Under the pieces are notes generated by a model, which saw only the letters and a program-made list of their open reading frames with translations, searched no databases and was not told the DNA's origin. A stretch of 64,000 nt of DNA, from NCBI GenBank assembly GCA_963755715.1, contig CAVWLW010000024.1, forward strand, positions 64,001 to 128,000, written 5' to 3'. Below are positions 1-64,000 of the stretch, piece after piece (within the stretch, counting starts at the first letter, position 1; each line of letters starts with the position of its first letter). This DNA is from an uncultured delta proteobacterium (GTDB taxonomy: Bacteria; Desulfobacterota; Binatia; UBA9968). Made by a program: the position numbers and the translations under genes.

Positions 1-348
1 GCTTTCGTGACGCGACGCTCGTGGGCGGAGAAGAATCGGCCGGTGATGGTGCGTTTCATGAAAGCGATGGTTCTTACGTTTCGTTGGATGTTTGAAAACC
101 GCGATCTCTGCGTCGAATTCCTCTCGAAGGAGATGCAGCTTAAACCGTTGCACGCGCGCAAGGGCTGGGAATTTTATACGCAGACTCGCTTCTGGCCGCC
201 GGACGGTGATGTAACGTTAGAGGGACTCAAGAACAATATTCGTTTTTACGCCGAGCAGACCGGCGCTAAGGGACCGTTGCCTGACGCGAGCAAGTACGTG
301 GATCAGAGCTATTTGCGCGATGCGCTGAAGGAGATCGACAAACGATAG
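1..348 (+). CDS. ABC substrate-binding protein, NMT1/SsuA/THI5 type (C-terminal part; 5' end outside window)
   Basis: C-terminus (FMKAMV...YVDQSYLRDAL) resembles the C-termini of the NMT1-type SBPs at 2914, 61032 and 62673; frame is open from the window edge. Confidence 0.75.
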   Translation, partial: AFVTRRSWAEKNRPVMVRFMKAMVLTFRWMFENRDLCVEFLSKEMQLKPLHARKGWEFYTQTRFWPPDGDVTLEGLKNNIRFYAEQTGAKGPLPDASKYVDQSYLRDALKEIDKR

Positions 349-351
349 CAA

Positions 352-376
352 TCAGGCGCTCGAATCGAGCGTCTGA
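352..376. terminator. hairpin between convergent genes, possible bidirectional terminator
   Basis: tcaggcgctcga-a-tcgagcgtctga inverted repeat (one G-T pair) between the stops at 348 and 390; no clear U-tract. Confidence 0.45.
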
Positions 377-389
377 ATGGTGGCGTAAC

Positions 390-1553
390 TCAGTGATGCG
401 CGCGAATTAGGTTCTGGCCCAAGCGCCAGCGCAGCACTTCGTTGGCGCCTTCGGTGATGCGCGTGCTGCGGATTTGCCGGTACCACCATTCGAGCGGCAG
501 CTCCTTCATTAAACCCAAACCGCCGTGAACCTGGATGGCGCGATCGACGACTCGGCTCGCCATCTCCGTCGCCATGACTTTGACCATGTAGGACAGGTCG
601 CGCACGTCTTCACCGCGATCGACGCGCCAGGCGCATTCGTAAACCATGTTGCGCACGGCATGCAGCTCCATCGCCGAATCGGCGATCATGAATTGGATCG
701 CTTGGCGGTCGGCGAGAGGCCGGCCGAAAGTCACGCGAACTTTCGAGTATTCGATCATCATGTCGAGTGCGCGCCGCGCGATGCCCACCGGTCGCGCGCC
801 GTGGCCGCGGATGCGTCCTTCGCCGATCCATTTTTGCGCGATGGAGAAACCGCCGCCGACTTGGCCGATGACGTTTGCGGCGGGCACGCGCACGTTGTCG
901 AAGACGAGTTGCCAAGGCGCTTCCCCCATCATCGTCGGCCACTGCCTTTCGAGGAGCACGCCGGGGCTTTTCAAATCGACGGCGAAACAGGTAATACCAC
1001 CGCGCGCTTTCTTCTCCGGATCCGTCACCGCCATCAACTGCGCGTAGTCGGCGCGTCCCGCGGCGGTTATGAATCGCTTCGTGCCGTTGACAACGAAGTC
1101 GTCGCCGTCTTTGACCGCCCGCGTGCGCATGTTCGCCGGATCGCTGCCTGCGTCGGGTTCGGTCTGGGCGAAGCAGAATCTCAGCTCGCCGCGCAGCACG
1201 GGCTCGAGAAATCTTTTTTTCTGTTCGTCATTACAGTGAAATAGCACGGGCCGGACTTCCGGCCCGAACAGCTCGAGACTGCGAAAGGGCAAGGAAGCGG
1301 CGCGCGCGATCTCCTCGTGAATAATGCAGCGCGGCAAGAGCCCAAGACCCGCGCCGCCGTATTCCGCCGGCACGTCGAGCATCCAAAGCCCCATCGACTT
1401 GGTCTTTTCCTGAAGCGGCGTGAGCAAATGCTCCGGCATCGGCCCTTCGCTGTCGTGGCGATATTCGCGCTCGAGAGGAATCAGCTCCTTATCGACGAAG
1501 CGGCGCACGGTTTCTCTGAGGATTTGAATTTCTTCGGGCAGGTTGAAGTCCAT
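390..1553 (-). CDS. acyl-CoA dehydrogenase family protein
   Basis: FAQTEPDAGSD, NGTKRFIT, RVTFGRPLADRQAIQ, AIQVHGGLG and RITEGANEV (catalytic Glu) motifs; 387 aa. Confidence 0.95.
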   Translation of the reverse strand: MDFNLPEEIQILRETVRRFVDKELIPLEREYRHDSEGPMPEHLLTPLQEKTKSMGLWMLDVPAEYGGAGLGLLPRCIIHEEIARAASLPFRSLELFGPEVRPVLFHCNDEQKKRFLEPVLRGELRFCFAQTEPDAGSDPANMRTRAVKDGDDFVVNGTKRFITAAGRADYAQLMAVTDPEKKARGGITCFAVDLKSPGVLLERQWPTMMGEAPWQLVFDNVRVPAANVIGQVGGGFSIAQKWIGEGRIRGHGARPVGIARRALDMMIEYSKVRVTFGRPLADRQAIQFMIADSAMELHAVRNMVYECAWRVDRGEDVRDLSYMVKVMATEMASRVVDRAIQVHGGLGLMKELPLEWWYRQIRSTRITEGANEVLRWRLGQNLIRAHH

Positions 1554-1614
1554 GAGCGTTTTCCTTCGTTAGGGACGGCTCGTTTTGTATTCAGGTGGGA
1601 TGGCCAGATTAGAA

Positions 1615-1642
1615 AGATTTCTCGCTTTCGCTCGAAATGACA
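1615..1642. repeat. REP-like intergenic sequence (single arm)
   Basis: agatttctcgctttcgctcgaaatgaca resembles GTCATT(T/C)CGAGC-type extragenic palindromic repeats as I recall them; only one copy in the window. Confidence 0.3.
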
Positions 1643-1701
1643 TACGAAACGAGAGACCTTTAATGAACTGCGCGCATGGCCTTGTCGAATTGCACTTCGA
1701 C

Positions 1702-2714
1702 TCACTCGCTCGCGACGATCTTGTTCGCTAGCACGCCGATCTTCGACGACGAGACTTCGACGGTATCGCCGACTTTGAGAAACAGATCGAGCGGCCGTTT
1801 GCCGTCGGGACTGCGGCGCGATTTGTCGGCGGCGGTTCCCGCCGAGGTGCCGCCGGCGATTACGTCGCCGGGCACGAAGGTGAAATCCTGGGAGAGATAT
1901 TCGAGCACATCGGCCGAACGTCCAGATCATCTCTTGGTGTTGTAGCTCTGGCGCACGACGCCGTTGACGCGCGTTTCGGCGTCGACGGTCTTGATGGTCG
2001 AGCTTCACCGACGACGATGCATGGCCCCATCGAAACGGCGCCGTCGAAATTCTTCTGTAAATTGTAGCTCACCGCGCGGTCGGCGCCGCCGCCGTCGCGG
2101 ATGCTCCAGTCATGGAATAAAGTGACGCCCCAAACATACTCGCTGATTTTCGCGGCGGAAATATTTTTGCCGCGTTTGCCGATGACGATGGCAACTTCGC
2201 CCTCATAATCAAAATAGGTGACGCGTTTCGGAAAGGGAATCGTATCGTCCGGCCCGGCGACTTCGGCGGGCACTTTCCAGAATCCCCATTGGCCGGCCTT
2301 TTTGGCCTCTTCGGTAATTTGCTCGATCGACACGTCGGTTTTGCCGAGCCGGTTGGCCCACATCCCGGCCAAGTGCGCGGCGTAGTTGCCGCCGACGCAG
2401 GCGATGCGCCGTTCCGGCCAGGGCGCGTGAAGTTTTACCTCACTGGCTTTGTGCACCACTTTCGGCTCGCCGCGGTCGTCGCTCGGAGCGATTCCAGCGA
2501 ACTGATCGATCACACGGCGCGCTTCTTCCAGTCCGGCGGCGCCGGACTCGATAAACGATAAGAGCCGCGCGGGCAGACGAGTCGCGGCTTGCTCGTCCGC
2601 TTTGGCGTCGCCTTTCTCACGCAAGGATCTAGCTAATCCGTGATTGAGATCGATGACCTTTTCATCGATCAGGGCGCCCACTCGGCGAGCCGCGCCGAAG
2701 ACAACGATCTTCAT
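1702..2714 (-). CDS. fumarylacetoacetate (FAH) hydrolase family protein, frameshifted near the 3' end
   Basis: CVGGNY, FDYEGEVAIVIGK, HDWSIRD and KNFD motifs in ORF 1860-2714; C-terminal PGDVIAGGTSAG in ORF 1702-1908. Confidence 0.9.
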
Positions 2715-2913
2715 GTTCGTCCCTCCAAACCTGGTCGTGTGACATGGCGTACCATCGCCGCGACCGCGCGGTCAAGCGGTGTGTCGAAATTTCCTTGCTC
2801 AGGCAGGATTACTTTTGCGCTAGGCGGCGGCGTGGCTTTTTGATAAGGTCGCGCTGGTTTTTCTTCGAAACCGATAAGCTCGTTCGGCGCAGTTCGTTCA
2901 GGAGACATTCCTC

Positions 2914-3921
2914 ATGAAGCTATCAGAGCTAACTCGTTTTTGTTCCGGCATCCTGTTTTTTTTCGCCTGCCTGGGTTGGTCCGCCGGGTTGTTTGCGGCG
3001 GACAAGCTGATCGGCTTTCATTCCGCGCGCACCATGTCGCAGGCGATGCCGTGGATCTGCGAAGAGGTCGGGTTGTTTCGCAAGTACGATTTGGATTTTC
3101 AGCTCGTTTACATTTCATCCGCGCCGATCGTCACCGCGGCGATCTTGGGCGGCGACGCCCAGGTGGCGATCAGCGGCGGCGAAGCGATCATTCGCGCCTA
3201 CGCCCAGGGAGCCACGGACCTGGTCTTTATCGGCAGCGCGAAAAATACCTTGACGCATAGTATTTTGGCCAAACCGGACATAAAAAGGCCGGAAGATCTG
3301 CGCGGTAAAAAACTCGGTTTGTCTCGCCTCGGCAGCAATTCCCACTATTTCATCATCCAGGCTTTGAGGAAGAGCGGCGTTGATCCGAATGAAGTCAATT
3401 TTATCCAAACCGGCGGGCAAGTGGAAAATCTTGCAGCGTTGCTGAGCGGCAACGTCGATGCCGCGACGATGACCGGGCCATCGGGCGGCACACGGGCCGC
3501 CGCGCAGGGTTTTCGTTACGTGGTTTACGGCCCTGATCTGCATATTCCGTTCGCCGCGGCGACGCTGATCACGCGCCGCTCGCTCCTGAATTCGCACGGG
3601 CCGGCGATCGAGAAATTCTTCCGCGCCACTGCGGAAGCGATGAAGATCTTATTTCTCGATAAAGAGCTGACCTATAAAGTGTTGGCCAAACAGTTGCGCA
3701 TTAACGATCGCAAGCTTTTGGATGCCGCCTATGATGAGGAAATCAAAGTGATGGAGCGGCGCTTAGAATTCAAAAACGAAGCCTTTCAGGCGATCATCGA
3801 CGAAACTTCAAAGGTCGATGCGCGCGCCAAAAAATTAAAACCGCAGGATTTCGTCGACCGCCGCTATCTGGACGGGCTACAAAAAAACGGCTTCTTCGAT
3901 AAACTTTGGTCGGGAAAGTAG
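2914..3921 (+). CDS. ABC substrate-binding protein, NMT1/SsuA/THI5 type
   Basis: Signal peptide; GLFRKYDLD, DLRGKKLGLSRLGS and ALLSGNVDAA segments; GGAG RBS upstream. Confidence 0.9.
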   Translation: MKLSELTRFCSGILFFFACLGWSAGLFAADKLIGFHSARTMSQAMPWICEEVGLFRKYDLDFQLVYISSAPIVTAAILGGDAQVAISGGEAIIRAYAQGATDLVFIGSAKNTLTHSILAKPDIKRPEDLRGKKLGLSRLGSNSHYFIIQALRKSGVDPNEVNFIQTGGQVENLAALLSGNVDAATMTGPSGGTRAAAQGFRYVVYGPDLHIPFAAATLITRRSLLNSHGPAIEKFFRATAEAMKILFLDKELTYKVLAKQLRINDRKLLDAAYDEEIKVMERRLEFKNEAFQAIIDETSKVDARAKKLKPQDFVDRRYLDGLQKNGFFDKLWSGK

Positions 3922-4051
3922 CCGCGCCAAGCCTCACTGCCCAGCGCAAACGGACTGCGTAGCGCTGACAGCTTGCAGCGCGCGTAAGCAACAATCACAC
4001 ACCTGATGCTCATGGACGCCAGTCTGCGTTTGTTATATTCTCAGCGTCATT

Positions 4052-6459
4052 ATGGATAAGCACGAGCCAGCTTCCTATTCGGTGCGCGGCTATTGCGCCC
4101 TGTGCACGGCGCATTGTGCCACCATCGCGACGGTAAAAGCGGGGAAAGTGACTCAGCTTGTTGGTGACCCGGATCATCCGAACGGTGGGGTTTTCTGCGT
4201 CAAAGGCAAAGCCGCGCCGGAGCTCGTCTATCATCCCGATAGGCTCGACTATCCGCTCAAGCGCACGCGACCGAAAGGCGATAGCCGATCCCGGTTGGCA
4301 AAGGATCAGTTGGGATCAAGCGCTGGACGAAATCGCTGAGAAAGCTTATTTCCATTCGAGAACGTTACGGCGCGCGCGCCGTCGCCCTGGCGAAAGGGAC
4401 CGGCGGCGGCACGTCGGTTTCCGACGCTGAACGATGGTTGGCGCGATTCCTCAACAGTTTCGGCAGTCCCAACTGGGTTTCGACGACGCACGTGTGCAAC
4501 TGGCATAAAGACACCGGCTTTACCTATACCTTCGGCGTAGAAATCCCCACGCCCGACGTGGCGCACAGCGGGACGTTTTTGCTCTGGGGCCATAATCCGA
4601 GCTCAACCTCGTTGATTCTCGCCCACGATATCGTTGCGGCGCGCAAGCGCGGCATGAAGATCGTCGCGGTCGATCCGCGCCGGGTCGGTATCGCCGCCCA
4701 GGCGGATGTGCTGCTCCAGGTTCGCCCCGGTGCCGACGGCGCGCTAGCCTTGGCGATGATCGACGTCGTCATTCAAGAAAAACTTTACGACGAAGCGTTC
4801 GTGCGCCAATGGACCAATGGTTGGCTGCTTCTGCGCGACGACACGGGGTTGGCGTTGACCGAAGTCGATTTGACGAGCGCCGGTTCCGCCGAGCGATTCG
4901 TCGCCTGGGATGAAATCAGCGATGCGCCGGTGATCTATGATCCGGCGAGCGGCGGTTTTAAGCGCACTTCTATCCGCCCGGCGCTTTTCGGCAAACGCTC
5001 GGTGCGCTTACAAGATGGACGAGAAATTTCATGCCGGCCGGCGTTCGCCGCATTGGCAACTCTCGCGGTTCAGCATCGCGCGGAGACATCGGCGACGGTT
5101 ACGGGCGTGCCGGCGGAGAAAGTCAGAGAAGCGGCGCGCCTGCTTGCGGCCAATCGCCCGGTGAGCATGTACATGCACAACGGTGTAGGGCAACACACCA
5201 ACGCAACGCAAACGAGCCGGGCGATCGCAACGCTTTATGCGTTGCTCGGAGACATTGACCGACAGGGCGGCAACGTGGTTTTTCCGAAGGCGCCGGCGAA
5301 CGTGGTTTCCGGCAAAGAATTCTTGCCGAAGGAAATGGCCGAGCAGCGAATTGGCCGAGAGCGAAAGCCACTCGGCCCGCCGGCCAAGCCGGGCAACTGC
5401 GCTGCCTACGATATTTTTACGGCGGTTCTCGATGGCCGCCCCTATCCGGTCAAGGCACTTCTCAATTTTGGCTCGAACACGATCATGAACACAGGGGATT
5501 CGCAGCGGGCGCGCGAGGCGTTTCGCGCGCTGGATTTCGCCGTGGCGGCGGAATTTTTCATGACCCCGACGGCAGCCCTTTGCGACTACGTGCTGCCGGC
5601 CGCAAGTTTTCTCGAGAAGAGCAACATGGCTACGACGGCGTTTGCACATCGCCAGCAGGGCAAGCTTCATGTGCAATATCGTCCCGCGGTTGTCGAGCCG
5701 CTGGCGGAGCGGCGCGCCGATGCGTGGATTATTTTCGAACTAGCCAAACGGCTGGGCCTGGGTCAATATTTTTGGGATGGCGATATCGAAGCGGCTTATG
5801 AGTATGAGCTTGCCCCCACAGGACTTTCCTTGAGCCAACTCAAAGCCGAGCCGGGAGGCATTACGGTGCCCGGCGTGCCGCGCTATGCAAAGTATTCTGC
5901 CACCAACGAGCAGGGGATGGCGCGTGGATTCAATACGCCGGACAAGAAAGTGGCGATCTATTCACACAGCTTTGCCGCGCATGGCTTTCCACCGCTGCCG
6001 GTGTACGAGGAACCGTTGATGAGCCCGGTTAGCCGGCCGGATATCGCGGCCGAATATCCGCTCGTGCTGACCAACGCAAAATTTACCGCCTACATCCATA
6101 GCCAGCTTCGCGCCCTGCCGTCGCTGCGCAAGAATACGCCCGAGCCGAGCGCCGATATTCACCCGGAGACGGCGGCGCTCTACGGCATCGAAGATAAAAA
6201 GTGGCTGAGCATCGAGAGTCCGCGCGGTACGATGCGCGCCAAGGCTCGAGTCACCGACGGCATCGCCCGCGGCGTGGTTTGTTGCCAGCACGGTTGGTGG
6301 CAGGATTGCAAAGAACTCTCAATTTCTGGTTACGACGCCTACGGCGACGAATCGGCCAATCCGAGCCTGTTGATCGGCGCCGAGCTCGCCGATCCGATCA
6401 GCGGATCTTTGCCGCATCGATCTTATCTTTGCCGGGTGCGCCCGGTTGAGCCGTCTTAG
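4052..6459 (+). CDS. molybdopterin (bis-MGD) oxidoreductase of the DMSO-reductase superfamily with N-terminal 4Fe-4S motif; two frameshifts at about 4280-4360
   Basis: CALCTAHC...CVKG iron-sulfur motif, HPDRLDYPLKR, RISWDQALD, VAVDPRR, DYVLPAASFLE and a C-terminal molybdopterin dinucleotide-binding domain (IHPETAA...HGWW); no Tat signal. Confidence 0.9.
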
Positions 6460-6518
6460 AAAAATAAATCTCGATACGTTCTCTATGGGCCGCCGCCAAT
6501 CAGCGCGATTCGGCGCGG

Positions 6519-7580
6519 TTATGAATCCGACTCTTTGAGAATATCTTTGATGCGTCTAATGACATCGGGCGGCTGGGTGACGGTTTTCTCGATTTTTTGC
6601 TGAAGATCGGCGCCGCTGAAATAACTCGCACCGTCCCAATCAACGAGCTTCTTTGCTTCCTGCTGAAAGCTGGCATCGGTTAACATTTTTTCAAAACCGT
6701 CGCGCAGTAGCTGGAGTTTGTCCCGCGGCACGCCGGGCGAAGTCGCAAAGGGCCGATCGAAATCGGTGTAAGCGACCATAATCTCCATGAGACTGAGCGT
6801 CGCCTTGGCGCTGGCGGGGGCAAGTTCATGAATGGTCGGGACGGTGTCCGGCAACACGCGGCTTTTCGCCGGACCTTGTTGAATCACGAAGGCGATGTAG
6901 CCTTGCTGCACCCAGGTCGGCCAAGGTGGCCTGACCAACGTGATATCCGATGTGGCCCGGCAGTCCGCTTCGCCGCGCTCCAAGCCGAGATCGATCTCGC
7001 GCGCCGAGCCATAGCCGGTCACGTGCTTGACTTTAAAATCTAAAATCTCGGCGACCAGATTGCTGAAGACAAAACTGATGCTGCCGGTGCCGCCTTCGCC
7101 GAAGCGCGGCGGATTTTTTGCCTTGCGCATCGCCTCGATGCTGGTGTGCGGCGAATCTTTGCGGCATGCGATCATCATCGGCGCGCGATTGAAGCTGCCC
7201 ACCCAGTTGAGTTTGCGGAAATCGAGCTTGACTTCCGGCCGCCCGACCATTTGCTCGAGATAGTTAGCGCGATTGACGGCCAAGATCGTCAGACCGTCCG
7301 GCTTGGCGATGTTCGCAAGATAATTTGCCGAAACGATGCCGCCGGCTCCCGGCATATTTTGCGCGATGATGTTTGGATGGCCGGGGATATATTTGCCGAG
7401 ATGGCGCGCCGCCAAGCGCCCGGCCACATCGGTGGCGCCGCCCGGCGAGGTCGAAATGATCATGTTGATCGTCTTGCCTTCATAGAAAGGACGCGCTGCT
7501 GCGGTCTCGCCCGCGGCAGCGCCGTATAACTCCAACACCAAGATTGCGAAAAAAATCGGACGACGTAAATAGCGACGCAT
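6519..7580 (-). CDS. tripartite tricarboxylate transporter substrate-binding protein (TctC/Bug family)
   Basis: SPGGATDVAGR, NMPGAGG, KPDGLTI motifs; signal peptide. Confidence 0.9.
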   Translation of the reverse strand: MRRYLRRPIFFAILVLELYGAAAGETAAARPFYEGKTINMIISTSPGGATDVAGRLAARHLGKYIPGHPNIIAQNMPGAGGIVSANYLANIAKPDGLTILAVNRANYLEQMVGRPEVKLDFRKLNWVGSFNRAPMMIACRKDSPHTSIEAMRKAKNPPRFGEGGTGSISFVFSNLVAEILDFKVKHVTGYGSAREIDLGLERGEADCRATSDITLVRPPWPTWVQQGYIAFVIQQGPAKSRVLPDTVPTIHELAPASAKATLSLMEIMVAYTDFDRPFATSPGVPRDKLQLLRDGFEKMLTDASFQQEAKKLVDWDGASYFSGADLQQKIEKTVTQPPDVIRRIKDILKESDS

Positions 7581-7778
7581 GTTTTGTCCTCGTATCTATG
7601 AAGCTTTCTTAGTTAAGAAAAAGGAAATCGCCGCGCGGGCAGCAATTCGTCGCTGAGCTCCGCGGCGAATCCCGGTGCACAGCAATTTTATCCAACTTGA
7701 CAGCAGCCGGTTTGCTGACATATCTCAAAAATGTTCGGGACTGCAAGAGCGAGTGTGGTCAATTCTTAGCCAGGAGGT

Positions 7779-8763
7779 ATGCAAATGACAGATTTTCGCG
7801 GCGCCGCGAAAGCCCTGCATATCGCAACTTATTCAGGCTGGTATCGCTTCGAACAACGTAATGGTCAGTGGGCGCAGACCGAGAAGGCGCTGACTTTCTG
7901 GAAGATGACCGCGCTTCAAGTCGATCCGAATGATCCACGCCATATCTACGTGGCGACCGAACATTCCGGTCTCTTTGTCTCTGCCGATGGTGGCGCGGCC
8001 TGGCAACGGGCAAATCCCAACGTGCCGCGCTTGACGACGGTTTCCTTGCTCGCGCTTCCCGGAGCCATATTTGCCGGCACCGTGCCGGCGGCGCTTTACC
8101 GCGCGTCGAACGGCGGCGCCTGGCAGGAGCTGGAAGGCGTGCGCGCCGGCGCGCACGGCGGCAGTTTCCCGCCAAGCCCGGAGTTGGGCGCGCGCACGCG
8201 CTTTATCGCCGCCGACAACGTAGACGCCGCGCCGATTTTTTGCCGCCATCGAAGTCGGCGGCATGCTCGTCAGCGACGATGAAGGGCGGCATTGGACTCC
8301 CGCCGTGGCGGGATTGGACGATCCTGACGTGCATCAAATTCTCCCGAGCTCGCGAACCAGAGGACTTGTCGTCGCCGCTTGCGGCGAAGGTATTTATCGG
8401 AGCTTGGATCGCGGCGAGCATTGGGAAAAAGTTACGCCGAGCGGAGCGCGTGATTTCGGCTCAGCGGTCACCGAAGACGGCACTGGTGCGATTTATCTTG
8501 GCTTAGCGCTTGGCCGGCCAAACACTTGGCTGCGCAAACAGCGCGCCGACGCGGCAATTTTCGTCAGCAAGGACGGCGGCGCGCATTGGGACAGCGCGAC
8601 CGCAGCGTTGAGTGGCGGGGTGATGGCCATGTGTCCGGCAGTCGGCGGCGAGGGTGTCTTCGCTTCGACATCGGAAGGCGACGTCTTGCAGGTCGACTCA
8701 TCCGGCGCGCGCAAGATCATCGGCGGGCTGCCGTCTATTACGGCGCTTGCCGTGGGCGCGTAA
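7779..8763 (+). CDS. BNR/Asp-box beta-propeller protein (WD40/YVTN/BNR-like), frameshifted at about 8240
   Basis: Repeated S-x-D-x-G-x-x-W Asp-boxes (SADGGAAW, SDDEGRHW, SLDRGEHW, SKDGGAHW) across ORFs 7779-8282 and 8263-8763; AGGAGG RBS. Confidence 0.8.
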
Positions 8764-8768
8764 AAAAC

Positions 8769-9812
8769 TTACTTGCGCGAGATCTGCAGCAGGAGCTTGT
8801 TCCATCTCTCGACCGTGTTGGCGTATTCATAGGTCGACAGACCCTGCTCCGGATACCAGCGCTTGAAACCGGAGTCTTTGCGCGCCGTACCGTAGCCGTA
8901 TTTTTCTGAAAACAATTTTTGGCCTTCGGGGCCTATCATGAAATCGATGAACAAGAGCGCTGCGTGAGGATGTTGCGTGTGTAGGAATGCCGCCAAGCTG
9001 CCCGCATTGGTGGGCACAAGGTCGCCGGGAAGCCACGCCACCGGCGCGCCTCTGGCCGCGGCCAACCTGACGTTGCTGTCGACGGCGGTAAACGAGAGCG
9101 GCACCTCGCCGGAAACGATCAACTCATTCAAGCCGAGCGCCGGCAGCGCATATTGTTTGATGTCCTGAGCCGCTAACTTCTTGACGAAGCCATCGCCTTT
9201 TTGTTTGAGCATGGCGCCGACGACTCGGCTGCCCATTTCCTCATTGCTGATGCCGATCTTGCCTTTGAGCGCGGGCTTCAAGAGATCATCGAAGCTTTTC
9301 GGCACATCGGCATTCGGAATAGCATTCTTGTTGTATCCGATACCGGCATACGATTCGCGATCGACAGTCGTGTAGAACAAACCGGCCGGCGCCTTGTCCT
9401 TCGAGCCTTCCGGATAGTCGCCGAGGTGCGGCGAATTGTACGGCAGCAGAAGTTTATTATCGCGCACGAGCATCAAGGAACCGGGAGTGGTCTCGATGGT
9501 ATCGACGATGTAACGCTTGGCTTGAGCCTCGCTCAAGATTCTGCTCGCCAGATTCACCGCCGGCGCGCGATAGAGCTCAACGGAGACGCCGGGATATTTC
9601 GTTTCGAAAGCCTTCGCCATCTCTTTGTACACGGTAAGCGACGTGTACCAGACAAGCTTGCCTTCGTTCTTGGCGCCTTCATAAAGCACGCGCTCGCGGT
9701 CGGCGCCCAGATACTTTGCCAGGTCGGCGGCGGTCTTGGGCTGCGCGGACTGGCACCATGCGCTTCCCAACATGTTCGCCATCAGGAGAATCGCAAGGAG
9801 CGACGTTTTCAT
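8769..9812 (-). CDS. ABC extracellular solute-binding protein, Fe3+/FbpA-like class
   Basis: AKNEGKLVWYTS, GYNKN...PKSFDDLLKP, HPHAALLFIDF motifs; signal peptide from the ATG at 9812. Confidence 0.88.
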   Translation of the reverse strand: MKTSLLAILLMANMLGSAWCQSAQPKTAADLAKYLGADRERVLYEGAKNEGKLVWYTSLTVYKEMAKAFETKYPGVSVELYRAPAVNLASRILSEAQAKRYIVDTIETTPGSLMLVRDNKLLLPYNSPHLGDYPEGSKDKAPAGLFYTTVDRESYAGIGYNKNAIPNADVPKSFDDLLKPALKGKIGISNEEMGSRVVGAMLKQKGDGFVKKLAAQDIKQYALPALGLNELIVSGEVPLSFTAVDSNVRLAAARGAPVAWLPGDLVPTNAGSLAAFLHTQHPHAALLFIDFMIGPEGQKLFSEKYGYGTARKDSGFKRWYPEQGLSTYEYANTVERWNKLLLQISRK

Positions 9813-9938
9813 TTCTTGCCTCCCGAGATGCTGCGCTGCTTTTGCTAGCAATATTCAATAACGGAGTGCTATGTCAATTGTAGCAAAGGCGAAACCCAAC
9901 ACGATTCGGGAAACATAAATAAAAAAGGAGATGAAAAC

Positions 9939-10757
9939 ATGTCGATGAATTACGAAACTTTACTTGTGACGAAAGAAAGCGGCATAACGACGATTGCGTT
10001 CAACCGTCCGGAAAAGCGCAACGCGATGAGTCCGCAACTGCACGGCGAAATGTTCGATCTGCTCACGGATCTGCGCTACGACAAGGAGACGCGCGTGATC
10101 GTGCTGACCGGCGCCGGTGAAAACTTTTGCGCGGGCCAGGATCTAAAGCAGTACTCCCTTGAGATGGAAAGCCAGCCCGAGCGCGTGCGCGACGAGGTGC
10201 GCGAGAAAGTGCGGCGCTGGCGCAACGAGATGCTGAGAACTTTACCGCAGCCGGTGATCGCGCGCATCACCGGCTGGTGTCTCGGCGGAGCATTGACGGT
10301 GACCGCCGGATGCGACATCGCCATCGCTTCGGAGGAAGCGCTCTTCGGTCTGCCGGAAGTCAACTTCGGCCATTTCCCCGCCGGCGAAACCACTGCCGTG
10401 TTGACCGAACATCTTCAGCCAAAACACGGTCTTTACTATGCGCTCACAGGAAAAATGATGTCCGCGAAGGACGCCGAGCGCATCGGTTTGATCTCGAGGG
10501 TCGTGCCACGCTCGGAATTAGACAAGGAAGTGGCGGAGCTGGCAAAATGCCTCGCCGAGAAAAGTCCGATGGCACTGAAGGCCGTGAAAGAAGCGTGGTA
10601 TTACAGCTGGTATTCGCCGCCGGATGTCGCCTTCGAGCTTTCCAACTTGATTTCCCAGCGCACGATTCGCGAACATGGCGGCCGACCCGGCCTGGAGCAG
10701 TTCGTTCAGAAAAAACTTCGACCCGTGTCGGGCGTCATGAATTTGCAAAAAGAGTGA
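9939..10757 (+). CDS. crotonase-family enzyme, hydroxycinnamoyl-CoA hydratase/lyase-like
   Basis: NRPEKRNAMSP, AGQDLKQY, GWCLGG, FGLPEVNFG, LYYALTGK and C-terminal GGRPGLEQF parallel the feruloyl-CoA hydratase/lyase sequence as I recall it. Confidence 0.8.
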   Translation: MSMNYETLLVTKESGITTIAFNRPEKRNAMSPQLHGEMFDLLTDLRYDKETRVIVLTGAGENFCAGQDLKQYSLEMESQPERVRDEVREKVRRWRNEMLRTLPQPVIARITGWCLGGALTVTAGCDIAIASEEALFGLPEVNFGHFPAGETTAVLTEHLQPKHGLYYALTGKMMSAKDAERIGLISRVVPRSELDKEVAELAKCLAEKSPMALKAVKEAWYYSWYSPPDVAFELSNLISQRTIREHGGRPGLEQFVQKKLRPVSGVMNLQKE

Positions 10758-11104
10758 GCGGCGCCGCGATATTTTTCGGTGATTTTGTTCTTAGATAGCT
10801 ATTGCGTTGCTATCGAGAACGCTACGCCCGCTTTGGAAGCGGCGCCGCGCCATGCGAACGAGGCCGGGTGTAGCGTCGTCAGCTTGATTTTCCCGAGCGA
10901 ACATCGCGCGCAGATTAAAATCAACCGCCGAGCGTAGTCGTTCTTGCGCTCGCGCCGCGTAGCTGTGCAAACTTCGATCGTTGCGTTTCGCGTCGGTATT
11001 CTTCTCTTTTTTTCCTCCAATTTGTATCGAAACCTCTTACATATTTTGAGGCATCGGAAGCGCTGATACGGCAATTTCGCTGCGATCATTTCGTTGTTCG
11101 TTCG

Positions 11105-11120
11105 TGGCATATGCTTTGCT
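11105..11120 (+). promoter_or_regulatory. sigma54 (-24/-12) promoter
   Basis: TGGCAT-ATGCT-TTGCT with exact GG-N10-GC spacing, about 95 nt upstream of the ATG at 11216. Confidence 0.75.
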
Positions 11121-11215
11121 GACGAGACATCTGCGTGGACGAACTACTCGAAACTCGCCCGTGATTGTTCAGACCGGCGTCTGCTCACACAGTCGCCAAA
11201 AAATGGAGAAACGTT

Positions 11216-11836
11216 ATGGACACTCAAATGTGGATTGTCATTGTCGCTGTTCTCGTCGGCATTATTATTCTGCTCGGCGGACTGCTTTTTATGCAGAGAC
11301 ACCGTTCGCGGCATCTACAGGAGCGCTTCGGCCCGGAGTATGACCGGACTATACGCAAGTATGGCGATCAAAAAGATGCCGAGGCAGAGCTTTTAGCGCG
11401 CGAGCAGCGGGTCACCAAACTGCATATCGTTCCACTTTCCGCGGCGGACGCAGCCCGGTTCACGGAAGCCTGGCGTTCGGTGCAAAACCGTTTCGTTGAC
11501 GATCCCAAGGAGGCCGTGCAAGACGCTGATCGCCAAGTGCTCGAATTAATGCAACGGCGCGGTTATCCGACCGGCGACTTCGAGCAACGTGCGGCGGATC
11601 TTTCTGTCAGCCATGGCGCAGTGATCGATCATTACCGAGCGGCGCACGCGATCATTCGCGCGGATCAGGGAGGGCGAGCGAGCACAGAGGATCTAAGGAA
11701 GGCAATTGTCCATTATCGCGCGATTTTTGACGAACTGCTCGATACGCACAAATCAGAGACGAAGATTCACCAGACTGAAAAAAAAGGAGGTTGGCAATGG
11801 AAAACAGGGAGAGACATCTTTCGACGGCCGATATAG
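11216..11836 (+). CDS. hypothetical membrane-anchored protein with STEDLR motif
   Basis: N-terminal TM helix, then RFGPEYDR, FVDDP and STEDLR...YRAIFDELL; GGAG RBS. Confidence 0.8.
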   Translation: MDTQMWIVIVAVLVGIIILLGGLLFMQRHRSRHLQERFGPEYDRTIRKYGDQKDAEAELLAREQRVTKLHIVPLSAADAARFTEAWRSVQNRFVDDPKEAVQDADRQVLELMQRRGYPTGDFEQRAADLSVSHGAVIDHYRAAHAIIRADQGGRASTEDLRKAIVHYRAIFDELLDTHKSETKIHQTEKKGGWQWKTGRDIFRRPI

Positions 11837-12234
11837 CAGCGTCTTCTGAGCAACCGGAAGTTCAGCCCGAGCGGGTGGACTCGGCCCATAGGCATGAAGG
11901 GGCGATTGCTTTAGGGGAGGGCAGGCCGAACAGCCGGGAAACGGCGATCTAAGAAATGATCAATCGGTGCCGTTGTTTTCTAATGATTCGATTCAGGGTT
12001 TTCGCTCTCGGTGGACCGCGTTGCAGACTGGTTTTGTCGATGAGCCGCGACGATCCGTCGAGCAGGCGGATGAGCTTGGTCGCCGAGGTAATAAAGGATT
12101 TGGCATCGACTTTTGCCGATGAGCGGACAAAACTGGAACGCCAATGGGATCAGGGAGATAAAGTTTCGACTGAAGACTTGCGCTTAGTGTTGCGTCGTTA
12201 TCGGTCGTTTTTTGATCGGTTTCTTTCGATCTAG
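11797..12234 (+). CDS. hypothetical soluble paralog of the upstream gene, frameshifted
   Basis: AAGGAGG RBS then ATG at 11797; joined frames read ...RSRWTALQTGFVDEPRRSVEQAD-ELVAEVIKDL...STEDLRLVLRRYRSFFDRFLSI. Confidence 0.7.
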
Positions 12235-12422
12235 CCAACGGACGGGGTGTGTCGGCCCGCGAGAGTTGCCTGTAGCGAAAAGCTTCGCTCGGACGGCTTA
12301 TGAATCTCTCAACGAGGTTGAGGCCGAACAGATACTTTGAACGGGATTTTGCCGTCTTTGAGCTGACCATCTTTAACGTGGCGCCGGCGGCGGAAGTGAG
12401 ACGCGCCCAGCCGGTTTAGCTC

Positions 12423-14027
12423 ATGAGAGCCGTGGTCAAAAAATCACTGTTGTCGATCGGCGGCGCAATACTCGTTTTGTTGACGCTTGTCGTCGCCGCC
12501 TCATTCTTACTCGATGAGCCGTTGCGAAAAAGAATGGAGGCGGACTTAAATAATCGATTGAAGGGCTACACCGTCCGGATCGCTCGACTCGATTTTCATC
12601 CTTTTGGTTTTTCCCTGGATCTCGAAGACACAACCATTTTTCAAAACGCTCATCCGGAACCCGCTGTCGCGAAAATCCCCAACCTGACAGCCAGCGTTCA
12701 TTGGAAGGCTCTGCTTTTTGGCAAACTCGTCGCCGATTTTGCGATCGATAATCCCATCGTGCACGTGGATCTCCGGCAATTTACGGAAGAGGCTAAAGAC
12801 GACGTGCCGATGAAAGATCGGGGCTGGCAGGACGCTTTGCAGGCTATCTATCCGCTGAAAATCAATCGATTTACAATTCACAACGGCGATTTGACCTATG
12901 CAGACAAAGGTCCGTTTAAACCGCTGCGGATTACCCGGCTCGATTTCATCGCGGAAAACATTCGCAATGTCGAATCGGCGGAAGGCTCTTACCCGTCGCC
13001 GGTTTGGGTGCAGGGGATCGTGTTCGATACGGGAAAAATAAAAATCGACGGACATGCCGACTTTCTAGCCGAGCCGCATGTGACATTAAAGGGCGGCCTT
13101 CAGCTCCAGCAAATCACGTTGGATTACTTTAAACCAATCACGGAACGCTACCAATTGTCCGTCCAGCAAGGGGTACTCTCCAGCGATGCCATGATCGAAT
13201 ACGCGCGCGAAGGTACGAACATCCAGATCAAGCAACTGACTTTAGACAAATTGGTCGCGGACTACATCCACGTCGCGGCGACCGCCCCGACTGAAAAAAT
13301 CGCCAAGGAAGCGGGGAAAGCCACGAGAGAGCACAGCAACGATCCTACGTTTGAAGTGAAAGTGGATCGTCTGCAGGTCAGAAACAGCCAGCTTGGATAC
13401 GTGAACCGCGCGGCAAAACCCGCTTACCACGTGTTTTTTACCGATGCCAATATAGATATTGAAAATCTCAGCAGTCATCTTAAAGACGGTGTTGCGCGAG
13501 GGCACGCGAGCGGACGATTCATGGGCAGTGGTCCGAGCCGAATCGACGTGGCGTTTCGACCGGAAACGAAGGGCCCGGATTTTAATCTGGCGCTGAGCAT
13601 AGAAGATACCGACATGCGCAAAATGAATAATTTGTTTCGAGCCTATGGCAACTTCGATGTGGTCAATGGAAAGTTTGCTTTCTATTCTGATCTCAAGGTG
13701 CGCCAAGGAAAAATTGACGGCTACGTAAAACCGCTGTTTCACGATATGGACGTCTACGACCATCGGCAGGACCGGGACAAGAGCTTGTTCAGGAAACTTT
13801 ATGAAGGTTTAGTTGGCGGCATCTCTGCGTTGCTGACCAATCGGCCACGCGAGGAGGTAGCGACCAAAATTACGGTTTCCGGAGATATCGAGTCGCCTCA
13901 AACCAGCACCTGGGAAACTGTCGTCCGGCTGATCCAGAACGCATTTTTCCAAGCCATCCTGCCAGGCTTCGATAGAGAAATCGCGCAAGGCAAGAATAAC
14001 CGCAACAGCCGCAGCGCTACGTCCTAA
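12423..14027 (+). CDS. DUF748 / AsmA-like beta-rich envelope protein
   Basis: N-terminal TM anchor, long beta-rich body, C-terminal GYVKPLF...LYEGLVG...ATKITVSGDI...NAFFQAI region typical of DUF748 proteins. Confidence 0.75.
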   Translation: MRAVVKKSLLSIGGAILVLLTLVVAASFLLDEPLRKRMEADLNNRLKGYTVRIARLDFHPFGFSLDLEDTTIFQNAHPEPAVAKIPNLTASVHWKALLFGKLVADFAIDNPIVHVDLRQFTEEAKDDVPMKDRGWQDALQAIYPLKINRFTIHNGDLTYADKGPFKPLRITRLDFIAENIRNVESAEGSYPSPVWVQGIVFDTGKIKIDGHADFLAEPHVTLKGGLQLQQITLDYFKPITERYQLSVQQGVLSSDAMIEYAREGTNIQIKQLTLDKLVADYIHVAATAPTEKIAKEAGKATREHSNDPTFEVKVDRLQVRNSQLGYVNRAAKPAYHVFFTDANIDIENLSSHLKDGVARGHASGRFMGSGPSRIDVAFRPETKGPDFNLALSIEDTDMRKMNNLFRAYGNFDVVNGKFAFYSDLKVRQGKIDGYVKPLFHDMDVYDHRQDRDKSLFRKLYEGLVGGISALLTNRPREEVATKITVSGDIESPQTSTWETVVRLIQNAFFQAILPGFDREIAQGKNNRNSRSATS

Positions 14028-14272
14028 GGCTGGACGGAGTCAATCTTCACTCCTCCTGCGCAATCGGAAAGACCGAGCCTCCGCGAGGACAATTCCAATC
14101 TTTATTCAAGTCTAAATTCTCCTAAACGACTCAGCTCATGTTAGAAATTGTGTAAGTAAAAACCTTTAAGCGATATTTTTGCTGTCAGAATTTTTCTGAT
14201 TTAAAGGCGATCTCGAGTGTGCAGCATGGTGTTAACGGTTGAATTCGCTTGGAAATATATTGCGCAGCCGAA

Positions 14273-14288
14273 TGGCATCTTAGTTGCT
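14273..14288 (+). promoter_or_regulatory. sigma54 (-24/-12) promoter
   Basis: TGGCAT-CTTAG-TTGCT, 30 nt upstream of the BON gene ATG, with an AT-rich region upstream. Confidence 0.75.
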
Positions 14289-14317
14289 CTAGATTAGATT
14301 TTAATCGAGGAGGTAGA

Positions 14318-14713
14318 ATGAAGAGTTTTGTATTTGTTTTGCTTATTACAGTGATGACTGTTGCTTGTTCGCGTGACAAACAAAATCAATCGGCGAACGA
14401 TCGGACCTCAACCAATGTTGCGGCCGATAACAGCGGTCGCAATGCGCGGGATCGTGACGGAGCGACAAAGACCTCTGGAGATCAGTCAGAAAACGAAGCA
14501 GATCGAGCGCTCACTCAAAAAATCAGACAGGCGATCACCTCTGATGACGCGCTGTCGACGAATGGTCAGAACGTAAAGATTATTACGAGCGATGGCAAGG
14601 TGACGCTGCGCGGGCCGGTGAAAAGCGCAAAGGAGAAAGCCGATATCGCGGCGAAAGCCACACAGATTGCCGGAGTCAAACAGGTCGACAACCAATTAGA
14701 AGTTACGAATTAG
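14318..14713 (+). CDS. BON-domain (OsmY-like) lipoprotein
   Basis: GAGGAGG RBS; signal peptide ending TVAC; BON core ITSDGKVTLRGPV...GVKQVDNQLEV. Confidence 0.9.
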   Translation: MKSFVFVLLITVMTVACSRDKQNQSANDRTSTNVAADNSGRNARDRDGATKTSGDQSENEADRALTQKIRQAITSDDALSTNGQNVKIITSDGKVTLRGPVKSAKEKADIAAKATQIAGVKQVDNQLEVTN

Positions 14714-14728
14714 TCAAGGAGGAGTGCC

Positions 14729-15289
14729 ATGTCCAAGGCAGTATTTTGTCTCTGTGATAGCGAAAGCCAGGCGGAAATCATCGTTAACAACCTGAAAAAC
14801 GCGGGGGCGCTGAATAACGATATTTCGGTATTATTTCCTGATAAAGGCGGAACCCGGGATTTCGCCCACGAACAACACACCAAGGCTCCTGAAGGAGCGG
14901 CGGCGGGAGCAGGAGCAGGCGGTACTCTAGGCGGTATCATGGGCTGGCTGGTGGGAGTCGGCTCATTAGCAATCCCAGGCGTAGGGCCGGCCATCGCGGC
15001 CGGCCCGATTATGGCCGCACTGGCTGGGGCGGGTGTGGGGGCTGCGGTCGGCGGGTTTTCTGGGGCGCTGATTGGTCTGGGCATTCCCGAATATGAGGCG
15101 AAACAATACGAAGGTAAAATAAAAGGCGGCAACATTCTCATTTCCGTGCACACGGAAAATAGCCGGGAACGCGATCGCGTTAAAGAAATTTTTGAACGCG
15201 CCGGCGCGCACGACATTGCCTATACCGGGGAAGAAAGTATTTCGGACAAGGACAGGGCTAGGCCCGCGGGTTTTCGCGGCCACGCCTGA
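14729..15289 (+). CDS. glycine-zipper general stress membrane protein (general stress protein 17M / DUF3341-like)
   Basis: DISVL, GAAAGAGAGGTLGG...AIPGVGPAIAAGP...GLGIPEYEAKQYE...GGNILISVH pattern. Confidence 0.8.
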   Translation: MSKAVFCLCDSESQAEIIVNNLKNAGALNNDISVLFPDKGGTRDFAHEQHTKAPEGAAAGAGAGGTLGGIMGWLVGVGSLAIPGVGPAIAAGPIMAALAGAGVGAAVGGFSGALIGLGIPEYEAKQYEGKIKGGNILISVHTENSRERDRVKEIFERAGAHDIAYTGEESISDKDRARPAGFRGHA

Positions 15290-15326
15290 TTGTAATTTAG
15301 GAATGTAAATAAACAAGGAGGGTTCT

Positions 15327-15644
15327 ATGGCAAAGTTTGGGAAAGTTTTAGCAACTATGGTTTTGGTGTTTACGATGGCCGGCTGTCAGGCCATGACCGG
15401 CGAAACCGCCGGGCGTAACGTCGACGATGCGACGATCACGACTTCCGTGAAGACGAAATTGGCCGCCGATAAGGTCTCGAGCCTCACACGGGTTGACGTG
15501 GATACGAACAACGGCGTCGTCTCGCTCAATGGGGTAGTAGACTCGTCCGCGCAGAAGGCTCGCGCGCAGGAACTCGCATCCCAAGTCGGAGGCGTCAGCA
15601 AGGTTGTCAACAATCTTCAAGTGCAAGGAGCTCGCGCCAATTAA
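15327..15644 (+). CDS. BON-domain (OsmY-like) lipoprotein
   Basis: AAGGAGG RBS; lipobox MAGC; DDATITTSVKTKL...VDVDTNNGVVSLNG...GVSKVVNNL. Confidence 0.92.
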   Translation: MAKFGKVLATMVLVFTMAGCQAMTGETAGRNVDDATITTSVKTKLAADKVSSLTRVDVDTNNGVVSLNGVVDSSAQKARAQELASQVGGVSKVVNNLQVQGARAN

Positions 15645-15657
15645 TTATTCTTAGTTG

Positions 15658-15684
15658 GGCGCTGCCGGCGTCGCCGGCAGCGCC
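15658..15684 (+). terminator. GC-rich intra-operon hairpin (terminator or mRNA stabiliser)
   Basis: Perfect inverted repeat ggcgctgccggcg-t-cgccggcagcgcc just after the BON gene stop; no U-tract on the + strand. Confidence 0.5.
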
Positions 15685-15710
15685 TGTGAGGTTATTGGGG
15701 AGGATAAAAT

Positions 15711-15788
15711 ATGCCTGGTAATATCTTTTACATAATCGGTGTGGTGGTAGTTGTTTTATTCATTCTTGGATATCTCGGTTTGCGATAA
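15711..15788 (+). CDS. 25-aa single-TM microprotein MPGNIFYIIGVVVVVLFILGYLGLR
   Basis: Below the ORF-track cutoff; GGGAGGA RBS, ATG...TAA, hydrophobic core, in operon order between the BON and CsbD genes. Confidence 0.75.
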   Translation: MPGNIFYIIGVVVVVLFILGYLGLR

Positions 15789-15823
15789 AATCGTGGCGTA
15801 ATTCTTTAGAAGGAGAAGTTTAC

Positions 15824-16351
15824 ATGAACGAAGATATACTTGAGGGAAACTGGCGGCAATTGCGTGGCAAGCTCAGATCCTGGTGGGGCAATTTAAGTGA
15901 CGACGATTTTGAATGGATCGGCGGTCAAAAGGACCGGCTGATTGGATTGATCCAACAGAAGTATGGCTGTACGCGCGACCAAGCCGAGGAAGAAGTCGAT
16001 CATCGTTTCAGCGAATATCAGGGATTGGGCGACGATGGGCTGAGTGGAATCAAGGCGAAAACGTATGAGTTCGGCGAAACTGCCGCGAATAAAGCTCGTG
16101 GGGCCATTTCAGCGGTAGCGGACAGCGTTGAGACCGCTACTTCCTATCTGCGCGAGAATAAGTTCGAGGCGATGGCAGCCGATTTAAAGGAAGTCATTCG
16201 CAAGTATCCTGTGCAAGCGATAATACTCGGCCTCGGTGTGTTCTATCTGATGTCACGCGGTCGAAGTTATCGTCGGTTAGGCGATGTGTTGACCCGGCGG
16301 CGATCGCGGGATTTCACCGCCGCCCGGCCAGCGATCAAAGATGTGGGCTGA
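15824..16351 (+). CDS. csbD: CsbD-family protein with ElaB/YqjD (DUF883)-like C-terminal membrane tail
   Basis: MNEDILEGNWRQLRGKLRSWWGNLSDDD...GLIQQKYG CsbD signature; C-terminal IRKYPVQAIILGLGVFYLMSR. Confidence 0.85.
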   Translation: MNEDILEGNWRQLRGKLRSWWGNLSDDDFEWIGGQKDRLIGLIQQKYGCTRDQAEEEVDHRFSEYQGLGDDGLSGIKAKTYEFGETAANKARGAISAVADSVETATSYLRENKFEAMAADLKEVIRKYPVQAIILGLGVFYLMSRGRSYRRLGDVLTRRRSRDFTAARPAIKDVG

Positions 16352-16357
16352 CTTCTT

Positions 16358-17071
16358 CTAGCTTTTGGCTGGCTGGCGGCAGTCAATAATTGCTTTCAAC
16401 GGCAGGTGGTCCGAGGCTATTCGGCTCAGCGGTGTTCTAAAGCAGCTCAGTGTCGTCAGGGCGCCGGGCGGAGAAACCCAGATTCGATCGAGCGCAAACA
16501 ACGGGAAGGCCGACGGGAAGGTCCGGATCAGCGCGGTTTTTCCCAGTCGCGTATGGATCCAACGCAGCGAACGACCGGTCGGCATCCATTCATTGAAATC
16601 GCTCATCACGATCACGATTCGACTTCGCTGATTTCCTAGCGCGGCTAAAAGTTTCCCAACTTGGAAACGCCGCTCAGCGCCGCGAAGTCCAAGATGTGTG
16701 ACGATCACACGCACTGTTTCGCCATCCAGATCGAGGTCAGCGTCTATGGCGCCGCGCGGTTCTCGGCGGCGATAAGTGAGATCGATTTTGTTCACCGCCA
16801 GGATCTTGCCGCTAGTTAGCAAAACGTTGCCGTAGTGTCCGTTGCGCCGTTCTACCGATGGGCCGGAAACCGCCTGCAACCCCGTGACCCGTGCTAAATA
16901 GTTCATCTGGTGCAATTCTTCCGCGCCGGTCCCATCCGAGTGAACTTCCTGGAGGCCGATGATCTGAGCGCCGCTGTCTCGGATAACCTGCGCGACCCGC
17001 GTCGGGTCGCGGCGTCGGTCCGAGCCGACGCACTCATGGATATTGTAGGACAGAGCCGTGATCGGTTGCAT
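16358..17071 (-). CDS. endonuclease/exonuclease/phosphatase (EEP) family protein, YbhP-like
   Basis: SYNIH, LQEV, YGNVLL, THLGL, DFNEW, LDRIW and SDHLPL motifs. Confidence 0.92.
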   Translation of the reverse strand: MQPITALSYNIHECVGSDRRRDPTRVAQVIRDSGAQIIGLQEVHSDGTGAEELHQMNYLARVTGLQAVSGPSVERRNGHYGNVLLTSGKILAVNKIDLTYRRREPRGAIDADLDLDGETVRVIVTHLGLRGAERRFQVGKLLAALGNQRSRIVIVMSDFNEWMPTGRSLRWIHTRLGKTALIRTFPSAFPLFALDRIWVSPPGALTTLSCFRTPLSRIASDHLPLKAIIDCRQPAKS

Positions 17072-17205
17072 GTTCGTGCGCTGGATCTGAGAGCATCGTC
17101 AGCGGGCGCGGCCGAATCGGCTCATCGCGGAAGATTCGTGCGCCACGCAGACGAATACGCCGCAGCGTCGATAGAGCACTGCGGTTTGAAGCGAAATTTC
17201 GTCGC

Positions 17206-17289
17206 TTATCTTAGGACTCCGAACAACCAGAGCAAAACAAGAATACTGAGCGGAACTCCTAAAAGCCATAAAATAATACCTGGTACCAT
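17206..17289 (-). CDS. 27-aa single-TM microprotein MVPGIILWLLGVPLSILVLLWLFGVLR
   Basis: Not in the ORF track; AAGGAGGTG RBS immediately upstream; first gene after the minus-strand sigma54 promoter. Confidence 0.78.
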   Translation of the reverse strand: MVPGIILWLLGVPLSILVLLWLFGVLR

Positions 17290-17344
17290 GGTTCACCTCC
17301 TTCTTTTTTCGTCGCGTTTAATTCAGCCGCGCGATGGTAAATTT

Positions 17345-17360
17345 TGCAACCGACATGCCA
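17345..17360 (-). promoter_or_regulatory. sigma54 (-24/-12) promoter
   Basis: Minus strand reads TGGCAT-GTCGG-TTGCA, 56 nt upstream of the microprotein ATG. Confidence 0.75.
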
Positions 17361-17694
17361 CTATGCTTGGCATCACTTAATGCAGCAAATTTCGCAGCTT
17401 GGGTGAACAAGGAAAACCAAACAAGTTCGTAAAGAAGAGAAAATCCTTCGCTCGCACCATTCGTTTCAGGAAGTTTACGGATCTCTTACGCGATGGCAAT
17501 GGCTTATTTAGATGACCAACCAAATCTTGAAGTGTCATGCCGAGGACCAACTGCAACTGTTCCGTCGGGATGGACTCATTGACAAATTCGCCCTGTATCG
17601 GATATTTCAAAAAGGACGGTTAGATGCCGGCGGCGCGCGGATATCGGCAGTGATCGACAAATTACGATTCATTTTTTAAAGGAGGATTCCAACC

Positions 17695-18855
17695 GTGGTG
17701 ATGTTAGGCACAGACATGAAAGTCGCGGAGACCCCCAAAGAGGGTCTCAAAGATTACACTAAGACCGATCCTTACGCAGAATGGCTGCAGAAGGAGGGCG
17801 TCAGAGTTTATAAGAACCACTACTTTCCGAGCTTGGCCAAGATCGAGCTCGGTCCATGGGAGCGAAAGGGAGGAAGTGGAGCGATCGTCCACATCGATAA
17901 CCGTCACATGCCCAACGATTGTCACGTCATCGAGATCAAGCCAGGCGGTAAGTCGGAGCCGGAGCATCACATGTATGAGCTCACGATCTATGTCGTTTCC
18001 GGCCGGGGCGCAACGACCATCTGGCAGGACGAAAAACAAAAGAGTAGCTTCGAGTGGCAGGCCGGCAGCCTGTTTTCAATCCCACTCAACGCGAAGTACC
18101 AAAACTTCAACGGCAGCGGCCAAGAGCCGGCGCGCTATATCGCGGTAACCAACGCGCCGCCGATGATGCGTCTATACCGCGACAATGATTTCATCTTCAA
18201 TTGCAATTACCTGTTTCACAAGCGTTACGCGGGGGAGGAAGATTACTTCAGCGGCAAGGGCAAGCTTTTCAACCGGCGCATATGGGAATCCAACTTCATC
18301 GCCAATGCGCCGGACATGTTGCTCTACGGCTGGAAGGAGCGCGGCGCCGGCGGCATCAACGCGATGCTGGAGATGGCTGAAAATAACACCAAGAGCCACA
18401 TCTCCGAGTTTCCGATCGGCACCTACAAAAAAGCACACCGCCATGGTCCCGGCGCCCATCTCGTGCTACTCAGCGGCACCGGCGGCTACTCGTTGATTTG
18501 GACCAAAGAAGATCGTTCCGACATGATCAAGTGCGATTGGCAATTAGGCTCGATGGTGACCGTGCCCGCCGACAACTGCTATCATCAGCATTTCAATTCT
18601 GGAACGACGCGAGCCCGGTATCTTGCGCTTCGCCCCGGTGACATGGGCCTTTATAAAGGCCGTGGCGGCGGCGGCGAGAATGCCGACCGGAGCATGAAGG
18701 AAGGCGGTTGGCAGATCGAGTACGAGGATGAAGATCGCGAAATTCACGGGATCTTCGAGAAGGAGCTCAAGGCTCATGGGGCGACGTGCAAGATGAAAGC
18801 CTTTGTGCCGTGGTGCACCGGCGAAGTCGGGCCGACGAGCGAGCGCGATACGTAA
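17695..18855 (+). CDS. bicupin (two cupin domains) protein
   Basis: Cupin motifs PEHHMYE...VVSGRG...FEWQAGSLFSIP and AHRHGPG...HQHFN; AAGGAGG RBS. Confidence 0.85.
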   Translation: MVMLGTDMKVAETPKEGLKDYTKTDPYAEWLQKEGVRVYKNHYFPSLAKIELGPWERKGGSGAIVHIDNRHMPNDCHVIEIKPGGKSEPEHHMYELTIYVVSGRGATTIWQDEKQKSSFEWQAGSLFSIPLNAKYQNFNGSGQEPARYIAVTNAPPMMRLYRDNDFIFNCNYLFHKRYAGEEDYFSGKGKLFNRRIWESNFIANAPDMLLYGWKERGAGGINAMLEMAENNTKSHISEFPIGTYKKAHRHGPGAHLVLLSGTGGYSLIWTKEDRSDMIKCDWQLGSMVTVPADNCYHQHFNSGTTRARYLALRPGDMGLYKGRGGGGENADRSMKEGGWQIEYEDEDREIHGIFEKELKAHGATCKMKAFVPWCTGEVGPTSERDT

Positions 18856-18885
18856 GCCGCGCGGCGAGCGCTGATCTCAAACCGT

Positions 18886-19269
18886 TTAGGACTTGCGCGT
18901 TTGCAGGAGTGGTAACGGACGGCTGCGCAAGTGGCCGTCCTCGAAAACCACCAAGCTGCCTTGTTCGAGCAGCTCGGTTAAAGTCGACATATTGGCGAGC
19001 AACAAGGCCGCTTGTTTTTCGGCGCGGCGTGGTGCTTCCCGCCTGAACAAGATCACCGAAGGTTTCACGGCTTGACGCGCCGCGAGTATCGACGCAAAGT
19101 TGGTGTCGGCGGAGACAAGCACGCGGTATTCTTCCGCGGCGCGTGCAAAGACAACTTCATCGTCGGCCTTATGAATGCCGTAACGCCGCACTTGAATCGA
19201 GTCATGCCCGGCGAGCCGCAGTTGCTCTGCGACAAGCGGAGACAAGGAACTGTCGATGAGGAAATTCAC
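18886..19269 (-). CDS. DUF5615 PIN-like toxin (VapC45-like)
   Basis: MNFLIDSSLSP...GHD...DDEVV...VSADTNF...PSVILFR pattern; 4-bp overlap with the upstream DUF433 gene. Confidence 0.85.
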   Translation of the reverse strand: MNFLIDSSLSPLVAEQLRLAGHDSIQVRRYGIHKADDEVVFARAAEEYRVLVSADTNFASILAARQAVKPSVILFRREAPRRAEKQAALLLANMSTLTELLEQGSLVVFEDGHLRSRPLPLLQTRKS

Positions 19270-19496
19270 TGAATCTCGATCAAGGGCAGTTCCCGTTCGC
19301 GAAGGGCCGCGGCGGCGAAGCGTAATGCTTCCCGGATATCTTCCGCTTCGAGATCGGGATAGGCGTTGAGAATTTCTTCATTCGACATGCCGTCGGCCAA
19401 CATCCCGACCACCGTCGCGACGGGAATGCGCAAGCTTCTGATGCAGGGCACGCCATCCATCTGCTTCGGATTGATACTGATCCGTTCGAATTTCAT
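19266..19496 (-). CDS. DUF433 antitoxin (VapB45-like)
   Basis: RISINPKQMDGVPCIRSLRIPV...EILNAYPDLEAEDIREAL signature; GGAGG RBS before the ATG at 19496. Confidence 0.9.
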   Translation of the reverse strand: MKFERISINPKQMDGVPCIRSLRIPVATVVGMLADGMSNEEILNAYPDLEAEDIREALRFAAAALRERELPLIEIQ

Positions 19497-19740
19497 GCTG
19501 ACCTCCGGGCGAATCAAGATGCGCCTGGGCATGATTATCCCGAATCTTCACCGCTACTACAATAACGCGGACTCGGAGAATCGGAATATTTCAATGACGC
19601 GGATTTGGTTCTAGGCCCCAGAACAACAGGGGACACGCTTGCGCAGGGGTTCTCGTGAGGGAGTGGGATTCTTGGGTTAGAGGCAAGCGAGAATCGACTT
19701 TTCCGTCGAAAAAAATCACAGCGGACGGTTGTCTTTGCCT

Positions 19741-21356
19741 TACGCCTTGGCGCCGAAGAGTTTCATCATTTTGTCGATGTCCTCGGATTCTTCTGTCGGG
19801 TCTTGCCCATTGTTCACGTTGACGCCTTCGGTAAGCTTCTGCTCCAAGGGCAGATGAATTCTAAACGTCGTGCCCTTGCCCGGCATGCTCTCCACGGCGA
19901 TCGTGCCGCCGTGATTTTTGATGATCCGTTCGCTGATCGAGCAGGCCGAGGCCGATACCTTTGCCTTTCTTGGCGGAAAAAAAGGGTTGAAAGATCTTGG
20001 CTAGGTCTTCCTGATCGATTCCCGAGCCGCTATCGATCACCGTGATGACGAGGCTCGGCGTATTCTCCTGGGTTGCCTTGAGCGCCGCTTCGACCTCGAG
20101 ATTGCCGCCTTTCGGCATGGCATCGATAGCGTTTAAGAAAAGGTTGATCAGCACTTGCTCCAATTGCTGCGGGTCGGCGGGAATCAGCGGTAAATCATCA
20201 GCGATCATCGCGCGCGTTTCGATTTTTTGTTTATAAAGACGGTTGGCGACCATGTTCATCGTCTTGTCGATCGCCTGCTTGACATCGGTCGGACAGAGGT
20301 CGGCATTTTTAGGCCGAGAATACTGCAAGAGCTCTTGAATGATTCTCTGGCAGCGTTTGGTTTCTTCGTCGATGATTTTCAGCGCCTGGTGGTTCGGTGT
20401 GTTGGGCTCGAACTCGCTCAACAATTGCTGCGTGAAGCCCATGACGATGCCTAAGGGATTGTTGAACTCGTGCGCCATGGAGGCGGTGATGACGCCGAGC
20501 GAAACCAAACGACCGGAAGCGATGAGCTGTTGCTCCAGTTCTTGCGCCTGCCGCCGCAGCTTGGCTTCGCTCTCGCGCAGGACTTCCTCGACCCGCTTTT
20601 TTTCGGTCAAATCTCGCGTCACCACGGAAAAGCCGACCAGATTTTTGCGTTCGTCGAGCAGCGCCGAAACCACCGTGTTCGCCCAAAAGCGCGCGCCGTC
20701 TTTGCGCACACGCCATCCTTCTTGCTCGCTTCGTCCGTTGGTCGCGGCGTAGCGCAGCGCCTGCTCTGGAAAACCCTGGGCTTGGTCCTCTGTAGTGTAA
20801 AAGCGAGCGAACGGCTCGCCGATGATTTCTTCATGCTGAAAACCCTCGATCCGTTCGGCGCCGATATTCCACGAAGTCACCCGGCCTTCCGGGTCGAGCA
20901 TGAAGATCGCATAGTCCTGCATGCTTTCGACCAGAAGACGAAAGCGTTCTTCGCTTTGCTGGATCGCCTTCAGCTTCAGCCGCTCGTTGATATGAAACAA
21001 GTCGACGAAAACCGAAACCTTGGCTTTCAGAACCTCGGGGACGACCGGTTTGAAAGAGGTAATCCACGGCTCCTTTCGCCGCGCCGCGGTACACGTCGGC
21101 TTCCAGAGTATCGATGGCCGAAAGAAAAATGATCGGGACATGACGCAGACGCTCGTTTTGACGTATCAGATCGGCGGTTTCAAAGCCGTCCATGTCGGGC
21201 ATGCGCACGTCCATCAAAATCACGGAGAAATCCTGACGCAACAGCCAGCGCAGCGCTTCTTGTCCCGACGCCGCCGTGACCGTGTGGCGTCCCGGTCCGG
21301 AGAGCAAAGCCTCCATGGCGAGGAGCGTCCGCGGATCATCGTCGACGATCAGTATG

Positions 21357-21379
<23 letters not shown>
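19741..21379 (-). CDS. hybrid sensor kinase REC-PAS-HisKA-HATPase, frameshifted at about 21055 and 19940
   Basis: REC (ILIVDDD, LMDVRMP), PAS ([11 protein letters not shown]...WNIGAE...RKDG), H-box AHEFNNPL, N-box, DSGSG and GIGLGL; joined C-terminus ends ...KLFGAKA at the stop at 19741. Confidence 0.88.
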
Positions 21380-27365
<5,986 letters not shown>

Positions 27366-27744
27366 AACGTCTTCCTTATGCAGTGGTAATAAGACCGTTC
27401 GCCAATGACACTGTTTAGATCTCGTGCTATTTGTCGCTGTTTTACTAGGGATTACCTTCTTTAACCATACCCCTCCATAGGCGCGAGTCGGTCACACGCA
27501 ATTGTAATTGGGCGCATCGTACTCTGTCACGCGGTCGAAGGCATTCGGATTCGGTCTGTTTATGGAATACTCTGAGTATTGCATAAAAATAGGATCTGGC
27601 AAGCAAAAAAAATCTTTCATAAACGACCCGCCAGATGGCGCCGGAGCTTTGGGGCAACGCTAATTGCTCTGATGGGGCGCTTAAAAGTCGGAACTGTGCT
27701 GTATCGATTTTACCAACAATACCGATGCGACTGCAGGCTTGGAC

Positions 27745-28797
27745 TCACTTCGGGCGAGGTTCGCGGAGCGAAGCATCGGGCCGTTTGAGCTTACCCCGGC
27801 GAAGTAGACGCACTCCATTGACCAAACTGCGCGCGGCATTGCGCACTTCTTGGTGAAAATCTTTGTCTTGATCCAGATCGTCGTGGCTGGTCGCATACGG
27901 GCGATAGTAGCCAACGTAGCCGTCGACCAAGGCCGCGTTGCCGGCGGCAATAAGGCCCATGTCCGTCAACCAGTCCGTGAGAATTCGCCTGAGCGTTTCC
28001 GCGCCGGCGGCGTCGCCGTGCACGACGATGGAAAAGAGCCGGCCGGCGAGATGGCGCGGGTAGTGCCATCCTTTGAGCTCTACTTCTTTGGCGCGCTCGG
28101 GATTTTTGCCGCCGGTGAGCGTTGGGTCGGGGTTGCCGCCATCGGCGCAGACGAGGCGATCGATCATGAGCTTTAACGAACTCGGCGCTTGGTACCAATT
28201 CACCGGGCAGAGAATCATGATTCCATGCGCCGCCACCCAACGCGGATAAATTTCCGCCATCCAGTCGTTGACCTGTCCCATGGCATGGTTCGGATAACAG
28301 GAGCACGGCCAGTGACAGAGCGGCATCGCGGTCGAAACACAGGCCTTGCAAGGATAAATGATCCGCCCGTACTCCGAGGCGAGCCGGCTCAAATCGAGCA
28401 GGTCGACCTCGACGCCTTTGGCGCGCGCGAATATTTCTTCGGCCATTTTGGCAAGGCGAAAAGTTTTTGACACTTCTCCCGGGCAGGTTTGATCACTGCG
28501 GGTCGAGCCGTTGATGAGCAGAATGCGCGAGTTCGCTCGGGAATTTTTCTGCCGTTTTTGCGCCTGTTCGATGGCGCTGCGGGTTTCGAGCCATTCAATC
28601 GGCAAAGCGAATTCAGGGTCGCTGAAGCCGCGTCCGGCCCGGCGGGTGCGCGGACTCTTGTGGTACTCGGTATAATTTTTCCACGCGACTTCGATGATCT
28701 TTTCTATTTCCGGCGCGACCGTGGCGAAAGTCGGATCGTAAAACCGCGCGCGGGCACGCTCGAAAAATTCGCCTTTCTTCAACTGCACGCTCGGCAT
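27745..28797 (-). CDS. flavodoxin-fold NAD(P)H-dependent FMN reductase / iron-sulfur flavoprotein-like protein
   Basis: LLINGSTR, Cys cluster PCKACVSTAMPLCHWPCSCYP, PVNWYQAPSSLKLMIDRL; start codon uncertain (28797 or 28863). Confidence 0.85.
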   Translation of the reverse strand: MPSVQLKKGEFFERARARFYDPTFATVAPEIEKIIEVAWKNYTEYHKSPRTRRAGRGFSDPEFALPIEWLETRSAIEQAQKRQKNSRANSRILLINGSTRSDQTCPGEVSKTFRLAKMAEEIFARAKGVEVDLLDLSRLASEYGRIIYPCKACVSTAMPLCHWPCSCYPNHAMGQVNDWMAEIYPRWVAAHGIMILCPVNWYQAPSSLKLMIDRLVCADGGNPDPTLTGGKNPERAKEVELKGWHYPRHLAGRLFSIVVHGDAAGAETLRRILTDWLTDMGLIAAGNAALVDGYVGYYRPYATSHDDLDQDKDFHQEVRNAARSLVNGVRLLRRGKLKRPDASLREPRPK

Positions 28798-28880
28798 GCC
28801 GGTGCGAACTTTGGGTTTGGCCACAAGACCTCTCAAACAAATAGAGCGAGAAACGATCCGCAAATAGATCGTTGCTCGAG

Positions 28881-29912
28881 TTATCTAATATTAAAAATCT
28901 CGTTGTAGAGTTTGGTCGTCGCCTCGGCGTTTTCCAACGCTTCACTGTCCTGCACGTGCCTTTTGAAACCCTTAAACATGCGCGCCGGCTCGGCATCGAC
29001 GCCGGTGCGCCCCGGCACGCGATGAAAAGCGCGCACCATCTCCTGGCCTTTTCTTGACAGCGCAAAATCGATGAAGAGTCTGGCCGGCGTTCGGATGCGG
29101 CGCTTGCGCGGCGATCATGATCGCGTTGACTTGCACGAAGACCGGCTCCAACGCGACCCAATCGATCGGCGCGCCCCTTGATACAAAAGTTTGCAGCGTA
29201 TTTCCGGCGGCCAATGTTATGGGGAATTCTCCGGCGGCGAGCAACTGAATGCGGTTCGACGGGCTGCCCGCTTGTACGGCCGGTTCCTGGGCAGCGAGTT
29301 GTCTAAAATAGCCGAGCGCTTTCTCGCGTCCCCAGAGCTTGATCAGACCGGAGAGGAATAAGCGCGCCGTTATCCGCGCCGAGGGCGATCTTTCGTCCCT
29401 TCCATTTTGGATGGAGCAACTCAGCATAGCTCTTCGGTACTTCTTCTTTTTTGACCATGCGCGTGTTGTATCCGAGAAACCAAGGGACGACGTAAGCGGA
29501 GTGCCAATAGCCCTCGTTATCTTTCAAGTCGTCGTCGTAGAATTTCGCCTCGGGCGATACGTAGCGGCCGATCAAGCCTCTCTTCTTCAGCGGCAGGATG
29601 TTTTCATGGTTGGTGTTGAAGACGTCGAAAAATACTTTCTGAGCGCGCGCCTCGTTGAGTATTTTATTGACCAAGACTCCCGAGCCGGCGCGCACCACCG
29701 ACGGCTTGATGAACGGATAGTTCCTTTTGAAACTCATCCGCCATCGGTTTGGAATCTTGCAGGCCGGCGGTGGTGTACCAAATCAACTCGCCTTCTTTTT
29801 TCGCGCGCTCTAAAATTGCTCGACGATCCGTGTCCTGGGCCGACGTAGCCGTGCAGAGGGCAAATACAAAAAGTAAATAGACTGAGAGCGCAGAGAAGGC
29901 ATGTAGTCGCAT
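28881..29912 (-). CDS. ABC extracellular solute-binding protein, Fe3+/FbpA-like class; three frameshifts
   Basis: Joined frames give AKKEGELIWYTT, GYNTRMVKKEEVPKSYAELLHPKWKG, LAAGEFP, APHPNA and end ...EIFNIR at 28881. Confidence 0.82.
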
Positions 29913-30318
29913 GATGACGCGCATGGGTTTTAGTGCGCCACAGTTACAACGGATCAAATCGGCAAGTCAAACTTCAAGGCCGGAGCTTTCGCCAGCCCTC
30001 TTTTTAGGCAGGTCCTGAGCGATAAAATGAGCATCCGAGCAGAGGTTGCAAAGTTGTAACACTGATTTTAGCGAGAATATCTCGGTAAAACCCCTGGCAT
30101 CGACATTGCTGTCCCATAATTCGAATTTTGCGCGCAAGATAGCCTTGTGCTATACGGCAGAGGGCGCCGATGGGTGTGTTTTGCCCTGAATCGCTCGTTG
30201 CCGATTAGAAGAAAACAAAATTGCGGCCGGGCGCTGTGTCTCCGGCAGACCACTTACTCGCTACGTAAAAGATGAGCTTCGTATAATCGACGAACCACCC
30301 AGACCAAGGAGGCGTCAC

Positions 30319-31362
30319 GTGACAAGTAAAGCTTCATCGAGTTGTATCGTGCTGGCAATCGTTTCTTTTCTCCTCTCCATCTCCTGCTTTTCTTTTGTCT
30401 TCGCCGCCGGCGCGCCGGCCAGCGAATCCCTCGACCAGCTTTACGAAAAGGCCAAGAAAGAAGGGGGCAAGATAACCCTTTATGCGCCGCTTTCCAGTAG
30501 GGCTATGGAGGTGATCCCGCAAGCCTTTATGAAAAAATTTCCCGGGCTGACGGTGAACCACATCGATGCGACGCCGGATGAACTGCTCGCGCGCGCGAGC
30601 GCCGAGGCGCGCGGCGGCCGGATTATCGCGGACGTGCTGGGCGGATCGCTGGCTTACATCAATCAAGCCGTCGATCAAAAACTGCTCACGCCGCTGGAAC
30701 TGCCGGAAGCCGCGGCCTTCCCGGCGGCTCTGAAAAGCGGTTTCTGGGTCGCGACGGACACGCAGTTTTATATCACGGGATGGAATACCAATCTGGTCAA
30801 AAAAGCCGACGAGCCCAAGAGCTTTGAGGATCTTGCCAGTCCGAAGTGGAAAGACCTTATGATGGGCGAGGCGCGCGATTTTCAAATGCTGATCGGGTTC
30901 GCTAAGCGCAAATACAAAAACGATGAAAAGGCCATCGAGTTATTTAAACGTATCGCCGCGAATCAGGTTGAATTTCATAAGGGCCATTCCCAGCTCATCG
31001 AATTTTTGGTCGCGGGGCAACGCGCTCTATGCTTCACCTGTTACTCGCACCATTTCCCGCCGCGGGTTAAAAAAGGCGCGCCCATTCAAGCCATGTTGAC
31101 CGAAGGGGTCGGCGAAGTCGGCGGCACGGTTTCTGTTCTCAGAGGCGCGCCGCACCCCAACGCCGGTTTGCTCTGGGCGCGCTGGGCGATCAGCGAAGAA
31201 GGCCAGCGAGTCTGGGCTCAAGGGGGCGAGACACCGGCGCATCCGCACGTGGAACCTTTGGATAAGGTTCGCCCCGAGGCGATTTACATGTTGACCAGCG
31301 ACGACATTAAAGAGTTTCCGAAGTACGAAAAAATGTGGAAGGAAATTTTTCAAATAAGATAA
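30319..31362 (+). CDS. ABC extracellular solute-binding protein, Fe3+/FbpA-like class
   Basis: AKKEGGKITLY, WNTNLVK...PKSFEDL...KWK, APHPNAG; AAGGAGG RBS; divergent paralog of the preceding gene. Confidence 0.88.
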   Translation: MTSKASSSCIVLAIVSFLLSISCFSFVFAAGAPASESLDQLYEKAKKEGGKITLYAPLSSRAMEVIPQAFMKKFPGLTVNHIDATPDELLARASAEARGGRIIADVLGGSLAYINQAVDQKLLTPLELPEAAAFPAALKSGFWVATDTQFYITGWNTNLVKKADEPKSFEDLASPKWKDLMMGEARDFQMLIGFAKRKYKNDEKAIELFKRIAANQVEFHKGHSQLIEFLVAGQRALCFTCYSHHFPPRVKKGAPIQAMLTEGVGEVGGTVSVLRGAPHPNAGLLWARWAISEEGQRVWAQGGETPAHPHVEPLDKVRPEAIYMLTSDDIKEFPKYEKMWKEIFQIR

Positions 31363-31481
31363 GGACCAGAGCCTCAGTTTAGTTTCCGCAGTTTGCTGCG
31401 CAATTCTAATTCCGTCATTCCCACATGTCTTTAGCGGAGGAAACGGCCCGCGCCCGATGCGGCGCGGGCCGTGACGAGCTA

Positions 31482-33268
31482 CTAACCGTGATTTCTGCGA
31501 TCGCAGACGGCGTCGATGAGGGCGGGTTTGCCTTGCTTGACTTGTTCGATGGCGCGCTTGAGAGCGGGCTTGAGATCGTCGGCGTTTTCGAACGGCCCTT
31601 CGGAATACCAGCCCATGGATTTCGCCAAGCCGGCGAAGTCCGGATCGGGATCGTAGAGATCCATGCCGATATGCGCGCGTGCCGGGTCGGTGCCGCGGGT
31701 TTTCGCCAGGACGATCTGATGATTCCAGTCGTTGTAGTAAGCCCGGTTGTTGAACATGACGATCAACATGGGAATTTTATATTTCGCCGCGATCCAGAGC
31801 GAACCGGCGTCGAACATCAAATCGCCATCAGGTTGCAAGTCGACGACAAGCCGGCCGGTTCCTTTGTTGGCGAGAGCGACGCCTAACGATAAACCGATCT
31901 GTGTGCCGGTGCCGAGCTCGCGGCCGGCATGACAATAGGGCCGGTCAAAATTCCAAAGCTTCTTGCCCCAACTGCCTAGATCTCCGGTGGTGAGCACCCA
32001 GTCTTCGCCTTTGATCGCTTCCCACACTTCGAGCGCCAGGCGCGGCACGGTCATCGGTTTTTGATCCCAGTGCTCTTGCGCTTGCTTGCTCCATTTGGCG
32101 CGGTTTTCTCTGTGGCGTTTGCCGATCTCTTCGGTGCGTTTGGCAATCTTTTCGCGAGCCCGGAAGTTTTTGCGATGCGTTCTTTCAAGAGTTTCGTCAA
32201 TTGCGGCGCGGTGGTGACCGGATCGGCGGTCATGCGTTGCTGCGCGTAGTAGGGGCGGGCGTAGTCCATCGACCACTTGCTGATCTCGATGTCGGTGAAG
32301 CCGATATCGATCCAGGTCGCATTCGCTTGCACTTTGCTGACGACGGTCCGAGTAGAAATGTCGCGCACATGGGTCGGTTTCTCGAAGTCGGCGATGTCGA
32401 GCGTGAGCACGACGTCGACGCCTTCGTAACAGCCGTCAAAATCCGAGGTGAGGTTGAGCGGATGGTCGCTCGGAAAATTGAGCCGCGAGCCAACGTCCCA
32501 CACCGACGCGCCTAAAGTTTCGGCGAGCTCGACGACGTGGTTCCAGCCGTGCGGCGGGCGGGCAGCGAAGTCGGCGATGATCGCCACCCGATTGGCGGCG
32601 GCGAGAGTGTCGGCGGCTTTTATTAACGCTACCGGATCGGCGGCGGGTGCCGTCGGCACGGTGACCGCGTCTGGCGGCGGCATCTCGACGTCGTGATCTA
32701 ACTGCGCTTCCTGCAGGCCCGCGTCATAAACCATATAGATCGGACCTTGGCGCGCGCTCATCATCACCGAATAAGCCCGCGCGAATGCGCCGGGCACGCC
32801 GTCGACGGTTGATGGTTGATAATCCCACTTGACGAAATTGCGGATCGCTTCCCCTTGGCCGTTGGCGGTGTGAATCCAGTCAATGAACGGACGGCGCTTG
32901 GGCTCGGCCATCGGCCCGGTGGCACCGATGAGAAAGACCGGCGCGCGATCGAGATAGGCGTAGTAGACGCCCATCGGCGCATGCAGCAACCCGACAAGGT
33001 TATGCACGATGGCGATCATCGGCTTGCCTTTGGCGCGGGCGTAGCCGTGGGCGATCTGCACGGCGATCTTTTCATGCTGGCAGAGCAGCATCGGCGGATC
33101 GTTCTCGCCGTGATTGACCAGCGAGTCGTGCAAGCCGCGATAACTCGCGCCCGGATTGAGCGCAATGTATTCGAAGTCGTAACGTTTGATCATGTCGACG
33201 ATGATGTCGGACTGCCAGCGTTTGTCTGATTTTTTGATGGTCTCGGCTTTTGGTGCAGGCTTTGCCAT
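31482..33268 (-). CDS. thiamine diphosphate-dependent enzyme (acetolactate synthase / benzoylformate decarboxylase-like), frameshifted at about 32150
   Basis: NPGASYRGLHDS, CQHEKIAV (conserved Glu), HGYA, KWDYQP, and QPDGD-X-NN ThDP motif. Confidence 0.9.
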
Positions 33269-33304
33269 GTAATATTCCTCCTTTGCGATCAACTAAGTTT
33301 TTTC

Positions 33305-33382
33305 ACCACGAAGAACACGAAGGTCACGAAGGTTTTGGATAAGTTCGTTTTGTGAATTTCGTGCTCTTCGTGCCTTCGTGGT
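33305..33382. repeat. intergenic palindrome built from three CACGAA units per arm
   Basis: accacgaagaacacgaaggtcacgaa ... ttcgtgctcttcgtgccttcgtggt, imperfect inverted repeat between the two ThDP genes. Confidence 0.75.
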
Positions 33383-33394
33383 TAGATATTTTTC

Positions 33395-35167
33395 CTACGC
33401 GTTTTCGCCACGGCGCCAGACGATGGCGTCGACCAGCGCCGGTTTGCCGGCTTTGACCTGGGCGATGGCGCGCTTTACGGCCGGGCCGACTTCGGCGGGA
33501 TCTTCGATCGGTCCCTCGGCGTACCAGCCGATGCCTTTGGCGATGTGCGCGAAGTCGGGCGGCGGGCCTTCGAGGTCCATGCCGATATAGGCGCGCGCCG
33601 GATCGGTGCCACGCTGATGCGCCATATGAATTTGGTGCGCCCAGTCGTTGTAGTAGGCGCGGTTGTTGTACATCACAATCAGCATCGGGAATGCCATACT
33701 TGACCGGCATCCAAAGCGCGCCGAGATCGAACATCAGATCGCCGTCCGGCTGCAGATCGATGACGAGCTTGCCCGAGCCTTTGTGAGCTAGAGCGACGCC
33801 GATGGACATGCCGATCTGCGTGCCGGTGCCGAGCTCGCGGCCGACGTGGCGGTAGGGCTTGTCGAAATCCCATACTTTGTGGACCCATTCTTTCAGCGTG
33901 TTGGCGGTTAGCACCCAATCGTCGTCCTTGATGACTTGCCAAACCTCATGCGCCAGACGCGACTCGGTCATCGGCCGCTCGTTCCATTCCTCTTTCACTT
34001 GGTCTTGCCACTTTTGCCACTGGCGCGCGTGTCTTTCGCCGATGGCTTTTTTGCGTTCGGCGATTCTTGTCGTGAGCGATTTGTTGCCGTCGATGCGTTT
34101 ACGGCAAGCGGCGGTCAACGCCGGCAGTGACAGCGCGCTGTCGCCGAGCACGCGTAGGTCCCAGTTGTGGTGCTTGTTGTAATCGGTGGCCCATTTGCTG
34201 ATCTCGATATCGGCGAAGCCGACGTCGATCCACTTGCAGTCGGGTGCGGTGACGACACTGACTTCGCGCGTTTGCGTGTTCAGCTTGTGCGAGCCGCGCG
34301 TCCAGTCGACGACGTCTAATGCCGCCACGACGTCGACGCCTTTGAAAGCGTCGCCATGAAAACTCAGCACTCTAGCGGATGGCGATTGGGAAATCCGAGA
34401 CGTTTATTGATGTCGTAAACCGAAGCGCCGAGGGTCTCGGCCAGTTCGACCGTCGAGTTAAAGCCGATGGGCATGCGCGCCGCATATTCAGTCAGCAACA
34501 GCGGATTCTCCGCAGCCATCAGCATATCGGCGGCTTCTTCGACGACTGCCGGCTCGGGTGCAATGCGCGATGGAACTTTGACCGAATATTTCGGCAACGC
34601 CATCTCTTCCTTCATCGGACTTTCCTGCATCGCCGAGTCGTAGACCATGTAGACGGGGCCCTGCGGCTCGCTCATCATAATCGAGTAGGCGCGCGCGAAC
34701 GAATCCGGCACACCGTGAATGCTGCCGGGTTGGTAATCCCACTTGGTAAAGCCGCGCACCACGTCGCCTTGGGCGAAGGCGGTATGGATCCAATCAATGA
34801 ACGGCCGGCGGAGTTTTTCATCCATCGGTCCGGTGGCGCCGACGATAAAGACCGGCGAGCGATCGATGTAGGCATAGTAAATTCCCATCGGCGCGTGCAG
34901 CAGGCCGACGACGTTATGAACGATCGCCATCATCGGCTTGCCGCTGGCCTTGGCGTAGCCGTGGGCGATCTGCACGGCGATCTTTTCATGATTGCAGAGC
35001 AGCATCGGCGGCTGGTTCTCACCGTAATTCACTAGCGAGTCGTGCAGGCCGCGATAACTCGCGCCGGGGTTGAGCGCGATATAAGGAAACTCGTATTGCT
35101 TGATCAGATCGACGATGACGTCGGATTGCCAGCGTTGGGAAGATTTTTTTATGTTTGTGTCGCTCAT
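33395..35167 (-). CDS. second, paralogous thiamine diphosphate-dependent enzyme; two frameshifts
   Basis: Same motifs as 31482-33268 (NPGASYRGLHDS, CNHEKIAV, RELGTGTQIG, QPDGDLMF, NNRAYYNDW) across ORFs 34364-35167, 33324-34370 and 33395-33697. Confidence 0.9.
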
Positions 35168-35411
35168 ATCAATTTTTCCTTCTCAATCTCAATGACAAAG
35201 TTTGTCGATAAAAATATCGGTTGCCCAGGAGATATTCGTATCACAGAAGCCGAATTCCGCTAAGGCATGCGCTACTTGATGTGATATCCGGGTTTGGCTA
35301 AATTCGTCAAGTCCATGGTGTGTCCGCCAGATTCTCCGATTACCGAAATCACCGTCACTGACAAAATTTCCTGGTGTTCCGTCACCCATCCATGGTAAAA
35401 ACGTCTCGATC

Positions 35412-37030
35412 TTGTTCGGCCCCAATTATTTCCTAAATTCCAAGGAAACAACGACCGAAAGAGGAGGGAGTGCGTCGCGCCGCAGTTCGGGTTCGGTGTT
35501 CATCGGGGCATGCATTTTCTTGATTAGCACGCCATGGGGGCTCGCTCTCTATCTAGATTCTTTAGTCTATATTGGTGTCGCTCGCAGTATCCTTAACGGC
35601 GATGGGATTTACTTCCTGAACGATGTGGGTGCGTTCACCCCGGTGACTGTGTATCCGCCCCTCTACTCAGTGATGATTGCAGCCTTTAGCCTGTTTGGAT
35701 TGGATCCTCTCGATGGAGTGCGAGCGACCAGCACGTTGTTTTTTGCGGCCAATGCGGCTCTTGTGGCGTTCATCATCTATCGAGCTACTTCGTCGAAGGT
35801 CGCTGCTCTGCTTGCCAGTTATCTCGCACTCAGCGCATTTCCTATGGTTCACATTCATCTACAAGCGCTTTCCGAACCGATGTTTATTTTCCTCTCCTTC
35901 TCGGGGTTCTGCTTTTTGGTGGTCTATTTAAGCGGCGGCCAACCCAGGTTGCTGTATTGGGCTTCGTTGACTATCGCTCTGGGCAGTCTTACGAGATACG
36001 TTGGGATTGCCACTATTCTCACGGGTACCGCCGCGATTCTTTGGTTCGGCAAGCAATATTGGAAGAAAAAGTTGATCGATGCAGTCCTGTTTTTGGGTCT
36101 CAGTTCTTTACCTTTGTTTGCTTGGGTTTTAAGAAATTACTTCTGGCGGGAAATCCCGTCAGTCGAACATTCGGGTTCCATCCACCTGGACTGATGGACC
36201 TAGTGCCGGCGACCGATACGATTTGTCAGTGGTTATTACCGGTTGGCGGGGGCAATTCCACGCCATGGGAGAATCGAGTCATTGTGGGAGCAGTATTTCT
36301 TTCACTCGCCTGGATGTGTATCAAAATAGGTTTTCCGAGATCACGCCATGCCCAGGTCGCGGCATTGAGCGTCCTAATCTATTGTGGATTTTTGCTGATC
36401 TGCTGGTCGATCATTGACCAGGCGACCTATTTCGATACTCGGACTTTGGCCTTTCCCTACGTCGGGGTTATGATCGTGGCGGTCTCGATCGTCACCCATT
36501 GGCTTAGGGCAGTCAGACCACAGACAAAATCTTGGCGCTGGTTTGGCTTCGATTGTTTGATCATTACGATCTTAATGGCGCAATCGGTGATGGGCGTGAG
36601 CTGGTTGCACGAAAGCTATTCTAATGGTCTTGGTTTTTCTCTAGAACGGTGGCGAAGATCCGAGTTGATGCAGTTCGTAAAAACCGTGCCTTTCTCTCTC
36701 GCGATTTTTAGCAATGCTCCGGACTATATTTATACCATCACAGGTACGCGAGCGGCCATGATCCCGCGGAAGATCGACTCCAATAATCGTCTTCCTAACA
36801 AGCGTTATGCGGATGAAATCACCGACATGAAAGAGCGACTATCAAAGGGTAACGGGTTTATCCTGTATTTTGATACAGAAAGCCGTCTATGGTTTCTACC
36901 GTCCAAAGATGAACTAGAAAAGAAATTGCCACTGCAAGCGATAAAAACTGCGCTGGATGGCACAATCTACACCCTACGAAATCCCACGGCGGTTGGCGAC
37001 CAAGAAAAGACCGTTGGAGAGTTGCGCTAA
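35412..37030 (+). CDS. polytopic membrane protein, probable GT-C (ArnT/PMT-like) glycosyltransferase, frameshifted at about 36140
   Basis: DSLVY, YPPLY, LSEPMF and LTRYVG motifs with many TM helices; true start uncertain. Confidence 0.7.
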
Positions 37031-37163
37031 ATACGCAAGCGCTGTCTGCACGGCGCTAGGTTTTTTGACCGACTGATGCCAGTGGTGCAATTTCCTGGGG
37101 TGAAAAAGGCCAACTCGCTGAACACAATGAGATCCGCGCAATCCATCCGGTTGCTTGATCCTA

Positions 37164-37877
37164 TCAAAGTCCCAAATAGGCCCGGCGCACGCGCTGGTCA
37201 TTCAGCAGTTCGTGGCCAGAGCCGGCGACAACGATGCGGCCATTTTCCAGCACGTAAGCGTGTTGCGAAAGCTTCAGTGACACGGCGACATTTTGTTCGA
37301 CGAGCAAAACGGTCAAGCCCTTTTGATTGAGCGTGTGAATCGTCTGCAGCAATTGCTGAACGACGTTTGGTGCAAGGCCGAGCGAGGGCTCGTCGAACAT
37401 GATCAGCTCGGGGCGGCCCATGAGGCAGCGGCCGATGGCGAGCATCTGCTGCTCACCGCCGGAAAGCGTGCCGGCGAGTTGTTTTTTGCGCTCGCCAAGA
37501 CGCGGGAAGAGCGCAAATACGCTCTCCATCGTTTGCTTCATTTTTTTTTGCGCGCGCGGCAGCATGGCGCCCATGGCCAGATTCTCGGTGGTGGTTAGGC
37601 TCGGAAAGAGCTGGCGGCCCTCGGCGACTTGACCGATGCCGAGATTGCAGATCTCATGCGAATCCAGGCCGGTGATATCGCGCCCGGCAAAAACAATCCG
37701 GCCGCCACGCGGCCGCTCGATACCGGCGATGGCGCGGATCAGCGACGACTTGCCGGCGCCGTTGGCGCCGACGATGGCCACGATCTCGTTCTTGGGTATT
37801 TCAAGCGAGACGGCCGCAAGGGCTGGCGCGTCGCCATAGAACAAATCGAGGTCTTTCACTTCGAGCAATGCGGTCAT
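37164..37877 (-). CDS. livF: branched-chain amino acid-type ABC ATPase
   Basis: GANGAGKS Walker A, LSGGEQQMLAIGR, DEPSLGL, C-terminal AYLGL. Confidence 0.92.
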   Translation of the reverse strand: MTALLEVKDLDLFYGDAPALAAVSLEIPKNEIVAIVGANGAGKSSLIRAIAGIERPRGGRIVFAGRDITGLDSHEICNLGIGQVAEGRQLFPSLTTTENLAMGAMLPRAQKKMKQTMESVFALFPRLGERKKQLAGTLSGGEQQMLAIGRCLMGRPELIMFDEPSLGLAPNVVQQLLQTIHTLNQKGLTVLLVEQNVAVSLKLSQHAYVLENGRIVVAGSGHELLNDQRVRRAYLGL

Positions 37878-38605
37878 AGCTCCAAGTCCTCGCCGAGATA
37901 GCATTCCAGCACTGCGGCGTCGAGTACCACTTGCGCCGGTGAACCCTGCGCGATCATCTCGCCATGATGGAGCACGATAACTTTGTGCGCCAGCGCCATC
38001 ACGGCGCGCATGACATGTTCGATCAAAAGAATCGTCACTCCGTCGCGTTGATTGATCTCTTGCAAGAAGGCAATCAATTGGTCGCATTCTAAGGGACGTA
38101 ACCCGGCCATCACTTCGTCGAGGAGCAGGAGTTTCGGCCGGGTGGCGAGAGCGCGCGCGATTTCGAGTTTTTTTCTGTCCGGCAAAGTGAGTGAAGAAGC
38201 GGGAAAGTCGCGTTTCGATCCGAGGCCGAGTTTGTCGATAATCGTCGAAGCGAATGCTCGCGCTTCGTCGACTCTCGCGCAGCATCTGAGCGCGCCGACA
38301 ATCACGTTATCGAGCACCGAGAGGCCGGCGAAAGGTCTTTACGATCTGAAAAGTGCGGCCGATGCCGAGCGACGCAAATCTGATCGGGCCGCAGCCCATC
38401 GATCGGTTTGCCGGCGAAGAGAATCGCTCCGTCGTCGGGCCGGAGCGCGCCGGCGACCATGTTGAAAATCGTCGTTTTGCCGGCGCCGTTGGGACCGATG
38501 AGAGCGACGATCGCGCCGTTCTTCGACTTCGAAGGAGACGTTTGTGACCGCGCGCAGGCCGCGAAAGGATTTGCTGAGCCTTTGCACATTCAACAGAAAA
38601 CTCAT
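37874..38605 (-). CDS. livG: branched-chain amino acid-type ABC ATPase, frameshifted
   Basis: GPNGAGKTT, GRTFQ, LLLDEVMAGL, IEHVM and CYLG spread over several frames. Confidence 0.88.
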
Positions 38606-39574
38606 TCACGCACCTTGAGCTTGCGCGCCAGCGCGGGCCAGATGCCGTGGGGCAGAAAGACGATGACGGCAAATAACACGATGCCGTAGATCAATTGCTT
38701 GATGCCCGGCACTTCCCAACCGAAGGCAACGACGATTTCGCTCGTGCCTTCGGCGAGCAGGGCGAGTAGCGCTGCGCCCACGATAGGACCGAAGATCGTG
38801 CCGAATGCCACCGATGATCGGTCCCAAAATAATTTCGACCGAGCGGTTGATGCTGAATAGCTGCTCGGGGAAGAGACTGCCGTAGTAAAACGCCGAGAAT
38901 ACGCCGGCAAGCGCTGTCATCGCGGCGCTGATGACGACAGCGAGCATTTTCCAGCGAAAGGTATTGATGCCGAGTGCTTGGGCGGCGTCTTCATTTTCGC
39001 GAATCGCCTGCCAGTAATAGCCGGCGCGGCTGTGCAAAAGCCAAGCGCTCAAAGCCAAGGCCGCCGCGGTGAGCGCAAGAATCACATAATAAAACATCGC
39101 CGGCGTGCCGCGCAGATTGAGCAGCTCGATGCGGTCGCGCTCGGCAACCTTGAGAAACATTCCGCCCGAACCGCCGAGCCAAGCGAAATGATCCAAGCCG
39201 ATGCGGGCGAATTCGGCAAATGCGATCGTCAGCAAGGTAAAGTAAACGCCGGCGACGCCGTAGCGAAAGGCGAGGGCGCCGATCGCCGCGCCCAACAGAG
39301 CGCACAGCGCGATCGAAAGCCACAGTCCGGCCCAGGGACCGATGCCGAAATGGAAATAGAGCGCGGCCGCAGCGTAAGCGCCGACGCCGAGATAAAGCGA
39401 ATGGCCGAGGGAGAGCTGGCCGGCGAAACCCATCATGATATTCCACGCCTGGCCGGCGTAAGCGAAGAACAGGAAGAGCGTCATCACAGACAAGAGGTAC
39501 TGACCGGCGACGGCGGGCAGAAGAACCAGAACCGAACCCAGGGTCGCGAGCCATAGAGCAGCGCGCCGCTTCAC
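38602..39574 (-). CDS. livM: branched-chain amino acid-type ABC permease, frameshifted near the 3' end
   Basis: GQLSLGHS, YFTLLTIAF, AIRENEDAAQALGIN, GPIVGA. Confidence 0.88.
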
Positions 39575-40448
39575 AGTTTGCTGCCCAGGAGGCCGCGCGG
39601 GCGAAACAGCAAAACGAGAATGAGCAGCGCGAAACTAAACATGCCCTTGGCCGACGGCGTGACGTAGAATCCAGCGAGCGCTTCGGACACACCGATCAGT
39701 ACGCCGCCGACCAGCGCGCCGGTCATGGAGCCGAGGCCGCCGACGATCACAATCACGAAAGCGAGAAGCGTGTAGGCGGGGCCGAGGCCGGGCGTCAAGT
39801 CGACGAGCATGATCATCATACAGCCGGCGATCCCGCCGCACGCCGAGCCGAGGCCGAAAGCGAGCGCGTAAAGCCTCTTCACGTCGAGGCCGACGACTTT
39901 GGCACCGAGCCAGTTGTCGGCGCAGGCGCGGATCGCCGTGCCGGTATGGGTAAAACCGAAGAGCGCAAATAACCCCGCTGCTGCGCCGAAAGCGATCAGG
40001 CCGGCGTAAAGCTTGCCACGGTCGATGAGCAGAGGACCGAGCTCGATGGGTTCGAGCAAATAGTCGAGACTGACGGCGCGCGCGTCCGGGCCGAAGAGGA
40101 TGAGCAGGCTATTCGTTATGATGATCGCCGAGCGGCCAAGAGCAAGATGAACTGCGAATGTTCGGGACGAGTGACGAACGGATGAATCACGGCCCCGTAC
40201 AGCACGTAACCGAAAATAAAAAAGATTACCGCGACGGGCGCCACAGACAAAAAGGGCTCGAGATGTAACGTGGAAAACAAAAGCACGGATAGATACATGG
40301 CGAGCGCCATCATTTCGCCGTGGGCGAAGTTGACGACCCGCGCCACGCCGAAGATCACCGAGAGGCCGAGCGCCATGAGACCGTAGACGATGCCGGTCAA
40401 GAGGCCGGAGATGACGACATTGGCAAGGTTGACGAAGTCCAGAGACAT
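39571..40448 (-). CDS. livH: branched-chain amino acid-type ABC permease, frameshifted at about 40130
   Basis: GLSVIFGVARVVNFAHGE, GTAIRA, IVGGLGS, RPRGLLG. Confidence 0.88.
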
Positions 40449-40568
40449 GAGAGGTGAATTAACGACTGCCTGAGTGGTTCAGCGAATGAAGGTTAGTCAA
40501 TGTTTAGCGCGGCATTTTCGCTGCTGCTCGCCATGAAAGACAGCGCTCGGCGTTTCACGATCGGCGAT

Positions 40569-41789
40569 TTACACTTTCTTATATTCCCGCCAAGGAAATT
40601 CCGGCTTAGCCTCGGCGGCGGCTTCGGGCAATACCACAACCGGTTTCTGTCGCTGATTTTGAATGCATGCCGAAAGGTTGCCTTCGACTTGTCCCTTGGC
40701 GTTGAACTTGATCGGGCCGCCGATCATCATGCGATTATTAATCTCGGTTTGACGAATGGCTTCCGCGAGTGCTTGTGGATTCGTCGCTTTCGCGCGCTTG
40801 TAAGCGTCGGCAGCGATCAAGATCGCTTCGAAAGTGTAGCCGACGTTGAGCGCGTGAAAGCGAAGTTGATCTTTCGGATTTTGTTTTCGGAACGCCGTAT
40901 CCACCATCTTGGCTAACCGCGACTTCGGATCGTACCATGGCACGTTGGAGAGACAACCTTCGGAAAGTTTGCCCAACGTCTGGAAAAATTGGTTTTCATA
41001 CATTCCCGGCGAGCCCGGGCTGATGATGCCCATGAGGTTCCAGCGCTGCTTGACGATCTCGCGGCGCAGAACGATGGCGTCGTTTAAACGCGAGACCAGG
41101 AGCAGGAAGTCGGCCTTGCTCGCTTTCGCTTTAGCGATCTCGACCGACAAATCTTTGGCGGCCGGATCGTAGGAGATCGTATCGACGAGCTTAAACGGTA
41201 AATCGAGCCGCGGCAGGATTGCGCCGATCGCTTTGGCGTTGGCCTGCCCGAACGTGTCGTTGACGTGCATGAACACCGCCGTGCGCGGCGTCGCGCCGGT
41301 GGCCTGGAAGAGATCGTTGATGAGGTTCAGACCGTTGGTCACCAACTCCGCGGCGACGGGAAAATTGCGAAAGACATACTTGTAGCCCTGTTCGGTGATC
41401 TGCGGCGCCGCGGCGATATTGATGACGAACGGCACACCGCGCTGCTCGGCGACCTGAGCGATGGCCGCCGCGGCGCCCGAGTCGAACGGGCCGACTAGGC
41501 AGTGCACGCCCTCCTGAACCAATCTCTCGGCGCGCGTGCGCGCAGTATCGACGTTGGTTTCGGTGTCGGCATTCATCAGCTCGATGTCGACGCCGAGCAA
41601 GTCGCGAATTACCGCGGGCGCGAGATCGGCGCCTTTTTGACAGGACTGGCCGATCAAGCCTTGCAGTCCCGACTTCGGCAAGAGCACGCCGATCTTGAGC
41701 TTCATCGGTTGAGCGTGGACGATATTAAACGGCGCGAGCGCGGCCGCGCTCGTCGTCAAAAGATATTTGTGGAATTGCCTACGATTCAT
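40569..41789 (-). CDS. LivJ/LivK-type ABC substrate-binding protein with Tat-like signal
   Basis: MNRRQF leader; KIGVLLPKSG, ITEQGYKYVFR, NDTFGQ; heads the liv operon. Confidence 0.88.
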   Translation of the reverse strand: MNRRQFHKYLLTTSAAALAPFNIVHAQPMKLKIGVLLPKSGLQGLIGQSCQKGADLAPAVIRDLLGVDIELMNADTETNVDTARTRAERLVQEGVHCLVGPFDSGAAAAIAQVAEQRGVPFVINIAAAPQITEQGYKYVFRNFPVAAELVTNGLNLINDLFQATGATPRTAVFMHVNDTFGQANAKAIGAILPRLDLPFKLVDTISYDPAAKDLSVEIAKAKASKADFLLLVSRLNDAIVLRREIVKQRWNLMGIISPGSPGMYENQFFQTLGKLSEGCLSNVPWYDPKSRLAKMVDTAFRKQNPKDQLRFHALNVGYTFEAILIAADAYKRAKATNPQALAEAIRQTEINNRMMIGGPIKFNAKGQVEGNLSACIQNQRQKPVVVLPEAAAEAKPEFPWREYKKV

Positions 41790-42047
41790 TTCGTCTTCGG
41801 TTGAAACTTTACTATGCGCCGACGAAGATTGTCGCAATTGATTTGGCGAGAATTTCAAGCCGACGGCGACTAAAGTAGCGATGGCGCCGGCTGATGTCAA
41901 TTGAATGCAGCCACGAGCGAGGGGGGATGCGGCACCGTATTTCCCGGGCTTCGTAAGGGCGCGTCGTAAAAGAGAAAGGCGGTCCGACGTAAACCGCTCA
42001 CCGGTTTCACCGTCTAATCGAACTAAGATTGATACAGGAGGTTAGCT

Positions 42048-42335
42048 ATGAAAAATTCGAAGAATATTCTATTGGGGGCTGTGCTTCTGACCGGCGTCTT
42101 CGCCATGGCTGCACCAGCTTCTGCGGACTATTATCGGCGCGCTGATTTTCGCAATGATCGACGGGAACTTTATCAGGACCGGCGTGAGCTGTCTCGGGAT
42201 CGAGCGGAGTTATACCGCGATCGACGCAACGGCGCGAGTCGGGCTGAAATCGCAAACGACCGGCGTGAGATTTGGCAGGACCGGCGCGAATTACGCAATG
42301 ACCGATTGGATCATCGTTCCTGGTGGCATTGGTAA
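42048..42335 (+). CDS. small secreted protein with DRREL heptad repeats
   Basis: AGGAGG RBS, signal peptide ending ASA, mature region of repeated DRRELxx units. Confidence 0.8.
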   Translation: MKNSKNILLGAVLLTGVFAMAAPASADYYRRADFRNDRRELYQDRRELSRDRAELYRDRRNGASRAEIANDRREIWQDRRELRNDRLDHRSWWHW

Positions 42336-42644
42336 TAAAATGCAGTTTACGATTTGAATGACGTTGACTGCTTAACGCGCGCGAAGATGACCTTCCTAAA
42401 TCCGGCCGGGATGTGTGTTCATGAATGCATGCCCTGGCCGGAAATTTGTTCGGCGATAAGGTCAATGTTTTTGTCTTGGTGAACTAAAAACGCCTTCTTA
42501 GGAAAGGGCGCGGGGCCGCGTTTGTAGTAATAGTTCGACACTTTAGCGTTCGATGCACTTTGCTCCGTCATACAGCGCTATCAAAGTTGTTCTGTTTTTG
42601 TGAGCACCGCTTCGGCGCGGCGATTGTTGCCATCCGTCGCCGGC

Positions 42645-44087
42645 TTATGCGTCGACGCCGTTCATGATTTGCATCAACTTGCTGGCGTCGGTCAGTTGCG
42701 TAATCGACCGTGCTGCATCGATTAATTTTGATTGAACTTTTTCATGTAAAATCCCATCGCAGCAGGAGCGCACTTTTGCTTCCAGGTCTGCGTCGCTCAG
42801 CGGATTTTCCGGGCCGCCGCGGTAGCGCTCATCGGCCCAGCCTTCGACTCGGCGTCCATCTTTGAGTCGAATCGTGATGCGCGAGCGCATTTTGTCGAAG
42901 CCCATTTTTTCGATTTCCGGATCGAGCTCGGTCGTGATTCGCTTCTGCATCGCTTGCATCGATGCGGAAGCCGACGAACTCGTCCGAGAATTCCCGTTTG
43001 CCGGCTTTGCGTGCGAGGGCGATCATGGCCAGTGCGGCGGGAAGTGAAAACTTCGCCTGGAGATGGTTCGCCGCGATCGGATAGCGGATCGGATTCAAGA
43101 TATTTGTACCCGCATAAACTTTGACGCGTATCGATGTCGTCCGGTTTTACGTCATGTTCGGCTGACGAGTTTGAGCATCAAGTCGATCGTTGGATGCGTG
43201 AGCACGCCGCAAGGATAGGGTTTGATCGATACGCCGGGGTCGACGATCGTCCAGGCTTTGCCGAAGCCCTGCGAGGTCTTTCCCAGGCTGACACCGCCGC
43301 CTTGCACGGCATAAAAGCCCCACGGGCCGTCCAGCGCATCGGGATCGGCGGTGAAACCGCGCGCAGCCAGCAGCGCTGCGGTAACGCCGTTTTCCGCGGC
43401 ACGACCGACGTGGAGAGGTTTGGTCATGGTGCCGAAGTTGCAGCGGATGCCCGCCGCGAAACTTGCGGCAATGCCGAAGCCGCTGCGGAGTTTATCGCGA
43501 TTCAACCCGAGCAGTTTCGCCGCTGCGGCGTAGGCGCCGAAGGTGCCGACCGTGCCACTCGAATGCATGCCTTTGACATAATGCTGCGGCAGCATCCATT
43601 CGGAGATTTTGCATTCGACTTCAAAGCCGGTGAGAAACGCCAGCATGAAAGTCTTGCCGTCGATGCCGCCGAGCTTTTGCGCCAGCACCAGCGCGCTCGA
43701 TAGCGGCGGAATCGTGGGATGAGTTAAGAGCCCGTACACATGCGCCGGGTCGATGCTTACCTGGCTGTCGTCCCAGTCGTGAGCATGGCCGGCGGTGCCG
43801 AGCACTCGGGCTGCCATCGGTGCCGGCACTTTGGTATTTCTCCTGCCTAATAACAGCGCGTCGGGCCGGCCGCCGGTTTGTTCCGCGTCGTCGACAAGAA
43901 GCTGGACGGTATGCTCCTCGGAACCGGCGACAAAAAGGCCGAGACCATCGAGCAAACAGCGCGTGCCGATACGGACGGCTTCGGCGGGAATTTCTTCGAA
44001 CGTGATCTTGTCGACGAACTCGGCGGCGGCAGCCGTCGTTTTCAATCCAGCGGGAATTTTTGCGTAAATATTTTCTTCAGCAGCCAT
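42645..44087 (-). CDS. MmgE/PrpD family protein, frameshifted in the 3' third
   Basis: HAHDWDD, HPT, GTMTKPLHVG, KPYPCG, QAKFS and GGPENPLS motifs across three ORFs. Confidence 0.9.
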
Positions 44088-44280
44088 GGGTAACCTCGCG
44101 GCGCGACTTCGCTCACTAGAATCACGCGAGGCCCGACTTTACCGACGGATCTGGGCGCATGCAAGTTATTCCCGCACAAAGCTCGACTTGCAAACTATCT
44201 GACGGCGCCGAGTCTCGCGGCTAGATCGAAACTCTTTGGCTAGGGCGCGAGACTCGGTCGTGTTGAAATCAAGCAATGCC

Positions 44281-44565
44281 TCAAAGGCGCTGCACCTTGA
44301 TAGAATAGTTGCCCTTGCCACTGGCGCGATTGTAATGGCGCACCTGAACGAAGTACTGGCCGGCAACGAGATCTCTGCTGATCAGCGCATTGGTATCGAC
44401 GCCGGAATCGTCATCCTCGGCAATGAGCGCAGTTTCACTGTTCGGGCCGAAGAGTTTCATGACGACGTCCGTGGAACCGCGCGTATCTATCTGATACCGG
44501 CCGTCGCTCGCCGCGGTAAAGCAGCAATGAAATTTACCGAATTCGTCACGGGTGAATTTCTCCAC
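44281..44565 (-). pseudogene. isolated pre-peptidase C-terminal (PPC)-like domain, probable remnant of a larger gene
   Basis: YQIDTRGSTD...LIAEDDDSG...NALI...GQYFVQVRHY...GNYSI pattern; no catalytic domain, signal peptide or convincing RBS upstream. Confidence 0.55.
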
Positions 44566-44791
44566 GGCAACGGTGTCGCTGTTCCCTTTGGTTTACACCG
44601 AGTGTAAACGAGGTTGCCTCCGATTCGCCCGTCGCCGATGCGCGAGTTCAAGCCTAAGCAGTTTGTCGGCAAGTAGGTAGGCTACGAAGTCTCTGCGGAA
44701 CAATAGGACGGGCCGCAGCGGCCACACTTTTCCATAAGCGATTTAAATTGCGATGAGGTTTCCTGTTCGTGCGTAAGGTCCGGCCGGGGAA

Positions 44792-45472
44792 TCAGTCGAC
44801 AACTTCTGAGATATAATAATCGATGTAGCGCCGGTTGGCGTTGGGGAGCCCGTGCCCTTTGACCATCTGCTGGCATTCTTCCTGACTGTGTGTTTTCACC
44901 GGGCCGAGAGGGGCACACAGGATCTGGATTCGCGCCGAGCGAACCAAATCGAGCCCGAGGCGCAGCAGTGTGTCGAGGTCGTTCGACACAACCGTGCCGC
45001 CGTGGCCGCGCAGGAGCACCGCGTTGCGATCGCCGAGAGTGGCGGCGACTTTGTCGCCCAGCTGGGGATTGCGGATCAAAATCGGAGAATCGTAGATCGG
45101 CGTGCCGCGGTAAAAGTGCACGCCACAGTTGGCGATAACCTTTATCCCTTGGCCGGACGCGGCCACGGCGATCAACTCGTCGGGATGGTAGTGCAGGATG
45201 CACTGGACGTCGGCGCGCGCTTTGTAGATCGACGTATGCATCGCCGTCTCGCCGTTGGGCTCGCCGTGGCCTTCGAGCTTGTTTCCGTCGGCGTCGATGA
45301 TGATCAGGTCGCGCAATGCGACCTTGCCCGGCGGCATGTGCGGCGTGCTCAAGATTCGGCCGTCGGCCAGGCGCGCGGTAAGATGGCCGTAGCCGTCGAG
45401 CACCCGTTGTTTTTGCAGTACCTTGCACGCCAAAACCATTTTTTCTTTCACGGCCTCAATCGCGTCCAACAT
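44792..45472 (-). CDS. class II aldolase/adducin family protein (possibly a decarboxylase)
   Basis: GHLTAR, GETAMH, HYHP and LLRGHG metal-binding motifs; GAGGAGG RBS. Confidence 0.9.
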   Translation of the reverse strand: MLDAIEAVKEKMVLACKVLQKQRVLDGYGHLTARLADGRILSTPHMPPGKVALRDLIIIDADGNKLEGHGEPNGETAMHTSIYKARADVQCILHYHPDELIAVAASGQGIKVIANCGVHFYRGTPIYDSPILIRNPQLGDKVAATLGDRNAVLLRGHGGTVVSNDLDTLLRLGLDLVRSARIQILCAPLGPVKTHSQEECQQMVKGHGLPNANRRYIDYYISEVVD

Positions 45473-45555
45473 TTTTCCTCCCTCGATCTGTGACTGCTAA
45501 GCCATTTCGCTCAAGCCGATTCCATACCGCAAAACATGAATATAGGCGAGCGCGC

Positions 45556-46735
45556 TTAATGGACGCGCCGCAACAGCGCCACGGCGTCGATTTCCACTAA
45601 GCAGCGCGGCGAAAGTTCGCGAACCTCCACGGTCAATCCCGCGGGCATTGTAGAATTGCGCTTGTTGGCGGCGAAAAACTCCCGATAGGCGGTCGTGAAT
45701 GTGGACCGGTCCTGGCCGACGATGAGATAGACGGTGGTTTTCACGATATCGTCCAAAGTTCCGCCGGCTTCTTCGACGATGTCTTTGACATGCTGCAGGG
45801 TGATTTTAGTCTGACCGGCGAGATCTCCTTCACCTTCCACGATACGATTGAATCCGACGGCATCTTGACCGGCTTGCAACAACCAATCGCCGACGCGAAC
45901 GGATTGTGAAAAAGAGCCGGGTGCTTTGCGCACTTTCGGGCTGGCGACGATGGTTTGTTTTCCATCGTAGGCGATGGCCACGGAACGCAGGAGAATGTCC
46001 TTCCCCAAGTCTTGAATGTAGATGCCGGAATTCGGCGGGAACTGATCTTCCTCAAAAATGTTTTTGTAGACCGCTTTGCGCGCCTCGCCATAGCCTGGGC
46101 GCAAGTCGGTGCTCGGCATGAACATGAAAGTGCGGCAAAGGTCGGCTAGCGACAGTTTCTGATCGTGCAGAATCTTGCCAATGCGGTTTAGAACCGTCGC
46201 GGTTTGGAATTGAATTGTCGCCGGCGGTGTAACTTTGCCGTTGCTATCGCCAGCATCCACACCCGATAAGAAAATAAAATCGTGCGCGCGGACGCCGTGA
46301 CAGCGCGCTCCGGCTGCCAACGGCAAATCGTCAAGCAAGATCGGTTTAATCTGTGAGCGATCTCGTGTTGCCATCGCGTCGATTCGCAACCGGCAGTTTC
46401 CTTCGAGGCCGCTCACGCCGACGAAGGTGATGGCCGGTGTCGCTCTCCGATCCAACTGCGAGTGCAGCGCGCCGATTATTTCGGGGGCATCGGCGTAATC
46501 GGCAAGAAATACCGTGAGACTCACCAGGTTCTGCTAGATCCTGGCCGCAGGAATCGAGCGCAAGGCGCAGAGCTTCGCAGCTTCGAATGCATTGAGCTTT
46601 CGCGCTTCGGTCCTCGACGGAGCCATCGGGCCGGCGAGTGTCTACAGCCACGAATGTGAACTCATCGGCGACGATGCCCTGGGAGAAAATTGTGGTTTCC
46701 GAATAGAGTTGGTTGGAATGGATCGCTTGTATCAT
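45556..46735 (-). CDS. protein with three tandem Rid (YjgF/YER057c/UK114) domains, frameshifted at about 46530
   Basis: Three units, each with a FSQ/HG-x-x-x-D-F/W-x-F strand, a Q-(T/C) helix, a TV(F/Y)L-like strand and an (R/E)IDA-like end. Confidence 0.82.
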
Positions 46736-46752
46736 GTCGTTCCTCCGTAACT

Positions 46753-48463
46753 TTACCGCCTGACACCCGTCAGCATATCCGCCGCGCGATTACCGATGCT
46801 CCAATAACCGATCATCACGGGCAGCATTAATAGGATCATGACCAGACTCATGGCTGCCGACGGACCGTGTTGGCCGGAATTCCACAGGCTCCAAATGACG
46901 ACGGACAATGTGATGTTGCTCGGGCTAAATAAAATGGTCGCCAATGTCAGTTCTCTCAGCGTCAGCAAGGCGATCCAGAAAAACGCATTGATCAGTGTCG
47001 GTGAGATGAGCGGCAGCAATATTCGAAATACGACGTCGCGCCGTTTGGAGCCGCACACCTCGGCGGCCTCTTCGAGCTCTTCGCTGACGGCAATGATGGC
47101 GGAATTGGTGACCCTGGTGCCAAAGCTCAGGCGCTGGATGATATGCACGATGACGAGAAGCGTCAGTGTGCCGTACAGCGGGACGATATTCCGGAGCACA
47201 AACAGGGAAAGCAGCAAGCCGCTCACGGCGAAGACGATCGACGGCACGGCATGGGGCAGAAACGCGAGGGCGTCGAGAAAATATCGCACTTTGGTCTTGG
47301 ACCTCAGCACGACCCACGAATAAACGAAGCACACGATCAGCGACGCCAGCGGAACCCCCGCAGTCAACAGCAAACTATTTTTCAGCGCTCGGAAAAAAAG
47401 ATCCCAAGGGCGCTTGGACGAAATTCGCAACGCTCAATTGTGTAAGCGCTTCGACGGACGGCGGTTGTACGAAGGGTTGAAAGGCGACCCAGAGCAAAAG
47501 ACCGACAGGGACGAACATCTGTACGGTGAAATACAAAATCACGAATAGACCGGCCCAACGATTCCATTTGCCCAACGGGTAGCGTAGCGGCCGGTAGTCT
47601 TTGCCTTTGACCAATTGATAGCGGCTCGCCTGGGCGATCTCGCGCAGATACCACACGGACAGCAAGCTGCCGATCAAAATGAGCAAGGTGCTCACGGCGG
47701 CAGGCCGGCCATATTGCGGAAATCCCTGGTGCGGCACCAAGTCCTCGTAGATGAATGTGCCGAGGGTGTACACGCGATTGGACAGGCCGATGATCGCGGG
47801 CACGTCGAAGGAAGCGACGGCGATGGCGGCGACGTAAAACGCCGCCGCCAAAGTGGCCGGCGTCGAGAGCGGCAGAATTATACTTTTAAACAACTGCCAG
47901 CCGTTGGCGCCGGCGGCTTTGGCCGCTTCTTCGAGAGTCGTGTCCGCCATGCGCAGATTGGCCGCGACCATGATGAAAACGACCGGCGCTAATGTGATGC
48001 CCTCGACCCAGCCCATCCCGACGGGAGTGGCAATATTGATTTTCAAGTCCTCGGCCACGAACTGTTTTAGATAGATATTGAGAAAGCCAATGCGCGGATG
48101 AAGCAAAAACAACCAGCCCATGGACGGGAAAAAAGTAGGAATCAGCAAACCGAGCGTCATGCCGGTGTAAATAAGATTTCGTCCGCGAATATCCGTGCGT
48201 TCCACGAGCCAGGCGATCAGCACACCAAACAGCAGCGAAATGAATACCGCGATTCCAGTATAGATCAGCGTATTGATCAGGACCCGGTAGGCGAGCCGGT
48301 CTTTGAGCAACTCCGTGTAGTGAGCGGTCGTCAGAAACCCGCCCGGGATGCCGGGCAGGCCTTCATAGAAACTCAGATAGAAGACGACCATGAGCATCAG
48401 CCCGACGATCGTTCCTACCATTGCCGCGAAGCAGAGCGCAGGGCTGGAAACGCGGCTATCCAT
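46753..48463 (-). CDS. ABC permease, FbpB-type (duplicated TM domain), frameshifted at about 47410
   Basis: Two EAA loops (LEEAAKAAGA, LEEAAEVCGS), AWLVERTD, SFDVPAIIG. Confidence 0.88.
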
Positions 48464-48507
48464 CGCAGCGATCGTGAACAGCGTCGGGAGATGCGCGCAC
48501 GCGGAGC

Positions 48508-49627
48508 CTATTTCTCGACGACCTTGATGATGTTTTCGAGTTCCTTGGCGTATTTCAAAACCGGAAAGCTCATCACATAGTCGACCGATACGTCGAGGGG
48601 CTTGACGCCGGCGGCACGAAGATTCTGCAAAATTTTATAGTAGCGGGTGCCGGGAACCTTCTCGCTGTCTTGACGGTCGACGTTCCACTGAAACTCTTGG
48701 CCGGACTTCGTCATCAGAAATGCGCAGAATAGTTTAGCGGCGGCTTTGCTCCGCCCGTTCTTTGGCACCGCGCAATAGCGATGCGTCACCATCGCGGCGT
48801 CGCTCGGTATCACGTATTTAAGCGGCGCGCCTTTTTCGGTGAACGGCAGGACGCCGCCCTCGCCGCAGGCCAATACATGAATCGGAAATTCGCCGCTCAC
48901 GACGCGCTCGTATTCGCCGCAGCGCATCAAGCCGGAGATCTGACCGGAGAGTTTCCGGACATAATCGGCGGTGGGCTCCGGGCCCCATTGCTTCGGGCCC
49001 GAGAGGATATCGAAGTACGAAATGTACGGCTGGGTGGACACTTTGCCTTTCAACTTGGGATTCAAAAGATCCTTGAGACTCTTGGGCGCGTCGGTGGGCG
49101 AAATCAATTTCGTATTGTAAACGATCCCCGGAAAGCGCCCGCTGATTTCGAGGGCCGCGCCTTTGAGCGAAGCCGCGGCGGGATCGATGTGCGAAAAATA
49201 TGAGGACCAGTCCACTTGATCGAGCACCATGAGCGGTGTGGCCAAGGTCGCGATATAGGTTTCCGAGCCGCCGATGTAAACGTCTGAAGTGGCCGGCACG
49301 CCGGCGGCGAACTCCTGCGCGATTCGAGCGGCCATCTGCGGCTGGCTCGGCCCCGGCGTCCAATTGGCTATGATGCTCGTGCCGAACTGCTTGTTCATGC
49401 CCGACACGAGTTCGCGCACACCGGGCAGGCCTCTGAAGGTGTTTTCTCCCCAGACGAGATTCAGCATGCCTTCGGCCTGCGCCGCTTTGATCAGCGCGGC
49501 GAGCTTGTCGTTGGTTTGCGCTCTTGACGGCTGGCGCAGGCGCTCCAGCCGCATGAGATGGATGCAAAAAGAGCGCGTTGGTCAGCGCCGCGACAAACAA
49601 CACGCTGACGAGATTCACAACGGACAT
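48508..49627 (-). CDS. ABC extracellular solute-binding protein, Fe3+/FbpA-like class, frameshifted after the signal peptide
   Basis: Signal peptide MSVVNLVSVLFVAALT in one frame; AQAEG, VYNTKLI...PKSLKDLLNPKLKGK, VSGEFP and AAKLF in the next. Confidence 0.85.
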
Positions 49628-49714
49628 GCTAAGCTCCTTGAGTTTCGCCGGTGCTCGTGGGGGACGAATTTCGAATTCGCCGTCAGCGTACAACCTGCAA
49701 TACTCGGCCGTACG

Positions 49715-50560
49715 CTATTCCGAACCTTCGACCTGTAATTGCAGCGGATTGCCGTCGTAGTCGGTAAAATATAAACCGTGCGCCGTCGCGCTGCGCACTT
49801 GGGTTTGCTCCAAAGCGTCGATTTTTCCGCCAGCCCGGGCGATCGACTCGCGCAAGGCCGAAAGCGCTTCTTCTGTCGGCGTCATGAACGCATAATGTTG
49901 CCCCTCGAAACGATAGAAGGCGCTGCTGCGCGGGTGCAGCGCATCAACCTTGTGAAGCATGAGCCATTGGCCGCCGACCAATTGCAGGCACGCGGTCGCT
50001 CTTCCCAGCGCGTCGTTCTCCTGGCCGAGCACTTTTAGACCGAACACGTTCATATAGAAATCCACGGATCGATCGAGGTCGGTCACTTCCAGCTCGAGGT
50101 GGCTGATCCCCACATAAGCGGAAGCGCCATTCGACCCGGCGCGATCCTTTTGCAGCAATTCAAGATGATTGCCGAAGGGATCTTGGAGCGTGAGTGAAAT
50201 GTTTTTGGGGCCCAATCCAACGCGCGGCCGCGGCTCGTCGAAGGTCTGGTAGTTCGATTCTTGAAGGCGGCGAACTATGCGCGTCATGCCATCGGCGGTG
50301 ATCTCCAAGCCGACCAACGGGCAGCCGTGGCGTTGTTCATGTTCCGGCAACGATTCGCGGCCGAGAAAAATACCCACCCGGCTGCCGGCGACGTTCAAAA
50401 AAGTTCGCGGCAGCGTGCCGGCTTGGACGTCACGGACGCGCAGACCGCGCCGCTCATAGATCGGGATTTCCAAGACGCGCGTGTAGAAGTCTTCAGCTTT
50501 GACAAGATCGTCGACGGGATAGGCGAAGTGATCGAATCTAAGAGATGGTTCGAGCCTCAT
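49715..50560 (-). CDS. two-domain VOC (glyoxalase / extradiol dioxygenase fold) protein
   Basis: FDHFAYPVDDL...DPFGNHLEL and ISHLELEVTDL...HYAF...DYDGNPLQL; GGAGG RBS. Confidence 0.88.
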   Translation of the reverse strand: MRLEPSLRFDHFAYPVDDLVKAEDFYTRVLEIPIYERRGLRVRDVQAGTLPRTFLNVAGSRVGIFLGRESLPEHEQRHGCPLVGLEITADGMTRIVRRLQESNYQTFDEPRPRVGLGPKNISLTLQDPFGNHLELLQKDRAGSNGASAYVGISHLELEVTDLDRSVDFYMNVFGLKVLGQENDALGRATACLQLVGGQWLMLHKVDALHPRSSAFYRFEGQHYAFMTPTEEALSALRESIARAGGKIDALEQTQVRSATAHGLYFTDYDGNPLQLQVEGSE

Positions 50561-50731
50561 GAGATTCCCTCCTAGCGCATGAGAACGGCTTCACTGCTTC
50601 TGGCCTTAGTACACGCTCTTGCAGCTGTCAACGCGGTTGGAGAAGCTCAAGCGGCGTGTGGGTTGCGACGTGCCGAGAACAGGCGACGGTTGAAAAAAGC
50701 AGTTGCTTCGCGCGCGCCTCGCGCGGAGTTT

Positions 50732-51571
50732 CTATGCCGCGCAGCGCTTGATGAAATCGCCGAACAGCGCGGCCATCTCGCCGGCTTTTTCGTCCCACTC
50801 TTCCCGCGGGCTGAGCGGCTCGTCGTAGTGCTTCGGAAACAAAATATGCACCTCGCTCTTTTGCAGCAGGTGCCCGAGGTTCTCGCCGGTTTGGCGGCCG
50901 TGGGTGTTGTCATTGCCGGGCACGATGCACGCCGGCACTTGAATGGATTTAAGCTCTTGCTCGGTGGCGCCGATCACCGGAAGATCCGCGCCTTTGAGGA
51001 AATACTCGCGCCAATGCGACATGACCTCGATGAAGCGCTCCGGCTTGAGCTTCATCAGAGCATCGCGATTTTCCGGGCGCGCGGCGATGCGCTCTTGCCA
51101 ATGCTCCATCGCACACACCGCAGCCATGCCGCCCGCCTTCGCCGCCGTAATATATTGGCCGTAATATTCCTCCGCCAAGCGCTCGCAGGCGAAGCGCCCT
51201 CCGGTCACGCGCCACAAGAGCAAACCGCGCACGGCCTCGGGATGGCGCAGGGCGAATAAGAGCGAAGTCCGGCATCCCGATGAGCTGCCGCCGACAAAAG
51301 CGGGCAGGGCGCCGAGCTGTGAGAGCAGCTCATGAATATCGTCTGCCCAGATTTCGTATTCGGATTCCTTGCCGTCGATGACGACATCGGAGGCGCCGCA
51401 GTTGCGCCGATCGAAGATAACAACCCGGTAGCCAAGAGCGGCCAGCTCTTTTGCTTGTGTCTCGATGCCGCTGATGTCGCGTCTGCCGCCGGGCGACAGC
51501 GCCACCCAAGGACCGCGATCGCCGAGTATTTTGTAGTTGATGTTGACACCGCGTACTTTTGCGAGGGGCAT
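50732..51571 (-). CDS. alpha/beta hydrolase
   Basis: FDRRNCGAS, nucleophile elbow GGSSSG, ALRHPEAVRGLLL, PGND. Confidence 0.88.
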   Translation of the reverse strand: MPLAKVRGVNINYKILGDRGPWVALSPGGRRDISGIETQAKELAALGYRVVIFDRRNCGASDVVIDGKESEYEIWADDIHELLSQLGALPAFVGGSSSGCRTSLLFALRHPEAVRGLLLWRVTGGRFACERLAEEYYGQYITAAKAGGMAAVCAMEHWQERIAARPENRDALMKLKPERFIEVMSHWREYFLKGADLPVIGATEQELKSIQVPACIVPGNDNTHGRQTGENLGHLLQKSEVHILFPKHYDEPLSPREEWDEKAGEMAALFGDFIKRCAA

Positions 51572-51822
51572 GGGTTCCTCCACTGCAGGCTGCGCCGGAT
51601 CTAGTTTTGAAACTGCTCTACCACACTATGGTCGCGCACCACAATCTTAGTTGTGGCAATTTGTCGCGCGATGGCTTGTTCAGATTGTAGCGATTTACCA
51701 TCGTGACGCAGGAGGCGTTCGCGCGTTCGAGCTGTATTGAAATCCCAGACAAATATTATTGGTTGTGGGTTTTTCTTGTAAGTAAAAAAATTACTGACGA
51801 CAAAAAAATCAGTTTTTTCGTG

Positions 51823-51838
51823 TGGCATATTGCTTGCT
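51823..51838 (+). promoter_or_regulatory. sigma54 (-24/-12) promoter
   Basis: TGGCAT-ATTGC-TTGCT after an AT-rich tract, pointing at the GT4 gene about 320 nt downstream. Confidence 0.7.
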
Positions 51839-52159
51839 GATAAAGCGAGTTGACACGGATGCTGTTGAGATTACGCTCAAGACCGCGAGAAAATGATGCT
51901 CCATGTTTTGTCCTGCGGTCATGTGGCGAGCGGATGTGCGAGTTTTCGAGGGAGCGTCACGGACGAGAGCGACAGGTGCCGCCATTCAACCCGAAGCGAA
52001 TCTGCCCCGCGGTTCCGGATTGATTTTGTTCCGGTCGGCCAGCCCTATTTGAGTTTTCGCTAGCGTATCCGTTTCTCTATCACTGCGTGGAAGGGACCCA
52101 AAACGCAGGAATGCGCAGCTTTGCGTGTTTTCGGGAAAAAATTAGAAACGGAGAGTTCC

Positions 52160-53311
52160 ATGAGAATTGCCCAGGTTGCGCCACTTTACGAACGCGTACC
52201 GCCGCTTTATTACGGCGGCACGGAGCGGGTCGTATCCTATTTAACCGAAGAATTGGTCGATCAAGGCCACGAGGTCACGCTCTTCGCCAGCGGCGATTCG
52301 TTGACCAAAGCGAAATTGGTTTCGCCCTGTGCCCAATCGCTTCGCCTCAATTCAAATTGCGCCGATTACCTCGCTTATCATGTGTTGCAGCTGGAGCAAA
52401 TTTTTCAACAGGCGCATTTGTTCGATATCGTCCATTTTCACATCGATTATTTTCACTACCCGTTTTTGCGCCGCCAGGACATAGCCCACGTAACCACCTT
52501 GCATGGCCGGCTGGACATGCCCGACCTAGTGCCGCTTTATAGCGAATTCGACGATATGCCGGTGGTATCGATCTCCGATGCGCAGAGAACGCCGTTGGCA
52601 TGGATCGACTGGCATGGGACCGTGTATCACGGCTTGCCGTTCAATCTTTACAGATTCAGCAAACAGCAAGGCAAGTACTTGGCATTTTTGGGGAGAATCT
52701 CTCCGGAAAAACGGGTAGACCGGGCCATCGAGATCGCCAAACGCGCCAATATGCCGCTGAAGATCGCGGCTAAAATCGATGCCGTGGACCGCTGTTACAT
52801 GGAGAAAGAAATACGCCCGCTTTTGGATCATCCACTGGTGGAATTTATCGGCGAGATCGACGATGCCGGCAAAGGCGAGTTTTTGAGAAATGCCTACGCA
52901 TTGCTTTTTCCGATCGATTGGCCGGAACCGTTTGGATTGGTCATGACCGAAGCCATGGCTTGCGGCACGCCGACCGTGGCTTTTCGACACGGTTCGGTGC
53001 CCGAAGTCCTCGACGATCAGATCAGCGGCTATGTTGTCGACGATGTCGAGCAAGCGGTCGAGGCGTTGAAGGCAATCCGCCATTTCGATCGCGCGCGTTG
53101 CCGACGCGTGTTCGAGGAGCGTTTTTCGGTGCGCCGCATGGCGCAGGACTACGTAAAAATTTATCAGCGCGTGATCGACGGCAGAGTCCGAGCGCATTCG
53201 ACGCCGGCATGGCAAAATGGCGCGATCATGCCGCGCCGCGATGAGATAGCGGCGAAGGGCAACGGAGCGCCGCTCGCAGCAGCCGGTTCCGCCGCCAATC
53301 TTTCGCATTAG
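52160..53311 (+). CDS. glycosyltransferase family 4 (GT-B)
   Basis: MRIAQVAP...PPLYYGGTERVV, FLGRISPEK, WPEPFGLVMTEAMACGTP. Confidence 0.93.
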   Translation: MRIAQVAPLYERVPPLYYGGTERVVSYLTEELVDQGHEVTLFASGDSLTKAKLVSPCAQSLRLNSNCADYLAYHVLQLEQIFQQAHLFDIVHFHIDYFHYPFLRRQDIAHVTTLHGRLDMPDLVPLYSEFDDMPVVSISDAQRTPLAWIDWHGTVYHGLPFNLYRFSKQQGKYLAFLGRISPEKRVDRAIEIAKRANMPLKIAAKIDAVDRCYMEKEIRPLLDHPLVEFIGEIDDAGKGEFLRNAYALLFPIDWPEPFGLVMTEAMACGTPTVAFRHGSVPEVLDDQISGYVVDDVEQAVEALKAIRHFDRARCRRVFEERFSVRRMAQDYVKIYQRVIDGRVRAHSTPAWQNGAIMPRRDEIAAKGNGAPLAAAGSAANLSH

Positions 53312-55458
53312 CTTTCGGTGATCACTTCGACGTCGCCGCTGCGCCCGAGGATTTCTATAGTTGCCGACTGCGCCCGGCGATGAATCAATAGATCGACCGT
53401 GCCGGCGCCGACTTTTAAGTTATTGATTTCGATCTCGTCGAGGAAATCCGGTAAAATTGGGCGAACGAATGACAGTCGCGACGCTGCGCCGTCGATCTTC
53501 AGCCCAAGGGCCGCGCTCAGCAGCGAGAAGACGGCGGCGGCTGACCATGCTTGCGGCGCGCATGCGACCGGGTATGGCACGGGTCCACCGCCGTTTTGTT
53601 TTTCGAAACCGCAAAAAAGCTCCGGCAAGCGATATTCGACGAACAGACTGGCTTGAAACAACCCTGAGAAGATCCTGTTGGCGTCATCTTTAAGGCCGTA
53701 TCGGGCCAGACCCGCGGCAATTAAAGCATTGTCGTGGGGCCAGACCGATCCATTATGATAAGCCATCGGATTGAAACGAGCTTCCGACGACGCCAGAGTG
53801 CGCACGCCCCAGCCCGAAAATGAATCCGGGGTCATCAGTGTGTGCGCCACGGTGCGGGCGTATCTTTTGTCGACGATGCCGGTATACAAGCAGTGACCGG
53901 CGTTCGATGCTTTAATCCGGCATTGCCGTTTCTGACCGTCGAGAGCTAAGACATAGGTCGAAAGCTCTTCACTCCAGAATCGCTTGTGAAAATTGTTCTT
54001 GAGCTTTTCCGCTTGGATCAAAAGAGCTTGGGATTTCTCCACTTGTCCCAACGCCAAAGCGATTCGCCGCGCCGGCGCATTTGGCGGCATAGGCGTAGCC
54101 TTGAACTTCGCAAAGAGCGATAGGCGCGGCGGCGAGAGTGCCGTCTTCGTGCGAGACCGAGTCCCAGGAATCTTTCCAGCCTTGTTGAATCAGCCCTTTC
54201 GCCGAGAGGCGGGCGTACTCGATAAAACCGTCACCGTCTTTGTCGCCATATCGATCCATCCAGTCGAGGGCCAAGTCGATGTTGGGCCAAATCGATCGGA
54301 TAAAATCCAGATCATGGTGTTTGCGAAATAGGCGCCCGCGAGCATGACAAACAGCGGCGTCGCATCAATCGTCCCATAGTAGAGCGTGAAGGGTATTTCT
54401 CCGAGGGCGGCCATCTCACCCCGACGCGTTTCATGCATGATTTTGCCCGGCTCGGCGTCGAGCTCGGCATCGGTTTGCCGAGATTGCAGCGCGGCGAGAA
54501 AATTCAACACGCCGCGCGCGATCGCCGGGTTGATCCACAGATATTCGAGAGCCGTAATGATCCCGTCCCGGCCGAACGCAGTGCTAAACCAGGGCACCCC
54601 GGCGTAAGGATAAACGCCGAACGGGGTGGCCGTAAACATCATGTGCAGATCCGACGACGAACGCGCCAACCATTCGTTGAATTGTTCGTTGGATGTGGAG
54701 ATGCGGCACTCGGGCGTTTCCTGCTCGGTAAGCGCTGTCTGCGCCGCCGCGCGCGCGCGGCTATAATCCACCTGTACGACGGCAGCGTCGCTGATCTGAC
54801 ACGAGTAGGTCAGATGAAATTCTCTTTCTTCCTTCGGCTCGAGGCGGTAACGAAACATGAGTCCGTAACCGGACAAACTATCGGGTGGGGGCGAGCACTC
54901 GATTTGGGTGCGGCGCACGACGTTGTCCAATCCCGTGTAATCGAACCGAACCCGTGATCGTTCCAATGTCGCTTCCTGCAGCACGCCCCTGCGCTCGCGT
55001 GTCATGCCACGCACTTCGAACAGGTCGGCGAAATCGGCGCTGTATTCGACGGAGAACTGAACGTCGATCGATGACAACCCATAGTTGCCGAAGCTCAGCG
55101 TTTCGTAACAGACGCCTTGCCAGAGCATCTTAGTGCGCGTGATATGCAGCGTGCCGCGCGGCAGAATAATCCGCCCGGCCTGGTAAATATCGGGATTGGT
55201 TAGATTGGCGACGAAAACCAAATTATCTTTTTGGACGGTCGAATTCAGCAGAAACGGCCGCGTGTGGCCGAGTTTGAACAGCAGGTGGGAAAGAAATCTC
55301 GTCCCTTCATGATACAGACCCTCCTGACATGGACCATTCGGCTGGATATCGCCGTGGAGGTCGAACACCGCGAACGTCTCGCCGTCTTTTAAGACTCGTT
55401 TCGGCTCCTCGGCTGAAGAGTCGGTTGCCAGAATATAAAACTCATCTTCCATATACAT
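53308..55458 (-). CDS. amylo-alpha-1,6-glucosidase / glycogen debranching enzyme-like, two frameshifts
   Basis: AGVPWFSTAFGRD, EPGKIMHETR, YYGTIDATPLF, QGWKDS, YHNGSVWPHDN, LPELFCG, ACAPQAWS. Confidence 0.92.
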
Positions 55459-55705
55459 AAAACGTTCGCCGCGCGACAAAATAGCCGGCGCAGGCTGTCT
55501 CGCGAATTGGAGTTATCTCCTAATAGTCTAAAGGTTCTTTGACAATCATCAATATACTAGACAGCGGACGCTTGATCTGTTTCCGCGTTTCCGGCTACTG
55601 GAAAAGATCGACGTTCAATATTTGCTTTGAATGAAGATAGCTTGCCGATACGGTTGGCGCCGCGTTAGGCTGGCGTGCACGCCAGATGGCTAAACAGATT
55701 AGACC

Positions 55706-56466
55706 TTAGGACGAAAGCCGTTCGAGCGACTGGCGCACGGTCGGCTGCTTTCCCGCTTCGATATCTTCACGCCGGCGCGTGTGAAAGAGCGTGAGGGTTT
55801 TATTAGCGCGCGCGAGGGTGTCGATCGCCGCACAATATTCCTCGAGCTTATTTCCGGGAAACGCCCACATGGCGATGTCGTCGGACAACGCATCGAGATA
55901 GGCGCGCGCGCCGCAGCAGCCAAGACTCATGCGCTGCGTTGCCATGATTGAACACCTGCGGAATCACCGCGCAGGCGGGCCGTCCCATCGCCGGCGGCAC
56001 GCCCTTATCGACCCGCGCCACCGCCTCGCTGATGATCAGTCCTTGCTGAGCGTGAGCGAACAGCAGAACCACTTCCGGATCGAGCGGAAACTGAGCGAGC
56101 GGTCCGTAGACTACGTACTTGACTTCATCGCGTTATCACCGGGAGAGCCGGCGACTTCCTCGGCGCGCACGTAATCGAGGCCGCTCATCGCCTGCAGCGC
56201 CTCGCCGAACTCGCTCTGATGAGATGGTGCAGGATCTGCCATATGATGCGTATGCACGCCGATCGAACAAAGCGCATGATCCTTTGCCGACGTAACGAAA
56301 GTGCGGGTCGCGGCTTGCTGCCAGAAGAACATCCCGCGGGCACAACGCCATCGAAGTGCGGCATATTGTGCCGGCGCAGCATCCGGAGAATGAAACCGCA
56401 ACAGGCGGTAGGGACAATTGCAAAGAAGAAGACAGAGTTAGCGGCCAGCTTTGCATTGTTGCTCAT
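55706..56466 (-). CDS. DUF169-like Cys-containing protein, heavily frameshifted
   Basis: Joined frames read LQLSLPPVAVSF...FFWQQAA...DHALCSIG...YVVYGPLAQFPLDPEVVLLF...GRPACAVIP...SLGCCGARAY. Confidence 0.65.
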
Positions 56467-56741
56467 CGATTCACCTTTCTCATTCATGCCAGTTTGTGTT
56501 TCTCACTATTAACTGCCTCGGGTTGATCGAGCAACTATGCGAAGTTTATAATCGGCTGTGTCGCGTGGCAAGGTGCTTCGGGTTGCGTTTTGAGGTTATT
56601 GAGATACTTTACCTAGCGCGATGCGAGGCGGTAGTATACATGAAAATAACCTCGATGATGCACGAGGTTGAGCTGAAGAGTGGGAGGGCGCTATGGATTG
56701 TTGCGAAAAGATAACGCCTGATTTTACTGGCGAACCCGAAA

Positions 56742-57758
56742 TTGCGAGCGACAAAAAATCATAGGTAGACGAACTGCTTTAAAACGGCTGGCCGGTCTGG
56801 CGAGCGGCATCCTGTTCGTCTCCAAGAAAAATGCCTACGGCCAGGGCCGCCAAGTGCTGCTCGCGTTCTGCGGCCAACTGCTTTGCGTCATTCCTTACGA
56901 AGTCACTCGCGCGCGCGGCCATTTCGCCGACGAAGGTCTCGACGTCCGCCTGGTTTACACGCGCGGCGGCAACGTCGCCATGCAGGCTCTGGTCGGCGGT
57001 TCTGTGGACTACGCGGGGACGTCCTTCGACGTGGCGCTTCAAGCCTTCGCCCACGGCGCGAAGATCGCCCGCTTTGCGTCCACCGGAAGATTGCCGTTGT
57101 TCGCTCTCGCCAGCGCGCCGAAGATGGCGAAAGAGATTCGCACTCTGAAGGATCTGGAAAACCGCACCGTCGGTGTCTCCGCGCTGGGCAATGCCGACCA
57201 TATACTGGTGCTCCTATCTAATGACGCGCGCGGGAGCGGATCCCAAGCGAGTGCGCTTCGCTACCATCGGCACCAATTTGTTGGACGCGCTGCGCCTTGG
57301 TCAGGTCGACGCCGGCATGGTGCAAGAGCCGGCGCTGACGCTGATTACCGACGCGGGCGGCGGCGTGATCGCCAACGCGATGGACATCGAACAGGCAAAC
57401 CGCTACCTCGGCGGGGCCTACGAATTTATGGGCGTGGCGGTGCGCGTCGAAGAGCGCGAGCGGCGCCGGGACGAGATGGCTCGGCTCGCGCGCGCGCTCG
57501 CCAAGAGGCTTGCGCGATACGCGCACGATTCCCGTCAAAGATGCGGTTGCGGCTTTGCCCAAGGAATTGATCACCGGCGGCAACCGCGAACGCCTGGCGA
57601 CGATCCTGGAACGTTACCGTCGCTCGCTCTACCCCGACAATGTGAAAATTGATCTGGCCGCGACGAGCCGTGTCGCAGACGCGCACAAAGCGGCGGGTCT
57701 ATTGGCGCCATCGATCGACTACAAGCCCTTACTCGATCTTTCAATCGTTGGAAGTTAA
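56742..57758 (+). CDS. NitT/TauT-family ABC substrate-binding protein, frameshifted; start approximate
   Basis: Tat-like GRRTALK leader at about 56764; GHFADEGLDV, ALVGGSVD, GQVDAGMVQEP; directly upstream of the ATPase and permease. Confidence 0.82.
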
Positions 57759-58517
57759 GTGCTGCGCGTCCGCGATCTCGCAGTGGGTTATGGCGCAGAA
57801 CCCGTCATCGAAGGAGTCAACCTCGAAGTCGCCCCTGGCAAGTTCGTGAGTCTCGTCGGGCCCTCGGGCTCCGGCAAAACTAGCATCCTGCGCGCGGTCA
57901 GCGGATTACTTACGCCCAGATCGGGCGGCATCGAATTGAACGGCAGCAGCGATTCACTCGGATTCCTGTTTCAGGACGATGCGCTTTTACCGTGGCGCAC
58001 CGCGCGCGAAAATGTCGCGCTCGGGCTGCGCATTCGTAAGCTGCCAACAAAGGCGGCGGAGTCCGAGGCCGACGCTTGGTTGGCGCGCCTCGGGCTTGAA
58101 GGTTTTGGCGCGCGTTTTCCGCATGAACTTTCCGGTGGGCAAAGAAAGCGCGTTGCGATCGCGCAGATTCTTGCCTTGAAACCGAAACTCTTGCTCATGG
58201 ATGAACCCTTCGCGTCGCTCGATGCGATCGTGCGCACGCGCATCACCCAGGAACTGTTGAATTGGGTGGAACGAGAGCACCTGAGCGTGCTCCTGGTCAC
58301 GCACGACTTGGAAGAAGCATTGACCGTTTCCGATACCGTTTATTTGCTGTCGCAGGGGCCGAAGGCGCGCGTGGTGAATTCTTACAATGTGTCGATTCCC
58401 CGTCCGCGGGATATTTTTGCCAGTCGCAAACACCCAAATTTTGCGCCGCTGCTCGAACGGCTATGGAACGATATGTCGAGCGCGATGAATGGCGCCGAGT
58501 TTGAGGCACAGCGATGA
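57759..58517 (+). CDS. NitT/TauT-family ABC ATPase
   Basis: GPSGSGKT, FQDDALLPW, LSGGQ, MDEPFASLD, VTHDLEEA. Confidence 0.93.
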   Translation: MLRVRDLAVGYGAEPVIEGVNLEVAPGKFVSLVGPSGSGKTSILRAVSGLLTPRSGGIELNGSSDSLGFLFQDDALLPWRTARENVALGLRIRKLPTKAAESEADAWLARLGLEGFGARFPHELSGGQRKRVAIAQILALKPKLLLMDEPFASLDAIVRTRITQELLNWVEREHLSVLLVTHDLEEALTVSDTVYLLSQGPKARVVNSYNVSIPRPRDIFASRKHPNFAPLLERLWNDMSSAMNGAEFEAQR

Positions 58518-59296
58518 ACCGCTATTTGGAAAATGTTGCCGTGCGCCGCGTGGTCGCGATGGTTTTGCTGGCGTCCGCGTGGGAGGTGTTGTCGCGTATC
58601 GGCGTCATCAATCCGTTTTATGCGCCCGCGCCGAGCGAGATTTTGCGGGTTGTCTTTTCACTGTTCATCGAGGGGACGATCTACAACCATTTGGAAGCCA
58701 CTTTCGTTGCTGCACTCGCCGGGCTCGTGATTGGGCTCGCGCTCGGGATTTTCCTCGGCTTTGCCGCCGCGCTGGTCCCGTTGGTCGCCGACGTGCTCGA
58801 GCCGATCATGATGCTGCTGAACGCGATTCCTCGGGTGATCCTGGCGCCGCTCTTCGTCATCTGGCTCGGCATCGAAATATCTTCGAAGATCGCGCTTGCG
58901 GTCGTGCTGGTGGCAGTGCTGATTTTTTTTGCCGTGTACAACGGCATCAAGGACGTGAACCAGCTTTTTGTCGATCGCGTGCGCACCCTCGGCGGCGGTC
59001 GCCTGGTTCTGTTACGTGAAGTCTATGTTCCGTCCGTGACGGCGTGGGTGCTCGGCAGCCTCAAGGTTGCGGTGGGTTTCGCTTTTACGGGCGCTTGCGT
59101 CGGCGAGTTTGTTGCCGCGACCAGGGGACTGGGCTATCTGCTTCAGTTCGCGCAGAGCACCTACAATGCGGCGCTGACCATGGGGCTCATCTTTTTGATC
59201 ATGGCGTTTGTTCTGATTCTTTTTTTCTGCGCGGAAGCGATAGAGCGACGGCTGCTGCGCTGGCGTTACCGGGGCAACAGGGAAAAACCCGCCTGA
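58514..59296 (+). CDS. NitT/TauT-family ABC permease
   Basis: PAPSEI, IPRVILAPLFVIWLG, GEFVAATRGLG; ATGA overlap with the ATPase gene. Confidence 0.92.
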   Translation: MNRYLENVAVRRVVAMVLLASAWEVLSRIGVINPFYAPAPSEILRVVFSLFIEGTIYNHLEATFVAALAGLVIGLALGIFLGFAAALVPLVADVLEPIMMLLNAIPRVILAPLFVIWLGIEISSKIALAVVLVAVLIFFAVYNGIKDVNQLFVDRVRTLGGGRLVLLREVYVPSVTAWVLGSLKVAVGFAFTGACVGEFVAATRGLGYLLQFAQSTYNAALTMGLIFLIMAFVLILFFCAEAIERRLLRWRYRGNREKPA

Positions 59297-59497
59297 CTAG
59301 TGTGCTGTCCTGGAAGTTCACTGCATTAGTCCACGTCATTCCCTCGAAAAATCTCCCCTTCCCCTCTTTGTTAAAGAGGGGTGAGAACCGCATGGAGACA
59401 ATTCCCCCTTTGAAAAAGGGGGATACAGGGGGATTTGCGTTCGACTTCATCTGCCGCGAACGATAAAATTTTTTGAACGAACTTCAGAGACGCCACA
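59297..59497. repeat. MITE/REP-like nested palindromic element
   Basis: Starts with CTAG; imperfect terminal inverted repeats (59301-59319 vs 59479-59497, 14/19 match) enclosing two perfect 9-bp hairpins at 59361-59381 and 59403-59423. Confidence 0.55.
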
Positions 59498-59711
59498 GAA
59501 AAGGCGTTTCCCTTGTTTCCTACCGCTATCGCTTGCAGCGACCTGTTGCTTCACCGGGCCTAAAGAAATCCGGGCTTATTCCCCTAGACTGTCGGCGGCA
59601 AATTCCAGGTCATTGTCGAGAGCAGAGCGTATCTCGTTGGCACCGGACGAAAAAAAACCAAATCGCCTGCGCATTATGCTGCGACTGGTCGACTTCTCCG
59701 TTACGCCCTGC

Positions 59712-60930
59712 TCACACATCCAAGGTTCTCAGACTGCGGGCAAATTTCGCTACCATTAGCACCGCCGCCGAGCCGACGCAGCCGCCGAGGATTAGCGCGC
59801 CGGGCACGCCGATAAAGCTTGCCGCGGCTCCCATCTGCGCATGTCCCATGTACGTGCCCGCCGACATGAAAACTTGATCGAAGCTTTTTACCCGGCCGCG
59901 CATCTGATCGGGGGTCGTCAGCTGTACCAACGTATCGCGCAAGGTCTCGCCGATGGCATCGACAAGTCCGAGGCAAAAAACGATGAGGAGCGACAGCGTC
60001 AGAGAACGTGACAGCGCAAAGCAAATCAAACCGATCGTATAGAGCAGGGTTACGCCGATAATAAGTTGGCCCTTGCGTCTTGGGTTGCCGGCGGCGAGAA
60101 CAATTCCGGAACCCGCCAGGGCGCCAAGGGCGGGCACACCTAAAAGCGCGCCGAGACCAGCGGGTCCAGTGCCGAGAATGTCGCGCGCAAAAGCAGGCAT
60201 CATGGAGCGATACGCACCGAAAAATTGCACGCAGGTATCCATGCTCATCAAACCCAAGATCACCGAGTTTTCGCGAATGAAATTAAAACCAGCGCGCACG
60301 CTTTCCAGCGGCGATTCTTTTTTCTCTCGGCTCGGCTTTACTTGCCGGCGCATGAACGCGAGACAAATAATCACGGCGAAAAAACTCACGGCGTCGATGT
60401 AATAAGCCGGACTGATGCCCAACGCGCTGATCACGAGCCCGCCGATGAATGGGCCGCCGAGCGTGGCGATTTGCCGCCAAGTAATATTGAGCGCATAAGC
60501 CGAGGCGAGTTGTTCAGCCGACACCAACGCCGGGATCATCGCGGTGCGCGCCGGCGCGTCGAAGATTCCCGACCGCGCCGGACAGAAATGTGACGGTGTA
60601 TATATGCCACACGCGGATCTGGCCCGCCGAACTCAATAGCCCGAGCGTGAGCGACAAGAGCGCGGCTAAACTTTGCGTGATGATCAGCAGCTTGCGCCGA
60701 TCCATGCGGTCGGCGAGCACTCCGCCGGGCAATGACAGAATCATTACCGGCAGCGCGCGAAACAGGCCGGTGAGACCCAATTGAAAAGGCGAGTTGGTGA
60801 TTTCATAGACCTGCCAGGCGATGGCAACGGTGGATATCTGGGTGCCGACGGCGGAGAACAAAAGACTCAACCAGAACAGACCGAAGTCTCTTTGCTTGAG
60901 AACTTGCCAAGGAGTAACAGGTGGTTTCAT
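59712..60930 (-). CDS. MFS transporter (EntS/DHA3-like), frameshifted at about 60570
   Basis: RDFGLFW, GVLADRMDRRKL motif A, MIPALV, TPDQMRGRV; many TM helices. Confidence 0.9.
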
Positions 60931-61031
60931 GGGATTTATAAAGTTTTAAATGAGTGGATGGTGTGTTGCCTATTGTCCATCCGTTAGCTAGTGCAGGGAT
61001 AAAACTTTAAGGCTCGAGTGTGCGGCTCCGA

Positions 61032-62036
61032 TCATTGCCCGGCGCGCTCGATCCAACCTTCTTTGACGAGTTTTTCCAACGGACCATGATCGCGAAAGAG
61101 CTCCGGCCTGCCGAAGAATTCTTTGGGCACGGGACGCCGGGCGGAAAGCTCTTTCAGGACGATCTCCAATCCCTGATCGGAAACGTAAGGGATGGGCTTG
61201 AAAATTTTCGCGTAGACTTCGACAGTTTTTTTGATGAAAGCGGAGTCAGTCTCGCGATGCCATTTCTTGATCACCTGCTCGACGAAAGCGCTGTCTTTTT
61301 TGATCAGGCGAGCGGCTTCGATGTAAGCCTTGAGAAAGCGCTCGACCGCTGAGGGATTGCTCTTGATAAACGCCCGGCTGGTAGCGACGCAGGACGAGGG
61401 ATAAATAAAATTCGGCGTCGACAGATCGACCAAGAGCGGCCAACCCATCTGGATCAGGCTGAAAGTATTGCGATAGGGGAGTGCGGCTGCCGCCACTCTG
61501 CCGCTGCGCATCGCCGTTACAATCTCACCGCCGCCTCCCAGTTGAAGAATCGTCATATCTTTTTCCGGATCCAATCCGAGAGATCGCAAGGCGGCGCGCA
61601 AATAAAAATGCGTCGTCGAGCCGAGCCTGGTAACGGCGCTGCTTTTGCCTTTGAGGCTTGCCGGGTTTTTGAACTCAGGCCGGGCGACGAAATAAACTAC
61701 GTCGGTGTCGGCGGGACAGGCGATCAGCGCGACGTCGCCGCCCTCGATGCGCGCCGAGACCACCGATTCCGCTCCGGCGCCGGAGAATTGCACCGTGCCG
61801 CTCATGATCATCGTCGTGATCAGCGCGCCGCCGCGGATGTGAACAGGTTCGACGTTGAGGCCGTATTTCGCGAATAGACCACTGTCCTTGCCGACCAGGA
61901 TGGGCAGGTGCTGAAGCGAAGTCGTCACGCCATATGGAACGCGCAAAAGTTCCTGAGCAAAAGATCGGGTTGGTGACAGCGCCACGATCACCCATAGGAA
62001 GAATGAAAGCGCCCGGCGAGCCAGCTTCAAATTCAT
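61032..62036 (-). CDS. ABC substrate-binding protein, NMT1/SsuA/THI5 type
   Basis: Signal peptide from the ATG at 62036; GLFAKYGLNVE, LKGKSSAVTRLGS, GLDPEKD. Confidence 0.88.
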   Translation of the reverse strand: MNLKLARRALSFFLWVIVALSPTRSFAQELLRVPYGVTTSLQHLPILVGKDSGLFAKYGLNVEPVHIRGGALITTMIMSGTVQFSGAGAESVVSARIEGGDVALIACPADTDVVYFVARPEFKNPASLKGKSSAVTRLGSTTHFYLRAALRSLGLDPEKDMTILQLGGGGEIVTAMRSGRVAAAALPYRNTFSLIQMGWPLLVDLSTPNFIYPSSCVATSRAFIKSNPSAVERFLKAYIEAARLIKKDSAFVEQVIKKWHRETDSAFIKKTVEVYAKIFKPIPYVSDQGLEIVLKELSARRPVPKEFFGRPELFRDHGPLEKLVKEGWIERAGQ

Positions 62037-62040
62037 CGGA

Positions 62041-62514
62041 TCAGGATTTCCGGAAATATTTGCTCTCAACCGCTGCGGCATCGAAGGAAACGAATTCATT
62101 GATTCCGGGCTTGCGGATTTGCGGCGTTTCGCTGGTGTCGAACAAAGCCACGGCGCCATTGGCGGCCTTCAAACCGACCAGGCCTGGGGCGTGGGCTTCG
62201 ATGACGACGGCATCCTTGTCGGATCGGTTCCAGGCCCAGTGCACTTTGTTTCCCGGGATTCTTTGGAAGTCGCCCTTCTTGCAGTGAAAACCTTGTTCCT
62301 CGACAAAGAACCAAATTTCGCCTTCCTGAATGTAGTTGAGCTGCTCGGATTCATGAATGTGCGGCGTCGTGTGATATCCCGGCGCCCGCGACGCGATCAT
62401 CAGACTGCATTCGTTGCCATAACCTTTAACCGACACCATCGAACCTTCGCCTTCAGCGCCGGTGCGGACGCCTTTTCGCTCTGGAACATCTTCGCGTTTT
62501 ACGTGAAGCGGCAT
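62041..62514 (-). CDS. cupin domain protein
   Basis: PHIHESEQLNY and GDFQRIPGNKVH cupin metal motifs. Confidence 0.88.
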   Translation of the reverse strand: MPLHVKREDVPERKGVRTGAEGEGSMVSVKGYGNECSLMIASRAPGYHTTPHIHESEQLNYIQEGEIWFFVEEQGFHCKKGDFQRIPGNKVHWAWNRSDKDAVVIEAHAPGLVGLKAANGAVALFDTSETPQIRKPGINEFVSFDAAAVESKYFRKS

Positions 62515-62620
62515 GTATTTTTCCTTTCGTCGCGTTTGGATATCTGGATGCGGAATCGGATTTATTTTCTGTAGCCGATAGCACAAAAACCGCAAAGTGA
62601 GTAGCTCCGATGCCGTCGGC

Positions 62621-62650
62621 TTGACAGTTTCGCCGGATTGCCGCTACAAC
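62621..62650 (+). promoter_or_regulatory. possible sigma70-type promoter
   Basis: TTGACA-N18-TACAAC just upstream of the GGAGG RBS of 62673. Confidence 0.4.
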
Positions 62651-62672
62651 CGCGCAAGACAGGGGAGGCTCA

Positions 62673-63680
62673 ATGATTGGTTTAATGATGGTTTGCATGT
62701 TCGTCGCCATCTTGTCGTCGGGGGCAGCGTGGGCGCAAAAGAGTCTGCCGACGGTGCGCATCGGCATCGAAGCGCCGGCGGGAACCAACAGCCATTACTA
62801 CGTGACGAAGCAGTTGGGACTATTTCAAAAACACGGCATTAATATCGAGTTGATTTCCTTCCCGGGAGGAACTGTGGGGCTCCAGGCGTTGCTCGCCGGC
62901 GATATTCAATTCGCCAGCGCCGACGGCACGGCGGGATTGCAGGCCAATCTGCGCGGCGCGAATATTTATTTCGTCGCCGGCATGATCAACACTTTCCCGT
63001 TCAGTATCTTATCCAAGCCGGAGATTCGCGTGCCCGCCGATCTGCGCGGCAAGAAAATCGTGATCAGCCGATATGGTTCCTCATCGGACACGGCCGTGCG
63101 GGTGGCGGTGGAGAAATACGATCTCAAACCGGACAAGGATGTGATCATTCTTCAAGGCGGCGGCCAGAGCGAGCGCTTTGCCGCGCTGCGCGCCGGCGCG
63201 GTCGATGCCGCCATCGTCAGTCCGCCGCTCAATCTGGCCGGGCGTAAAATGGGCTACAACGAAGTGATCGATCTTTCCCAGTCCGGCGTCGCATACTCGC
63301 ATCAGCAGATCGTCGCAATCAAAGATTATCTCGATCGCAATCCGGACGCGGTTTTGCGGACGCTGCGCGCGCTTATCGAGGGCCTCGCGGCATGGAAAGA
63401 TCCCGCGAAAAAATCGGCGGTGACGACCTACGTGGCGAAATATCTGCGCTTGGATCCCGAGAAAAACAAGGACCAGATCGAAGAGACTTATCGCTACTAC
63501 GGCAATACTTTTTCAACAAAGCCTTACGCCACGGCTGAAGGCTTGGAATTTACCGCGCAGATCTTGAAGCGGAACAGGCCGGAAGCGAAAGATATGCAAG
63601 CCAAGGATTATCTCGTCAATCGCTTCGTCGCCGAGCTGGAAAAAGAAGGTTTCCTAGCCAAGGTATTCGGCGGCAAATAA
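62673..63680 (+). CDS. ABC substrate-binding protein, NMT1/SsuA/THI5 type
   Basis: Signal peptide; GLFQKHGINIE, DLRGKKIVISRYGSSSD, ALRAGAVDAA. Confidence 0.9.
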   Translation: MIGLMMVCMFVAILSSGAAWAQKSLPTVRIGIEAPAGTNSHYYVTKQLGLFQKHGINIELISFPGGTVGLQALLAGDIQFASADGTAGLQANLRGANIYFVAGMINTFPFSILSKPEIRVPADLRGKKIVISRYGSSSDTAVRVAVEKYDLKPDKDVIILQGGGQSERFAALRAGAVDAAIVSPPLNLAGRKMGYNEVIDLSQSGVAYSHQQIVAIKDYLDRNPDAVLRTLRALIEGLAAWKDPAKKSAVTTYVAKYLRLDPEKNKDQIEETYRYYGNTFSTKPYATAEGLEFTAQILKRNRPEAKDMQAKDYLVNRFVAELEKEGFLAKVFGGK

Positions 63681-63782
63681 CTACATGGACTGGCGCTGCA
63701 ATTCGGTCGGATCCTCGACAACTATTGTGTCTTCCAGCCGAGATCTTCGGGCGTGAAGCGGGAATATTTGTCGATTTCTTCT

Positions 63783-64000
63783 TTAATCAATTTGTTTAGA
63801 TCTGCGGCGGAAGTGCGCAGATCGACATTGTAGCCGCGGGACTTTCAAGTTTTCCTTGAGCTTTGGTTCTTCCACGGTTTTTCTGATTGCGTCCGTCAGC
63901 GTTTTTGCAGCCGCTTCAGGCAATCCTTTCGGCGCTAAAAAGGCGACGCTGGCGAGCAGATTCACTTGGGGATATCCCTGCTTGGCGAAGGTCGGCACGT
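63783..64000 (-). CDS. TctC/Bug-family substrate-binding protein, C-terminal fragment (5' end outside window; 3' end uncertain)
   Basis: VPTFAKQGYP...APKGLP motif typical of Bug C-termini; probable frameshift near 63840. Confidence 0.7.
   Translation of the reverse strand, partial: VPTFAKQGYPQVNLLASVAFLAPKGLPEAAAKTLTDAIRKTVEEPKLKENLKVPRLQCRSAHFRRRSKQID

Follow-up and report, generated by a model that had tools for sequence, protein, structure and literature searches.

Promoters recognized by sigma-54 (RpoN) follow the classical consensus TGGCAC-N5-TTGCW and work with enhancer-binding proteins (EBPs), as in the pairing of NtrC with glnA. The sigma-54 stress modules of enterobacteria (PspF-psp, ZraR-zraP, RtcR-rtcBA and ibpB) are single-operon systems, each using sigma-54 and an activator of its own to induce proteins for envelope stress or repair. 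General stress regulons, with OsmY, CsbD/YjbJ, YflT and ElaB-type genes as targets, are run by RpoS, SigB or EcfG. For the soil bacterium Myxococcus xanthus, the published account of NmpRSTU describes an NtrC-like response regulator, NmpR, that together with sigma-54 promoters runs an oxygen-utilization regulon of several operons (PMC11841059).

Here we describe five sigma-54-type motifs in a 64,000-nt stretch of DNA (hereafter the window) and place them in the context of the whole genome. To judge from its best named match (84% identical), the lineage is probably a soil verrucomicrobium near ‘Candidatus Udaeobacter’. Our favoured reading, held with reasonable though not full confidence, is that the five are working-type sigma-54 −24/−12 promoters within a network of approximately 110–150 such promoters and 31 EBPs, in which the stress genes are split among several activators.

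Five predicted sigma-54 promoters in the window

The motif TGGCAT-N5-TTGCW occurs five times in the window, compared with a mean of 0.05 copies across 100 dinucleotide-preserving shuffles, none of which reached five. The first-pass annotation had listed P1, P2, P3 and P5, all of which we recovered at the same coordinates and on the same strands, and had described them as intergenic and aimed at the next gene, a description that holds for all five sites. It had also seen no such motif before transport genes; this was an error, as it overlooked P4, a fifth exact copy, 238 nt ahead of the gene for a periplasmic solute-binding protein. The observation of a repeated motif in the window is confirmed, with P3 having clearly the lowest weight-matrix score.

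11105..11120, + strand: P1, predicted sigma-54 promoter; exact motif, score 19.3; GG at 11106-07, GC at 11118-19; transcription start predicted near 11131
14273..14288, + strand: P2, predicted sigma-54 promoter; exact motif, score 19.7; transcription start predicted near 14299, 19 nt before the ATG
17345..17360, − strand: P3, weaker candidate sigma-54 promoter (TTGCA); exact motif, score only 13.9; transcription start predicted near 17334
30095..30110, + strand: P4, predicted sigma-54 promoter before a solute-binding protein gene (30349-31362); exact motif, score 20.0
51823..51838, + strand: P5, predicted sigma-54 promoter before a GT4 glycosyltransferase gene (52160-53311); exact motif, score 22.4; predicted leader of approximately 310 nt

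The whole genome (7.41 Mb) carries 47 strict copies, of which 41 are intergenic and directed at a gene within 400 nt, two are otherwise intergenic and four fall in coding sequence, according to a rough custom ORF caller on whose gene calls all intergenic and coding classes given here depend. The same half-sites at other spacings are found 6 (N3), 5 (N4), 7 (N6) and 10 (N7) times. Among the three control spacings classified by location (N4, N6 and N7), coding sequence holds all five N4 copies, nine of the ten N7 copies and two of the seven N6 copies, the remaining N6 copies either pointing at a gene (two) or being otherwise intergenic (three). A genome-wide RpoN weight-matrix scan at a score of at least 16 yielded 113 good intergenic, gene-directed promoters and 22 otherwise intergenic matches, and only 29 matches in coding sequence, which makes up 84% of the genome.

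A chance match, the site of another DNA-binding protein or a repeat element is barely credible as an alternative to a promoter, being contradicted by the shuffles and the other-spacing controls, by the strand bias toward genes (41/47), by the flanking DNA of the five window sites, which shows no mutual relatedness, and by conservation before orthologues. Spacing, position, orientation and this conservation support the view that the motifs behave as sigma-54 promoters.

Gene content and conservation of the promoter units

P1 and P2 each face a run of genes on the same strand.

11216..11836, + strand: first protein of the STEDLR pair, membrane-anchored, 206 aa; no named family
11956..12234, + strand: ORF of the second STEDLR protein, 92 aa
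12423..14027, + strand: DUF748/AsmA-like envelope protein, 534 aa (PF05359, E 1.2e-33)
14318..14713, + strand: BON-domain lipoprotein-like protein, 131 aa (PF04972, E 1.2e-14; weak OsmY match)
14729..15289, + strand: YflT-type stress protein with glycine-zipper middle, 186 aa; identity assigned from a paralogue and orthologues
15327..15644, + strand: second BON protein, 105 aa (PF04972, E 9.6e-19)
15711..15788, + strand: hydrophobic microprotein ORF, 25 aa, read from the sequence; ribosome-binding site
15824..16351, + strand: CsbD-domain protein with C-terminal extension, 175 aa (PF05532, E 3.6e-12)

The 206-aa STEDLR protein gave no match in Pfam and NCBIfam searches, nor did the 92-aa protein in Pfam; the former has 34 related loci spread over many phyla, its closest Atlas clusters being unnamed ‘secreted protein’ clusters. 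The position of P1 is conserved before the STEDLR-pair orthologues in both same-genus loci (2/2, scores 23.3 and 22.1), and a counterpart scoring 17.6 lies at an identical distance of 93 nt in the nearest named record (L096). A DUF748 gene likewise follows the pair in G080 and G073.

Of 14 BON loci in the family, 8 have a counterpart of P2 immediately before the BON orthologue, as do 2 of 4 loci within the genus. The 186-aa protein is 77% identical to a paralogue on C36 that matches PF11181 YflT, and its orthologues in relatives also match YflT; a paralogous BON-YflT-hemerythrin operon on C36 is likewise found behind a predicted sigma-54 promoter. The 25-aa microprotein matched no family, and in G080 the microprotein-CsbD pair has a separate predicted sigma-54 promoter (score 18.3). 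Elsewhere in the genus, such a promoter precedes 10 of 29 CsbD genes, against a chance expectation of approximately 0.15 of 29 estimated from the density of matrix matches in the genome.

The ranges 11217-14044, 14317-16592 and 16731-17301 are tiled by contigs of four RNA libraries made from soil in three studies, which show neither transcript ends nor strand; the contigs cover the 206-aa STEDLR gene, span its junction with the 92-aa gene and cross the 25-aa microprotein ORF.

P3 faces two genes on the reverse strand.

17206..17289, − strand: hydrophobic microprotein ORF, 27 aa, read from the sequence; ribosome-binding site
16358..17071, − strand: endonuclease/exonuclease/phosphatase (EEP)-family hydrolase, 237 aa (PF03372, E 1.4e-15)

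The 27-aa microprotein matched no family. Whether the motif is kept before orthologues had been raised as a check by the first-pass annotation, and the outcome is divided: it is kept for the STEDLR, BON, GT4 and CsbD genes, with varying spacer letters, and is poorly kept for P3, found in one of five loci, that of the near-identical relative G071 (88% identical DNA), with no counterpart before the other four EEP orthologues examined. The gene downstream of P4 matches SBP_bac_11/6/1 and belongs to a much-duplicated family of solute-binding proteins; of 11 same-genus loci of this family, 2 retain P4. P5, whose downstream gene matches Glycos_transf_1 and Glyco_transf_4, has a counterpart upstream of GT4 in 5 of 11 same-genus loci, three of which (73–87% DNA identity) place the promoter approximately 270–320 nt ahead of the gene's start. 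Across the relatives' sites, the spacers drift while GG and GC stay.

Sigma factors and activators of the genome

The genome contains one rpoN locus (C34:25710-26186), which the assembly splits into two overlapping frames by a single frameshift. This split would suit a scenario in which rpoN is a pseudogene and the promoters are relics, with other promoters serving the genes, an account that we regard as highly improbable: both pieces together retain region I (AID), the core-binding domain, the DNA-binding domain and the RpoN box ARRTVAKYR, and GG and GC persist in relatives despite the drifting spacers, while a scan for sigma-70-like promoters showed no excess of alternatives (6 found versus 4.6 expected). 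We read the frameshift as an assembly indel because the housekeeping rpoD is split likewise, as are several other genes, including those for 2-oxoglutarate dehydrogenase, AcrB and Ysc84; assembly indels are the likely explanation for both split sigma factor genes.

The activators also speak against relics, 30 of 31 EBP frames being long and open across the AAA+ domain. These 31 strong PF00158 genes (E <= 1e-59) have reading frames of 314–1570 aa, the sole exception being a 219-aa fragment (L158). Eighteen are two-component response regulators with a receiver domain, and others have GAF, PAS or MASE1 sensors; C63:85199-86140 combines a sensor-less AAA+ domain with an HTH in a PspF-like architecture. 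HTH_8 was detected at E <= 1e-6 in 14 of the 31 and not in the other 17; for some, a DNA site might not be needed. No EBP gene adjoins the window operons, and none was found within the relatives' BON loci (3.3 kb).

Searches of this 93.6%-complete genome for other general stress regulators returned no RpoS or SigB above curated cut-offs (best scores 293 against 379 for the RpoS profile and 134 against 234 for SigBFG) and no match to PhyR_sigma2. Sigma-70 factors of groups 1–3 number only three (two RpoD-like, one RpoH-like), and ECF-type factors approximately 15.

A probable multi-activator network rich in stress genes

The predicted sigma-54 units hold 5 of 16 BON, 1 of 4 CsbD, 2 of 9 Usp and 4 of 6 hemerythrin genes. 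Jointly, this amounts to 12 of 35 stress-family genes against 231 of all 8216 genes (2.8%; odds ratio 19, Fisher p 9e-11), a test that Usp and hemerythrin joined after the target list had been seen, the first-pass annotation's own families giving 5/16 for BON and 1/4 for CsbD. No predicted sigma-54 promoter precedes the other 23 of the 35, among them the majority of the BON, Usp and CsbD paralogues. First genes behind predicted promoters encode short proteins (median 148 aa versus 228 aa for all genes). Further targets include amt, glnB-amtB, glnA (in a microprotein-glnA unit) and a nirB-type operon, as well as ABC and solute-binding-protein, RND efflux, murein and glycosyltransferase genes. 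Sigma-54 in this genome is not specific to stress.

With these nitrogen genes behind the same class of promoter, the stress-type promoters might belong to a nitrogen-starvation (NtrC) regulon and be induced together with glnA, amtB and glnB. We judge this improbable, as palindromic dyad scans gave no site common to nitrogen and stress promoters, and the nitrogen promoters cluster on C76 beside their own EBP fragment, far from the window.

Scans by k-mer, dyad and pairwise comparison found no upstream activator site common to the 113 promoters, although these were simple scans that leave its absence unproven, and inspection of 24 stress-type promoters revealed no shared upstream site. Only small candidate groups emerged, such as GGTAATTTnTACC at −77 to −89 in four promoters. 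The NmpR site GCGCA-N5-TGCGC, allowing up to two mismatches, is not enriched (16/113 promoters versus 231/1200 control regions).

These results bear on the proposal of the first-pass annotation, taken here to mean a true general stress response in which one dedicated EBP, with or without a DNA site, turns on all stress-type sigma-54 promoters. Parts of it stand: the promoters appear real, stress families are enriched behind them, CsbD and BON genes carry them across the genus and family, and RpoS, SigB and PhyR were not found. The 17 EBPs lacking detectable HTH_8 and the PspF-like C63:85199-86140 also speak in its favour. What is not supported is the singleness of the system, given the nitrogen, transport and envelope targets, the many stress paralogues left without a promoter and the relatives' BON loci devoid of an EBP gene. 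The presence of 31 EBPs for about 113 promoters, together with the lack of a common upstream site, makes a single regulon unlikely, and we give the one-activator proposal a small but appreciable chance.

We therefore return to the reading favoured at the outset: this is probably an extensive sigma-54 network, served by multiple activators and rich in stress genes, and not one general-stress regulon, the stress genes being most likely shared out among several activators with no one master regulator. Under such an arrangement, RNA polymerase with sigma-54 would be held closed at each promoter, to be opened by an ATP-hydrolysing activator once that activator's own signal had switched it on; until then, each gene set would stay off. 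The same device that is predicted to serve classical nitrogen genes in this lineage would have been placed before small protective proteins (BON/OsmY-like, YflT, CsbD, DUF883, Usp, hemerythrin, AhpC, OsmC, glycine-zipper and hydrophobic microproteins) and before envelope proteins (DUF748/AsmA, GT4), with the remaining stress paralogues presumably under other control.

Comparison with known systems

As in classical RpoN systems, the promoters described here have GG and GC ten bases apart, are intergenic and gene-directed, and accompany rpoN, PF00158 activators and nitrogen targets. They differ in that this genome favours TGGCAT (47 copies) over TGGCAC (12), in the size of the network, with 31 EBPs against approximately 15 ECF sigma factors, and in targets that lean toward small stress proteins. 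The enterobacterial stress modules find an echo in the PspF-like layout of C63:85199-86140; the gene set here is far broader, including BON, CsbD and YflT genes.

The targets themselves (BON/OsmY-like, CsbD, YflT, DUF883 and Usp) resemble those of RpoS, SigB and EcfG regulons, but the predicted promoter type is sigma-54, requiring an ATPase activator, nothing points to a single regulator, and only some one in three of the paralogues has this wiring. The picture is of a soil bacterium with unusually wide use of sigma-54, extending to many small stress-protection genes that elsewhere are under RpoS or SigB.

The NmpR regulon (PMC11841059) has different targets, belongs to a bacterium of another phylum and relies on a site that is not enriched here; the likeness lies in a soil bacterium employing sigma-54 promoters for environmental gene sets.

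Predicted sigma-54 promoters in the window and across the genome

The first-pass annotation had described four copies of the sigma-54 pattern TGGCAT-N5-TTGCW in the window; all four were found in place, together with a fifth at 30095-30110 (+). Against these five copies, 0.05 were expected, and none of 100 shuffles reached five. The sites (P1–P5) are listed with the genes that they precede and their scores from a weight matrix trained on the strict sites.

Predicted sigma-54 promoters of the window
11105 (+): P1, before the STEDLR pair (206 aa and 92 aa) and a DUF748 gene; score 19.3
14273 (+): P2, before the BON-YflT-BON-microprotein-CsbD operon; score 19.7
17345 (-): P3, before a microprotein gene and an EEP hydrolase gene; score 13.9
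30095 (+): P4, before a solute-binding protein gene; score 20.0
51823 (+): P5, before a GT4 glycosyltransferase gene; score 22.4

P3 is the doubtful one among them, given the lowest matrix score of the five. Across the whole assembly (7.41 Mb in 76 contigs, 56% G+C, 93.6% complete), in which the window spans C24:64001-128000, the strict pattern occurs 47 times, compared with 6, 5, 7 and 10 copies of the same half-sites at the control spacings N3, N4, N6 and N7. By the calls of a rough custom ORF caller (8,216 genes, 84% of the sequence coding), 41 strict copies out of 47 lie between genes and face a gene no more than 400 nt away, another 2 are otherwise intergenic and 4 fall in coding sequence. 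Of the controls, the N4 and N7 copies are nearly all inside coding sequence, and the N6 copies comprise 2 in coding sequence, 2 facing a gene and 3 elsewhere between genes. At a score of at least 16, the matrix recovers 113 intergenic gene-directed promoters, 22 other intergenic matches and 29 in coding sequence. Sigma-70-like and terminator scans stayed at chance level.

Sigma factors and activators

The gene for sigma-54 itself, rpoN, on which the first-pass proposal depended, is present at one locus of the source genome (G000), where the assembly splits it into two overlapping frames (L001, G000:C34:24210-27686; break near L001:2500). One frame encodes the activator-interacting region; the domains for core and DNA binding, and an intact RpoN box, are in the other. 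On the window's own contig, the housekeeping rpoD is likewise in two overlapping frames (L130, G000:C24:162084-165314), and 2-oxoglutarate dehydrogenase, AcrB, Ysc84 and further genes are also fragmented; since these are split too, we infer that the break in rpoN is an assembly indel, and the assembly probably carries many single-base indels.

The genome contains 31 strong matches to enhancer-binding proteins (EBPs, the AAA+ activators of sigma-54), 18 of them with a receiver domain, the others with GAF, PAS or MASE1 sensors and one as a bare AAA+ domain plus helix–turn–helix (HTH); HTH_8 is matched in 14 of the 31 at E ≤ 1e-6. The 18 sigma-70 family matches comprise two RpoD-like, one RpoH-like and about 15 ECF-type proteins. 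In this 93.6% complete genome no sigma-70 match reaches the cut-offs for RpoS or SigB/F/G, and no PhyR sigma-like domain was found.

Two loci are described here in their own right. Two sigma-54 promoters flank the gene of the sensor-less EBP (AAA+ plus HTH, 314 aa, layout like that of PspF; L061, G000:C63:83719-88066; L154), with 168-aa and 167-aa proteins without known function on one side, a PaaA/PaaC-like ferritin-fold protein on the other, and Usp genes about 3 kb downstream. Elsewhere, a strict promoter at C43:157768-157783 (+) stands 45 nt before a 69-aa ORF without known function (L132, G000:C43:157300-160200), followed on the same strand, after gaps of 154 and 114 nt, by rpoZ (64 aa) and the sole RpoH-like sigma gene (329 aa), an arrangement that could constitute a sigma-54 to sigma-32 cascade.

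Genes behind the promoters

The first genes behind the 113 promoters are short (median 148 aa versus 228 aa for all genes), and 50 of them match no Pfam family at E ≤ 0.001, most of these being ORFs under about 150 aa; these roughly 50 small unannotated proteins are probably stress-related. Classical nitrogen genes are among the targets (amt, glnB-amtB, and glnA behind a microprotein gene); others are a small ORF preceding a nirB-type operon, genes for solute-binding proteins and permeases, an RND efflux operon, three EBPs and proteins of the murein and envelope. First genes of stress type encode BON (3), Usp (2) and hemerythrin (2) proteins, CsbD, DUF883, AhpC, DUF1328, a glycine zipper, an HtrA-like protease, an M48 peptidase, and CBS and SRPBCC proteins, and YflT, BON, CsbD, hemerythrin and OsmC occur as later genes of these units.

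Members of four families, of which Usp and hemerythrin were picked after the target list had been seen, lie in predicted sigma-54 units in 12 of 35 cases versus 231 of all 8,216 genes (odds ratio 19, Fisher p 9e-11), with the window's own CsbD counted as negative under a 150-nt gap rule and two matches without a gene call also entered as negatives. By family, the counts are 5 of 16 for BON, 1 of 4 for CsbD, 2 of 9 for Usp and 4 of 6 for hemerythrin. Sigma-54 is thus tied to stress genes far beyond chance, and two thirds of the tested paralogues are wired otherwise.

One region is dense in such promoters: a hotspot on contig C30 (G000:C30:7000-66500, L023-L026), with 11 predicted in 110 kb. They precede 2-oxoglutarate dehydrogenase, a CBS protein, an ADH-SDR-hemerythrin unit, a hemerythrin, an HtrA-like protease, AhpC, DUF883 and DUF4168, and the hotspot also includes an autoregulated response-regulator EBP with its own sigma-54 promoter. 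Separately, three 272-aa genes have BON matches with identical scores (G000:C32:168615-169433, C47:1483-2301 and C12:59114-59932) and are probably a repeated element or an assembly duplicate.

Conservation in relatives

Relatives of the window BON protein occur in 12 of 60 other family genomes sampled, at 14 loci, 8 of which have a matrix match on the same strand 26-135 nt upstream (scores 14.8-20.6, with differing spacer letters); the gene order BON-YflT-hemerythrin/BON is retained. Among 30 other genomes of the genus, P1 was seen again before each of the two STEDLR loci retrieved (scores 23.3 and 22.1), P2 before 2 of 4 BON-YflT loci, P4 at 2 of 11 loci in a solute-binding family with many duplicates and P5 at 5 of 11 GT4 loci, three of the five keeping a distance of about 270-320 nt to the GT4 start (gene at 73-87% DNA identity). 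For CsbD, 10 of the best 29 loci in other genus genomes have a match of at least 14 within 300 nt upstream, versus about 0.15 expected from the matrix-hit density of the source genome. These conservation counts take in four loci from genomes flagged as unpublished, G042 (L090) and G074 (L172, L182, L202), all four of them misses. P3 recurs only in one genome with 88% identical DNA and is absent before the other four EEP orthologues. The motif is kept before orthologues at both STEDLR loci and at part of the BON, GT4 and CsbD loci; P3 is the weak case (one of five EEP loci).

Beyond the lineage, the STEDLR protein is widespread and the motif stands at only 2 of 34 related loci. One of the two is on a 'Candidatus Udaeobacter sp.' MAG contig, the closest record that carries a name, at 84% identity and with an unchanged distance of 93 nt; this match is the one ground for a tentative placement of the organism near 'Udaeobacter'. 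With the promoter absent from 32 of the 34, the wiring is lineage-specific. Pfam, NCBIfam and Atlas gave no function for the 206-aa protein.

Microproteins and leaders

Within the sigma-54 units of P2 and P3 lie two hydrophobic microprotein ORFs with similar N-termini and no family match, and P4 and P5 are each followed by a long leader.

Small ORFs and leaders in the window
15711-15788 (+): hydrophobic microprotein ORF, 25 aa, good ribosome-binding site, N-terminus M-P-G-N-I...
17206-17289 (-): hydrophobic microprotein ORF, 27 aa, good ribosome-binding site, N-terminus M-V-P-G-I-I...
30111-30348 (+): untranslated leader behind P4, about 230 nt, to the solute-binding protein gene
51839-52159 (+): untranslated leader behind P5, about 310 nt, to GT4

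Rfam returned no match over the whole window, the GT4 and solute-binding leaders included. Directly after the second BON gene, before the microprotein-CsbD pair, lies a G+C-rich hairpin with a perfect 12-bp stem and no T tract (15657-15685); in a relative, G080, this pair has a separate sigma-54 promoter of its own in place of the hairpin.

Occurrence in soil and RNA libraries

At least part of the 6.9-kb stretch 10800-17700 was found in soil and rhizosphere metagenomes (20 runs, 11 studies), 14 of the 20 runs holding half or more of its sampled 31-mers, with top shares of 0.60-0.70; the organism or its close kin is widespread in soil. Six RNA libraries hold parts of the stretch, and RNA contigs from four libraries (three studies), which give no ends, strand or level, cover the STEDLR-DUF748 genes, everything from BON to CsbD, and the EEP gene as far as 17301. 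Almost no RNA contigs, if any, cover the bins upstream of P1 (10800-11030) and P2 (14034-14264). In two studies, contigs stop at 17282-17301, a short way downstream of the predicted P3 start; this is a weak hint of a transcription start at best.

One regulon or several

The first-pass annotation had proposed a sigma-54-driven general-stress regulon, and the analysis supports this proposal in part. The enrichment of stress genes (12 of 35) and the lack of matches to RpoS, SigB/F/G and PhyR speak for it; against a single regulon stand the 31 EBPs, the two thirds of paralogues wired otherwise, and the outcome of the search for a shared upstream site. Across the promoter set, no common motif emerged from palindromic 4- and 5-mer dyads, from 6-8-mers, from dyads with one mispair allowed (best p 2e-4 over 4,074 tests), from all-against-all 16-mers (160 pairs with at least 14 matches versus 94 after shuffling) or from GCCAATT- and GGTAA-type words, and a search within the 11 promoters of the C30 hotspot yielded none either. 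The NmpR site, tried as a shared enhancer, was not enriched (16 of 113 promoters versus 231 of 1,200 control regions).

Only small groups were found. Four sigma-54 promoters, each serving a small-protein gene (G000:C24:63107, at a glycine-zipper gene just upstream of the window; C6:62170; L027:348-569; L046:14-259), have the near-palindrome GGTAATTTnTACC 77-89 nt upstream; two of the four are glycine-zipper units, and the statistics are weak (p about 0.01-0.05). The group could represent a small set specific to one activator, in the vicinity of the EBP at C6:63188-64543. In relatives, the BON loci have no EBP gene next to them. We consider a single master activator improbable, least so one that acts without a DNA site. 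With 31 activators for some 113-150 promoters, several activator-specific promoter sets are the most economical reading.

Implications and comparison with known systems

To our knowledge, the abundant, mostly uncultured soil phyla organise stress survival without the textbook regulators RpoS, SigB and EcfG/PhyR. We tentatively suggest, while regarding it as rather unlikely, that sigma-54 and a panel of two-component activators took over the general-stress sigma role in 'Udaeobacter'-type soil Verrucomicrobia, and perhaps in other soil phyla without RpoS/SigB/PhyR, as a distributed, activator-gated system. Each of the genes for OsmY/BON, YflT, CsbD, Usp, hemerythrin and small membrane proteins would then stay silent at a closed promoter until a specific kinase signal. 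If sigma-54 does gate a third of the BON, CsbD and hemerythrin-type genes in this lineage, specific signals would switch these genes in an all-or-none manner, independently of growth phase, and the 31 activators would offer handles on the soil signals (drying, oxygen, nitrogen) that trigger protection.

In our literature search, no paper put BON/OsmY, YflT and CsbD-type genes under sigma-54 control, and none dealt with sigma-54 in 'Udaeobacter' or Verrucomicrobia or with sigma-54 and stress in Acidobacteria. Sigma-54 stress modules are known from enterobacteria, including psp, zraP, rtc and ibpB. Myxococcus NmpR (PMC11841059) is another. A term search in Francke et al. 2011 (PMC3162934) met no mention of OsmY, osmotic or universal stress, Verrucomicrobia or Acidobacteria. 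As sigma-54 promoters, those described here are of the ordinary kind; the difference from the known sigma-54 systems lies in which genes are targeted and in how large the network is.
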